This document shows positions 1-64,000 of a stretch of DNA of 64,000 nucleotides, piece by piece (within the stretch, counting starts at the first letter, position 1; each line of letters begins with the position of its first letter). This DNA is from Auanema rhodensis (Eukaryota > Animalia > Nematoda). Under the pieces are notes generated by a model, which saw nothing but the letters and a program-made list of their open reading frames with translations, was not told where the DNA came from and did no database searches. The position numbers were made by a program, and so were the translations under genes. The stretch spans positions 16,988,001 to 17,052,000 of the forward strand of contig OZ059897.1 in NCBI GenBank assembly GCA_964057225.1, read 5' to 3'.

Positions 1-544
1 ATTAAATATATATGATAAATTAAGAGAAATTTGAATGATCATGATATTCTTGATTATTAATCATTTTTGATCGTTTCTTGTAGTTGTTCATATTTGATAT
101 GTACTACAATCAATGGGTACAACGTGCTGTGATAAAACTTAATTTCTCAATACTTTAAACCCAAGTTCAGATAATTCAATGTAATTCTAATCAAGACCAA
201 TTAATTTCGTTTGAATCGTAACTTTCTTTAAACGTTGATTAACTAATATATCATCCATCTTCTTCTTTTTTAAAGTTTTTTCTTCTTTTCTCTTTTCAAT
301 AGAGATCAAAGAAATTTGTCATGGTCAACTGCACTGCCAATTAAAATGTGTTAGTTTCAAAACTAACGCTAGATCGAGAACGGAAGTACTCGGCTCTGTT
401 GTAGAGAAGCAGAGTGAGCTTATAAGATGTCTCCATTGGTTAGACACGAAGCCAATGTCAGAAGCCGACTCTGCCACTCTAGTGAGCATGCTTCAGCTTC
501 AAATAGCTTATATATGAGCCAAATCATGTGCTGCTATAAATTGT

Positions 545-617
545 GGCCGCGTGGCCCAATGGATAAGGCGTCGGACTTCGGATCCGAAGATTGCAGGTTC
601 GAGTCCTGCCGTGGTCG
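545..617 (+). tRNA. tRNA-Arg, anticodon TCG
   Basis: GGCCGCG/CGTGGTC acceptor stem; A box TGGCCCAATGG; anticodon arm TCGGA-CTTCGGA-TCCGA; T arm GCAGG-TTCGAGT-CCTGC; 73 nt, no intron. Confidence 0.97.
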
Positions 618-620
618 AAA

Positions 621-625
621 TTTTT
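621..625 (+). terminator. RNA polymerase III terminator (T5) of the tRNA
   Basis: TTTTT starts 4 nt after the tRNA discriminator base. Confidence 0.8.
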
Positions 626-1742
626 GCAAAACTGAAACTATAAATTGGGAACTGAATATGATTGATACGAGCATTTAATTCTTATCAATCATTGAAAATG
701 CTAGAGTTTTTTCAAGAAATGATTTATTAATTTCCAACTACATCACAAAGAAATTTATTTATAGAATCAGAAGTTCATTTTAAAGTTTTTTGCTTCGAAC
801 TATTTGAAATAAATTTTCTTTGTGAAAATGCTCAATATGTGTATGACATTTATAATTTATTATAGAACCACGTTGAGAAACAAAATTTGAAACAGTACTT
901 CAGGAAAACGCATTCTAATATACAAACTTTCTAAGAAAAAAGACAATCTTCTATCATTATTTCGAAAACCACGTGAGAGATGTTAAAAATACGAGAATGA
1001 TAATATTGTTTACGGGTTTTCTTCAAGTTTTCCAAATGCAAAAATGGACTTTAGTAGGTTTTTCAGTATCATCATCATTAAAAATTATGAAGAATTACAA
1101 TTCCATCGTTATAGCTACATAAATAACAGAATTCAATAGTTCAAAACGTATAAAAAAAACTAATTTATGAAGATAGCTAATCGATATTTTGAATTAGCTA
1201 GTTTGTGAGATCTGAATCAAAAAATTATCGATTACTTAGGAGAACTTCTTGAACGCAAATTTTTTAAAAATTTTTGTTATGAACTAGACAATAATGTATT
1301 GTTTATTTTAATTATATTAAATAAGTGGTAATGAATTATGTCACTTTCTACTAATGAGTATTTTATTTTGAACGTGTTTCCTACTTAAAGTGGTGGTGTA
1401 TTTTTTTTAATATTACGTTAAAAATTCAAAAATTAATCAATTAGTAGTGTAGTTGATGACCCAGATTAAAGTATAATATACAATTAATAACTAAGAAATA
1501 CCTATATCCTTTCCCACATAATATTTTGGGAACTGTCAATTTTTTATACAAAACGTGACCCGTGGCAATTTGGAATCCCCGCGCATTAGGCTCCACCCAC
1601 TTTTTAAAATCCTTATTATATCTCTTGTGGATAAATAGGCTGCCATTCATACCTTGAGGTAGCCTGCCGCATGGTTGTATATACATCCTGCCTATTTCTT
1701 AACCCAAAAACTCTATAATTTATTGTCACAACGTTTGTATTA

Positions 1743-1826
1743 TTTTCATTTCTGCTCAATGGCATGGACTATGTGAGATCTATTGCGAATGATATCACAG
1801 TTCTTGCTGTTGGGTAGAGATGAGAG
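1743..1826 (+). ncRNA. mir-43-like: pre-miRNA, miR-2/miR-43 seed family; mature 3p about 1793-1814 TATCACAGTTCTTGCTGTTGGG
   Basis: CATTTCTGCTCAATGGCA pairs fully (with G-U) with TGCTGTTGGGTAGAGATG. The 3' arm begins with the UAUCACAG seed and matches remembered C. elegans miR-43 (UAUCACAGUUUACUUGCUGUCGC) with a 2-nt gap. Confidence 0.88.
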
Positions 1827-1872
1827 TTGGTGTTATTTTAAGTTGCCTTCAAGATACCTTTCTAATTTTTCT

Positions 1873-1947
1873 GTAGGTTCAAATCTGGGTGTGCTTCTTA
1901 GTCGTATTTGTTTTTATGACTAGAATCACATTCAGCATTGCATCTAC
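1873..1947 (+). ncRNA. mir-44-like: pre-miRNA, miR-44/miR-279 seed family; mature 3p about 1917-1937 TGACTAGAATCACATTCAGCA
   Basis: 5' arm CTGGGTGTGCTTCTTAGTCGTA pairs with TATGACTAGAATCACATTCAG. The mature arm is 18/21 identical to remembered C. elegans miR-44 UGACUAGAGACACAUUCAGCU, and the star arm resembles miR-44-5p. Confidence 0.92.
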
Positions 1948-1985
1948 TAAAGTAAAATTAGGCCTGTTCCCTCGTAGATAAAGTT

Positions 1986-2052
1986 ATCTGTCAGCATAAT
2001 GTTTGTGTGAAATCTAGTTCAAGATATCACAGTATCCATTCTGCTGACAGAT
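1986..2052 (+). ncRNA. pre-miRNA, second miR-2/miR-43 seed family member; mature 3p about 2025-2047 TATCACAGTATCCATTCTGCTGA
   Basis: Perfect 11-bp basal stem ATCTGTCAGCA/TGCTGACAGAT. The UAUCACAG seed sits at the start of the 3' arm, in the same position as in the first hairpin. Confidence 0.85.
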
Positions 2053-2103
2053 CTCTTAATTCCGTTAGTTATGTTGCCATATGCCCATCCCCCGTTTCCC
2101 AAC

Positions 2104-2168
2104 CCTATCTGGGTATCTCGACTAGTGCACACGTTATTTGGATGTGACTAGAGAGTGACTCAGCTAGG
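2104..2168 (+). ncRNA. pre-miRNA, second miR-44/miR-279 seed family member; mature 3p about 2145-2165 TGACTAGAGAGTGACTCAGCT
   Basis: CTGGGTATCTCGACTAGTGCACA pairs with TGTGACTAGAGAGTGACTCAG; UGACUAGA seed; 17/21 identical to remembered miR-44. Confidence 0.87.
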
Positions 2169-4036
2169 AAAGCAGGAACTTCTCTCACCAGTTTTTAAAA
2201 GTGATTGTTTTTTTCAGAGCATAAGTAGACGCAAAATTTTGAACTTGGCAGGGTTGTTAGATAGATCATTTAGTACTTAAAAAAGTGCTTTTGGCGTGAA
2301 CCGAAATGCATTGCAAAAGGCAACCTGTTTATTTAGCTTGAAATTGTTTAATGTACTTATCTAAATTATGCAATGTTGCATCATAGAATGCTTGTTAAAT
2401 AGTGTTCATGTTGTGTTGGATATAATTATATCGAGAGATAATGTATAAGGAATGCTGAAATGTTAATAAGATTTTATAAGATTATTTCCAAAACAATTCT
2501 AATAGTATCCAAATTAGAAGATTGCGAGAACTGGTCGAATGCAAAATCTTAAGGACCAGTCTATTTAGTTAAGCCTATCTTATTGTGTTTATAATAAGAG
2601 AGGCTTTTTATTGTAAGTTTTACTCATCAGATATGTCAAGCGAGAATGGGCACTACGTAACCTATAAAAAATCAGTCAAACTATTCCTTATTTTCGCTAT
2701 ATCAAAAAGTTTTACAATGAGTGAATTCTCATGTCATTTGATGTTTGCCTCCATTTTCTCTTGTTTCCCGCTACCTATTTCATTTATCTTTTACATTTCT
2801 TATCACCCTCTACAATACTTTTAGCGATTCCACGAATATGGTGTAGTCCTATATATGATTCCCTCGTCTTGCTTTTCACAACCTATCCAGCATATCGAAC
2901 TATCAAATCTGTTAGATTACCTACCACTCAACTGGTTATCAGTCAAAGCAATCCCTTTTATGATCAGTTCCCGATTTATTTTCACCTACCTATGCTGTAC
3001 CGATCGTAACTAGCTAAGTTCTGCAAATAATGTAAGGATTTAAGAAAGTAAGAGAAAAAGAGAGACATAGATAGTTGAATAGAGTAGAGTGAAAGTTAAA
3101 GAGTCATATATGCTATAATTTGTAGTTCATTTCTCATTGGTCAGTTAGCAAATCCACAATACTTGCTTGGATTCCTCCGAAAGACTTTCCTTTTTTTATT
3201 ATCTTTTCTTTCTTCTATCTATTACTTGTAATTCTTATATCGTCTTTTAACTCTCTGTTCAACCGAAAACAACATATAATTAGTGATTTTAATCGAATTG
3301 GGTCTGAGAATCTTGGGTTCGTTTTTATATTGTATGACATATCCTACTCTTGATTACCATTACAACTTACACGATGCTAATTTGGTGACAACCTCTTATT
3401 TCAGTGAACCAAATCGAAATTGTTTTAAAAAATTTATTTAAACTTCTGTTAATCTTTTCTATTTTTCTCAATTAATATTAAAAAAAACAACTGTTAGCTA
3501 ATACGTTTTTAACCAGTAATCGTAAGAACATTTATTTATATTTCCGCTTTTTAGAAAAAATTTCCATTAATATATACACTTATATAGAACTAAATTATTC
3601 TCTAATAAGTTATAAACCTGTCGTTATTTATTTTTCTTAGTGAGGACAACAGGAGCATGGAAAGTAACGAGAGTAAAAAGAGGGAAAAGTCTCCAAATAT
3701 GTTGTAATCATGAATTTTGTTTTGACGAAACAGTTAGATAACATTAGCAAGTTTAATAATAATTGAATAAATTTCATAATATAACACTCTTCTCGTAGAT
3801 TTTCCTTAGATTTTTCGACCTACTCCAGACATTTGGTCATCGTCGCTGCGCCACGATCCATTTTATTTCCGATAACTGAAGCAGAAAGTCTTTCTCATAT
3901 GCTATCTCTTATTCATTCCTCACTTTTACTTCCTTTACGTTTCCAATTATTTTGTCTATTGTAATAAATATATTAATATTTTAAAATATTTATTTCAGAT
4001 TTTTGTGTTTTTTTATTTGCTTAAACGACATCATAT

Positions 4037-6604
4037 ATGATTTTTTTATTACTGGCTAGCTTGCTGGCTGTTGTACCATCTAGTTGGTCAGCAATTCATC
4101 GTCCTGAAATTCACACATGGCTTGAACAGAATAGTTATATTTGTAAGTGTTAAAATATTATTTTAGATTTGTAATTCTAAGTTATATGTAAATACATTAA
4201 TGTGAAATATAAAGTTTATGTTAGTTTATAGTATAGTTCGAAAACCTTAGCAAACCGAACTGCTTACCAATTGTGATATTTTCTTTAAAAAAACAAGTTT
4301 TTGAATAATGCTTGATCTCTATTAAGGTGTATTGGATCCTTTACGAAATTCTGTTCAGTTTTTAACAACTGGTGAGGCTAGGACATTAAGTTGTAATTGT
4401 GGAGACCCATTGATTACGGAGTCAGCTTGCGCTCGAAAAGGCAATGAAAGGCCACACTGTCGTCGACGTAAAATAAATTTTTTTATTTGATAGTCTTCAT
4501 ATCATATTATAGTTCCTGATTTATGTATGAGGGAGTATCAGATTCTATTCACCGAAGTCGAAGATAGAAGAAATCGTAAGTACTATTGTGTTAAACTATA
4601 TGTATATTCTTATACAGAACCTATGTCTACGAGACAATCAAGTATTCGTACAACTACTACCCAACTGCCAACAACACAACGACGACGGATTTCAACCTTA
4701 CATACTACAAAACTTCTTCGTCCTCTTCCTACATTCACTACACGAAATCCATTCACTCGATCGAAGGTTTTATTTCGAATACTTCAGTTCGTTTTAGAAA
4801 ACTAATGTTTCAGCCAACGTTCACTCTAGCCAATCGTTTCCCATTCACAACAGCAGGAAAAATATCATCTAATGACCTGCGTAAGTTCACACCTACAACA
4901 CCATCTTTGCTTAGATCTCGGCCAACGTTTCGAACAACATTTAGTGGACGTAAAGTATGTTTAATTCAAGGTTATTTTGTTATGAAATACATTCAGAGCA
5001 CTCTTCATACTTTCACTGGCCTTCATAGGGACGAACAAGTTGAAACATTGCCATCAACACTAAGCAGATCAACACAATCTACTACTTTATCAACAACACC
5101 AGAAACAACTCCATCAACAACTTCATCAACGACTACGACAACTACTACAACGACCTCAACAACACCTAAGCCAATCACAACCACAACGATATTAATTTCA
5201 ACTACTCCTGCTCCGGCTTCAACAGTAGCAAGTACACTTACAACGGTTCCAAGTTTGACAACAAAACCAACAACATCTACATTGAACCTGACAACGTTTT
5301 CTCAAACGTCTGACGATTCTCATGTTCCTCAAACTGAAACAAAGAGAGAAAAACTAGAGAAAGTTCGAAGCTTAATAAAGGAACTGCTTCAAAATATGTC
5401 ACCTGAAGATCACATCAATGATTTAGAACAATTATTTGACTTTGAACAGCTCCGTAGCAGACATGGAGTTCGACATTCTACTAAAGATCCTCTGCAAAAA
5501 CATAAGCCACATAAGGTAAGATTCCGAGTTTCGAACAGATGTTAAGTTTTTTATTTTAACTTTTAGGAAATTGTACGAGTATCGTCGGAAGAAGTTCCAG
5601 CTGAAACAGGTACTCGAATGCAGCGCGTCGTTTTCGATGAGCAAATGAATTTAATGGGAGATGCTCCATCCTTAGTGTTGACTACAAATCCAGCTAGTGC
5701 CCAAACAACAACTGATGCCACAACAACAACATTACCAACATCAACAGCTGCATCAGCAGTCCAGTCTACCCTTCCAGCAAGTTCGACATTATCAAAAGGT
5801 TTCTATAAATGTTTCAAAGTATTCTTTATATTTTTGAAATTCTGAAGAAAATAGTAAATTCGAGCCTATAATTGAAAAGCTTCTTCAACGGATTGATCTA
5901 CTCGAAGCAAAAGTCCTTCATACTGTAGCTACTCCGGGCTCTAAAGAAGAATTAGCTCACAACAACATGGTGAACATTTTTTTTTAAATTTTCAAATAGT
6001 TTATTTAAGCTTCACAACTTCAAAAGACAAATGATTGACTTTGTTCGCCGTCAAGAAAATGATAAAGCAATTAACGCGCAAAAGAAGATTGAGGTGAGGC
6101 CTAAATTTATTTGATTTTTGATAAATTTTAAAAAAATTATGAAGTGAATAATATCAATTATTTCAGGCTGAAAATGAGCTAACAGCGGAAGACTTATCAA
6201 ATCTTCGAAGCACAACAGCAGAAGTTTTGAATCTAAAAGTTACAAAAATAAGAAACGGTGAAGACGAAGAGCCAACTTCAGTAGTAAGAAACATTTGACG
6301 TAGTATTCTAAAATAAGGAAAACCGTTTTGTTTCAGTCCGCCAGCATGAATGATCAACCAACAACTTTCTCCCCTCGAATAGTAAGTATTTAAACTTTGA
6401 ACAAATGATTAGAATACTATATTATTCTCATAGTAAGAATTTTTTTAGCGTTTCACAACTTCGAAATTCAACGCCAAGATCTGTGAAGATAATCATCCCC
6501 TTTGTGAATATTGGGCTTTCTACAAGCAATGTAGTGTAAATGCCAAATATATGTACAAATATTGTCGAAAAGCCTGCGGTATCTGTGATTTCCGCCGAAT
6601 CTAA
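4037..6604 (+). CDS. Secreted protein: signal peptide, Cys-rich N-terminus, Thr/Ser-rich mucin-like stalk, C-terminal ShK toxin domain (multi-exon)
   Basis: Starts MIFLLLASLLAVVPSSWSA after a TTTCAG acceptor. Thr-rich exons lie at 4.6-5.8 kb. The last exon encodes ICEDNHPLCEYWAFYKQCSVNAKYMYKYCRKACGICDFRRI*, with six-Cys ShKT spacing and a terminal CxxxCxxC. Confidence 0.88.
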
Positions 6605-8244
6605 ATCCAAGTCTATTCAGGGTGATGAATTTTAATCATTTTGCTTAATTTAATTTTTGTTTTGTTTATTACAATATGAATTGCTTTTCAAAATGATGTA
6701 TATGTACATGTATGTATATATACTTTCTTAATAAGTTTTATGTAATGAAGAAAAAAAAGATTTTTTTGAATTATTAAATTTATGTTATTCACCAGGAATG
6801 CAACCAATCTGTACCAGCGATTACTGAACGATATGAAATATAGAACGAGAGATGCATATACTTTCAAAATCTGATAACAAAATTAATTATTCTGTGAATG
6901 TAAGATGAAAAAAACTGATTAATTATGTATTTAAGCAAAACATATGTTCAATTAACAAGTTTTTCAATGATGCAAAAGAAATAAAAAGGTAGATGTTAAG
7001 ATATACAAATATTCAATTAAGCTTTATATGCATATACGTAAAATATAATATTTGAATTAGGGTAATTAAGTTGATCAATTTATTAAACAAAATCAAAACC
7101 AACCCAAGCGAAAAAAAACAAAAAAGAAGAAATTATATTATTTCTTTTATAATTATTTAAATTTTCTTAATTAAAAATATATAATTTACAATTTGAACCC
7201 AAATTATAAATGTTGAAGCTAATAATATAGTTTGAAATGACTTTATATGACATCATATCTCATAAAAATCATTAGCATATCAATTAGTCAACCCTATATG
7301 CTAATTTTAACATTTAAATTAAAATTATTTAACAAATTAAGCAAATTTTCTTATTTTTACATGTTTCTTTAAATATTTTCTATATCTAACAATGTTCATA
7401 ACCATTACCGTTTTCATCATCCACGATTCTGCCAACGATAGCACTATGACCCCATGTGCTGCCATAGCTAGCTTATGCACACCTCTCCTCATACTGCCCC
7501 ATTTTCACAGGAGTCTTACTCAGACTAGGTTTTTAAGTTAGGTTTATATGTTATATTATAATAGCTTGGTTTGTAAAACTTTTTTTTTAATTTAAACACA
7601 TATTGCGCGGTATGCTTTCAATTTGAATTCATCATTCAGTAAACCACCCTTTCATAAAAAAATATTTTACTTCTTAAAATGTAAAATATTACTTTATAAA
7701 CTAATATTAATAATATATAGTTCATTTTTTATTGTTGTTGTATTGTTTTCATGACCTTAGTTTAGCATAACTATCAGACAGTAAAACTAATATTTTTTCA
7801 AAGAACAAACTGATCTGTGATATTAACACCCGCGGTCAGACGCTGCAACTTGGAATACTAAAACGGTTTTCGATCTTTACACACTTCGAACAATTATTTT
7901 TTGCCGCTGTTATACTTGTCTGTAATTTTCTTTTTTTTTTGGTTTTTGAAATTTTATAGGTTCGAAATAAGAAAAGATTCAAAATTCATAATGGAATTGA
8001 TATTGTTGTATTTTAAATCCATTATATTTGTATATTTTGATAGAATTGTCTCGTAATCTTATACACCTATATATGTTAGATTGCGTTCATCATTGCATAA
8101 TATGTGCATCTGGTATACGATAATTCACATTTTTGTTTCATATGAACCATCAGAATAACACGTGGATGTAGACGTGTTTTTCACGTGCTTCGACCTTTTC
8201 TCTCGTCATTGTTGTCTATCATCACTCTTTCTTCACCCCTTCTT

Positions 8245-8270
8245 TCTCTCTCTCTCTCCCTCTCTCTCTC
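8245..8270. repeat. (CT)n microsatellite, one interruption
   Basis: TCTCTCTCTCTCTCCCTCTCTCTCTC read directly. Confidence 0.85.
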
Positions 8271-11200
8271 TTTTGGTGGAAAACGAGTGAGATAGACAGA
8301 GAGTTAATTAGGTAGAGAGCAGTGACTTAAAGGAGGGTGCGTGCAGTTTGTCCACCGCAAAGACATGTTGGTCAACTGTCGTCCTGAGAATTCACAAGAT
8401 CCTACTCTTGTTATTTAGTTATTATACAGAACCTCGCTACTTTATTTACAAGTTGAAATACTATTTTAATAATTATTTCAATGTGTGGGTGTATCTTTTA
8501 TGTTTTCCTTAACACTCCACCTTTCTCTCTCGTTCACTCCCACAACAAATATACACTTTCAGGATTATATTTACACCTTTTTAACAGAGAACCAAAGCGA
8601 TCTGCTTAAGCAGTTCTAATGAAAAGAACTTGTCAAAAACTTCCTTACTTTATATCATCATCACCCACACTATCTCCAGTTTTCATGACATGTTTTGATC
8701 ATACTTTTCAGAAACGTTCTAGAACATTTGTGTCATTGTTTCTTCCTTAACACCTAAACAATTTTCCGGTATATTATAGTTCAATGTTCTAACTCTGGAG
8801 AGACAATATTATTACCTTATTCTGTTGAATAATTTTAAAAATATCATTTAAAGACATAAAAATGTTTTTCATATTCCTAATCATTATAAAACAAAAATTT
8901 TTATTTCGTTACGGATACTCTTGAGAAGCTACTGCTTGCAACGAAGCGTTTCTTGCACAGCCTGTTTTTCTTATTTTCTAAGCAGTTCAACTGCTTAAAC
9001 ATATGTGTTTTGAATTGATAGAGAGCTACTCGAGAAATAGTTAAGACCAGTCGTTATCTTTATCAGAAAACCTTGATTTCTTCTCCTTCCATTCTATCTA
9101 TCTTCCTATCTTCTACATGAAAGATCTTTGAGCTCCTTATATCAGCCAGAAACACTCAGATGTGATAAACAGAAAGGCTGAGTTGTGAGCACTCACTAGT
9201 TTACTTTTGTCTTATTAACAATATTATGAACAACACATTTCCCTTGTTCAAAAGATGGCCGACCTTTGTAAAATCATTAATAGTAACATTATCAGAAAGT
9301 GATGTAATTTTCATTGAAAAAAGATGTTTACTTCTTTTTTATTTTAGATCAAATATAAAAACTTATGTATCAATACTAATCTCTCTCTTTTCTCTTTTCA
9401 GTTTTCTGCTCTTTAATCTATCTCTTTCTTTTTTGTACGTTCTTAATGTTTCTCCTTCTCTAACTTTCCAGTATATTCACCTGATCTTCTTATTTTTCTT
9501 CAATCATATCAGAAAAATTCTATTTCTATATTTAAATTGTAGTTCTTGTCTGCTAAGTAAAGTATTTTTTCGTCTTCTCTATTATTTCTATTTTGTTCCG
9601 AACTCTCGACGGTTATCGTGGAAAATTTCAAAACGAAAGCCTAGAAATTGCAATTTTTTTCGTCTCAGCCTTTCTGTTTTTCTTATCAGTTATTTATCAT
9701 TTTTTACTGTTCTTCTTAGGAAAAAGCACCTTATGTTCTTCCGATTTGGTTATTTTTTTAGTCTTTGGTCTTTTTTACCAGTTAAGAACAAGTAGTCTCC
9801 AGTAAGAATAAAAATACAATGTTCGTTTTTTCTTTTAATTCTTTTGAAAACATAATTTACATTAAACTTCTTGTTAGTTCTCTTTGTTTACTCAACACTA
9901 TTTCTTCTGATAACTATTTTATCTTTTCACACTTATTTAATATTTCGATTTCATTCCTTACTGTCATTTGATTTTTTTTCACTTTGCTTTTCGTATAGGC
10001 ACTATTTCACTTGAAAAATAAACTCTGTCTTCTTATCCAACTTTTTTCTCAATAATATCTGTTGATGACAAACGAATCTTGTAAAGTACGAGCTCTTAAG
10101 TGCATATGCCACCACCATTTTTTCTACATTAAACATTAAAAACATATTTATTACTTGTTAGTATAACAGAAAACTATGTATATCCTATTATCTCTGTTTC
10201 TTCCTCGTTCTGTACCTTTTTTTCAAATTTAATTTGTATACGATTCTCTCTTCAATAATACATTTTTATTAATCATTTAATCATTTACTACTTAGAGTTC
10301 ATGTCTTGTCCTCTGCTTGCTACTTAATTGTTTCTTCACTTCATCAAGACTTGCTTATTCTAAACACAGATGCTTTCTTTAAACTTTTATATTAAGAAGT
10401 TCCTTTTTTCAATTTATTTCGTATATGATGCTTCAATATTTTCGATCTATAAACCTTAGCTCTGCTTTACCTCTAAAAAAATCATAAAAGAATACAACAA
10501 CAAAGTTCGCTGATAATTGTGATAACGCTTGTTTATTAGCTTAAGCTGGAAAACAGATAGCTAGCATTGCAAATTATTAGCTTTTATCACTTGCTGAGAT
10601 TCGTGAATTCATATAATCACTAAAGCATAACTATCAAACACCAAACGAAAATCAGTTGTTATTATGTTCAATTTTTTGAAATCAGGATCAGGAATCATCA
10701 TCTGAATCTTCATACTCAATTGCAACACTATTACCTTTGACTATACTCGATTTGTATTACAAATATTTGTTTGAATCGACCAATGTAGTAGAAGCAAACT
10801 AGTTCATTACCTGTTTCTTGATAGTTGACTATAAAGATTTATAGGAAACCAAAGCCAGTTGTCTTTTATGTGGTTAATTAGAGAGCTAATGATTTCATTA
10901 ATATAATACAAACAAAAATAATAATACTATTTTAAATATTTGGTTGTTTTTTGATTAATATATATTTCAATTGTGTTTCAATTAATTTCGTTTAAAGAAA
11001 AAATTAAAGAAATTTATCAAATGATGCCGATGGCATTAACAAAAAATCGGATAGACTTTATTATCACTTCACTAGCTCTCTCTCTCAAAAATTTAAACGA
11101 CAATTGACATTTTTTCGATTGTTTTTACTTTTAAATCACAAAGCCTCCTTCACATATTGTTACTAGTGGTGAGTACTAGTATCACTTAACAAAAGTATTA

Positions 11201-12284
11201 AATTAAGAAACTTTACTTTAAGTACTGGAATTTTAAAATTCCTCTGTTAGTTCAAAGAACTTTAATCGACGTACCGCTTTTCATTTACAACAAGACATCA
11301 ACGCTTGCTCTTTGTTTCTGATCGTGTCTTCGTTATGCCACTGCCTTAATATCTACAGTTTTCGCACTTTGTCCTCTATCTATCGCTGTTCTACAAATAA
11401 TTGCATCACATATCACGTACTTGTCTAGCAATTCCACTTGTCGTTACTCCCGAACATCAATTAGTTTTTCTTCCTGAGAAAGTGTTATAGTGATTATAAT
11501 ATTTGATATGCTACTACTCTCTGTATTTTACAAATTGAAAATAACAATTTTCTTTTTTTTCACTTATATTTCACGTACTGTGCTTTTCGTTTTATTTTTT
11601 TGATTTTTCCTATAATATTCTTGCACAAGATAAGAAGTAAAATACTTCTATATAATGATTAATTTGTCAGTTAATATAAATATTAAAAAAAAGAAGAAAA
11701 GAAAACCTGTAAGAACTGGATCATATTTAATAAATAATATATCATTTTCAAATTTATAAATACTTATTTACCTTATTGAATTATTCAAAAAACCAAATTG
11801 GATAACATACTCAAAAATTTACAAAACTTTCTTGTCAGAACAAGAGGTTGTCCGTTATCGGTGGGCGTGAATATAATGTGCGGTTTTGTTGTCATACCTG
11901 GTCGTGCACCTTGTGTTCATTTTGTCGATTTAAAGGGTTCTTCGGTAATTTAATTTGAATTCCTCTTTTAATAAATGTTTAAATTGCTTTAAAAATATTT
12001 TTATATTCATTATATTGTTTGAAATCTTTATATATATATATCAGAGACATAGATTACCATAGTCTGAATACTTGACTTCATGGTATGAACATTAATTGGC
12101 AAATAATTCCTAGTGTTTATTAATTTCTGCTTAGTTCATTTTTTCCTGTTCTTATCAACTTTGCCTTGTCATGCTAGTTCCGCTCTTTGTTAATAATGCT
12201 AGAGTTTTTGTTAACTGCTTCGTTCTCTTTTTGTACTGATTTTTTTGTGTCAAATAATATTTTTTTAATTTGTAGGATAAAAGC

Positions 12285-13708
12285 ATGACATATGACTTGG
12301 AAAACCGATCACAACATCTGGCAGAAGAAGAAATGGGACCTAGTACAAAATTTCCAGTGAGCAGAACGGACAGCATCGATTCGATTTCAGGCGTATGTTT
12401 TTTTTATGGGAATTTATAAGAAATCTCCAATGACCGTTTTCGAATCTGCATGACAATTAGAAAAGACACATCAGTCTGTCTGCCAATTTAGGACAAGAGA
12501 GAGAGAAATGGATTTCACACTTAGACGAATATTCTATCACTTCTTAGAACATCATCATTGCGATATTTTCAATGATATTCGTTTGTTCGAGGTCGATCAT
12601 CGGAAATAGTTGTTGGTCAAATTAACAAAAAATTAGCGAAACTCTATGCAAACGAAAATTTTCTTGAATAGAAAATGTTCTTACGTCCTTATTTCGATAT
12701 TTTAAAGGAGTAAATTTTTCTTTTTGAAGAAAATAGTGCATTTGTTCTTTCAGGAGATAAATCCGCCACCGTTCGAGTATCATTCATCCGAAGAACTTGA
12801 TAAACTGAGCAATTGTTTGAGCGAGGTGATAATTTCTTTGTTAATCTTAAACATGGATAAGAGCTTATAACCATTCCCAAACAAACTATTGAATTATGCG
12901 TTTTCGGTCTCTTCAGACTTGTTCACGATGAATCAAAGTATTCTTTAAGGACACGCCTTTCCTTATTGTACTTTGTTCCGTATTCAATAGCTATTACTTG
13001 AACATCTGGACATAATCTTGATACCTATACAGACTGTTTTCTGAGCCTAAATTAACGCATTTTCTGCTAAATATTAACCATCTTTTTTGTATCATGGTTA
13101 TACATTTTTTTAAATGAGTGTTTCAGGTTTCCAACGATTCTTGTAAGGATGCTAATAGCTCCATATTTTATGATGTTCTACAAGCTCAGCTGGCTCTCTG
13201 GACTTGTATCTTTTCTATTCTCTATTCGTATGCTTGGGGCCAACACAGGAAGAAGTTTCTCATAAGTATTGTAAGTTTTTTTAAAAAGTGAAAAAGAATA
13301 ATTTTTTGTTTTAGTTTTTCGTTATTCCAACTGTATTTATGGTCTGCTGTGGAATTTCAACTCTATTAACAACTATTGTTGTGCTTGGACGCTTGTTTAG
13401 TGCTCCTGTTACATACAAAGACTTTTTGAGAGTTGAGGAACGACGAGGACCAGGTGATTGATGTTCCTAGCTTTTAATTCATTTTGTAACTCCTTGTCTC
13501 AACTTTAGACCTTTCAGACGGCAAACTCTATCGACAACGGTCGTATTCCGGAGCGTCATCTGAAGTTTATGTCGAAGACTATCTTCCAAAGCCTTTATGC
13601 CGTCGTCATTCATCCAGTCATGGCAGCCTATGTTCTCGCCCCCCGAGTGTTAATCGAAAGTTGAGCTATTGTTTACCACATACTAACGCTCCACCAGATG
13701 ACGAATAA
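12285..13708 (+). CDS. Uncharacterised multi-exon membrane protein with two hydrophobic segments and a Ser/Arg-rich cytoplasmic tail
   Basis: The 3' exons splice cleanly: ...LFSEPKLTHFLLNINHLFCIM|VSNDSCKDANSSIFYDVLQAQLALWTCIFSILYSYAWGQHRKKFLISI|FFVIPTVFMVCCGISTLLTTIVVLGRLF...RRHSSSHGSLCSRPPSVNRKLSYCLPHTNAPPDDE*. The 5' structure is unresolved, and an upstream exon from ATG 11876 is possible. Confidence 0.65.
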
Positions 13709-14103
13709 TTCAAGATTGAAACAATTGAAAATTTTGCATTGTCCTCTCACTTCACTCAATTTTTCTCACAAATTATTTTTTGCTCAAGTCGAAAGACTCT
13801 TCTAGATTTTTTTGAAAGTTTTCTCATAGCCAGGTTGCACCTCAAAAATCGAACTCGTTCACACCAGCTCAACATATTTATTCTTCGAATTACGTGTTAC
13901 TCTATTTTGTTAAGATACGGGTTTTTTTTAGATATAACGATAATCAATTAATTGTTCATCAGCTAACCAATTGTAAATAAAACTATTTATAAATAAAACC
14001 ATTTCATAAAATAAAACATTAATTAGAACTGTGTAAAAAATTGATTAAAATTCTCAAAGTACGATGTCTTCCATATTATAAAAGCTGGTAAAAAGTTGTT
14101 AAT

Positions 14104-15938
14104 TTATACAAATGGGAAAATTGTCTTCACAGACGATACAATTGAGTCGATAGTTGAAGCAGTTGACGTTATCTGCAATGATTACTTTGATAGCTTTTTC
14201 AAAAACATTTTACCTTTATGACTCTTAGCCAAGATGGCCTATCATAGCATTGACTACTTACAGCTGCTATCATCATTTCCCTTCAAAAATAAATTTATAT
14301 GTTATCGTGTTCTGATTTTACCTGAGAGCATCTGGCACGAAGTCACAGGAATCAACCTTCTTCTTAAAATTCAAAACTTTGAACCCTCTGAACAAAAATG
14401 TTTCGATGATATATTTAAATTACTAATTAACAAATCTGGAACTAAAGACTCCACAAATTTTGTTCTTCGCTTTCCGGGGAACATTAACTCTTCATGATCT
14501 ATTACTTGGAAGAAGGACGAGAAAGTATCATGACTAATAAATATTATACTAATTAATATAATCAAAACTTACTATGAGAACGGCAATACCGAACACTTCA
14601 TTGATAAATGCCAAGCAAACACACCAAAATTATACATAAGAGAAGATGATCCAAAGGTATTTAGCAGCGCAGCCTCAGGAGCTAAATACCTGAAGTTCAA
14701 ATTCTTAACTGTTATAAGCCATGTAGAAAACCTCCAATAGAAACTATGCAAAAAGGTTTCTTGATGATAAGTAGGCCAAGTTTCCTTCCAAGCTCCACCT
14801 ATCTTCAAATTATCTATATTATCGATAAAGCTATCCTAAAAATGGCAACTGGATTCAAAACAATTATTTGAAAACGTACAAATGGAGTAACAATTGTGGC
14901 GGTCAATCCGTTATCTGCTAAAAATTTCATTCCTTCAGCAGCCTATTAAAAAATAAAACATAATATCTTTAAATTATTTAAACTACTTGTTTAATTATTT
15001 TACACATATAACTTCTAGAAATATCTTCTTTCTTGAAATAATCGGCAACTGGCTTTTGATAACATGGAAACTTCAATAAAACTATAAGATTATTAAAATT
15101 CAAATAAGTTTGGTAATCAAGTAATTCAACAACATATCTGAAAAATGAATTAACTTAAATTATCTTTTGAAATCCTACTTATTTCTTAATTTACATAAAT
15201 CTTCAAGCTGTTCGGTGATGGTATCAGTAATAATTTCCTTTCGCAACGGCACAATAAACAATTTAGTTGACTTGTTAAAAATAGGCAAACTAGTCGATTT
15301 ACTAACGCGAGGTTCACAATCAACAAGTAAACGAACACCGAGGCGATAATTTCCTAAAGCTTATAATTAATCAAAATTTTTGCAATAGATTATTATTTGA
15401 ACAACACTTAATTCAATTTCTAAACGGATAAAACGATCAAACAGAAGCCGACCAATAATTGAAACTAACGTTTTACTTTAGGAATAGGATTAGTGAAACA
15501 TAATGTCATCCCTGAATTCTTTACTCGCATATTTTCAGATAGCAAGTGATTAATTAAAGCATCAAATGAATGAAATGTCGTCCGGTCAATTTTGAACAGC
15601 ACTCCGACCAAGGTCTAAAGTTGCTACAAAAGTTCTCAAAAAAAGGTGAAAAAGTAATACCTCTGCGGTGGAAACTAGAAAGCCGTGAACTCTACCTTTG
15701 CGAACACAAACCATGAAGGACTGATTGTCGTTACTACTCTAAGAATTATAATTATTAACTGATAAAATATAGTGTTCAGTACCTGTATTAAAAAATCACC
15801 ATCATTTTTCAACAACTCAGAAGTTTGTGCTTTAGTCAAAGGACCATGATATAATGGTTCGTAAATCAAGTTCATTACCGTAGCATCTCTGTTCGAAACA
15901 GGAAACGCTGTCATTGTAGACACTGGAAAACAGTTCAT
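14104..15938 (-). CDS. SH2 domain plus tyrosine-kinase-fold protein of Fer/Fes (SPE-8-like) architecture; predicted pseudokinase
   Basis: SH2 start YHGPLTKAQTSELLKNDGDFLI. Kinase C-lobe motifs: AAEGMKFLADNG, WRYLAPE, MYNFGVFAW, DRPSW. The VAVK, HRD and DFG motifs are not recognisable. Confidence 0.8.
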
Positions 15939-17319
15939 CAGATATTGAAGAATTTGAAGTTTATAGCAATGTTATGAAACAAATATCATGCAATTATAAT
16001 AATATTAACTGATTTATTTCGGTAAGTTTTAAATTGTGAATATATAACAACCAAGGCTCTTGAAATTTTCAGACGTAGTAGTACATCCACTTATTGAAAA
16101 GATAAATGTTCCCGCGCTGATTCGAAAAAGAGCACATCTCACACAACTGAAAATGCAGGAAGTATCAATATCTCAATAGTTTCATATTTACTTCCCCTTC
16201 CATTTACTGTAACTGTAAAGCTAACTAAATACAGATTCCGGAATGTCTTCATATCTGTTTCTTGATATTTGGTTAAGTTATAGTTAGTTGTATCTATCGC
16301 TTGCTATTTTGAGTTCAATATTTTAATACTTTATTGATTGTGAAAGAACGAGATCGGTATGATTCTCATCTATTGGTACCATGTTTGCATATGATTTACG
16401 ATATCCGCCCTCAAATATGCGTAAGATGTCCCCGCCTCTTCTGTTGCATGATCAAAAAAGGACGGATTACATTCGCATTGTTGTGATTTGTTCTTTGCAA
16501 TTCGTTTCTTTTCGCTTACCTCTATTCTCTTCTTTTTCCAAACATTTTCCCTCAATAAATCGCTGTCTCATCAATCAAAAAAAAATCACAGCTGGGGCAG
16601 GCTACACGCTGGTTTTTGAAACCAGCTTTCAGGTATTACAAAGGAGGAATGGTTTACTTATACCGTTTTTCATTTGTAAACAGTATGAAATATAAAACAA
16701 AGCCTTGCTCCTAGCTTTCTTCCTTATATTGAATTTTTTTGTATAAATTGTCAAGTTTTAATTGTTCCTGAGCATGAATTATTAAAATAATATCACCTGA
16801 ACTATGATATAGTGTGAATGGCGTTATCTTTTCTTGTTTTTAGTAAATATTTACTTTAGAGCTTTCCTATACCTTGACGAATCAAAGTTGCGTTCTCTCT
16901 TCATCTAATAATCTCACTCATTTTATCACTTTAGTTACTAACATAGAATTATACCTTATAATGCATGATAGTTCATTTAAGAATCTTACAGAATTTTTTC
17001 ACATCTCATTCGTTCTCATCGTAAATCGATCCACTAAGGACCGGAATTCTTCTGATGTATTTTCTGTTCCGGATTTTTATTGCTCTTCTGTGACTATGGC
17101 TGTCGCAGGCTTAATCGATCGTAAAACATCCTACAACCTTTGAGGTCATTCCGCATTTCATTCTTTTCTGAGCATAACATTCTTTCTTGACTGCTTCTCG
17201 AACGTCTTTGTTTGATTCTTCATCGTCTGTACCCTCTTTTTCCAATTTTATTCACTTTTCCGATTTTGATCATGTTACTCGCCTTCCTATAAGAGTGTTC
17301 AATTCGTCGTTTATAGGAA

Positions 17320-19762
17320 ATGTCGGGGGCGGTAATAGAAAACCTAAGTAATCGTAAGTTGATATACATTTTATCAACTCTTCTTGGGCTACAAGTCGTA
17401 TTTTTTTTGATTGGAGCATGGCTCGGTAAGTTGAATCGTTTTCTTGTTAATTCATATTCCATGTAATTTAGCACCTGTGCCCACTTCCACCATGGAGTTT
17501 GAAATGACAATGTGTACTGATAGTAGTAAAGGTCTTTCGGCGGAATGGTTTCATATTCGGCCGATGGTAATAAGATATCTATCATTTTCTGATAAAATAC
17601 TTTCATTTTGAGAACTGTGAACGAATAGAAGATCTTGAAAAACACACGCCATCTGGTTCTTACGATCTTCGTGAAATAGTTTTCGTAGCACAAATGCCAC
17701 ATGTCAGGTATTATTTTTAAATAAAGAATTGTATTCCTTAATATAATTGTTTTAGAAATCATTATGAGTTAAAATATTCACGTTGGTTACAGTTTCTTCT
17801 TGGTATTTTACATGTTGAAGTTAAATATAGTAATGTGTTCAAATATAGTAAGTATATCTCGTGATCTTCAAATAATCCTTTGTTTTTCTTAGCCCCTGCT
17901 GCAAAGTTCAACCTAGAGGTGCGAATGGGATATCGAGACCATGATGATGGGCCAAATGATTGGAAAGAATATACAAATACCAATGTTAGCAGAACATTGA
18001 ATTGCTTTATTGATGAGGACAAAGTATTCGCCACCCATTTTATGGCGTTTGGATATATATTTATTCTTTCAGAAAGTGGATGGACACGTTTATGAATGTG
18101 ATATGATTGATCTTTTCCAATTACCTTCCAATGACCATTCGTTTTATCTGCTCAATATTCGGATTCCCATTGATCAGGAAGCTTGCAGGTAATTTGTTTT
18201 AAAATATGTATTATGCACGAAATTTATAATAATTCTTATGAATTCTGACAGTTTTGGATTTTTTTTCAGCCAAGATCCGGAGGCAGCTGCGAACTGCTTA
18301 TTGGGAAAGATTACTCATCTTTCTTTAATTGTTGGTTTTTTGCACTGATTATCGATATTTTATACATTTTTCAGGCTATTAATCAGAATGGTGGTTTTAC
18401 AATGGTATGGGTTTTACTAAAAACTTTTGTTTCTCCTATAATCGTTTGGGCTGTTTATTGGTATTGGAATAGAGTAGGAATATTTTTTTTCATACTAGTT
18501 GAGGTTCAAAATTTAAATTCAGATTACACACCTTGCCCGACGACCATTTTTACTTGAAAAATCTATCATGGCACTTGGATGCAGCATGGCTATTTTAGAT
18601 TGTAAGTTTCAGCTTTTATAAAAGCAAAACAAAATAATAATTTAGTCCCATTGGAATGGTTTTCCATTGCTGGATATATGCCTTTTTTGCTTTTACTCAC
18701 AGATATTCGTCAGGTAATTGAAGTTTAAATTTTTATTTTATTAAAATTTCACTTTAGGGATTGTTCTACTGTGTTTTGTTTTCTTTCTGGCTTATCTTTG
18801 CTGGGGAACATCTAATTGATGATACTACAAGAAATAATATTGTATGTATTAAGTTACAATTTCTTCCAGTTCAATTTTTTTTGATTTCCAGCTATCTTAT
18901 CGTTTTAACTTACTCTTCATTTGTGCTGCTTCCACAGCTTTGTTAATATATGATGTACTTGAGCGAGGAATGCAGTTATCAGATCCTTTCCACTCTATCT
19001 GGTCTTCCGAAAATGGTACAATGCTTGCGGTTAGTTATTTTGAATACTTGTATGACTTTAAATAAACTATTTTCAGTATATATCACTATACCTGGCGACT
19101 ATTTGTACTATTATTTATTTCGGTTTTTTGTTTTATAAAATCTGGAGAGTTTGGGAAACTATTAAGCGCAAACGTGCAGCCCAATTATACCGTACGTGTG
19201 AGAATAGAAGATTAAAGGTAACAATTAAATTCACAATTCTTTTTGATTGGATCATATTGTTTTGAATATTATTTATTAAGGTTGAAAATGTAATATATCG
19301 TTTCAAATTTTTAATGCTTTTCACTCTTGTTTGTGCTGCATTAACAATTATTTCTTATAGTCTACAACAGGTATATTATTTTTCTTTATGTTTCTTTTTA
19401 TTTGATTGGAAAAATTTAGCATGGTGAAGCACAATTGCATTCTGATGAAGATGGAGGACTTTTGCAGCATAGTACATCAGCTTTTTTCACAGGTTTTTTT
19501 TTCATTAAGTGTGCATCAGATTTTATATTTCTATTTCAGGAACATTTGGAATGTGGAATATTTACGTTTTACTTTTGTTAGCTATGTATGCCCCTTCACA
19601 CAAAGATTACTCAGGAGCAACACGTGAGTTATTATTAAAAATGTGAGAACTTTTTTGATTTACACATTCAATTTAGAATTAATAGACGAAAATGAGGATT
19701 TTATGGACGGTACAACTGAAAGTAATCCCATGACAGCTTTTCTCAAGCCAGCTACTGATTAA
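17320..19762 (+). CDS. mig-14: Wntless (Wnt secretion mediator), multi-exon
   Basis: [14 protein letters not shown] start; LEVRMGYRD; [10 protein letters not shown]; NQNGGFT; [13 protein letters not shown]; [12 protein letters not shown]; ends TAFLKPATD*. All are characteristic of nematode MIG-14/WLS. Confidence 0.96.
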
Positions 19763-20188
19763 TGGAGATCTAAAAAGTTTTTAAACGAAGCTAATCTAAT
19801 TTAATTAATTTACCTTTTTATTTTTTGCTTGAGTAGCGTTATTATAGTTTTAGAACTGCACATTTTCTCAATTTGAATCTCACTTGTCATTCGGTTTTAT
19901 ACAATATTCACATCTTTGTAAATATGATTTGTTGAAGTTTGCCTACTAAACATGAAATGTTTAATATTCATTGAATCGAAAAACTATAAAATATTGAAAA
20001 AATGTAGTTTTTTGAACAAGAATAATGCTGCAAAGTTGACATGATATAACTGATTTAAAAAATTGAAGAATTCATACTAACATCATGTTCTTTCATGATG
20101 ATCTTTTTGCTTAATTAGTACTTTGAGTATTTCAATCTTTATTTGAAATTCTAGAAGTTCCTTTATTAGTGTTACATAAAACGTTTCT

Positions 20189-21476
20189 TTAAGAAGTTAT
20201 AGCAGTTGAACGGCGCCTTGAAAAAGAAAGAGTTGTTTCTACTTTACTATCGGCGACTCTTCCCAATAACTTTTTAATGGATTTATTATATGAAGAGCTA
20301 TAAAATATAATACAGAAATCGAAAAAAAACTACTATATTGTACCTGTAATGATATAATATAAATAAAGTTGCACATGAGCTCCATAAAAATGGAACATCG
20401 CTGTATAACTGAAAGAAGATGTTAAAAATATAATTAATTGCATACTATCTTACTCTTATGTATTTTCGAATATTTAATGAATTATCAACCTTATTTGTAA
20501 TAAATTTTCCAAGAATTGATAATGTTTGAACACTAATATACATAAAAAGAATGAAGAAAATCCCTGGAGCTATTTTATTTAAAGAACTATCTGAAAATAT
20601 TCTTATAACATACTTATTTATATTTTTTGTAACCTCTTTGTGTTCTGACAAGATATGCTGAGATTAACGTTAAAATAGTATTAATTATATTAATAACTAT
20701 ACTAATAGAATAATGAATATGCTCTGATTGTAAATCTAATGCGGACCAATATGAACAGATATATGCAGGTCTGAAAGAATCAAAAGATTAATTAATTAAA
20801 ATAAGAAAAGTTATTGTATTTTGAGTTAATTATATAGAAAAATAATATATACAGAAAATTATGTAGATAAACGTACTGAGTAAAAGATATATTATTTAAT
20901 ATTGATATAAATAATGCAATAATACACACTAAGCATAAAACAATCACCAGAAAAAAAAATAATCTTGCATTTTTATTTGCAAATGATCTAAATTTTCAAA
21001 TAATTAAAAATAAATTTAAGGAGGAAATAATAATTTTAAAACAAACTTTAAAGAATTGATACTTTGAAGAAAAACATCTATTGATATAGCTAATAGAATT
21101 GGAGCTTGCGAGAAAGTTCCTAACAAAGGGATTGCTTGAATTAGCAAGCATTCCACCTGCAAATATATTTTAAGAATTTGATATTTTAAAGAAAAAACCT
21201 GTTTTAAGACTTTTACTTCGAATATAATAGAAAAAAGTAAACCAACAAGGCAGTATGAATGCAGAATTTGGGTAAAACAGAAAAGAGCTAACAATTGATG
21301 AATGTTTTCTCTCATTGTTCTAAAAAACACAAATAAACTTCAACATTTAACTGATCTTTAAAGCTTGTAACTCACTTGTGTTGATATGGAATAATTATAA
21401 TAATAGTATTAGAAACAATACTTATCAATGGTAGTAATAAGAAACATGGCACCAACAATGAAAGCCAAAAATCCAT
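20189..21476 (-). CDS. Nematode serpentine 7TM chemoreceptor (srsx/srbc-like)
   Basis: Successive hydrophobic exons: MDFWLSLLVPCFLLLPLISIVSNTIIII; HQLLALFCFTQIL; CLLIQAIPLLGTFSQAPILLAISIDV (TM3). The last exon SSYNKSIKKLL...* is typical of serpentine helix 8. Confidence 0.78.
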
Positions 21477-22666
21477 TTTTTGAAGTTTTATATATGAAAC
21501 GTAGGACAACTTTGAATAAAAGTAAAGTAACAGAAATGAAATAATTTATGCAACTTTTCAGTGAATATAGGATTCAATACAACTCTTATTACATCTAAAT
21601 GTGAAAATAGCTGAGATTTGTCGATTGCCTCTGAGAATTTTCTTTTTTTTTCAATTACCGAGTGTTAACAATTCTTTTATATTATATATATTACATACAT
21701 ACATACATACATAACATGAAGGTTCTTATAAACAATACACGTATTTCTGCAAAAAAATATTTTCAAACGGTCAATAAAGAAACAATATTGAAGTGGTCTA
21801 TAAGTGGGTTTAATAATCAAAAATGATTGTGATGAATAAATTGACGAAACTGATGTGATTTCTATCGAATTAGCAAACAGGTGCTTATGAACAGCATTCA
21901 ATTCACTGATTTCATCTTATACTAATGAGGAAATGGTTTTCAATTCCTTTTTGTAACTTATTAAACAACTATAATTTGGCGGGAGGTTTGATTTTTGCAT
22001 AGTTTAGGAAACATTTAATGCCAATTATAGTTCAAATTCAATAAGTTATTGCAAAGAAAAAAAGAAAAATTAATTTATAATCGAGTAGTTAATGCATCAA
22101 AGGCAGTATTAAACTCAGACATTTTCCGTTTTTTCTATTTTCTTCGAAAGTCAATAAATTTCTAATCAATGATTTAATATTATTATTTCCCATTTCTCCA
22201 TCAAAAAAATAATTTTTTATTTAATTAAACATAGGTTGAGTAATTTATATGAAAAATATTTTATAGATAATATAAAATTCTAAAACTTAATACGTTATCC
22301 AAAACAGTAACTAATAATAGCATATTTACAAGAAAGCAACAGTTAATAATAAGTTTTTATCAAGTTTAATCAAAAAGATATTTTTGAAAAAAAAACTTTA
22401 TTAAGAAGAAAAAGAAAAAAACAAAGGAAAAAAACATCGTTAATGAAATATTGACAACTATATTTGATCAAATCTTGCATTGATTTTCTTTTTCGAAGAA
22501 AATTTATATGAAAAATAAAAAATATATTTACATAAATGATGTAACTTTTCAATTGGGGGCATGATGCAGAAAATTCGTAAAGCTCAAACCTAAAAGATGA
22601 AATGAACTATTAAGGAAAAAAATTGTATATAAGAATACACATATACATATGATATATAAATCTAAT

Positions 22667-24951
22667 TTATGCTATCTGAATATTTGATGTATGTTGATTA
22701 TTCATTTTTTCCTCGAGATCATTAAAGTTGATACCCTTAACAATCAAATTGACTTTTATATAACTTTGTTAGAGAGAACTTACATGAGCCAGTTGATTAG
22801 CGTTTTCATATAAATCGTCATCTCCTGACTTCAAATCTGATGCAGGTATATCAGCAAGATCATCCTTACAAAGGTAATACACAAAACCACAACCAAATGC
22901 ATCTCCAACTACGTTAACTGATGTACGAAGACGATCCCTGAACAAATTCAAATATTTTTGTTCCTAATATTCGGACATACATGAACCAATCCACGGCAAT
23001 AATCAGTGAGACATCACTGGCTGGGAGACCCAAAGCTGTTAAAACGATTAGCATAGTCACCAATCCAGCAGATGGAATGGACGCAGCTCCAATAGACGCT
23101 AATGTGGCTGTTACACTTAAATTCAAGAATTATATGTGAATATATAAATTGTAAGTAAAAATAGAATCAAATGCTCACCTAACCGTAATGAGTTGTCCTA
23201 CTGATAATTCCAAACCATTCATTTGAGCAATAAAAATTGACGCAACAGCTTCATATAAAGCAGTTCCATCCTGTAATAGTTTAATAGTTTATACAAATTT
23301 TGAGAGTTCTATCATATTGATATATATATAAGTATTAATATTATTTACCATATTGATCATTGATCCAACAGGTAAAACAAATTTTGTAACACGTGGATCC
23401 ACACCAATATCATTCAAACATTTGAATGTAACCGGAAGCGATGCAGCACTGAATTAAAAATATTTAAAACATAAATATAATTATAATTAAATATTGGATA
23501 TTAATATCAAATCATCTCAAGCAAGATTGATTGATAAGATGTCATTACTATGCAAATTACAGTATTTGTATTCACGTGTGAATAACATATTTACATTTGC
23601 TCATATAGTTGTATAAACGTTGTGTGTTTTTCAATATTCAGATACTCTCCAAAAATAGTACCTTGATGATGTTCCTAGTGCTGTAAGCACTGCTTGTCCC
23701 AATCCTGACAAAAATTTGAAAGGATTATGGCGAGTGAAAACAAAAAAGATGAGTGGTAGGGTTATAAAGCATTGGATAGCAAGACCTGCAAATCAAATTA
23801 GAGTACTTTTGCACTATAGTTCAAACGCTTACCAATAATAACTGTTAACATGAACATTCCTAACATTTGAGCTGTTCCGGCGAGATCAGCTATCTCAAGC
23901 ATTTTTTGAGCAATTAAAGATGGAATACCAATTGGACCTGTCCTAAAAACAATTTTTACTTTTACTTGTTCAATAATATGTATTATAACTACCACATAAT
24001 AAGGGATACGAGTTTTGTTATAACTATATCTAAAGCCGTGAAAAGCTCAGCCAATGGTCGAGCTGGTTTTCCCACTCTGGATATAATTAGTCCGAACGCA
24101 ATGCAGAATATGATTACACCTTAATAAGCAAAATTTGAATTGAGTCTTATTTTCCTTGTAATTATCTTAATTTTAAAACCACCAACCAAGTACATTCATT
24201 CCATCCTCATAAACTACTTTATACTTTTTCGTTTCTTCTCCTGTAGTCTCATTTACCGTCACACTTACAAGTGACTGTTGTTGTTGGAACATAGATCGCA
24301 CAATGTTCTCAGGGAAAAAATTACTAAAAGTAACACATTAAGTGAAGAGCAAGTTTTTTTGCTTATTTACCGTAATAAGTCAAGAAATTTATCCAACGCT
24401 GATACTTCACGATGTATCTGTTCACCAACCGACATCTGGTGTTTTATGGATGGATGCCCAGGATGTATAATCATGACTATTACGATTCCTAACTAAAAAA
24501 TTTTATCTAATTGGAAGCAAATTATTAGTATATTAGAAACTAACGATGACAGCGTGAGTAGTAGTTAACCCATAGTACATAAATGCACGCGAGCCAAGTT
24601 TTCCTGATGTTTTTCCATCCAACTGAGATAATCCTGTTAATCATTATGTTAGTTTTTAATCAAAAGATATATCATACCCGATATTAAACTGGCGGCGATT
24701 AAAGGTAAAATCATCGCTTTTAGCATGTTCATGAACAGTTCTCCAGGAAATCCTATTAATCGGATAACTGTAGGGGATGGATCAGAATATCTTAAAAATA
24801 TCTCAGTTATAACTTGAAATATCAACACTACAATTAACCTTAAAAACCCTCCTAAGCAACATCCCATAATAACAGAAAATAGAGTTAAAACAAGAAGCAT
24901 ATTCTTTCTAATCCACCTGATAAATCCATTTTTTGATGTTGAAGCATGCAT
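22667..24951 (-). CDS. glt: SLC1/EAAT glutamate transporter (closest to the C. elegans glt-5 type, from memory)
   Basis: [18 protein letters not shown]; ALGTSSSAASLP; NMDGTALYE; [20 protein letters not shown]; [18 protein letters not shown]. The ATG follows TTTTCAG directly. Confidence 0.95.
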
Positions 24952-27900
24952 CTGAAAATCAATAAATAATGCAATATGAATACAGCGAAGTATATTAATT
25001 TCAGAAAACAAGAGATGAGTTTGAACGAACATCACCGAAAAGAAAAAAAAAACATTTTTTTGACCAGAAAATGTTGACGATATCAGCGGAAGAATGATTT
25101 TGTTGGAACAGATGTCATTCGTCAACTAGGCTGATTGGACCGATTGTATTGAAAGTGATTTTAATACTTCTTGTCATATTCAGATGAAAATCTCATGAAA
25201 GGTTTTCAATGTTGAAAGATTGTAAGTACATTATAATTCATATCCATGTTTAAGTGATAATCGGAAACACAAAAAAATATATGTAAAAACAAAAAAAAAA
25301 GATTTAAAATATCATAAACCTAATCTGAGTTAATATCTGTACTTCTCTTTTTCATATACGTACATATGTATATATATCAAATAATTTTATCATTTAAATA
25401 GAACAAAAAGTTTTTTTTTTTTAAATAGATAATACATGCAGTATTGTAGTATTGGAAGTAATGTAATCAACAAAACATCGATAACTAAATAAAATTGAAA
25501 ATATTTAGATTCTTTGGTAAGTTCTAATTACATTTTGAACTTTTTGAATGCTGATGATACAGAATTAATATCAAAAAACATTTTATCATATTATATGTAT
25601 TGTTGGAACTTTATAGCCTGGTTCGAGTAAGGCTTAGAAAAATAATATTATTCTAAATAAGACATTATACAATTTCTCTAATCTACATCATCATAACTAT
25701 AAAAAAAGAACATTTTTCTGGAACACGATGTTCCGCTTAACCAGACAGTAGCTAGCTATTATAACAATATTATGGTTAGGAAAGACAGCGACTTTTGATT
25801 GTTGATTTATTAATGTTGTTGATATTATCTGATTGAACAACAAGCTATGAAAGTTTTGAAAAGAAAGGAAAAAAGACAGATATTTTTGATATGCTTAATA
25901 TTCATGCTTAGCATTGACATTGATATTCAATTATGCTTATGATTCCATTTCTTTTTTAAAAATTTGAAGAAACCATATGTGAAACATTTCAATTAAGGTT
26001 TTATAAAAGACTGAGAAATCATAATTATTCTAATTATAATACATTAATAATTTTTTTATTACTTTATATTCAATTTCGATGTAATTATGAATCAAGAAAA
26101 AATTTGATTTTAAGAAAAAAATAGAGGATATATGACTTTACCAATCTTAGTATAGCACAACGTTGTGAATTCTAATCTTTTTTTTGGTTTATTATTGAAG
26201 TTTTATTTTAATTTCTTCAGGTGAAACAGGAAAAAACAGGATTGAAAGTTATTTCTTATTGTAACATAGAGATGTGTGTGTCTACACAATGTCCTAGTTT
26301 TTGATCTTAAAAAGAAAAAAAAAGACTCTAAATGAATTTTGAATGCAAAGAAGTTGATACCAGAAAAAGAAGGAATGACAATAATGATGAGCAAGAAAAT
26401 ATAGTGAAGCTGGAAAAATGGTGTGAAATTAGAAATAAAACGTTTTGGATAGGTTAGTAAATAAATAAACATACAATAATAATTGTGATTGCTTTGTGTA
26501 GAACAAAAACGTGAACATGCAAATAAGAAAAATGTGTTCTTGAATGAGAAATACAGAATAAATGAACATCTGAAGTAACAATTGTTTGAAAATATGTATG
26601 TGCAGGCTTCACTGTTATGATTCAGAAAGTAAGTGATCGAGATTACTTATAGAAGGAGCAGAGATAGATAGAAATAACATGAACAATTATTAGTTTATTA
26701 TTACTTCTTTGATCTCTCAACTGACTCCAAAAACGAGTTATATCATAAGCACTAACTTTTATGTATAGATAAAGAACAATATAAACATATAGTTTAAGGT
26801 AACTATAGTTAATAGAAATGTGCATATATATATAATACATGTATATGTACAGTCCTCGTGTATAAAAAAAACAGGACACTATATGAATTATCAGAATTTC
26901 AGTCTAAAACTATAAAATGAAAATCAAATAAAAACACTGAAGTTTAGATAAGAGTTTCTAATATTAATGAAGCTGTATTCAAACATGGAAACATTATATT
27001 TTAACATTATCAGTTTTAAAAAATGATAAATCATTATGTTAGTTTAAAAATGGTTCGAGATAGTTAATACAACTGCCATATGAGAAAAACGATTGTGCTC
27101 ACGACGTGACGTGAGCATTTAAATTATTTTATTAAACTTTGAAATTTATTTTATAGCAAGTTCAATATTGTACAATTTCATCATAGCTACCATTTTAAGA
27201 TTGATGATTTTATATAGACATCCTATTCTGGCCAATTCCGCGAGTTTAACAAAAATATATAATATAGACCTCAGAATGTCCTTTTTTTTACTTTCAGAAA
27301 AAAAATTGTTTCCAATCAACGATATTATTAAGAGAAGAAAAGAAATGAGAGTTGAATTTCAAGAAGATAAAAATTTGTTTAATGCGTTTTTATTCTTTAA
27401 ATAGTTAAAACAGTACCGGCCAGTTGGAGGAGGAGCTTTTGGAGAGCATAATCTGCTCTATCACATGAACATTCTATCTCTCAATCTGTTCTTGCTTTTT
27501 ATAAAAGTGAAAACCGGATTAGGTCAGTAAAACTTGTAAATAAGCGTCTGATCGTCTGTCTGCTTTTCTAATAAGTCTTTCTAACTGTTATAGTGTTTTA
27601 GTGTTGTCATCATCACCTGATGACCGCATTGTAATCGCTTACGTCCTAGTCGTGAGTACGGCTATATCTGCGTGGGGAATTGATAGGCAGTTTATGAGAG
27701 GGAGCATATTAAATAAGATTTTCAGTAGAGAATCGAAGAGAAAAAGAGAGAAATGTATCAAGAAGAGAAAGTAGTTAGTGGGATTAGGCTTTCGATTACA
27801 TAACCGGTTAAGCTAGATTTTCTTTTGGACTAACAACACTATCAATTGCCGCAGGGCACGAGAATTTGCATGATACGTGGTAAGCCTACCGGTATCTGGT

Positions 27901-29423
27901 ATGCACTAATCCGGTATCTCAAACGAGGATTACGATATATGCTGCGACGGCTTCATTGACAGACCATAAAACGTATCCGAGACTTTAGATACGAAATTAT
28001 TTTGAGATTTATTAATGTAACTACAAATACTGACACACTAACTGAAATTGAGGATGATTTGCAGACAAAACATGTATCTTCTAACTATTATACAAAAAAA
28101 CTATTTACCTAGTTAGTTTATTATTTCTAATGCTACCAACATATTTGTTGGCATATCAGAAACCAAACTTTTAGAACATAAAACGTGATAGAAATGCTAA
28201 TAAATGCATAGGTAGGTATCATAGATATCACTCTTCTTTAGCGGAAATTTTCAGAAATAGAACACGAAAATTTTTGGAACTATGAAAAATTTAAGTGATG
28301 CTTCTCAGATAGAAGCAATAACAAAATATACAAAATTATACCGAAAACACAAATTTTAGAGGCAGGTATTCATATTTAAAGTAACCTCTATAACAAAAGA
28401 CAAAGATTGTTTTATAACCTACAACAATCTATTATATCAACATTGGTATTTTTCCTTATTGTTCTTTACGTTATATCGTCTTTGCTCACGAAGGTCTCAA
28501 AAAAATATTTTCTCACCTATTATGTTTCAAAAAACTAGATTAACTCTTAACTGTAGAAAGCTGGGCAAGTGATTTCAAAAAAAACTATAAGATGAGTCTC
28601 GCCCGACCTTCTCCAATGCTATAGACATCAAATTTTAATTTTGATTACAATGTTTGAGAATTGTTTGACAAGCCTTACAAACACCAAAGGTAAAGAGAAA
28701 CTTGTGACCCATTAATAAGGAATAAAATTGCTTGGCATTACTAATAATAAAACAATTTCTAAATTGGAACAACTTTGCATAAAAATTATTTGAAAAGTCA
28801 AGACTTTACAAATAATATTATTTCATTTTTAAAAACTTTTTTTGGATAAGCGGCTGTGCAATTGATTGAGAAATATGTTAATGAAGATTGTATTAATCAG
28901 CCATAATTGAATTATATATAACCTAGATGTTTTGTTTTGTTTTAAATCTATTCTTGAAGACTGCAGTGCTGATGAATCAAGAAGGAGAGCCCACAGTGAA
29001 AGATATTTATCGACGTCTCGAACTATCTAGTTTTTCTTCAAAAAGTCTTGTTTATTCCGATGCAGGACAGCCTTATTCATAGCATGACGCTGAGCAGTTA
29101 TAAAAAATTTAAATAAGTAATTTATTTAACTGTGACTTTTTTTAAAAATTACAGAAAGCCTTTTTTTCTTTCTTTTTTCTAAACTTTTTAAAAGTTTAAA
29201 TCATAGTTTTTATTCATTTTTTATTTTGTTATGATAAATTAATATGAATATACAAGTTTCTTAATTAATGTACTACTCATTCATGTATTTATGATCGAGG
29301 CGCCGATAAATGTCTCAAATTACGAATTCCCCTGCCTGCTGTTTACAGCAATAATTTCAATTCTGCTGAATAGTCTGCTTAGAAGCAATTTTTTTTTCTA
29401 GACGGTATTTATTTATCTGTTAT

Positions 29424-32169
<2,746 letters not shown>

Positions 32170-32343
32170 TTGTTTTGTTGTTTTGTTGTTTCTTTGTTTT
32201 ACTTGTTATAATTGTTGTTGTAACGGTTTTCGAAAATTGTTAAATTAAATAGTTTTATACAGCATTTATATTTACATACAATTATTATAGGATTCTATCG
32301 TGCCAAATTGACTGCGGATAATCATCCTCCAGAATTCCTTCAC

Positions 32344-33555
<1,212 letters not shown>

Positions 33556-36132
33556 CAGAAACTCATTATTTATTTGGAGGCGATCGCTTCTCACAAGTTA
33601 AACCACGCCTACTTTTCCGCGCACCCTGTGCAGTCTTGTTGAAAAAGTACTTGCCAATTTATACACTATAACTGTATACCTGAACAAAAATACTGAATGC
33701 TTAAAATATATAATTTTTAAAAAATGAGTAGATTGCCAAATAGCAACAGGAAAGCTTAACTTGATGCTTTAATTTGAACACAGAAAAAAGACAATGATTG
33801 ATGAAATACTTTGAATAAGTTTTATTTTTATTTGCGATAAATTTATTGAGCTTAACAATTTCAAGAAAAAAACGTTAATGTTTTTCTGAAGTTCAACATA
33901 TTAAGAAAATATATTTAATCGCCAGGGCAGGAATTTTAATGGTTTTTTGAATTTTCTTTTGTATGGAAAGTAATTAAGCTTTTGAATAACAATTCTATAA
34001 ATTTTGGTGCCGCTTAGTTCAATTTTTTTATCAATAGTTAAATATTGATCATATGCACAACAGACTATATCCCTAACCATGCTATCGACCTTATGAATTA
34101 AGTTAGATTAAAGAGAAAATTACATCATTTATTTTCATAACTTGAAATGTTTATATTACATTTTCCCACTTAATGACAGATATTGTGAATAGTTATGGCA
34201 CAACATGCATTTTGCGAAGATCATAATTATTTTAAACAATAAATGAGATGAAATTAAAAACAATACTTGAATCTCCAGTTGTACGACTGAAAATTGGTGC
34301 AAAATGTTGTTGAATCCTGCATTCTCTTTACGAAAAAGTATGGGAGGAGCTTAATTCAAAATTTAAGCTATTATTTTACTATTTTATCACCTTCCTTGAT
34401 TTTATTTAGAATTTATTTTGGAAGTTTAGCTATTTACTTCTAACAACTTTATATAATAACTTTTATTAGTGATTCACAATGATGATCTTAATTATTATGT
34501 TTATGTCGCTTAATTCGTAGTGGAAAAGAAAGTTGGCAAAATATTGAAAGGGTTCCTATCTCTGGCTTCCTAGAACAATAACATATTAAGATAGCTTTAA
34601 CAAATATAGGACATTATGATTTAAAATTATTAAACGGGTAAGATTTTTTTTGTTGGGGCGTGAACGTTTTCGAGGACACTGAGAAAAAACTGCCAACCTG
34701 ATTTTTCACATGGTCAGTTATATTCGTTTGTGTTTCATTTTATTACCAGTCACAATGTTTGTCGCATTCTCTTACTTTCCTACATGCTTTCAAATAGAGT
34801 TAAATATCTCATTGTATTGTATTTATTTATATCATTCGAAATAATATTATAATTGTTTTTTTTTCTTGTTAAACTTTTAGTGATATACATATTTGCTTTT
34901 ATGGAATAATTTCTACATAACTATTGCTTTTCAGTGGGAGCCAAATTTGATACTATATTGAATTCGATTGTATAGTTTGTTAAGTTTGCTTATATTTATG
35001 TATTGAGTTACAAATCAATTCAAACTCTTGCTAATTCAATTTTATTCTTTGCTTTTTGAGATAAATAACACCTGATCACCATCTGATATTTTAACTCTTA
35101 AACTTTAAACCAAAAAGTTTGATGATTATTTAAAATCAGACCTCTGTTTCATGTCAAATCTCTTAAATACCTGTTTTTCTTTTCGATGTGATCATAGTAC
35201 GAAGTTTTGTTTTCGGTAACAGTCAATAGGGAAAAACTACTTATATTTACTCTATTTCACGTTATTTAACTACGATCGAACTGTTCATTTTCAATTTCAG
35301 TTTAAGTTTTAAAGGTAATATTTTCGTCTTTTGTTTTTATTTGGCATCTACTATGAATTTGTTCATTGTCTGCGATTTTCTCTATTCTTGGCTTTATCTG
35401 ATCTGTAATTGATGTTTAAGTCGATGTTTCTCCCCTCTTAACAACTCTGGAGCTATCAGTCAACGATAAGTGTCGTGTCCTGTTTTTGTTCTGATCAATC
35501 ATGGGGCTAACAGATTGCAAGTTGATTTTCTTCATACAGGCTTTATAAGATTGGACAGGCTTTAATATAATGTTTCACTTTATTCTTGAAATTCTCTTAT
35601 CTCTTTTTTCAAAGATTAAAATTGTAAGACCGTTCTATATCTCTATTTTAAAAAGTCTCCCTATGAAAACTTCCGTTGCTACGCTCTTGTTTTTGATAAG
35701 TTCTAACGAGTAGGTTGTTGACTTTCTAAGCTTAGCTTGGTCACGCAGTTTGTTGTCTACGTTCAAAAGCATTTTATGAAATGACCTGTTTGTCAAAAAT
35801 TCGATATTTTATTGATGATTGTGGGAACTCCTGCTGTGATTTCCTGATAACTAGTCCAGTCTGTCATCAAACTTATTTGAAATCTCGTTATATGAGAAGC
35901 TCTCATATATTTTCTTTTTTAAATGATACTAAATAAAACAGTTGCAAGTTGTTAAAGCCATTTGTCATGTTTTTGAAATGTGTAAAAAACTGTAAGAAAC
36001 TATGAATCTATTGTTTTTAACTTTGTTTATTCTTTACTGTATATTCTTCGAATTTAACCTCCTAAGTTAAATTTTTGTTATATTTCAAATTATATATCTA
36101 TTTAGTATGTAAAAGAAAGTTAACAAGCTAAT

Positions 36133-37642
36133 ATGATGATGATCAATTGCATGTTCCCTTTCCTTCTCGTTTTTAACTTTGTAACGCCAGTTCTCACTGT
36201 AGATGATCTGGTTGTTTCTCCTTCTTCAATAGAATTATCCCTTGGAGAATCTGCTAATATTACTTTTGGAGTCAGGTAACATTATGGTGTTTGAATAGTA
36301 AATATCAAGCCTTACAGTGTCCACTACGATCAAGATATAATTTTGACTTTTAACAAGTCATTCGGCGTTGCACATGCTGATTCAACCATCCTGAATGGTA
36401 CTACAGGATTTGGGTTTTTAACTATAACTGGCAAAGAATTGACATCACGATCATTTGTTGATATAATAAGTTGTACGTTTGTAGATCAAAACGACACAAA
36501 ATGCCCTTTTGAGTATGTTTTATTTTCACAGGTATCCTATTCTTTTCAACCTTTTAGCTTAGCAAATACTTTCACTCGCGTATCTGTGTATAAATCACAA
36601 TTAATTGATTGGTTAGTACATATTGTTGGCTGGCTATACTTTTTGGCTTGGAGTATATCCTTTTATCCTCAAATTTATTTAAATTTTAGAAGAAAAAGGT
36701 ATTATTCATATTTGCTTCTAAACATATCCCTATTTTATAGTGTTATCGGGTTGAATTTCGATTTTCTACTTCTGAATGTCGTCGGTTTCACAGCGTATTC
36801 TTGCTATAATATATTTATTTATTTTGATAGTGTGGTTCAGGTATCTTTAAAGTGAGATTAACTCTTAAATATGATATAACTTACAGGAAGAGTATGAAGC
36901 AGCTCATCCAAGAAGTCCAATCCCAGTACTGTTGAACGATGTAGTTTTTGCTGTTCATGCCACTTTTGCTTGTATAGTAACGATTATTCAATGTTTCTTC
37001 TATGAGGTAAAAATAAATTAAAATTTAATAATTAACCTGATTTATAGAGAGCTAATCAGCGGGTTTCACGGGCTGCTTTATTCATCTCTATTGGTCTTGT
37101 ATCACTTGGTGCCTCTATGGCTACTTTAGCCGCTACTCAAATCATCACAATACTGGTGTTTGTGAATTCTTTGTCATATTTGAAAATGACAGTTACTTTG
37201 TTAAAGTATTTCCCTCAAGTAAATCCTTATTCGAGCATAGTAACTAACATTTTCCATATAGGCGTACTTCAACATTCAACGTAAAAGTACTGTGGGGTGG
37301 TCGATTGGTAACGTTCTTCTGGATTTCACTGGAGGAATGTTGGATATTCTTCAAATGATTCTGCAGGTTTGTGCATCAGTGTCACTGGTTTTGGGAAAGC
37401 TTTAGTTTTAGGCTTCAAATGTCAATGACTGGTCAGCTTTCTATGGAAATCCAGTAAAATTCGGTCTTGGACTAGTATCAATAATTTTTGATATGGTTTT
37501 CATATTCCAACATTACGTCTTGTACAAATCTGGAGATGTTCCTCATGATGATTATGCGGGTATCGATAATCCTCAACCACATACTCCTCCTCCTCATTAT
37601 GGTAGTAATGAGGATGATCACACTGCGATTGTCGAAGAGTAA
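36133..37642 (+). CDS. ctns-1: Cystinosin, lysosomal PQ-loop cystine transporter
   Basis: Signal peptide and glycosylated luminal domain; [15 protein letters not shown]; GLNFDF; KYFPQ; [19 protein letters not shown]; GNPVKFGLG. Confidence 0.96.
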
Positions 37643-37690
37643 AGAATTTTATTTTTGTATCTTACAATTTAATAAATGTTTAATTTTATA

Positions 37691-39497
37691 TTATAATTCA
37701 ACTGAAACTTTGTTTGATTTTTCTAAAACAGCTTCTTCAAAGTGATCAAGACATTCATCCAAAGTCATTGAATCCTGAATAAGAGCAAATGCAAACATTG
37801 AGGGAATTATAAAGTTTTTATACTACCTCGAATGACTTAGAACACGCTAGTGCTGGAATTTGTCTGATAGCTCTTCCACTGAGTCCCAGAGCTTTCTCTG
37901 ATATTTTCCACATGCGTTTAGATCTCGCATCAACGAATGAATCGGCATGATTACAGAGAGAGAATTCCGATTCAACAATACCGATCTAAAAGAACAGTGT
38001 TTCACAATTTAAAATAATATAAACCCTTTGAAGTTCAGCAACACAATCAGATAAAATAGAATATAGAGCTCTTTGACTAGGTCTACCAACGTGGCGCACC
38101 ATATCGGCTCTATCCAACAGAGCTCTATCCAAACAATTTTCTAGATTGGAAGTGCATAGTACAAGAACATTTTCACGCCTATGAGAATTTTTAAATTAAG
38201 AATTACGATGCAATTGAACCTTCTAATACGATCAATTTGCGTCAATAGCGCATTAACCGCTCTGATAGAATCAGCAGGATCACCTCGTGATGATGACGAT
38301 TCTCTTGACATTCCCAGTGACTCCACCTAAAAATACTCAAAAATGCTCAATATTTCTCAACATATGATAATACCTCATCAATTAATACAAAAACCATACA
38401 CTTTTTATCTTCAGCAAGTTCGTCAATTTGATCAAACATTTTTAAAACAAGCTTCCCGCTCTTAAAAATGCTAAGATTAATATAAGTTGGAGAATATGAA
38501 GAATAAACCTCAGAAAACCATTTTGAAAATAAACTATGGCTATTAATTTCAATCATAACAGCTCTAGGAAACCGGTCATTTAAACGAACAGATAAATGTT
38601 GTGTTAAGCCTCGGCACAGTGATGTTTTTCCAGTTCCAGGGGGACCTTTAATAGGCATGTATCATATACAAATTCACAATCACAAACCTAATAATAAAAT
38701 TAATCTATTAACGTTTATAACTTTCATATCAGCTCCCATCTCAGATAAATGAACAAGAGAGTAAACATATGACATAACCTAAACTTCTCATTTAAAAAAT
38801 TCAAACAATATAAAATCAAACCTCATTTTTTAAATTAGTGTCGTACACTAAGTTTTCCCATATATTTTCGAATTCTATACATGGGAGATTCCAAAGCTGT
38901 GATCCTACAGTAACATCGTCGGAATCATTTTCAACTAAATATCAAAGAGTGCAACAAATATTAAAAACAATATTCACGTGATAATTCTTGAGCCATGGAG
39001 CCATCTTCACAAGGACGATAAAAATGAACGTTTTTCGCGGTTAACTTGAAAGATTTCAACTTGTCCGCTAGATCAATTCCATCAGGATGAGAATAACAAC
39101 CCACAGAAACATTGTAGATTAACTCTAGAATAGAAAAATAATAAAAAGATAAAAAGTTTATTTGAATCTGTCGTACTTGTCAATTCTAGTGTAGTAACAG
39201 GGAATGATTTCCAATTCAAAACGCTTTCTCTGGTTTTTAAAAAGTTCTCCAATTGAGAAAGCTGCTCAAAAGCTGTGGAAAGAGCCCTAAAATATCAATC
39301 AGAATTGAACTATTTAAACAAACTTACACTCCTTTATGAATCCGGACAGAAACATGAGCACGCAAAGGTGTACTTTTCCGTTCCATGCATACTTCCGACC
39401 CGCTTCCGAACCTTCTTTTCTTAAGTTCTGGGCTCTTTTCTGTACTCTGATTAGTTATACAAGGCGCAGTATTTTCATCAAAATCACCTTCTGTCAT
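37691..39497 (-). CDS. pch-2: Pachytene checkpoint AAA+ ATPase PCH-2/TRIP13
   Basis: Walker A GPPGTGKT; [19 protein letters not shown]; Walker B VLIDEVESL; [14 protein letters not shown]; GLSGRAIR. Confidence 0.96.
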
Positions 39498-39590
39498 TTC
39501 TAAATAAGAATAATCAAAAATACTTTAGAATTTAAATATTCAACGACTAATTAAGGTATGTAGCTTTAGAGAATCTTTAAAAATTTTAAT

Positions 39591-39621
39591 TTTCCCGCAC
39601 AAGTGCAGTAGAGCGCATTTG
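39591..39621. promoter_or_regulatory. Putative germline/cell-cycle promoter elements of pch-2: E2F site TTTCCCGC and GTAGAGCGCATTTG motif
   Basis: A consensus E2F/DRM site lies about 95 bp upstream of the pch-2 ATG. It is followed by a GAGCGC-core motif of the kind enriched in nematode germline promoters. Confidence 0.55.
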
Positions 39622-42496
39622 TAGTAACAGTTGAACCAAGCTGTAGAGATCACTATCAGAACAGCCTATGGGGTGGGGTCCCCGAAACATTATTACAGTG
39701 AACATTATTTCCCTTTTTACAAGAACCTTCTACTTCTTTTTTCCATATTTGAATGAATTCTTGTTCAAAAATATTTATTTTTTATAAAATCGGTTCTCTT
39801 TTTATATAATTTTGCTCTAATATAATCTCTTTTTGAGCATCATGGCGTATTGAATTTTTTTTCAAATTATATACAATTTTTATTTTTTTTACTGTATTGT
39901 GCACACGGGAACAGTAAGAGTTGAACATAGATAACACGAACAAGTCTTTTTTACTGCCAGCTAGTTGGAGGCATTTTATTTTTTCCCTAACAGTATATAA
40001 GTATAGTTCTACATTATTAAAGTAGTTTTTCCTCATTTTTTGTCTTCAGTCTAACACTCTTCCTCGAAATTTCTTTAAAAAATTCTCAACATTCCTGATC
40101 TTCAGCAAGTTTGTTCAGTTTATACTGTCATAGTAATCAATCATGTACCTTCGTTGTATTATCAACTGTGTCCATCTTCTTTTATGGGCTGTAGTCATTA
40201 GTATTTAGTAGCTTCATTACATTTCATTATAGAATGGTCCTTAAAGGGAATCCATAAAAGATACGTAGAATATTAGCTTTGAATTTAGCTTGTTATCGAG
40301 CAAAACCTTCACATGAGAATGATTACAGAAGTTTAATACTTTTACTAAATTCTCGCCATATTTTTAATTGTAGGTTTATTTTTTTGATCTAGTTTGAATT
40401 AATAATCTACAGATGTGAAAAGTTGTGCATTAAATATTTCTTTGATCTAAATATTCTGAAATAATTCTACCGAATGAGGAAGTTGTTTTGGATAACTGGA
40501 AGCGATTTTTTTATAACAATATGATCAAAATAGTATTTCTTAGTTAGGAAGGTTGAGTATTACGACACAATTGTTGACTAATGATGAGAGTAAACCGCTA
40601 ATTTCACTCCTGGCTATCATCTCTTCAGATTCTTTAAAGTTATGTCTTCACCCATTCTCTAGAACAACTGTTCAGATCACTTGTCCTTTCATTTAGCTCC
40701 TACTAACAATGAAATTTCTATACGTTAATTTCTTCTTTTTTTTAAGAATTATACTTTTCTACCATAAAAACTTAAAATAGAAATTAATCCTATAGCTTTA
40801 CTATACTATTTTTTAGAAACTTTTGATGTAAAATTAAAAAAAAAAGATATAAAAAGATACAATGTGATGACATTTGAGGATTGATGATGAGAAGCGTGAA
40901 AGACAGAATTGTAAAATAGTGATCGAAAATTCAATCAGACGTAAAATTTGTTGTTTTTTCTGTTTTTATTTCTTCTGCTTGCTTCATTCTCAAGATGAAA
41001 CTTATTTTTAATTCGTATTGAAAGATGATTCATGAACTAATATTTTAGCTATGACTATTTTGGTGTTTTAAAAATCTTTCATTTTTTGAATGTAAAATGT
41101 TTTATGCATCATGGTTTAAGCAAAAAGGTTGGAAAATGATTCCTTTTCTTCACTTTTCGTTTAAAATTCCAAAGCAAACCTGACCAACTTCTTCTTGATT
41201 TATGAAAGAGATTCAAATAATTGTTGCATCAACTGTTCATTAGGCTTCTCGTTTTAATCCTACATGCTTTCTTTTTTTCTTTTCTTTCTCATAATCTTCG
41301 AAAACGAGAACATCAAAAGTACATTTTTTAGCAATAATCAACAATAATTCAAAAATTTTTATGAATTAGTAACACCTTAAATGTTTTTTCATTATAAAAA
41401 TTTCACATATTATCTTATCAGATGAACTAAAAAATTTAAAAACAACTATCTATATTTCATTAAAAAAGTTTTGATAAGCCTTTTAAGTATTAGTTACATT
41501 ATCATTACAAAGTATAATAAGAAGTTTAATTTATATTTCTTTCTGTGAACTTACATGTAAAAATAAAAATTATTAATCAACACAAACAATTATTTCTTGT
41601 ATAGTTTTTGATTATTACAATTGTATATGATGTTTTCGTCACTTTCTTGTTCTTGCTTTGTTCATGAACTATTTTCTATTTCAAATATGAAAAGAGTAAA
41701 ACAGAAACAATAACTGTTGCAACTAGAAAAATCAGATAAGTTCTGTAATGAAACTATATTTCTCTTTTTTTTTCTCTTCAAACCTCTCTTTCAAAATATG
41801 TCACTAGACAAGTTTTCTACCAACTTAAAAATATAATTTCCATTTTTTTACAGAACATTCTCATTTTCTCATCAGTTTTCTGGACAAAAATTAATAATTT
41901 AATTATTTTTTTTTCTACAATTTTTACTGTTTCTTTTAAAATTTATTTCTTCTTATAAAAATGAAGAATTAATTGAACTTATCAACGTTTTTTCGGGTGT
42001 TATCAGAAGGTGTACTACCGATTTAGCTACCAGTTCAATAAAAACCTTTTTCATTATTTCTACGAAATGCCTTTTTTATTTTATAAATAGCTTTTTATAT
42101 ATTTTTTTTTGTATATAATAGTAGAAATTTTATTTTTAAAAATAATATTGTAAAAGCATTGATATGGTTATATTTATGTATATAAATTGAACTCTTTTTT
42201 TAAGAATTTAATGTTTAAAACATATATTTTTGTCTGAAATAATCTTAATCTGCCATTCCTAAGACATGAATTGACACACAATATGATAAAATATATTTAA
42301 TCAGCTATTGTTAAGTGTTAAGTACCTTGAGAAGGTAAAACTTCTATGTCCAATATTACTCTTCACAGTCCTTTCAAAAGTATTATTTTTTCTTTTAGTT
42401 ATACGTGAAGAAATATTCTTTTCAATGTTTATATTGTTTAATTTCATATGAACTTAGGTTTTATCAGCTTGTATAAGATTAGGAAATGCACACTTT

Positions 42497-45400
42497 ATGA
42501 ATATGAATGACGAAGTACCAAAACCGGAATTTATTCAGGTAAAATAGATGACCAAAAAACTCCTAAATGAGTTATAAATCGTTTTCTCTATCATTTCTAA
42601 CATATAAAATTATTAATTTACTCATTTTATTTAAAGAATATTTAATTTTATATAATTTACTACGATTACAGTAATAGTGAGATTATTAGGTATTTTATTT
42701 ATTATTATATATAATCTTATAGAGTGATACTGATCTTTTGAATATTAGACAAGCACAATTGACTGGAACTTTATTATATTCTGATCCAACACTTGGTTTA
42801 GCTAGAAATGCTACAGAGGTATGTTAAAAATAATTAAATTATATAAAGATTAATTTCATATATTTAAGTATAAGTATAAAAGAATTGTATAACAGTGTAA
42901 ATATATAATGTTTAGTTTAATAAAAACTTAAATTTATTCTAAAATCAATATATATTATAATATGTTTAATTTTTAGCATTCTCAACAACATTTGATTAGT
43001 GATAATTCCATAGATATTACACCACATGTATCTGAATATAACTTAGATTGTTCATCATCTGTTAATATTAATACGTAAGTAAGATAGTATGTTCTTATAA
43101 ATTAATGGAAATTAGAAACAAAGAAACCTCATTTCAAAGATTTATTCTCGATAAAGCTTCTCAATTTTTTTTTGTAGTGGTAAGAGCGCAATTGAAATTC
43201 GTCATCAGCATTATGAAAAGCAGAAACAATATGCCGCTCAAGCTCGTCAAAAACGATCCAGACAAATTACAGGAATTGATTTTGAAGGTATTAAATCAAA
43301 TTTATTGTTATGCTTTTTAAATTTTATACAGATAACTAACACTACAAGTTTAGGTATTTTAAACCTTATTGGAGGATGTAATCGATGGCAAGTTTTGGTT
43401 TATTTATTCATTTCAGCTCAACAAGTATGTGAATTGTTTTAAATTTTTAGTTTTTAAAATATTTTGCAGGTACCTCACGCAATGTTTAATTTGAGTGTAG
43501 TATATATGATGTATCAGCCAGATCATTGGTGTAAAGTATGAACCAAGTATAATATTTGTGGTATAAATTCATATATTCAGATTCCTTATTTTAATGAAGG
43601 ATCATTTCAAAATGAATCTTCTATGGAATACACATGGGATCAAATCCTTAACTCCAGCATAGCTTTTCCAATGGTAAAAATATATTTTCTTTATTCATAC
43701 AATCAGTTATGTACAAATGGAATGTGACAAACAACTAGTTTTAAAGATTTAAATTACTAATTATATTATTTTATTTATCATTATTATTAAAACACATAAG
43801 ATACAATAATTTTAGAAACCAAATAAACAACGTAAAAAAGATTGGCATTCACAGTGTGATTACTATGATCGGGATTATATACATCTTAAGGTTGTATCAA
43901 ATCATTTCATGTACATTTAATTCATTTTTGTTTCAGAGTCAACCTTGGGCTAATCTGTTGAATCTTTCAACTGATGTATCAACTCTACCATGTACTGAAT
44001 GGGAATACGACCAATCGGTTTCTGAATTTTTGGTTTCTTTTCTAATATTTCATTATACTTAGGTAATGAAGAAAACTGTTGTAACAGAGTGGAATCGAGT
44101 TTGTGATAATAACTGGAGTCGTGCCCATGTTCATCTCAGCTATTCTTTGGGATATCTGGTGGGATGTTATATGGGTGGTATGGTTAGTGACAGGTGTGCA
44201 ACATATTCGTAATAATAATATGCTGGTATCTTAATATATACATATATAGATACGGAAGAAAGACAGCCATATTCGGATTCAGTATATTATCTGCTATTTT
44301 TGGAATTTTACTTGTTTATTCGCCGGAATTTGAAATATTCTTGGTGATTAGATTCCTGCTTGCTGCCAGTAATGAAGCTGCTGATCTAGCTGCATATGTT
44401 CTCTGTATGGAAATCACAGGTTACTTTACAAATTTAGTTTTATAAGTTAGTTAAATTTTTAAGGAGTTAAATATCGTTCAATTGTTGGTTCACTATTGCA
44501 AGCACCGTGGGCTTGCGGTTATGCTTTTTTGGCTTTTATTGCTTTTTTAACAAAATCTTGGGATACCATACAGGCATGAACATCTAAAGATACTTAAACA
44601 AACTATATATATTTAAGCTGATCACAGTAATATTACATATTGGAAGTGTGATTCTGCTATATTTTGTTCCAGAATCCCCTAGGTAAACTTATAAACTTAT
44701 TAACTCATACATGTTTTCGCAGATGGCTTATAATGAAAGATCGAGTGAAAGATGCTGAACCCATAATTAGAAAAGCTTGTATCTTAAATAAGAGAGCATT
44801 ACCTAGTGATCTGGGACTAGTAAGAAAAGTTTACTTTTTTATTTGTTTGTTAACACTATTTACAGGTTCGTCATGCTGAAAAACAAAAGATTTTGAAAAA
44901 CGGTGAGCAACCAACGTTTTTCCATTTGTTTACAACGGCAGAACTACGTCTCAGACATATCGTTCTTCTTATTGTCTGGGTATTATCCATATTTAAATAT
45001 TCAATAATAGCAATATGTTTTAGATAGCAACAGCTTTGGTTTATTATGGCTTGGTTATAGCTCTATCTGACCAATCATCTCCTGGACGGTAATGACAAAT
45101 ATAATATTATTTTTGTATATTTATTTTATTATTTTCTCTCAGGTCTGTATTCGATGGAAATTTCTTTTTGAATAATGCTATTGCTGGAGCCATAGAGCTG
45201 CCAACATTAATATGTTGTGTGTTTCTATTAAACTATGGACGCAAAAAGTAAAACAAAATGAATTTAACAAGAACTGTTTTTCATTCAGATCTCAAATGAT
45301 CACCTTAATTGGAGCAGGTACTTTGTTATTAGCAGCAATGTGGGCTACCAATAACTACAGAACTACAGTAATCTCAAACGTTTACGCATTATGATTATAT

Positions 45401-45921
45401 TTTTTTCTAGATGGCATTAGTGTGTATGTTACTTGGAAAGGCATTTATTCAAGGGGCTTTTAATATTTTGTATATTTTCACTTCCGAACTAAGCCCTACG
45501 GTAGTACGTAATACCGCTGTCGGAATTTCTTCTATGGTGATAATGCTTTATTGTTTAAAATCTAATATTTGTATTATTTAGATGGCAAGAATGGGTGCTG
45601 GAGCATCAGGATACATTGCGATCCTTAGTGATGTTACTTTAGCAATGGTTCCTATGCTTATATTTTCGATTTTTTCTTTATGTGCTGGAATATTGGTGAT
45701 GTTCCTACCAGAAACACAATATCTACCTCTCCCTGATACTATATGGGTATACTAATTTTTATGAGATTTCACCTCAAAGAATATTTTCTTTTAAGGATGC
45801 TGTAATGATGCGAACAAGAGCAAAATCACCTTGTGGCCATACTTCAAACACTTACGAGACAGACTCGTTGCAAGAAGAAGAATCATATCAAAAAGCAGAC
45901 ACAGATGTTGAGCAGAATTAG
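42497..45921 (+). CDS. SLC22/MFS organic cation transporter (oct-2-like)
   Basis: [11 protein letters not shown]; [10 protein letters not shown]; VSDRYGRK; ESPRWL; [11 protein letters not shown]; LPET...LPDT motifs. The 5' exons are less certain. Confidence 0.9.
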
Positions 45922-46357
45922 TAATTAGATTTAAAAAACAACAATAATAATAATCTACTGTGTAACTTTCTGAACAGCATTTTTTCATTTACGTTTTCTA
46001 TGGAATGATACAAATTTTCGGGTATTTCTGCACGTGTAAGCAGATAGTTGTGGAGCAATAGTATCGTTGTATGATCACACTGTCTATATAAAAGATGACA
46101 ATAAATATTTCTTCATTAATGTTTAAATGTTAAACTTTACAAAATAATGATATTGTTTGTAAATTGATATAAATTGTAAGGAAAAGCTGCAGTTAGTAGT
46201 AAAATTTGAATAATTTACATATGCAAAACGAGTCTTACAACGAAAGAATTCTAATCCCGATTTTCAATTTAGCGTCGTTTAGAATGTGTCCTAATCCATA
46301 AAACATATTAAATACCTTTTTAAATTAACTATGTTATAATAAACGTTCTAGTTTTAG

Positions 46358-49300
46358 ATGACGGAGTCTAGTGATCTTAGTTCCTGTAAATTAATTTTAG
46401 ACCAAGTATTAAATAGATGTCTTAACATCGAAACAAAGTCTCTAAAAGCAAGCTGTATAGGTAAATGTTGCATTGTTCATTTTAATTAAAATAATTTTAT
46501 AGATAACTCCTCTGCTAAAGAACTTATTATATTAGATGAAAATCTTCTAAGAGAACTTCTACAGCATCTCAATACTATTTCTTGTTTCAAATTCCTACAT
46601 ACATTACCTGAGGATGATTTAATACGAGTTATATTAGTTCTTGATTTTAATGTGAAATCAGTATTGAGCTATAGTGAAGAGGATTTCGTATGCAAATTTG
46701 ATATAAATTCGGTGTGATTATTAATAAGGGTATTTGTATTACATAAATATGTTTCTAGGATGCCCCTGATAGTTCTCTTCCTCTATTTAGAGGGTTGGAT
46801 GCATCAGTTGCGGTTTTGAAAATAATGACTTGTAATAATATGCCTATTAAAGTAATATTTTCTCTCTTATTGATAACTCAAATGTCTTTCCAGATTTTCA
46901 TGGAGGATTTGGTACAACGTATAGTCAATCTAATAAAGACTACCAATTCAAAATTAGTCATGCCATTAGTTCAAGCTAGCAGGCAGTCTGAGAGAAAAAA
47001 AGGTGATTTTAATAAACTAGCTTTAATTATCACAATCTACAGGTGCTAAGAGATCCAGGTCAAATGATCTAACTGTACCTATTATTCTCCAGCAAGTTTT
47101 TTCAAGAATCCAAGATATAGTAGGATCGCTAACTGAAATGGTAGTACTTGTATAATGTTGTAATTAAGATGTATTCAATTTAGATTCGTCTAAACATGCT
47201 AAATGAGAGTATCATCAGCTGCCTGGCTCAAGTAGGGATAGACTATTTTTTTTCTTCAAGTGTTCACGAATTGCAAACTCAGGTTAGCCCTGTCCTTTTC
47301 AATTTTATTAGTTGTTTTGCAGTTAATTTTCTTATTGGGCAACATTTTTGTGAATATTGACGAAGGCTTGCAAGTTGAGCTCATGAGAACAATTATGAGC
47401 TACTTATGTAACCCATTAATATGTAAAAAAGTTTGGCAAGCATATGAAAGTCCATCGTCAATATGCATTGAAGTTGAATTGCTTATACAAATTGTTCAAG
47501 CACTTGCATCGGTACTTAGTAATATTTACTTTTATTAACATATTGCATCAGATATCAAAACCAATTTCAAATGAGAAATCAAGTCCAACTACTAAAGATT
47601 TGAACGATTTTGTAAGTAGTAGACTTCGTCATGCTCAAAGATTGTTATCTTATTTGTTTCGTTTCTTCCTAATTGGGTATAGTGTAATTTATATACAGTA
47701 TAATATTGAACTAATTTTAATTAGATCAGAAGATGATTACCGGAAGTCTATTTTCAACAATATTGTTCATGATTTTCTATTGTTGTTGGATAGACCAGAG
47801 TACCCAGTTTCAACATTTTTTTTAACAGTGTTAGGAAGACACTTGATGGAATTATATAAGTGATGCCTGTATTTTTACCTAAATTATATTATTTGTTTTA
47901 GGAACAAAGCACTTGATATAGCTATTAGGACATATTGTTTAGATCTCATAGGAACTATTGCACTCCATATGTCTAAAACTGTCGATATGTCTAAGAGATC
48001 TTCTAAAACTGCAATTGATGTTTTTTAAGTACAGTTTTTTGCATTAATATGATATGGTTTTAGGAAATCGAATCTAAAATAAAAAATAGTTTGAAAGGTT
48101 CAAAGGAGGTATTCATTGTTTAGATAAGATTATTTAGATGTGAACTAAATTCCTTCAGAAATTAAATAAGACCCAAAGATTACAACAATCTCTAATTGAT
48201 TATTTAGCATTTTCAAAGGATAGTTGTATGATTGAGGTAAATTTTATTAGGATAATACTTCTGTAACGTCTTTCAGTTTGCTATGAAATATTATGCATCT
48301 GCCTGGCAATACCAGATCAAGCATCAGTTGCCTGATGCAGAACGGGTAAAAAAAAATAGCAAAAGAAAAGTTTAATTTTGTCAAATATTACAATATATTT
48401 CAAATTTAGTCCGAGGAACTCCCATCTTCTTTGCGGTTTCTACTCGCTTTATCTAATCCGAAATACATAAGGAAGCGTGTAAAGTAAAGCTTATTTTTTA
48501 ATTTTTATTATTATCATTTTTTAACAGAGTTGAGCCATATTTATTGTCTGATGATGAAGCTTATATAGTTGCTCGATATGTCACTACAGTGGGGGACGCT
48601 TATCTTAATTGCGAACCATTTATAAACTATGTAATAGGTGTTTTTGTTGTTTAAGTTATTAAGATTTTGTAGATTTTTCATGCTATTACTGCGGAATTAA
48701 TTCCTCTCAGGACAAAGGCTTTGAAATGTCTTTCGCATCTTGTGCAAAACTGTTCTGGTATTTTGAAGAAAGTTTGTCATACTGTTTGTATTTATTATAA
48801 TAATATATATATGGATATATAGGATTTTGTTGCCAATGCAATTCAAGAACGCTTGATAATTGATAGCAATGCATTGGTTAGAGAAGCAACTATTGAAGTG
48901 GTTGGAATCGCTGTCCTGAAAGATTACGAATTTCTTGATGTATATGAAAGTCAACTCCTTAGTAGACTTCAAGTAAGATTTGAGCATACCAATAGAACTT
49001 TTATTTATTTTAGGATACTTCCCTACTTGTGAGAAAACGTGTGGCGCGAGTCTTAAAGGCTATATGCGAACAGTATCCAACCAGTTCAAAGGTTTTCTCC
49101 TTTCTATGTTTTTTAACTGGCTTCTTTTATAGATACCGCGGTTTTTGTATAATATGTTATGCCGAATTGATGATGAAAAAACTCTTCAAGTTATCGTTCT
49201 AGATACTTTCTTCGCAAGATATTTTTTACATGACCAGGAGGAAGCTTATTATGTGCGATCAGTTAGTTGTATAATAATATTAAATCTGTATTGTCATCCG

Positions 49301-52153
49301 TACATCAGGCTACTGAATTGATCGCTATTGCTCAATGCTGTACTGCAAATGAAAAAGTATGCACATTTGAAGCTCTTTTAGAGTTGATGTTATCGAATTA
49401 CGAAAATGCTATGAATGGTTTTTCATGTTTCCATACACTTTGAGAGATTATTGTTTAGCCATTCCGAACATATCTGAACGTCTCATTGAATGCTTGAAGC
49501 CGTATAGGAAGAATTCATCAAGCGATGATCCGAAAAGTTTTATTTTCAGTATTATATGTATTCTATGCCGTTTTGGAATGGTACCACTTTATTTTTAGCA
49601 ATTAGATATGTTAAATTTTAGGTGATGCCAGAAGTCTTGGAAAATCATGTGGACTATGTGATTTGGTTTTTGGAGTATGCAATTGAGAGTAATGTTCAAC
49701 CAGCGGTTTGTTCAAATGCTACTTGTATTAGATACCTACAATGTTTCCAGGTAGTTCAAGATATAGTTCGGAGTATGGAACGATTGATACCGTACATAAA
49801 TACAACTCAGAAGTCATTCTATGATAGGTGTGTAATGATTAATTATTGTATATTAATTGTTAGCAAATAGGATTCATTCTGCTTTTCAAGTGTTGCTATA
49901 TGCTAAATCAAAAGGACTAATTTCCTTCGTAACAGCTTGTTTAGCTGAACTTTATAGAAAACAACCAAGTCCAGATAACCCAGTACTTATCGAATTCCTG
50001 AACTCTTTAGGTCTGTTTTCAATTATTAATATAAATTTTTATCTTCGGTATTAGCCTTATTGAACAGAATCAAAAAGCAGTTTGAAGAGGAATCAAATGA
50101 TCCTCTTCCTGAATCAATTGAAATCATTTTAAGGTTTTTCTTCATAAAAAAGTACAAGTTTATTTCAGTTTCAAGTTTAGAGCGTTTTTCTCCGTTGGAG
50201 TGTATTCTAGATATTTCAATTTTGATATAATTTTTGCCAATGATTCAAAAGCTCAAGAATGCTTATGCTTGGTTAGTTTGAATTGGCTTAAATGTTTGTG
50301 AATGCTTGTTTAGGGTTACAATTTCTCTGCTAATTCTCAGGAGGATCAACCACTCCGGTATGTATTTGAATGTGTTGTACCTTATTAGTTATTAAGACGA
50401 TTCCGTGACAATACGTATGGGCTCTTACTGTTTTTTGCTTCTCGGGGACATCCTGATTTTGCTGTAAACGCTTTGTTCTCATTAGGTGCAGCTTAACTAT
50501 TCCTCAAGCCATTCAACTGCATTTTAGGGCATTTATGTGTCACATATGCTGAGTATGTGCAGAGTTCAGCAATTCATAAGTTGTATATTGCTATACTAAG
50601 TGCTGATAATCGGAAATTATTATCAATGAAAATCCAGGTAACGTTACTGTATATGAGTATCTGTTTAATTTTTACAGACTCTTGCTAATATCAAGTTGTT
50701 TTTGGTATCCGAGGAGCAGAAGATCAGAGAATCTAAGATAGGCATGTATTTATATATATTCATAGTAATTTAGTATTTTTACTTCAGAAAAGGATGATAA
50801 CAATGAAGATGACTTGAAACAAATGGATTTGCCTGAAAATGGTGTAGGCTCTGTATTTATTCAATTGTTTTTCAAGTTCATACTTGCCTGTTATTTTAAC
50901 GCTAATGGAACTTTAAGAAAAACATCATCAGAGGTAAGATTATCACAATATCTGAAATATTTTTATTTTTTTTAGATTGTTAAAATTGCAATATGTCATG
51001 GCTTTGTAAACCCAGCTGTCTGTGCATCTGAGCTCATAGCAATGTCGTTGGATTCTGATGAGTTTATCAGAAATGAGACCATTGCTTTGCTAAAAGAAGT
51101 AAATAAGAAATATCCTGATTGTTTAATCGTAAGTTATTCTGAGACAAATAGAAAAAGTTAAATAATGCTAGGGAAAATCAGCGATTGGATGTTTAAAAGC
51201 ATATGAACTGTCTTGTTTGAAAGCTGCCGATGAAAAACAAGTTATTAGGGGATTTAATGAAGTCTCAAAAGAGAATGAGATCATTTTAACGTCTTCAATG
51301 TCTGATTATTACCAGTTATTTACTTCCTCCAAAGCTCATAGACGTCAATTTGTTAACATAATGCTAAGGTACATCATTGACAAATAATCGTTATAGATTT
51401 CATTTTTAGCTTGTTTTCTGAGAGTAATGCTCATAAAATATCGACAGGACAGTTAGTTTTCTTAGCTGATAACTTAATCGCTTTGCCGTTTGAGGTAAAA
51501 AATATATTAAAATGTATTTTGATTATATGTCTTCCAGGTGCTTGATGAACCTCTTTATGTTATAAAGCATATTGACGGGATTGTTAGTCTATCAGGACAA
51601 AATTTTTTGATTTACTTGAAGGAGAACGTTTTTCCAAAAAATTTGAGTAAAGAGAAAGAGGATGATATTCTTTTCACGGAAGAGGTTTTATTAGGTTTAT
51701 ATATATATCCATTTTTCTTTTCTATTACACATAATTTTATTACAGAGAATTTCCCAAAAAGTGAAGATTTGATTCGTGGTTTAATGGACCATGGAAAAGT
51801 TTGTATCATTCTCATGTATATGAAGAACTATCTTATGGGTCTCTATCGTTTGAGTGACAAGTTTGCCTTATATAAATACTATTGCTATGTATTTTATTCA
51901 GAAGAGTCCAGGGCTATTCTGCATCAGAGCCGAAACTTTATTTGAAACCTGTCAATAAAAAAGAGGTTTCTTTAGAGGAGTATAATAATGCTGTTAGCAT
52001 TTTCCATTCAAATGTATCAGAGCACAACTGGAAGAAAATGCTAGCCTGTTGCATATGCAAGGTATATTTAATGCATTTCCTAAGTAAATAAATATATTTC
52101 AGTTTCGTTCCACACTCTTGGCTCTAGAGCCCGATGAAATTGGTGATTTATGA
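46358..52153 (+). CDS. Divergent, N-terminally truncated Scc2/NIPBL cohesin-loader paralogue (HEAT core only)
   Basis: Exons align in order with the neighbouring scc-2: LRTKALKCL/LRTKAMKCL, VREATIEVVG/VREATIELLG, VRKRVARVLKAICEQYP/VRKRVIRIMREICEKYP, VLDEPLYVIKHIDGIVSLSGQ/VLDEPLYTIRQIDGIIALSGQ, FRSTLLAL/FRKMLLAL. Intron positions and phases are shared in the exons checked. Confidence 0.88.
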
Positions 52154-52757
52154 TTTTATTTAGATAATTTTTACCTTATTTCTTGTACTATGAAATTTTT
52201 GAAATATAATTAGCTTGTATATGTTTCTGTGAATATGAGTTGAAATATACACTTATTATAGTTGGTTTGTTTTTTGATGAATTAAATTACTTTTATTAAC
52301 AATACATATAAGTCACAACTTTCAAAAATTGTTATTATGTAGTAAATGAAGTATGAAACTATTCAAAATAAGGAAAGAGATCTTACGAAAGAAAAATAAA
52401 GATCAGGATGAGTAAGATCGTGACTATTTACAAGACAATTGATGAAGATGTTCGTTATTTCATAGACATAAAAAGCAAGTGAACATATGTAGCCATAACT
52501 AAAAGATACTCTTTTGATAAAAAACAGGTTAAAAGCGGAATCGTGCTTTTTCTCAACTGATTTAGAGGCAAGTTAGTTTGAATAAATAAAAGAAAATGAC
52601 TAGAACTAATAAACATACAATACCATGAGAAGCACATGTAATCAAACCCATAATAAGAAAGGCTAAAAACACAACTTGAATGAAACGATACCTACATATT
52701 GAGATCTACGGCCACAGTTTTAGATAAATACCTCGTAAGTAAAGATTGACCATTCAA

Positions 52758-55700
52758 CTATTCTTCTTCCATTGGTTGGCTCTCACTAGCAGGTTCATCG
52801 TTTTCACTTTGACCACGATCAACATCTTCTTCATCGTCCTGTAATAGTAGAAATGTTTTAAATATAATATTTACTTTTTATCCTTACATCGCGCTCAGTA
52901 ACACCTGTTGTTACACCATCCTCATTTTCGTCGCCACCATCATCTTCTAAGCGATCCAGCGCTAGAAGCATTTTGCGGAACTTAAATAATAAGCATTTAT
53001 AGAAAAAAGGTTTCGCATATCTTACATTACAGATTTTGTGAGCAAGCTTATAATGTCCTGGTATTGTATTTCTTTCTTCGATTACTTCTGGTCGCATTTC
53101 TTCTAATGCAGAATGTGGATGAAACATAGGAATATTCCTTCGCGTGACTGCTTTTTCGTAAACCTTTGCAGCTTCAGATGGAGAGTACTCTTGAACTTTG
53201 CTGAAATTTTAATAGTTTAATTAAGTATTCATTAGTTAATCAACTTACACTTCAGTAAATCCATACAATTTCATCAAGAAATTTTTCAAATACAACAAAA
53301 TGAAACAAGCTTGACTGTTTACCATCAAATCAAACAATTCGCATTTGCTTTCAGGGAATCGTCCTAATTTTTTAATATTACTCTTTGGTTTTCAAAACGG
53401 CACAAACTGTATATATGATCGGGTTCAAATAATGAATCATCGTCTTCAGAACTCGAGAAGCCAGATATTAAGCGATCCTTGAATTGATTCAAAATAGATT
53501 GTCCTGACAGTGCTATGATGCCGTCAATTTGACGTATCGTATATAAAGGTTCATCAAGTACCTGAAAGAAAATATTTCCTCAAATAACAGGCTGAGCAAT
53601 ATACCTGGTAAGGAAACATAGCAATGTTATCAGCAACAAAAATCCACTCGGAAAGGGGTAACTTTTCTCGACTATCTTCGCTAAATAATCTTAAAGGAAA
53701 AAATACATATATGACAAATATTATTTATGTCCACCTGAGAACACTATTTAAAAATGATCTTCGATGAGACCTGTTCCCCCTCAAACTTTGGTACAATCCA
53801 CTAAGAATAGCTTGTCCATCATTTGAGAATCGAGGTAATCCGAACTGATCAAGGTTAGTGTGCGCTAATAAATGAGACAACAATAAATTCACATATTTTT
53901 AAATAATCTAACCATGCGCAGATAAAGAAGAAGAATCGCATATTCTTATTCCACGAATTATCGAAAACTTTTCTCTGTTAAATTGAGAATGCAACTTATA
54001 TGCAACTCTAATTCCGTTAATAGCTTTGCTCTGAAAAGAAAAACAATTTACGATGGAGAAAATTGGTTAACGTACTTGAACCATTCCCGCATATTTCGTG
54101 TCAATTTCTTTCAACAAATTCTCCACTTTATTTCGAATCGATACAATCGGATCCGTAGTCATAGCAACAAGAGTAGCAATCGAAGAACCAGGAGTAACTA
54201 GGCCTTGGGACAATGTGAGCCATGCAACCTAAAAATGGACTGTTTCGAACGAAGAGAAATTTCAGAAACATACCTGTACAGCAGACTGTCGAACTGCTTC
54301 ATTATTATTGAAATAGCAACTTAGTACATTCAGCCAATAAATTTGAATAACAGCAGAACTCATACCAGATCCAGCCAGTTCCATTTCTTTGAGATTCTGC
54401 TGATCTTTGGCTTTATCCCCTGTAGAAGTATATATAATTTAATAAGATGGGGAAACTTACATTCTTCGTTGCTCTTCATTAACTTTTTTTCCTCAGCTAA
54501 TAAAAACATTTCTAAGTTTTTCAAAGTCTGAATTTTCAACTGTAGATATTGAGGATCATTAGAAACTAATAATGTTTTATACATATGCTTTATCTCGCCT
54601 CGCCCAAGATATTGAGCATGGCGTGCACATAAATGTCCTAAACATCAAAGTAAATTTTCGAAAAATAAAAGGCAAAAAAACCTATTGATGAAATAGCTCT
54701 TAAACGAATTGATGACAAATGATTTCGAGAGAACGAGCTAAGAATGAAGAACACATTGTCTCGATACCGTCTATTTTCGGGCTTATCATCGGCAAGCTCA
54801 AGAGATTCTCCTGCTGCTGTTTGACATGGAGGCAAATTCACCTAAATCAAAATATATGTATATAAAATTAGAATATTAAAATAAAGTTACCACAACTAAA
54901 CTTCTTGCGGCTTCAGCATCATTCTCCAGCATAGTGTCAAAATCAAAATATCGGCATAACAGCCCAATAGCAAACAACGATCTGAACAAAATTTCGTGAT
55001 TCAACAAAAAACTTTAATGAAACCTCTGAAGAACTGGTAAAGCTGAAGGTGAAGGGGTAAATCTATCATTCTGCTGAAACGTCAACTGCATTGAATTCAA
55101 ATTTCTCAAAAAATAAAGAAATTTTTGAGCCATTGTTGTTTGCTTTCTAGGGAAATGATTGTATACTGCTGCTGCGCAAGCAACAACAGATACTACTATT
55201 GTAACTCCATTGGTCATCATCAAATTACTAAGAGATTCGTCAAGACTGGAAGGGAACATAAAATAACTAGCTTTTAGAATAAAAATTTACCCTTGAAGAA
55301 AAGCATCACTAGGGTGACTCATCAACGGAACAACACGTTCCAACATACAAATTACTTTATTTAAAACTGCTTGTTCACCATTAGAACGCACAGTCATCGA
55401 TAAATAAGGTTGTAGTGTTTCAGCATGTCGCACAAGAAGCTCAGGGCGAACCTCAAAAAAATAATGTTTTTGAATACTAATACTAAGAAACCTTGCTGAA
55501 CATGGAAAGAGTTGTTAAGGATGCTAATAGTCGTTCTTGATTCTCTTTCTGGTTTTGAAGTGATTCTTGATCTTCCGGATCCTCAGCATTTCTCGAACCA
55601 TCAGAAGCCATTTTCGTTTCCAAAGTCAGAATACTATCAACTAATGAATCCACAATTTGTTTGCTGGCTGCCAGCATGTTCTGTATTCAAAAATTGATAA

Positions 55701-58700
55701 AAAATCGAGAACTGAATTTACCTTATCGGCTGTTTTTAATAATGCTTGCAACAATTGCTCCAAAAAATCAATTGTACTTTCGTTTGCACATATTTGTGCA
55801 ACCAAAGTCATTTGCATTACCTGAAAAAAAATGAATGAGAATCTTCAAGATTTTCATTACTTTTTTGCAAAGAACATCCGCTGATCGTTCCGAACAAGGT
55901 TGGAACCATAGAGCCATAAAAGTTTCTTGGACCAACTTCTTTACTCCATCCTCATCGGTTATTCGACGGACCAATTTAGAAAGCATATCGGGGATCTATT
56001 TTTTTTAATTAACCAAAAACATAAATATCCTAGAAACCTGTTTATAGTTAGGATATTTTTCACAAATTTCTCTCATTATACGAATAACACGTTTTCGAAC
56101 AGCAGTTCCAGAATCCTAAATATTACTTTCAGCGTAATAGTAAAAATAGTAATGTACCTTGATTCTCTCAAGAAGAATACCATAATAATCAGGAATAAAT
56201 TCTTCTTTAACAAGTAAAAATTTTCCTAATAATTCAATAGTAGCTTCACGGACAGCAGCATTTGGATCAATCATTCGCGAATTTACAGCTAGTCTTACAT
56301 CAGGCTAAAAAATAATACAAAATATCACAAATATAAAATTAAAACATTTACCATTCCAAGAACTTCATAATCTGCTTCAATAATTTGAGTGAGGCATTTC
56401 ATCGCTTTTGTGCGTAAACTGACAGTACTTTCTACTTGAATCCCATATAGAATCTAGAAACAGAGCAAAATAAAAACAGATCAACTAATTTAACAAACTA
56501 TTTTTAGATAAGAGTCAAACGAATGAGTGAATTCTCTTCTAGATGCTAAGTATTTTACTGTCCAACTAGCATCACTGTCCAGCATAACATTGCCCGTTTT
56601 CCTGAATAGAAAATATATACAATAAGATTAAAAATAAAAATTGCCTGATATGTTCTGTTCGTTTTTTGACTTGTTTTTTATCTACTAGTTTAGTTAGAAA
56701 CTCTTTGTTAGTTTGTGCTTTTTCATTCATTCTTTCCATCTTTTTCTCAAGCTTCCTTTTATCCTGAGCAAATTTAAAAATTAAAAGTATAAATCAAATT
56801 GACTTACTTTTTCAGTTAGCTCAGTAGATTTATCAGACTTGAAGTTTTGCCTTGCTATATCTAGATCTTCAGCTGTTTCCTTATACCATTCGGCAGCATA
56901 GTATTTGATAGCATACTTAATTTAAAATTTTAGTTATTATATTTTACTTAAAAAACTTACATCTACACTAATATCATCACCCATTTTATCAACAAGGAAA
57001 TCAATTAAAGCTTGTTCCAGCTTTTTCAATCGATCACTTGCAGAAAACTAAAATTAAAATAGAGAAGAAAGATAGAGAATGGTATAATACTTCGCTAATA
57101 TCCACATCGGAAACATTTTCGAATTGGGGCTCTTCTTCATCATCATATATGATAGTTTTAACAACAATCTAAATAAGACAAAAAGTTCAAAACAATACTA
57201 GATAAATTAAACCTCTAGTCGTTTCTCAGAATCTTCAACTGCCGATTTCGCATCTTTACGTAGGCGCGCTGTTATAGATCCTAAGTAATCAAGACAGGCT
57301 TGACGAATTACTATATCAGTGGATTTTGCTCTATAAAGAATACCGTAATTCATATTGAAACCTCTGCAAAAAACCTGTAATATTTAACTAATAATGTTCC
57401 TAGAATATTCAGAATGAATTCAGCAGCTGGGAATGGTGGTTTATGTAATGCAGCCAAAAGGTCTTGTAGGAAAGCATCAAAGAGGCGTCTATAATCTTCT
57501 TCACCGTCTGTTTTACTTCCTTTACATGAACATCTAAAAAAAGAAGTTAAAGCATGTATTCTAGAAAACGATTACTTGGCTAAAAATCCATTGAGAAATG
57601 TTCCAGCAAGTCTTTGAGCATCTTTAAAAGAATCTTTCACAATTGAATCAGGATTAATTTCATTCTTATTATCTTCGTCGTCGTTTCTTTTTCTTTTGGG
57701 CATCTTGAATAATAACAAATATCGAAAAAAAAATATTTAAGAAAAACCTTAACCGCAGATTGAATAAGTTGTAAGATTAAAACAGTTGTATTGCTTATCC
57801 ATTGTTCTGGCCCGAGACGGTAGCTATTGTTTGTATTCTTACCAGGAGGTAAACGATGAAGAGAATTCAGAATGTCTGTGAGGATTCCTACCCTTACTCC
57901 TTCCGAGCTAATAGCAAAAATATTGGATGCGAGAAGCATAGCCTGCGATTTTAAGTAATGAATTGAAATATACCAATATATATATATGTACCTGTCGCTG
58001 TAACTCTCCTACATTGCTGACAAAAAACGAAGCTACGGCCATACTTGACAAATGATGGATACTAGTCTCTGGTAGTAATTGCACACGAACCTAAATAATA
58101 CCGTTATATGAACAATTTCGAACTCGACTCACTAGTTCTGAGAAACATCCAACAAGATCCGCAATTCTATCATATATCTTTTGAACTGTATGGGACCGAT
58201 TACTAACTCCGGCTTTTCTTTTTCTTCGAGGATCCTCAGCTGAAACAGAATATATATTATAACAATAAAATAAAACTTGCCTTTTTGCTTCTTGGAATTA
58301 TTGGAGCGAAAGACACTATCAGAAGCAGGAAATATGATATGGTTTAGATATTGCTTACAAAGATTAATGGCTCTCTCAATAGTATCCTCGATAAAAACCT
58401 AAATATCATAAGGTTTGGGCATTGGTTAATTTTGCATACTTGTTTTGGCATTTTATAGCTAGTCATAATCATTAAAGCTGTGCAAGCAGCATCAGCTGCG
58501 CGAGCAAGTCGCTCATGTATTAATTCTCTAAAAGCAACATCCTCCTCCTCAGCATTCTATAAACATTTACAATATACGTTAAAACTGTGTGGTATCTAAC
58601 CTCTTCGAGTATTACAGGAACTAAAAGCCTAGATCCGTCTTGACTTATGACATCCTTCATGTTTCTCTCAAGCATAGTTTCTAACTTGACCAAACGATCC

Positions 58701-61639
58701 ACAGGTACTCTATTAAGTTTTTTCCAACTTTTTAGCTTTTGTGTTTGGTTTCTCAGATCATCAAGTACAGCTCTATCTATTAGAAGTTCTTGACTAACAT
58801 CATCGTCTTCTTCTTCTTCATCTCAAATCAATTGGAGAATATTAAAAGATATTGTTATATATAATACCTGTTTTATTATTGCAGGCCATAAGCACATCCA
58901 TGTCTTCAACTTGATCTAAAATTTGATCAACTAAAAGCATAAATCTATTGAATGAGTCATTCTCAGCCATAACCTAAAAAATAAAATTAGTGTTATTTAT
59001 GTTTTGGAACAAACATCATTATTCCAACATTCCTGAATATTTTCATCTCCTCGTCTGCGTTTACGTTTCTCCAATCTTTTTCTCTGTCTTTCATTCCATT
59101 CTAACTCCCGTTGATGAATTACTAAAGAATTAATTTAAGAAAATAATAAAGATTTAGATCATACCTTCAGTGGGAGTAGGGGGTCGTTCTTCTCGTTCTT
59201 CCTTTTTTCTCTTCTTCTTCTTATCATAAAATTTATTTTCCTCATCACTACCCGATTCTTCTTCCATTTTCTGTTCTGAAGCTTCCATTTTTGAAATCAT
59301 TTCTATATCTTGTTGTTCCGCCTGTTCTTCTTCCAATGTCTTCGTTCTATTTCGGCGCCTTCTCCCTTGAGTAGGGTCGAAGTAGTCAGTTAAAGAATCA
59401 AATAAACATTCAACCTTAAATATACAGAAGTGAAATATTAAATAAAACACTGAGCATACCATATCTTTCTTTTTACGGTGAGTTTGAGCTTTTGGTTGTT
59501 TACCAACACTAGCCATTTGTCTTCTTAACTTTATTGCTTCCTGATCAAGTTGGACCTGCACTTTTTGAGGTTCCTTATTAGGTACTGATGGAACACTATT
59601 TGTGACAGGTCCCCCCAGAACATGAGACATCTTAAAATGACAAATACATTACAATAAGAATAAAAATGATAAACCGAAGGTCTGTTTAAGTCATCTTCCA
59701 TTTCATTTAATAGGTGTTCAGTTTCAGCTATTCCCATATTATGCTCCGGTTCAACGTCAAGAGCCTATTATTTTAATAATAAAAATAATGAAAAAAAATC
59801 TCACATTGCAATTATACTCCATAACGTCTTTTATTAATGGTGGCATTTGCGCTAAAGGCAAATCATTTGTTTCGGCCAACTCACCGTGGTGATCCAAGCG
59901 AGTTCGTCTGGAGTTGAAAATAATAAGTAAATTAATGAAATCAGTACAAACATATCACGAATATCCACTTTAGATAAAGCTTGTGAAATCATTTTCACAA
60001 TATCTGGACTAGAATTATCCAGTATGGGCAGTGCATCGTCAGAGCAAACACAAGTTAAGCTCGATTTTTCGAGACTTTCGCTAGGAAAAGGAATCACTCC
60101 CATAACTGTAACAGTAATAGATAAATTTGTTATATAACTGCGAAAATTGTTTACAATTATTGATAAAATGAGTGGCCACTAACGCAACAGGATGTCTAAA
60201 ATTTTCCATTCTAGTTGCGCATTCCTGCTTCAGCTGAAAATAACCAAAAATAAGAAACTAACCGAATTAATAAACAACAAACCCTTTCATCCTCACGCTG
60301 TCTTTGCAGTTGCTCATCCCTAATTTTCATCAATTTCTCTCGTTCAATTCTTTCAGCTTCTTCCCTTTTCTTTTTTTCTTCCTCTAATCTCAACGCTTCC
60401 TCCTGAATATTAGAGCACTACATTTCATAAAATGTAGAATTTAGTACCTGTTGTCGAAGCATTTCTTGGTGCTCCTTTTCTCTTTGAATCATCAATTCGC
60501 GTTGTTTGCGCTGCTGTTCTTCACGTTCAGCCAATTCCTGAGAAAAAAAAATTAATCTTTTATAACTTAGCGCAGACAAAACCTTCTGTCGTTTTCTATT
60601 CAACTCTTCCTGGCGTTTTATTTCCATTTGCCTACTTTGCTCTTCCAACAGACGTTGCTGCTGTTCATGCTAAATATTGATAATAAGTAAAATATTGAAT
60701 ACAAACAATACCAAAGTTAACTGTTGTTGAGGCGGCATAGATTGCTGAGAAGACTGAGAATGAGAAGGTTGTTGCCTAGCTTGGGGTTGCATCTGGTGTT
60801 GATGTTGGTGACTTTGTATATTGCTTTGCGCAGGAATAGACGACAAGACTTGACCAATTTGGTTTGGAATTGCTTGGGGTATAGAGTTTTGATGTAGTTG
60901 GTGTTGCGACGTTAGCTGAGTTTGATGCGGTTGATGAGTACTAGCATGTGGAGGTTGGTGAGTACTAGCATGAGGAGGTTGATGAGTACTAGCATGAGAA
61001 GGTTGATGAGTACTAGCGTGTGTAGGTTGATGAGATGATGAATGCTGATTTTGATGTTGCTGTTGGTGAGGTAATTGGTGAAGCGGTTGATGTTGGTGTT
61101 GTGATTGGTGTTGAGATTGCTGTTGTAATTGAGGTTGATCTTGCATGAATCTTTGATGATTATGCTGCAATGGCTGCTGTTGGACAGCTTGCTGTGATAA
61201 AACCTGCTGTGGATGCATCTAAATCTTATAGTGAAATTAGTTAACAAAAAGGTAGTATAATACATGTTGTTGAGGCTGTTGAAACATTGGAATTTGTTGC
61301 TGCATCATAAGATTATTATATTGCTGCTGTTGAAAAGGTTCCATGTTTATCATCTTTAAAAGAACGCTTACTAACAAGTAAAAAAACTAACATACTTGAT
61401 TCTGGCCATAAAATTGGAATTGATTCATATATTGTTGTTGTAAAATCATCTGAATGTGAATGGTCCTATACGTATAAACAGCATTCAAAATAACATACCT
61501 GATTATAATGATCTTGAGGATTCATCATTTGCTGTTGGCCATGACCAGGGATATTCATATTATTTTGGTAATTCTGGAATCATACATTTAGTAAACAAAC
61601 AGAAAATAATTTTCATACTTGTATATCACGTGGATCCAT
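52758..61639 (-). CDS. scc-2: Canonical cohesin loader SCC-2/PQN-85 (Nipped-B/NIPBL), many exons
   Basis: MDP start, Gln/His-rich N-terminus, charged coiled-coil region, then HEAT core with LRTKAMKCL, VREATIELLG, VRKRVIRI, LQPYL, GLVTPGSSIATLVAM, ADNIAMFPY and DEPLY; acidic tail. Confidence 0.95.
60929..61034. repeat. 24-bp coding tandem repeat, about 4.4 copies, encoding HQP(P/S/T)HAST in the scc-2 N-terminus
   Basis: GGTTG(A/G)TGAGTACTAGC recurs at 60929, 60953, 60977 and 61001. Confidence 0.9.
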
Positions 61640-61842
61640 GGTTCAATATGAGCCTGGGCCGTGCCCAGCTTGAGATGCCAATGCCTCAGAACCTCAAATA
61701 TTGCATATAAATTTAGATATCAAAATAAACTAGAAATAATAATTTTAAAAATAACATCAAGCATAAACGGTAATAATGCTGGAACTCTGCCCCACAGTGC
61801 AATTATAAACGCCGTACAACTTGAGCTCAGCAATTCAAAAAT

Positions 61843-61867
61843 TACGGTAATTTTGGAGCGCGCTTGC
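61843..61867. promoter_or_regulatory. Putative germline promoter motif pair upstream of scc-2 (TACGGTA ... GGAGCGCGCTTGC)
   Basis: GC-rich GGAGCGCGCTTGC in very AT-rich DNA about 215 bp upstream of the scc-2 ATG, with the same GAGCGC core as in the pch-2 promoter. Confidence 0.5.
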
Positions 61868-61986
61868 CTATTCATTTGCATATGTACAATTTAGAAAATT
61901 TTCAGAATACTGTAATTTTGTTAATTTTTCTTCGACAGTAATATATCTTAATTTATTATTTATTAAAATTATACTTGTATAAGTAC

Positions 61987-61988
<2 letters not shown>

Positions 61989-62028
<40 letters not shown>
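61989..62028. repeat. (TA)20 microsatellite
   Basis: Perfect TA run read directly; it lies about 30 bp past the mucin stop codon. Confidence 0.95.
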
Positions 62029-62031
<3 letters not shown>

Positions 62032-62059
62032 TTGTCAGTGAGCACAAAATCAATATCAA

Positions 62060-63775
62060 TTAGGCGAAGTAAGAGTCCAACACTGGTTCCCCTTGATCAA
62101 TCATCCCTTTGTTCATAAGTCCAAACTCATTCCCATTGAAATTATCCATATTTATAGTGGTAGCACCTATGTTTTTATCAAGCAGAGCATTTTTACTTAA
62201 ACTTTTCTTAGATGAAAGAGATGGAGAAGTTTTAAGAGGAGTGACTGTTTTAGATTCTACTGTCACGATGCTTTTTGCCTTATAGCACATTGTTATTAAT
62301 ACAGCAATAAGAACTAAGATTACTATACTTAGAGAGGTTGTTATGATAAAAGCATTTCTGAAAAAAATAGATTATAAAATATATACAATAACACAAACTT
62401 CATCAAAAACGTTGTAAAAGGATTTGTGGTCACATTTCCAGTAACAGCTGAAAAAAACACAAACTATTAGGATTCTATAGCTTATCTCACATTTTCTCAT
62501 AGTTGTTTCCGAATTTATATTTGCATTCTCTATCACATTATGAATCTCAATAGGAATACTGTTGTTAACAATAGTTGGTGTTGAAGTTTTAATTGTTATA
62601 AATGGTGCTACTGATCCGGGTATTGTAGAATTAAGTGTCAAAAGTTCTCCTGATTCGTACACATTCAATGTAGCTTCAGAAGTTGCGATCGTAGTGAAAT
62701 ATGTAGGATTGTTACTCCTCTTTTTCATAGTTTGAGTTGTGATAGTTGTTGTAGTTACGGGAGCTTTGATGGCTATCTTACGATTCGGAGTTGTGGTGAT
62801 TCTGGTGGTTCTGATAGCTGTTAAAGTTGTGGTAGTGCTTGACCTTCTGGTAGTAGTTGGAGTTGTGGTAGTGGTAGGAGTTGTGGTAGTGGTAGGAGTT
62901 GTGATAGTTGTAGGAGTTGTGGTAGTTGTAGGAGTTGTGGTAGTGGTAGGAGTTGTGGTAGTTGTAGGAGTTGTGGTAGTTGTAGGAGTTGTGGTAGTTG
63001 TAGGAGTTGTGGTAGTTGTAGGAGTTGTGGTAGTTGTAGGAGTTGTGGTAGTTGTAGGAGTTGTGGTAGTGGTAGGAGTTGTGGTAGTTGTAGGAGTTGT
63101 GGTAGTGGTAGGAGTTGTGGTAGTTGTAGGAGTTGTGGTAGTTGTAGGAGTTGTGGTAGTTGTAGGAGTTGTGGTAGTTGTAGGAGTTGTGGTAGTTGTA
63201 GGAGTTGTGGTAGTTGTAGGAGTTGTGGTAGTTGTAGGAGTTGTGGTAGTTGTGGTAGTTGTAGGAGTTGTAGGAGTTGGAGTTGGAGTTATGATGGTCC
63301 TCGAAGTAGCAGATGCTACCATGGAAGCTGAAGCATTTTTATTTCTGTAATAGTAGTGGAAACTTTACTTGAATCTGCAGAGATTGATTTTACGATAGTG
63401 GGAGTTCTAGTTGTAGTAGTGCTATAGGTTATTAATGATATAGATGTAGTTGGGATATGAAAGGGTTTTGATTGCTCTACTGTTAAAGTACCTAATGATG
63501 CAGTGTCGCCTAAATCTTATGGTGGTAATGCTCGAAATATTTGAATATTGATATTATAGGCTTGAACTCTAACCTGACGGCGAGTTATTAATATTTGCTA
63601 GACTACTCTGATCATTCAAATGTTCCTTTTCTGCATCATTTTCATCTAGTTGGTTAGCATTTTCTTGAAAAGATTGCCGAACAACTAAAGGTGCTAATAA
63701 CAATAGATGAATTAACGCTAAACTCAAAAGGAATTAGAATATTTCACTGTTGTGAACCTTACAAAACAACAGCAT
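62060..63775 (-). CDS. Type-I transmembrane mucin-like protein: signal peptide, PTTTTT repeat stalk, single TM, short tail
   Basis: Predicted start [16 protein letters not shown]; long Thr/Pro exon; last exon [27 protein letters not shown]...VLDSYFA*. The 5' splicing is tentative. Confidence 0.8.
62859..63255. repeat. 18-bp coding minisatellite GGAGTTGTGGTAGT(T/G)GTA, about 22 near-identical copies, encoding PTTTTT on the minus strand
   Basis: Unit read directly; copies differ mainly at one synonymous position. Confidence 0.95.
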
Positions 63776-64000
63776 CGACCGCTTCGATTGAGTTTAAAAT
63801 TAAAAATGAAAATCTAATAAACGTAAAATAAATACTTACGCTTATTTTAAGTTCGTGAAGTTAATGTTTTATCTTATTTACATAAACATCATATCTTTAA
63901 ATACATAAATTATTTAATTGAAAAATCTATTGACAAGAAAAATACACAAAAGAATATAAAAATTTTCATATCGTGCATGTTTTGAAGTGAGTTTTTACAA

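What the first reader, a model, noticed from the sequence alone, without database searches (positions are those of the whole stretch)
46351..46690. The paralogue begins at an internal scc-2 exon: a natural 'Scc2C' lacking the N-terminal targeting region
Seen: the first exon MTESSDLSSCKLILDQVLN... matches the canonical internal exon VMAENDSFNRFMLLVDQILD... (minus strand, near 58870-58974). Both follow a TTTTAG acceptor and end in a phase-1 intron. Only 436 bp separate this ATG from the transporter's stop codon, so there is no room for the 2.7 kb of Gln-rich and charged N-terminal exons. The acidic C-terminal tail is also missing. Known: in yeast and human, the Scc2 N-terminus binds Scc4/MAU2 for chromatin targeting, and the C-terminal HEAT part alone suffices to stimulate cohesin in vitro. 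Inference: a former cis-splice acceptor became the trans-splice site and an internal Met became the start. The product would be a MAU-2-independent loader or a competitor of SCC-2/PDS-5.
Basis: partly seen in the sequence, partly recalled or inferred. Interest (0 to 1): 0.8.

Follow-up and report, generated by a model that had tools for sequence, protein, structure and literature searches.

The report
Naturally N-terminally truncated cohesin-loader paralogue
A roundworm genome carries, next to its normal cohesin-loader gene (scc-2/NIPBL), a second, expressed and conserved copy that starts exactly where the folded part of the protein begins, so it lacks the segment that binds the partner MAU-2; it is a natural version of the shortened loader that laboratories build by hand.

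Summary
The + strand gene (ATG 46358, stop 52153, 38 exons, 1399 aa) is a diverged Scc2/NIPBL paralogue of the convergent canonical gene (61639-52758, 51 exons, about 2220 aa).

- **Where it starts.** Its Met1 aligns with Met665 of the canonical protein. Exon 1 (103 nt) matches canonical exon 16 (106 nt). Both end in a phase-1 intron that splits an Asp codon G|AT. 25 of the 37 paralogue introns are shared exactly.
- **RNA.** Spliced contigs from four runs of one study carry the whole ORF. They begin 2-7 nt upstream of the ATG, at the TTTTAG acceptor, and none joins an upstream exon.
- **Orthologue.** Auanema sp. JU1783 has an orthologue (CAI4229224.1, 1391 aa, 37 introns) that also starts at CAG|ATG.
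- **MAU-2 block.** The canonical N-terminus holds the block homologous to NIPBL residues 11-107. Both paralogues lack it.
- **Structure.** The orthologue's residue 1 superposes on NIPBL residue 1194, the start of the aligned range in 6WG3 (Z 27.6).
- **Not shown.** Trans-splicing fits but is unproven. The function (MAU-2-independent activator or competitor) is untested.

I found no paper describing such a paralogue.

The parts
46358..52153 (+). Truncated Scc2/NIPBL paralogue, CDS from ATG to TGA: 38 exons, 37 introns of 39-51 nt, 1399 aa
   Evidence: Model built from the RNA joints and contig anchors and from a spliced alignment of orthologue P0002. It agrees with all eight contig anchor points checked. 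One contig of 4277 nt (run X4) holds 7 nt, the whole 4200-nt ORF and about 70 nt of 3' UTR.
46351..46357 (+). gttttAG acceptor abutting the ATG: candidate trans-splice site. Its TAG is an in-frame stop
   Evidence: The contigs of 3 runs begin at about 46351 and of 1 run at about 46356. Auanema JU1783 has tttttCAG|ATG at the same place.
46358..46460 (+). Exon 1 (103 nt, 34 codons plus 1 nt). It encodes the first helix and is homologous to canonical exon 16
   Evidence: In the AlphaFold model of the orthologue, residues 2-23 form a helix with pLDDT 82-87.
46461..46502 (+). Intron 1, GT..AG, 42 nt, phase 1, splitting the Asp codon G|AT
   Evidence: The 5-nt overlap (TATAG) at the start of the next contig piece fixes the donor at 46461.
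46503..46711 (+). Exon 2 (209 nt), homologous to the canonical exon 58821-58601
   Evidence: Contig piece 46498-46710 in all four runs. blastp gives 31% identity, E 3.7e-4.
45922..46357 (+). 436-nt spacer between the transporter's stop and the paralogue's ATG. No coding exon and no match to the canonical N-terminus
   Evidence: The transporter contigs end at 46050-46099, and depth is zero over 46100-46299 in all four runs. tblastn of canonical residues 1-664 finds nothing here.
50742..50787 (+). GC..AG intron of the paralogue
   Evidence: Joint 50739->50786 seen in all four runs. It reads GC..AG with the cut moved +2.
50976..51128 (+). Exon 32, part of the Nipped-B_C domain
   Evidence: Pfam PF12830 at 34.2 bits, above the gathering score of 26.4, E 3.3e-8.
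52758..61639 (-). Canonical scc-2/pqn-85 gene: ATG 61639, stop TAG 52760-52758, 51 exons, about 2216-2220 aa, Gln-rich N-terminus and acidic C-terminal tail
   Evidence: Spliced alignments of P0031, P0022 (Haemonchus) and P0051 (C. elegans PQN-85) agree on the introns, and the ORF stays open. No RNA was laid on this gene.
58868..58973 (-). Canonical exon 16 (106 nt, starts at residue 664, V-M-A-E-N-D-S-F...), the counterpart of paralogue exon 1. A phase-0 intron (59014-58974) precedes it and a phase-1 intron (58867-58822) follows
59726..60212 (-). Exons encoding canonical residues 353-470, homologous to the MAU-2-binding N-terminus of NIPBL (residues 11-107). The paralogue has no counterpart
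   Evidence: An HMM of this block from nematodes hits frog, urchin and insect NIPBL N-termini at E 1e-12 to 2e-7, and the paralogues at E 0.14 and 0.75. MAU-2 binding was mapped to delangin residues 1-139 (PMC1484498).

Best explanation
The + strand gene is a functional, fast-evolving paralogue of the cohesin loader SCC-2/NIPBL. It arose by a partial DNA-level duplication of the part of the gene that begins in intron 15 of the parent.

Shown here:
- It keeps the parent's exon-intron layout from exon 16 onward.
- It is transcribed and correctly spliced.
- Its mRNA ends at the acceptor that abuts an ancient internal Met, which now serves as the start codon.
- It encodes only the HEAT-repeat 'hook' (equivalent to human NIPBL from residue 1194 to about 2620). 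It lacks the Gln-rich and charged N-terminal 664 residues, which include the MAU-2/Scc4-binding block, and it lacks the acidic C-terminal tail.
- It has been kept under purifying selection in at least two rhabditid species.

Inferred:
- The orphaned 3' splice site, having no upstream donor, acts as an outron and receives a spliced leader. In nematodes this is the default fate of such a site.
- The protein binds cohesin (kleisin and the SMC heads) as Scc2C/NIPBL-C does and stimulates its ATPase without MAU-2, so it works without the canonical chromatin-targeting module.
- About 30% of the family's otherwise invariant residues have changed, so a specialised role is likely, for example in the germline, in meiosis or with a particular kleisin.
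For: Paralogy and layout:
- Collinear six-frame matches between the two genes.
- 31% identity over 1389 aligned residues. Met1 aligns with Met665. 25 of 37 introns are identical in position and phase, and 3 more lie within 1-3 alignment columns.
- Many exon lengths are equal across the window paralogue, the JU1783 paralogue and the canonical gene.

Expression and 5' end:
- 34 paralogue splice joints by count (14 of the 15 listed are its own; 20 more were not listed).
- One 4277-nt contig holds the full ORF.
- All four runs' contigs begin 2-7 nt upstream of the ATG, with zero depth further upstream.

Conservation:
- Auanema sp. JU1783 CAI4229224.1 has 1391 aa, 37 introns and starts at CAG|ATG. 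An in-frame stop lies 30 nt upstream in the sequence printed.
- Nei-Gojobori proportions are pN 0.34 against pS 0.75.
- 69 of 98 (window) and 64 of 98 (JU1783) residues invariant in 23 canonical sequences are kept, against 31% overall identity.

Family:
- Nipped-B_C at 34.2 bits for a single window exon and 105.8 bits for the orthologue.
- phmmer E 6e-88 to NIPBL chain 6wg3_E.

Boundary:
- Model residues 1-450 align to NIPBL 1194-1667, Z 27.6, rmsd 2.8 A over 373 residues.
- The MAU-2 block is present in the canonical copy and absent in the paralogues.

Literature:
- Scc2C suffices for cohesin loading in vitro (PMC6527865).
- Human NIPBL lacking its MAU-2-binding end still loads cohesin (bioRxiv 10.1101/477752).
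- mau-2 RNAi in C. elegans is not lethal, whereas pqn-85 RNAi is (PMC1484498).

This genome has SL1 gene arrays (scan notes; not tested here).
Against: - Contigs cannot prove an RNA start, and all four runs come from one study.
- I could not read the 2-7 letters upstream of the ATG, so no spliced leader was seen.
- Exon 1 on its own is barely similar to the canonical exon.
- About 30% of the family-invariant residues are lost, 24 of them in both species. Pfam Cohesin_HEAT is not detected in the orthologue. Loader activity may therefore be altered or lost.
- In yeast, Scc2C fails to load cohesin in vivo (PMC6527865).
- In JU1783 the gene is not next to a canonical scc-2, so the tail-to-tail layout is not conserved.
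- The age of the duplication is unresolved. The long branch sits at the base of the nematode sequences, and the AU test does not reject a recent origin (p 0.44).
Confidence: 0.75

Rival explanations
1. Same truncated protein, opposite role. It occupies the kleisin site shared by SCC-2 and PDS-5 but activates the ATPase poorly. It would then act as a competitor or brake on loading and loop extrusion, not as a loader.
For: 29 of 98 family-invariant residues are changed in the window copy, 24 of them in both species, including 14 shared substitutions. The branch is very long. Cohesin_HEAT is not detected in the orthologue. Yeast Scc2C is inactive in vivo (PMC6527865).
Against: 70% of the invariant residues are kept. 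The full hook and Nipped-B_C are retained. I mapped no specific catalytic-interface residue, so nothing points to a dead activator.
Confidence: 0.25
2. The gene has further 5' exons (coding or not) that the contigs miss, for example alternative first exons that break the assembly at the acceptor. The protein would then not be truncated in all isoforms.
For: Contig ends do not show RNA ends. A branch in the assembly graph at a shared acceptor would end contigs at one place in every run.
Against: There is no depth over 46100-46299 and no joint into 46358 in any of the four runs. No N-terminal homology occurs elsewhere in the window or in L001. The upstream neighbours differ between the two species: an MFS transporter here and a Methyltransf_22 gene there. 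The sequence upstream of the ATG is not conserved, while the coding sequence is. Spliced-leader variants would cause the same graph branch.
Confidence: 0.07
3. It is a decaying partial duplicate, transcribed but without function.
For: It evolves fast: 48% identity between the two species' copies, against 71% between the canonical copy and its nearest database relative.
Against: The ORF of about 1400 codons is open across 37 correctly spliced introns in two species whose synonymous sites are saturated. pN is well below pS. Invariant residues are kept far above background.
Confidence: 0.05

Closest known systems
Canonical SCC-2/PQN-85 (Scc2, Mis4, Nipped-B, NIPBL) cohesin loader
   Same: Same family and fold. 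It has the HEAT-repeat hook and the Nipped-B_C domain, 31% identity to the neighbouring canonical copy, and most intron positions are shared.
   Different: It lacks the first 664 residues: the Gln-rich part, the MAU-2-binding block and the charged linker. It also lacks about 40 acidic C-terminal residues. About 30% of the family-invariant residues are changed, and it evolves much faster.
Engineered Scc2C / NIPBL-C (human NIPBL 1163-2804) used for in vitro loading, cryo-EM and loop extrusion
   Same: The N-terminal boundary is nearly the same. The aligned range begins at NIPBL residue 1194 of 6WG3, 31 residues inside the construct. Scc2C suffices for loading on naked DNA in vitro (PMC6527865).
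   Different: This is a natural gene kept by selection, not a laboratory construct. It is diverged in sequence and also shortened at the C-terminus. Its activity is untested.
NIPBL deltaN made by alternative translation initiation in human cells (Parenti et al., bioRxiv 10.1101/477752)
   Same: An N-terminally truncated loader without the MAU-2-interaction domain, which still loads near-normal amounts of cohesin.
   Different: The human protein comes from the same gene through a downstream start codon after a mutation. It also keeps most of the long N-terminal region. Here a separate gene encodes only the hook.
Full-length NIPBL duplicates (zebrafish nipbla/nipblb; two bee copies seen)
   Same: Duplicated loader genes within one genome.
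   Different: Those copies are full length (2127-2184 aa in the bee). I found none that is truncated to the hook.

Membership tests
Scc2/Nipped-B/NIPBL family | Nipped-B_C domain (Pfam PF12830) above the gathering score | tested here: met
   Window exon 50976-51128 alone scores 34.2 bits against a cut-off of 26.4. Orthologue P0002 scores 105.8 bits.
Scc2/Nipped-B/NIPBL family | HEAT-repeat hook homologous to solved Scc2/NIPBL structures | tested here: met
   By sequence, P0002 residues 38-1273 match 6wg3_E at E 6e-88, and also 5t8v and 6yuf_D. By fold, the model of P0002 1-450 against 6wg3_E 1194-1667 gives Z 27.6, rmsd 2.8 A over 373 residues. The next unrelated rows score Z 14 or less. This was tested on the orthologue; the window copy was tested exon by exon only.
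Scc2/Nipped-B/NIPBL family | N-terminal Scc4/MAU-2-binding segment | tested here: not met
   A profile of canonical residues 353-470 hits NIPBL residues 11-107 in other animals at E 1e-12 to 2e-7. It scores E 0.14 and 0.75 in the two paralogues. The canonical neighbour has the segment. Its absence defines the variant and does not exclude family membership.
Scc2/Nipped-B/NIPBL family | Cohesin_HEAT repeat (Pfam PF12765) | tested here: inconclusive
   It was not reported for P0002, which shows only a generic HEAT hit of 21.8 bits below the 23.5 cut-off at residues 627-652. Canonical nematode proteins carry the domain.
Scc2/Nipped-B/NIPBL family | Stimulates cohesin ATPase and loads cohesin on DNA | not testable with these tools
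   This needs purified proteins or genetics.
SL trans-spliced nematode mRNA (outron-derived 5' end) | Consensus 3' splice site with no upstream donor, directly before the start codon | tested here: met
   gttttAG|ATG in the window and tttttCAG|ATG in JU1783. No upstream joint appears in the RNA contigs.
SL trans-spliced nematode mRNA (outron-derived 5' end) | Spliced-leader letters on the transcript's 5' end | tested here: inconclusive
   The contigs carry 7 nt (3 runs) or 2 nt (1 run) before the ATG. Their letters were not shown and no loose end was listed.
PDS5 (the other kleisin-binding HEAT hook; considered as an alternative family) | Best sequence and fold match to PDS5 | tested here: not met
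   Pds5 (5frp_A) scores Z 12.8 against 27.6 for NIPBL. The sequence hits in the PDB are all Scc2/NIPBL/Mis4.

The most novel reading that the evidence does not exclude
Rhabditid nematodes of the Auanema group run a second, dedicated cohesin loader or loop-extrusion activator that needs no MAU-2 and has no chromatin-targeting N-terminus. It was created in one step, when a partial gene duplication left an intron acceptor to be captured by spliced-leader trans-splicing. It has since specialised, for instance for germline or meiotic cohesin or for the unusual chromosome behaviour of these worms. That would be a natural experiment separating the catalytic module of Scc2 from its targeting module.
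Probability: 0.35. Interest if true: 0.8.

Novelty: new variant of a known kind. Interest (0 to 1): 0.62.

Why it matters
How much of cohesin loading and loop extrusion needs the Scc4/MAU-2 targeting module is still debated. Yeast Scc2C works in vitro but not in vivo, while human cells tolerate NIPBL without its MAU-2-binding end.

A gene that evolution has cut within about 30 residues of the boundary biochemists chose, and has then kept for a long time in at least two species, gives a genetic handle on that question in an animal. It can be knocked out, localised and assayed next to the full-length copy.

It also offers a clean example of how nematode trans-splicing could let a partial duplicate that begins inside an intron become a working gene at once. 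That step is not yet shown here.

Tried and rejected
- **Naive ORF and splice-site chaining.** It gave a wrong, short model. With wide intron limits it gave thousands of solutions. I settled the model with RNA anchors plus a spliced alignment of the orthologue.
- **Large profile search.** The search with one paralogue exon found only 16 relatives, with no copy of the window's own protein and only one paralogue-type protein, from Auanema JU1783.
- **Word search with that protein.** It added nothing, so how widely the paralogue occurs remains open.
- **Dating the duplication by tree.** The paralogue pair sits on a very long branch at the base of the nematode sequences. The AU test does not reject a position beside the window's canonical copy (p 0.44) or inside Rhabditina (p 0.56).
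- **Synteny with the Auanema locus.** There is none outside the gene itself.
- **SL1 sequence in the window.** No match at up to 3 mismatches.
- **Exon-1 profile test.** Marginal for the window copy and null for the Auanema copy.
- **PDS5-type identity.** Rejected.
- **The joined model.** The joined 1399-aa model was built only inside local scripts, for alignment, intron mapping and trees. It was never sent to a search, fold or look-up tool. Those tools received single exons by reference, or the orthologue P0002.
Full report
**What is in the sequence**

The window is AT-rich (about 30% GC) and its introns are 39-57 nt long in the two gene models built here. Six-frame comparison shows two collinear, convergent genes that resemble each other at 28-49% identity exon by exon. 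One lies on the + strand from about 46.36 to 52.15 kb, the other on the - strand from about 61.64 to 52.76 kb.

The + strand ORF starts with an ATG at 46358. This ATG follows gttttAG directly, and the TAG of that acceptor is an in-frame stop. The upstream same-strand gene gives a weak MFS_1 hit and ends with TAG at 45919-45921.

**RNA evidence**

Four runs of one study hold half of the sampled words of the region. Their contigs are spliced, so they derive from mRNA.

- 35 joints fall in 45700-51699. One is in the transporter, which leaves 34 for the paralogue. Fifteen were listed, 14 of them the paralogue's own.
- All listed joints are GT..AG, except one that reads GC..AG once the cut is shifted by 2 (50742-50787).
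- The transporter's contigs end at 46050-46099, and depth is zero over 46100-46299.
- The paralogue's contigs begin about 7 nt (three runs) or about 2 nt (one run) upstream of the ATG. I worked this out from the record coordinates of the piece 46498-46710 and the 5-nt overlap TATAG, which fixes the first donor at 46461.
- No joint or loose end links 46358 to anything upstream.
- One contig of 4277 nt carries 7 nt, the complete 4200-nt ORF and about 70 nt of 3' UTR.

Contigs cannot prove an RNA start, and I could not see their first letters. A spliced leader is therefore consistent with the data but not shown. Earlier notes of this scan report SL1 gene arrays in this genome, including a variant leader. 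I did not test those notes.

**Gene models**

I combined the contig anchors with a spliced alignment of the orthologue. This gives 38 exons, 37 introns and 1399 residues, with the stop at 52151-52153. The last intron (52062-52102) rests on homology of the C-terminal motif only.

The canonical gene was modelled with three guide proteins that agree on the introns. It has its ATG at 61639, 51 exons, its stop at 52760-52758 and 2216-2220 residues. Its N-terminus is Gln-rich, as in C. elegans PQN-85, and its tail is acidic. No RNA was laid on this gene.

**The junction the finding is about**

In a pairwise alignment the paralogue's Met1 falls on canonical Met665. The two proteins are 31% identical over 1389 aligned positions.

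- Canonical exon 16 (58973-58868, 106 nt) opens in phase 0 with Val-Met.
- Paralogue exon 1 is 103 nt, exactly one codon shorter. The two acceptors are therefore offset by 3 nt and are not identical.
- Both exons end in a phase-1 intron that splits an Asp codon as G|AT.
- 25 of the 37 paralogue introns coincide exactly in position and phase with canonical introns, and three more lie within 1-3 alignment columns.
- Many exon lengths are the same in the window paralogue, the Auanema paralogue and the canonical gene.

The duplication was therefore at the DNA level and began inside, or at the end of, parental intron 15.

Taken alone, exon-1 similarity is weak. It scores 3.5 bits against a profile of 23 canonical sequences, and 11 of 2000 shuffles reach that score. 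The Auanema exon 1 is not significant. The multiple alignment shows that the canonical exon carries a motif conserved from nematodes to vertebrates. The Met at this position is shared by most nematodes and by frog, urchin and sawfly.

**An orthologue elsewhere**

A profile-free search with one exon found CAI4229224.1 of Auanema sp. JU1783 (1391 aa, 'unnamed protein product').

- Its residue 1 aligns with 46358.
- Its gene has 37 introns and nearly the same exon lengths.
- It starts at tttttCAG|ATG, with an in-frame stop 30 nt upstream (read from the sequence).
- The sequence upstream of the ATG is unrelated, while the coding sequence downstream is conserved.
- Its neighbours differ from those in the window, and no canonical scc-2 lies within 10 kb.

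The two copies are 48% identical. Nei-Gojobori proportions are pN 0.34 against a saturated pS of 0.75. The ORF has therefore been maintained by selection over a long time. The word search added no further members.

**What is missing and what is kept**

*The MAU-2 block.* Canonical residues 353-470 form a block conserved among nematode SCC-2 proteins. An HMM of this block hits residues 11-107 of frog, urchin and insect NIPBL at E 1e-12 to 2e-7. It finds nothing in either paralogue (E 0.14 and 0.75). MAU-2 binding was mapped to delangin residues 1-139 (PMC1484498). The canonical copy thus has the MAU-2-binding type of N-terminus and the paralogue does not.

*The hook.* The orthologue matches the NIPBL chain of 6WG3 at E 6e-88 over residues 38-1273. 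An AlphaFold model of its first 450 residues has mean pLDDT 79. Residues 2-23, which correspond to exon 1, form a confident helix. The model superposes on NIPBL residues 1194-1667 with Z 27.6 and rmsd 2.8 A over 373 residues. That is far above unrelated helical repeats (Z 14 or less) and above Pds5 (Z 12.8).

The 1642-residue chain 6wge_E has exactly the length of NIPBL 1163-2804. That these are the construct's limits is my recollection. On that basis the natural protein starts 31 residues inside the laboratory 'NIPBL-C' boundary, at the first NIPBL residue covered by the structural alignment.

*Domain and invariant residues.* A single window exon reaches the Nipped-B_C gathering score. The paralogue keeps 69 of 98 residues that are invariant in 23 canonical sequences; the Auanema copy keeps 64. 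In 24 cases both copies have lost the residue.

*The C-terminus.* The paralogue stops eight residues after the conserved L-A-L-E. The canonical protein continues for about 40 mostly acidic residues.

**Mechanism**

*Shown.* This is an expressed, spliced and conserved gene for the hook alone.

*Inferred from established nematode biology.* A 3' splice site without an upstream donor behaves as an outron and is trans-spliced. A duplicate that begins in an intron would therefore yield an mRNA starting with the next exon, and the conserved internal Met would become the start codon.

*Inferred from the literature on engineered fragments.*
- The hook carries the cohesin and DNA contacts and suffices for loading in vitro (PMC6527865).
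- Human cells load cohesin with an NIPBL that lacks its MAU-2-binding end (10.1101/477752).
- mau-2 RNAi is not lethal in C. elegans.

The most likely role is therefore a MAU-2-independent activator of cohesin, probably specialised, given its rate of change. The main rival is a competitor that occupies the kleisin site without activating. Hidden 5' exons and a dead duplicate are both unlikely, for the reasons listed under the rival explanations.

**Age and novelty**

The tree puts the paralogue pair on a very long branch at the base of the nematode sequences. This placement is probably an artefact. The AU test rejects neither a position beside the window's canonical copy (p 0.44) nor one inside Rhabditina (p 0.56). 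The duplication is at least as old as the split between the window's species and Auanema JU1783.

Full-text searches found no description of a truncated Scc2/NIPBL paralogue.

**Limits**

- All RNA comes from one study and is available only as contigs.
- The window's own joined protein was analysed only in local scripts. Remote tools received single exons or the orthologue.
- The canonical gene model has no RNA support here.

Noticed in passing
window 45700-46357: The upstream MFS-type transporter lies on the same strand. Its RNA contigs end at 46050-46099, only about 260 nt before the paralogue's acceptor. This spacing would fit a nematode operon with SL2-type trans-splicing of the downstream gene.
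   Followed up: no
window 46351-46357: The paralogue's contigs start at the same base, 7 nt before the ATG, in three of four runs, and 2 nt before it in the fourth. A fixed end like this could mark a branch in the assembly graph between leader variants, or between leader and unspliced RNA. The letters were not visible, so it stays unexplained.
   Followed up: partly
window 50742-50787 (+); 58280-58240 and 56644-56602 (-): GC-AG introns. One in the paralogue is supported by RNA joints in all four runs. Two in the canonical gene are predicted by the homology-guided model only.
   Followed up: partly
window 62375-63364 (-): A long ORF just upstream of canonical scc-2 encodes a Thr/Pro-rich mucin-like repeat (many TTTTTP units). 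It is a separate gene and not part of scc-2.
   Followed up: no
window 60670-61220 (-): The canonical N-terminus contains an exon of about 500 nt that is very rich in Gln, His and Pro, with repeated HQP(S/P)HAST units. This matches the prion-like Q/N character that gave C. elegans pqn-85 its name.
   Followed up: no
L001 (Auanema sp. JU1783, CALQYR020007446.1) 1-25779: In JU1783 the paralogue sits after a Methyltransf_22 gene and a PXA/RGS/PX sorting-nexin gene. Nothing resembling canonical scc-2 lies within 10 kb downstream, so the tail-to-tail pair seen in the window is not conserved, or the gene has moved.
   Followed up: partly
window 46980-47060 (+): A basic patch (...ERKK-G-AKRSRS...) spans the exon 4/5 junction of the paralogue. 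It is conserved in the Auanema copy and aligns with a basic loop of NIPBL. It is a candidate nuclear localisation signal, which a protein lacking the N-terminal region would need.
   Followed up: no

What the first reader, a model, noticed from the sequence alone, without database searches (positions are those of the whole stretch)
46358..61639. Second, highly diverged cohesin-loader gene (Scc2/NIPBL paralogue) tail-to-tail with canonical scc-2
Seen: two convergent genes with stop codons about 600 bp apart encode collinear Scc2 HEAT cores. The best blocks are strongly conserved (16/21 in VLDEPLY...LSGQ; 11/17 in VRKRV...YP), while other exons are barely alignable and introns show no visible similarity. 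Intron positions and phases are shared, which points to an inverted DNA-level duplication. I found no frame disruption in the exons I translated. Known: Scc2/NIPBL is the kleisin-binding HEAT protein that activates cohesin ATPase, loading and loop extrusion; C. elegans has one gene (scc-2/pqn-85). Inference: the plus-strand copy is an old, fast-evolving but constrained paralogue, possibly a lineage-specific loader or regulator for a specialised SMC-kleisin complex. Candidates are meiotic REC-8 or COH-3/4-type cohesin, or a sex-chromosome-specific complex. The AT content and tiny introns are compatible with Auanema-like rhabditids, which have unusual X-chromosome meiosis, but the species is not established here.
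Basis: partly seen in the sequence, partly recalled or inferred. Interest (0 to 1): 0.92.

Follow-up and report, generated by a model that had tools for sequence, protein, structure and literature searches.

The report
Shortened second cohesin-loader gene in Auanema
This roundworm has, next to its normal gene for the protein that loads cohesin onto chromosomes, a second, much-changed copy that lacks the front third; a sister species keeps the same intact copy, so it is a working gene of unknown role.

Summary
The minus strand (61639-52758) carries a canonical scc-2/pqn-85 gene of 50 exons and 2225 aa with a Q-rich N-terminus. It lies tail-to-tail with a second Scc2-like gene on the plus strand (46358-52153; 38 exons, about 1386 aa, no internal stop). 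Their stop codons are 604 bp apart.

The two proteins align collinearly at 29% identity. At least 24 of the short gene's 37 introns match the canonical gene in position and phase, so this was a DNA-level inverted duplication, not a retrocopy.

The short gene starts at the exon for canonical residue ~683. It therefore lacks the MAU-2/Scc4-binding and Q-rich N-terminus and encodes only the HEAT "hook" (a natural Scc2C/NIPBL-C).

Auanema melissensis (JU1783) has an orthologue, CAI4229224.1, an unnamed protein of 1391 aa. It is 46.6% identical and has matching intron positions and phases. Synonymous sites are saturated, yet pN is 0.33 against pS 0.75, and ω=1 is rejected (LRT 529). The gene is fast-evolving but constrained.

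The DNA-binding patch (yeast S717/K721/K788/H789 equivalents) is kept. The acidic loop that contacts Smc3 is remodelled.

Function and expression are untested. I found no paper describing it. Another note on this window by the scan (s1-391295) says the same about the truncation.

The parts
46352..46357 (+). TTTTAG 3' splice-site-like sequence directly before the start codon; candidate trans-splice acceptor
   Evidence: Sequence read (agttttagATGACG). That it is used for trans-splicing is an inference from nematode biology; there is no RNA evidence.
46358..52153 (+). Short Scc2/NIPBL paralogue (Scc2C-like): 38 exons, about 1386 aa, stop TGA at 52151-52153
   Evidence: Spliced alignment to P0002, refined. 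There is no internal stop. 36 introns are GT-AG and one is GC-AG, and most are 40-51 nt long. It is 46.6% identical to A. melissensis CAI4229224.1. The exact exon ends are uncertain at 46688/46712, 50272-50388 and 51685-51747, but every alternative stays in frame.
48706..48726 (+). LRTKALK motif; its T and second K are the equivalents of yeast Scc2 S717 and K721 (DNA-binding patch)
   Evidence: Alignment of the orthologue to 6zz6_D, which carries full yeast numbering; MSA and coordinates; residue roles from PMC7492086 and PMC6028919.
49029..49043 (+). VRKRV motif; its K and R are the equivalents of yeast Scc2 K788 and H789 (DNA-binding patch)
   Evidence: identical in both short copies and in all canonical sequences.
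49169..49183 (+). DDEKT loop, equivalent to yeast 819-EDEED-823, which salt-bridges Smc3 K112/K113; remodelled relative to the canonical xDE[DE]G
   Evidence: the contact is described in PMC7492086 section 17. The JU1783 short copy has DDNES here.
50976..51158 (+). Exon with a Nipped-B_C (PF12830) match
   Evidence: Pfam E 4.9e-09, 37 bits against a cutoff of 26.4.
51530..51623 (+). Exon segment (VLDEPLY...) that keeps 72% DNA-level reverse complementarity to 53476-53569 in the canonical gene
   Evidence: the repeat finder pair I1.
52154..52757 (.). 604-bp spacer between the convergent stop codons (the 3' UTRs of both genes)
   Evidence: Models; sequence.
52758..61639 (-). Canonical scc-2/pqn-85 gene: 50 exons, 2225 aa
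   Evidence: Spliced alignment to Haemonchus P0026, refined. It is 52% identical to the Haemonchus protein and 64% to Logan transcript protein P0034. An exon gives Pfam Nipped-B_C at E 2.4e-12, and another exon a sub-threshold Cohesin_HEAT match (E 0.0009, 20 bits against a cutoff of 21).
60712..61218 (-). Q-rich (prion-like) exon of the canonical gene; it has no counterpart in the short copy
   Evidence: Translations.
58868..58973 (-). Canonical exon (V-MAENDSF...) whose first codons correspond to exon 1 of the short copy. Its conserved internal Met aligns at or next to the short copy's start codon.
   Evidence: plus residue 1 aligns to canonical residue 683, two residues after the canonical phase-0 intron that follows aa 681.

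Best explanation
Shown: the plus-strand gene is a real, selectively maintained paralogue of the cohesin loader SCC-2/NIPBL. It arose by a partial, inverted DNA-level duplication of scc-2. The copied segment began in the intron upstream of the exon for canonical residue ~683. The copy therefore lacks the whole N-terminal third (the MAU-2/Scc4-binding region and the Q-rich and disordered parts). It encodes the complete HEAT-repeat hook, the part used in vitro as Scc2C/NIPBL-C. The duplication predates the split between this species and Auanema melissensis. A burst of change followed, and the gene has since been under purifying selection.

Inferred: the 3' splice site of the copied exon now serves as a trans-splice acceptor, so the conserved internal ATG became the first ATG of the mRNA. 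The protein keeps the DNA-binding patch, the Nipped-B_C/Smc1-docking region and an NLS-like basic cluster. It most likely still binds cohesin (kleisin plus engaged SMC heads) and DNA, and acts as a MAU-2-independent activator or regulator of cohesin's ATPase. Its specificity may be altered, since the loop that contacts the Smc3 acetyl-lysines is remodelled. It may be specialised for one tissue, such as the germline, or one kleisin.
For: - Homology and collinearity.
- Intact ORF: 38 exons with canonical splice sites.
- Start point: the short copy starts two residues after a canonical phase-0 intron. The 437 bp upstream carry no ORF of 50 aa or more and no similarity to canonical N-terminal exons. 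The A. melissensis model starts at the same Met.
- Intron sharing: 24 exact matches plus about 8 near matches out of 37.
- Orthologue: A. melissensis has 37 introns at matching positions and phases and 46.6% identity.
- Constraint: pN 0.33 against pS 0.75; omega about 0.03, LRT 529 against omega=1. 31 canonical-invariant positions changed to the same new residue in both short copies, and 84 of 167 are kept in both.
- Hook coverage: P0002 residues 38-1273 align to 6WG3_E residues 77-1328 at E 6e-88; Nipped-B_C at E 3.6e-30.
- DNA patch: the equivalents of S717, K721, K788 and H789 are all kept.
- Literature: Scc2 without its Scc4-binding N-terminus fully activates cohesin's ATPase (PMC7492086, PMC6028919). 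N-terminally truncated human NIPBL loads cohesin without MAU2 (bioRxiv 10.1101/477752).
Against: - There is no RNA or protein evidence for this species, so expression, trans-splicing and the exact exon ends at three places are unverified.
- The Cohesin_HEAT Pfam model is not matched above threshold.
- The strictly conserved DE[DE]G acidic loop is changed in both short copies. About 40% of canonical-invariant residues are lost, especially at canonical positions 800-900, 1100-1200 and 1300-1400. ATPase activation may therefore be altered or lost.
- Only two species are known to carry the gene.
- Neither the canonical gene of A. melissensis nor any further orthologue could be found.
Confidence: 0.6

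Rival explanations
1. Antagonist or decoy. The short protein still binds the kleisin in competition with SCC-2 and PDS-5, and binds DNA, but no longer activates the ATPase properly. It would then damp or time cohesin loading and loop extrusion rather than drive them.
For: The acidic loop that salt-bridges Smc3 K112/K113 in yeast is remodelled in both short copies, and its invariant Gly is lost. Only 50-61% of canonical-invariant residues are kept. The long stem branch points to a change of function.
Against: The loop keeps three acidic residues in both species. The DNA patch and the C-terminal Smc1-docking region are well kept. A pure decoy would not need a conserved DNA-binding surface over the whole 1390-aa hook.
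Confidence: 0.2
2. Recruited to another partner. The hook now serves another SMC-kleisin complex (condensin, SMC-5/6) or a role outside SMC complexes, and only its ancestry links it to cohesin.
For: It diverges strongly from canonical Scc2 (29% identity). 31 shared derived substitutions fall at otherwise invariant sites. Nematodes have repeatedly evolved specialised SMC complexes (PMC12629237).
Against: Nothing positive supports it. The retained motifs are the ones that contact DNA and cohesin heads in solved cohesin structures.
Confidence: 0.1
3. Non-functional remnant: a duplicate that is decaying or is kept open only by chance.
For: It evolves fast, no expression data exist, and it is known from only two species.
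Against: About 4.2 kb of coding sequence in a 31% G+C region has no stop. All 37 introns have usable splice sites. The orthologue has matching intron positions and phases although synonymous sites are saturated. omega=1 is rejected with LRT 529.
Confidence: 0.04

Closest known systems
Canonical SCC-2/PQN-85 (NIPBL, Nipped-B, Scc2, Mis4), including the copy 604 bp away
   Same: The HEAT-repeat hook is collinear over about 1400 aa. Both have the Nipped-B_C domain and the LRTKA[LM]K, VREA, VRKRV and DEPLY motifs. Intron positions are shared.
   Different: The short copy lacks the first ~682 residues (MAU-2/Scc4 binding, Q-rich region). It is only 29% identical, gives no Cohesin_HEAT Pfam hit, and has a remodelled DE[DE]G loop. 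Between the two species the short copies differ by 1.06-1.29 substitutions per site. The only canonical pair available (window vs P0034, species unknown) differs by 0.43-0.45.
Engineered Scc2C (yeast 133/151-1493) and NIPBL-C (human 1163-2804) constructs
   Same: Almost the same boundaries: the orthologue aligns to the 6WG3 NIPBL-C chain from chain residue 77 onward. Those constructs cannot bind Scc4/MAU2 yet activate cohesin's ATPase and clamp DNA (PMC7492086, PMC6028919).
   Different: Those are laboratory truncations of the single gene. This is a separate, naturally evolved gene that coexists with the full-length loader.
NIPBL-deltaN made by alternative translation initiation in human cells (Parenti et al., bioRxiv 10.1101/477752)
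   Same: An N-terminally truncated loader lacking the MAU2-interaction domain that still supports cohesin loading in vivo.
   Different: It is a rescue product of a mutated gene and removes only the extreme N-terminus. It is not a diverged paralogue.
Yeast scc2-E822K L937F, the Scc4-bypass alleles (PMC6028919)
   Same: They change the same acidic loop next to the DNA patch. The window's short copy has Lys at the position equivalent to E822.
   Different: The Lys is seen in one species only (JU1783 keeps Glu there), so it may mean nothing.
Zebrafish nipbla/nipblb
   Same: The only Scc2/NIPBL paralogue pair my literature search turned up.
   Different: My understanding, not checked here, is that they are full-length duplicates from the teleost genome duplication and are not truncated.
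Lineage-specific SMC-complex paralogues in nematodes (DPY-27/condensin I-DC, Pristionchus SMC-4 duplicate, COH-3/4 kleisins)
   Same: Duplication and specialisation of chromosome-architecture subunits within nematode lineages (PMC12629237, PMC4174578).
   Different: Those are SMC or kleisin subunits. I found no description of a duplicate of the loader/HAWK Scc2.

Membership tests
Scc2/NIPBL/Nipped-B cohesin-loader HAWK | HEAT-repeat hook homologous along its length to the NIPBL/Scc2 C-terminal hook | tested here: met
   The plus model is 29% identical to the window's canonical protein over 1530 columns (582 bits). Orthologue P0002 residues 38-1273 align to human NIPBL 6WG3_E at E 6e-88, and it also matches 5T8V and 6YUF.
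Scc2/NIPBL/Nipped-B cohesin-loader HAWK | Nipped-B_C domain (PF12830) | tested here: met
   Window exon 50976-51158: E 4.9e-09, above the gathering score. P0002: E 3.6e-30 over profile positions 2-185 of 186.
Scc2/NIPBL/Nipped-B cohesin-loader HAWK | Cohesin_HEAT repeat (PF12765) | tested here: inconclusive
   No hit for window exon 48823-48990. P0002 gives only a sub-threshold generic HEAT hit (E 1.9e-4). The VREAT core of that repeat is nevertheless conserved in the alignment.
Scc2/NIPBL/Nipped-B cohesin-loader HAWK | N-terminal region that binds Scc4/MAU-2 | tested here: not met
   The CDS starts at the equivalent of canonical residue ~683. No upstream exons were found. The A. melissensis orthologue starts at the same Met. 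So it is not a complete loader subunit in the Scc2-Scc4 sense.
Scc2/NIPBL/Nipped-B cohesin-loader HAWK | Conserved DNA-binding patch (yeast S717, K721, K788, H789) | tested here: met
   The equivalents are T, K, K, R in both short copies, the same as in metazoan canonical proteins.
Scc2/NIPBL/Nipped-B cohesin-loader HAWK | Acidic loops contacting Smc3 K112/K113 (yeast 781-DD, 819-EDEED) | tested here: inconclusive
   The first loop is kept as D[TS], as in canonical metazoans. The second changes from xDE[DE]G to DDEKT (window) or DDNES (JU1783): still acidic, but the invariant Gly is lost.
Scc2/NIPBL/Nipped-B cohesin-loader HAWK | Binds kleisin and stimulates cohesin's DNA-dependent ATPase and loading | not testable with these tools
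   This needs biochemistry or genetics.
Processed (retro)pseudogene or retrocopy | No introns, poly-A tail, disrupted frame | tested here: not met
   There are 37 introns, most at parental positions, and the frame is intact.

The most novel reading that the evidence does not exclude
The short copy is a MAU-2-independent cohesin activator specialised for the germline, working with one meiotic kleisin or on the X chromosome. It would then be part of the reason why Auanema separates X sister chromatids early and transmits the X in sex-specific ways. It would be a loader-level counterpart of the way nematodes built X-specific condensins from duplicated subunits.
Probability: 0.1. Interest if true: 0.88.

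Novelty: new variant of a known kind. Interest (0 to 1): 0.66.

Why it matters
My literature search found no Scc2/NIPBL paralogue other than the zebrafish pair, and C. elegans has a single scc-2 gene. The division of labour between its N-terminus (Scc4/MAU-2, targeting) and its hook (ATPase activation, DNA clamping) has been studied mainly with engineered truncations and mutant alleles. Here evolution has made and kept a hook-only gene beside the full-length one, at least since the common ancestor of two Auanema-type species.

That offers a natural test of what a MAU-2-independent hook does in vivo, and of which surfaces can change. The DNA patch is kept while the Smc3 acetyl-lysine loop is remodelled.

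The carriers belong to a genus known for premature X-chromatid separation and non-Mendelian X transmission. Workers in that field have suggested that altered cohesin dynamics could explain these traits (bioRxiv 10.1101/205211), so the gene is an obvious candidate to knock out.

It also shows how trans-splicing could let a partial duplicate become a gene: any internal 3' splice site followed by an ATG can become a 5' end.

Tried and rejected
- **Retrocopy or pseudogene:** rejected by the introns, the intact frame and the orthologue.
- **Assembly or haplotype artefact:** rejected by the 29% identity.
- **Ancient paralogue at the base of nematodes:** the LG+G4 tree placed it there with a long-branch warning. 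Under LG+C20 it moves inside Rhabditina (99 SH-aLRT). The tree that joins it to the Auanema-type canonical pair is 1.06 lnL better than the free tree (p-AU 0.57; p-AU 0.485 under LG+G4). The basal placement is therefore dropped, but the exact node is unresolved.
- **Frameshift at 51685-51747:** a frameshift seemed possible if the intron were spliced from GT 51685 to AG 51745. The phase-1 intron 51695-51745 keeps the frame and matches the phase of both the orthologue and the canonical gene.
- **Synteny with A. melissensis:** its flanks share nothing with the window. Its 10 kb downstream is 74% N, and the 2.6 kb that can be read has no scc-2 exon. A conserved tail-to-tail layout there is unlikely but not excluded.
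- **Further members:**
  - An exhaustive HMMER search with 109 aa of the short copy gave only 12 hits, and P0002 was the only short-type one.
  - Word-index searches with P0002, with an Ostertagia canonical core and with P0034:1000-1994 found no other short copy and no A. melissensis canonical protein.
- **Other gene structures:** look-ups for C. bovis, C. nigoni, Steinernema and Nippostrongylus failed because the proteins were not on record.
- **Source of transcript P0034:** the species behind SRR10133172 could not be identified.
- **dN/dS values:** the exact values are not usable because synonymous sites are saturated.


Full report
**1. What is there**

The window is AT-rich (about 31% G+C here). 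A six-frame comparison of the plus strand 45.5-52.6 kb with the reverse complement of 52-62.5 kb gives about 16 collinear protein-level matches at 32-50% identity (summed E 1.9e-64). Exons of both copies match Pfam Nipped-B_C. An exon of the minus copy also gives a just-sub-threshold Cohesin_HEAT match.

I wrote a protein-to-genome spliced aligner. It reproduced three publicly annotated genes exactly, so I trust its models:
- the A. melissensis short gene, 1391/1391 residues;
- Mesorhabditis spiculigera scc-2, 2088/2088 residues;
- Pristionchus fissidentatus scc-2, 2061/2061 residues.

**2. The two genes**

*Minus strand.* This is a canonical scc-2/pqn-85 gene:
- 50 exons, CDS 61639-52758, 2225 aa;
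- a Q-rich exon at 61218-60712;
- 52% identity to the Haemonchus protein and 64% to the transcript-derived protein P0034 from Logan run SRR10133172.

*Plus strand.* This gene has 38 exons, CDS 46358-52153, about 1386 aa and a single terminal stop.
- 36 introns are GT-AG and one is GC-AG. Most are 40-51 nt long, like those of the neighbouring gene.
- Three exon ends are uncertain: 46688 vs 46712, the 17-nt exon at 50341-50357, and the intron at 51695-51745. All alternatives keep the frame.
- The stop codons are 604 bp apart.
- The start codon follows a TTTTAG.
- The upstream gene on the same strand is an MFS-type transporter (weak Pfam match). It ends near 45.92 kb and has an AATAAA at 46100.

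**3. Relationship of the copies**

The two proteins align at 29% identity over 1530 columns. Residue 1 of the short protein aligns to canonical residue 683, two residues after a canonical phase-0 intron. Its ATG aligns at or next to a Met that is also conserved in the strongylid proteins (VMAE...).

Of the short gene's 37 introns, 24 lie at the same alignment column and phase as canonical introns. About 8 more have the same phase within a few columns in poorly aligned stretches. One exon still shows 72% DNA-level complementarity.

**4. An orthologue exists**

An exhaustive HMMER search with 109 aa of the short copy returned only 12 proteins. One of them, P0002, is NCBI CAI4229224.1, an unnamed protein of Auanema sp. 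JU1783. That strain is now called A. melissensis (PMC9984802).

P0002 is clearly the orthologue:
- 1391 aa with the same N-terminus;
- 46.6% identity end to end;
- 37 introns at matching positions and phases.

Its genomic flanks share nothing with the window. The sequence downstream of it is mostly gaps, and what can be read holds no scc-2 exon. The tail-to-tail layout is therefore probably not conserved there, but this is not certain.

No other short copy was found, and no canonical A. melissensis protein either. The searches have limited reach, so absence elsewhere is not shown.

**5. Constraint and age**

Between the two short orthologues pS is 0.75 (saturated) and pN is 0.33. A pairwise GY94 fit gives omega near 0.03 and rejects omega=1 with LRT 529. 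The value itself is rough because of the saturation.

I scored 167 positions that are nearly invariant in 25 canonical proteins. The short copies keep 102 and 96 of them, and 84 are kept in both. At 31 positions both carry the same new residue. That is change before the species split, followed by conservation.

Three introns are shared by both short genes and by the Mesorhabditis and Pristionchus canonical genes but are missing from the window's canonical gene. One intron found in all canonical genes is missing from the short genes. The duplication therefore predates several intron losses.

The trees give the following:
- The short clade has a stem of 1.7 (LG+G4) to 2.9 (LG+C20) substitutions per site.
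- Under LG+G4 it falls at the base of the nematodes, with a long-branch warning.
- Under the mixture model it falls inside Rhabditina (99 SH-aLRT).
- The tree joining it to the window's canonical gene plus P0034 is slightly better than the free tree (p-AU 0.57).

The duplication is thus no older than Rhabditina and may be specific to the Auanema lineage. It is at least as old as the split between this species and A. melissensis.

**6. What the protein keeps and loses**

*Lost:* everything before canonical residue ~683. That includes the extreme N-terminus, which in yeast and human binds Scc4/MAU2 (PMC6028919; bioRxiv 10.1101/477752), and the Q-rich region.

*Kept:* the whole hook.
- P0002 residues 38-1273 align to residues 77-1328 of the human NIPBL-C chain 6WG3_E at E 6e-88.
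- I used the yeast Scc2 chain 6zz6_D, which carries full-length numbering, to map the four DNA-patch residues whose mutation abolishes loading (S717, K721, K788, H789; PMC7492086, PMC6028919). They correspond to T and K of LRTKALK and to K and R of VRKRV. Both short copies keep all four.
- Retention of invariant residues is high in the Nipped-B_C and C-terminal region, which in yeast docks on Smc1.
- A basic KRSRS cluster that could act as a nuclear localisation signal is shared by both short copies.

*Changed:* the loop equivalent to yeast 819-EDEED-823, which salt-bridges Smc3 K112/K113. It reads xDE[DE]G in every canonical protein examined, but DDEKT here and DDNES in A. melissensis.

The Lys in this species sits at the position of yeast E822, where E822K lets yeast live without Scc4 (PMC6028919). 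That is a one-species observation and I give it little weight.

**7. Most likely mechanism**

The shown steps are the partial inverted duplication, the hook-only product, the conservation and the retained DNA patch.

The inferred steps are:
- The copied 3' splice site acts as a trans-splice acceptor, which makes the internal ATG the first one in the mRNA.
- The protein enters the nucleus and engages cohesin and DNA without MAU-2.
- It has diverged in how it addresses Smc3, or in which kleisin it uses.

Engineered Scc2C and human NIPBL-deltaN show that such a protein can work (PMC7492086; 10.1101/477752).

The rivals are a competitive antagonist, recruitment to another complex, and a dead remnant. 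The last is strongly disfavoured.

**8. Novelty**

The A. melissensis protein is deposited but unnamed. Full-text searches found no description of a second Scc2 in nematodes. The only Scc2/NIPBL paralogues they turned up were the zebrafish pair. A recent survey of SMC-complex duplications in nematodes that included Auanema does not mention scc-2.

I class this as a new variant of a known kind. It is interesting because it is a natural separation-of-function allele in gene form, in a genus with odd X-chromosome cohesion (10.1101/205211). The link to that biology is pure conjecture at present.

**9. Limits**

There are no RNA data for this species, and its identity is not established. It is an Auanema-type rhabditid and not A. 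melissensis itself. The species behind P0034 is unknown, so the rate comparison with the canonical gene is only indicative: about 1.1-1.3 against about 0.43-0.45 substitutions per site.

Noticed in passing
window 50742-50787 (+), 58280-58240 (-), 56644-56602 (-); L001:10903-10944: GC-AG introns turn up at 1 of 37, 2 of 49 and 1 of 37 introns in the three Auanema-type Scc2 genes. That seems high compared with the roughly 1% I recall for other nematodes. All acceptors in my models are AG, so these genes need none of the non-AG acceptors noted elsewhere in this genome.
   Followed up: partly
window 50276-50388 (+): The best protein-guided model needs a 17-nt micro-exon (50341-50357) followed by a 31-nt intron, well below the 40-nt floor of every other intron here. 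A single 117-nt intron (50272-50388) is an in-frame alternative. RNA data are needed to choose.
   Followed up: partly
window 45919-46358 (+): The upstream MFS-type transporter gene ends about 437 bp before the short copy's ATG, on the same strand. There is an AATAAA at 46100, and a TTTTAG sits directly before the ATG. The layout would suit an operon or an SL-trans-spliced downstream gene.
   Followed up: no
window 62375-63364 (-): A long open frame encodes about 30 tandem PTTTTT(T) repeats (mucin-like, Thr/Pro-rich) just upstream of the canonical scc-2 start. A 103-aa stretch that looks hydrophobic, like a membrane anchor, follows at 62063-62371. Neither has a Pfam match.
   Followed up: partly
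window 49178-49180 (+): The short copy has Lys at the position equivalent to yeast Scc2 E822, where E822K bypasses the need for Scc4. The A. melissensis orthologue has Glu there, so this may be coincidence.
   Followed up: partly
L001:15780-25779 (A. melissensis CALQYR020007446.1): The 10 kb downstream of the A. melissensis short gene is 74% N. No canonical SCC-2 protein of that species turned up in any search. Its canonical gene may lie in unassembled sequence or be unannotated.
   Followed up: partly
P0007 (Ostertagia ostertagi KAK6029946.1): This annotated SCC-2 model contains the same ~70-aa segment twice (SSKGNKNEGEEDYRALF...IRTVSLEYL). That is probably an assembly or annotation duplication. 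I used Haemonchus P0026 as the reference instead.
   Followed up: no
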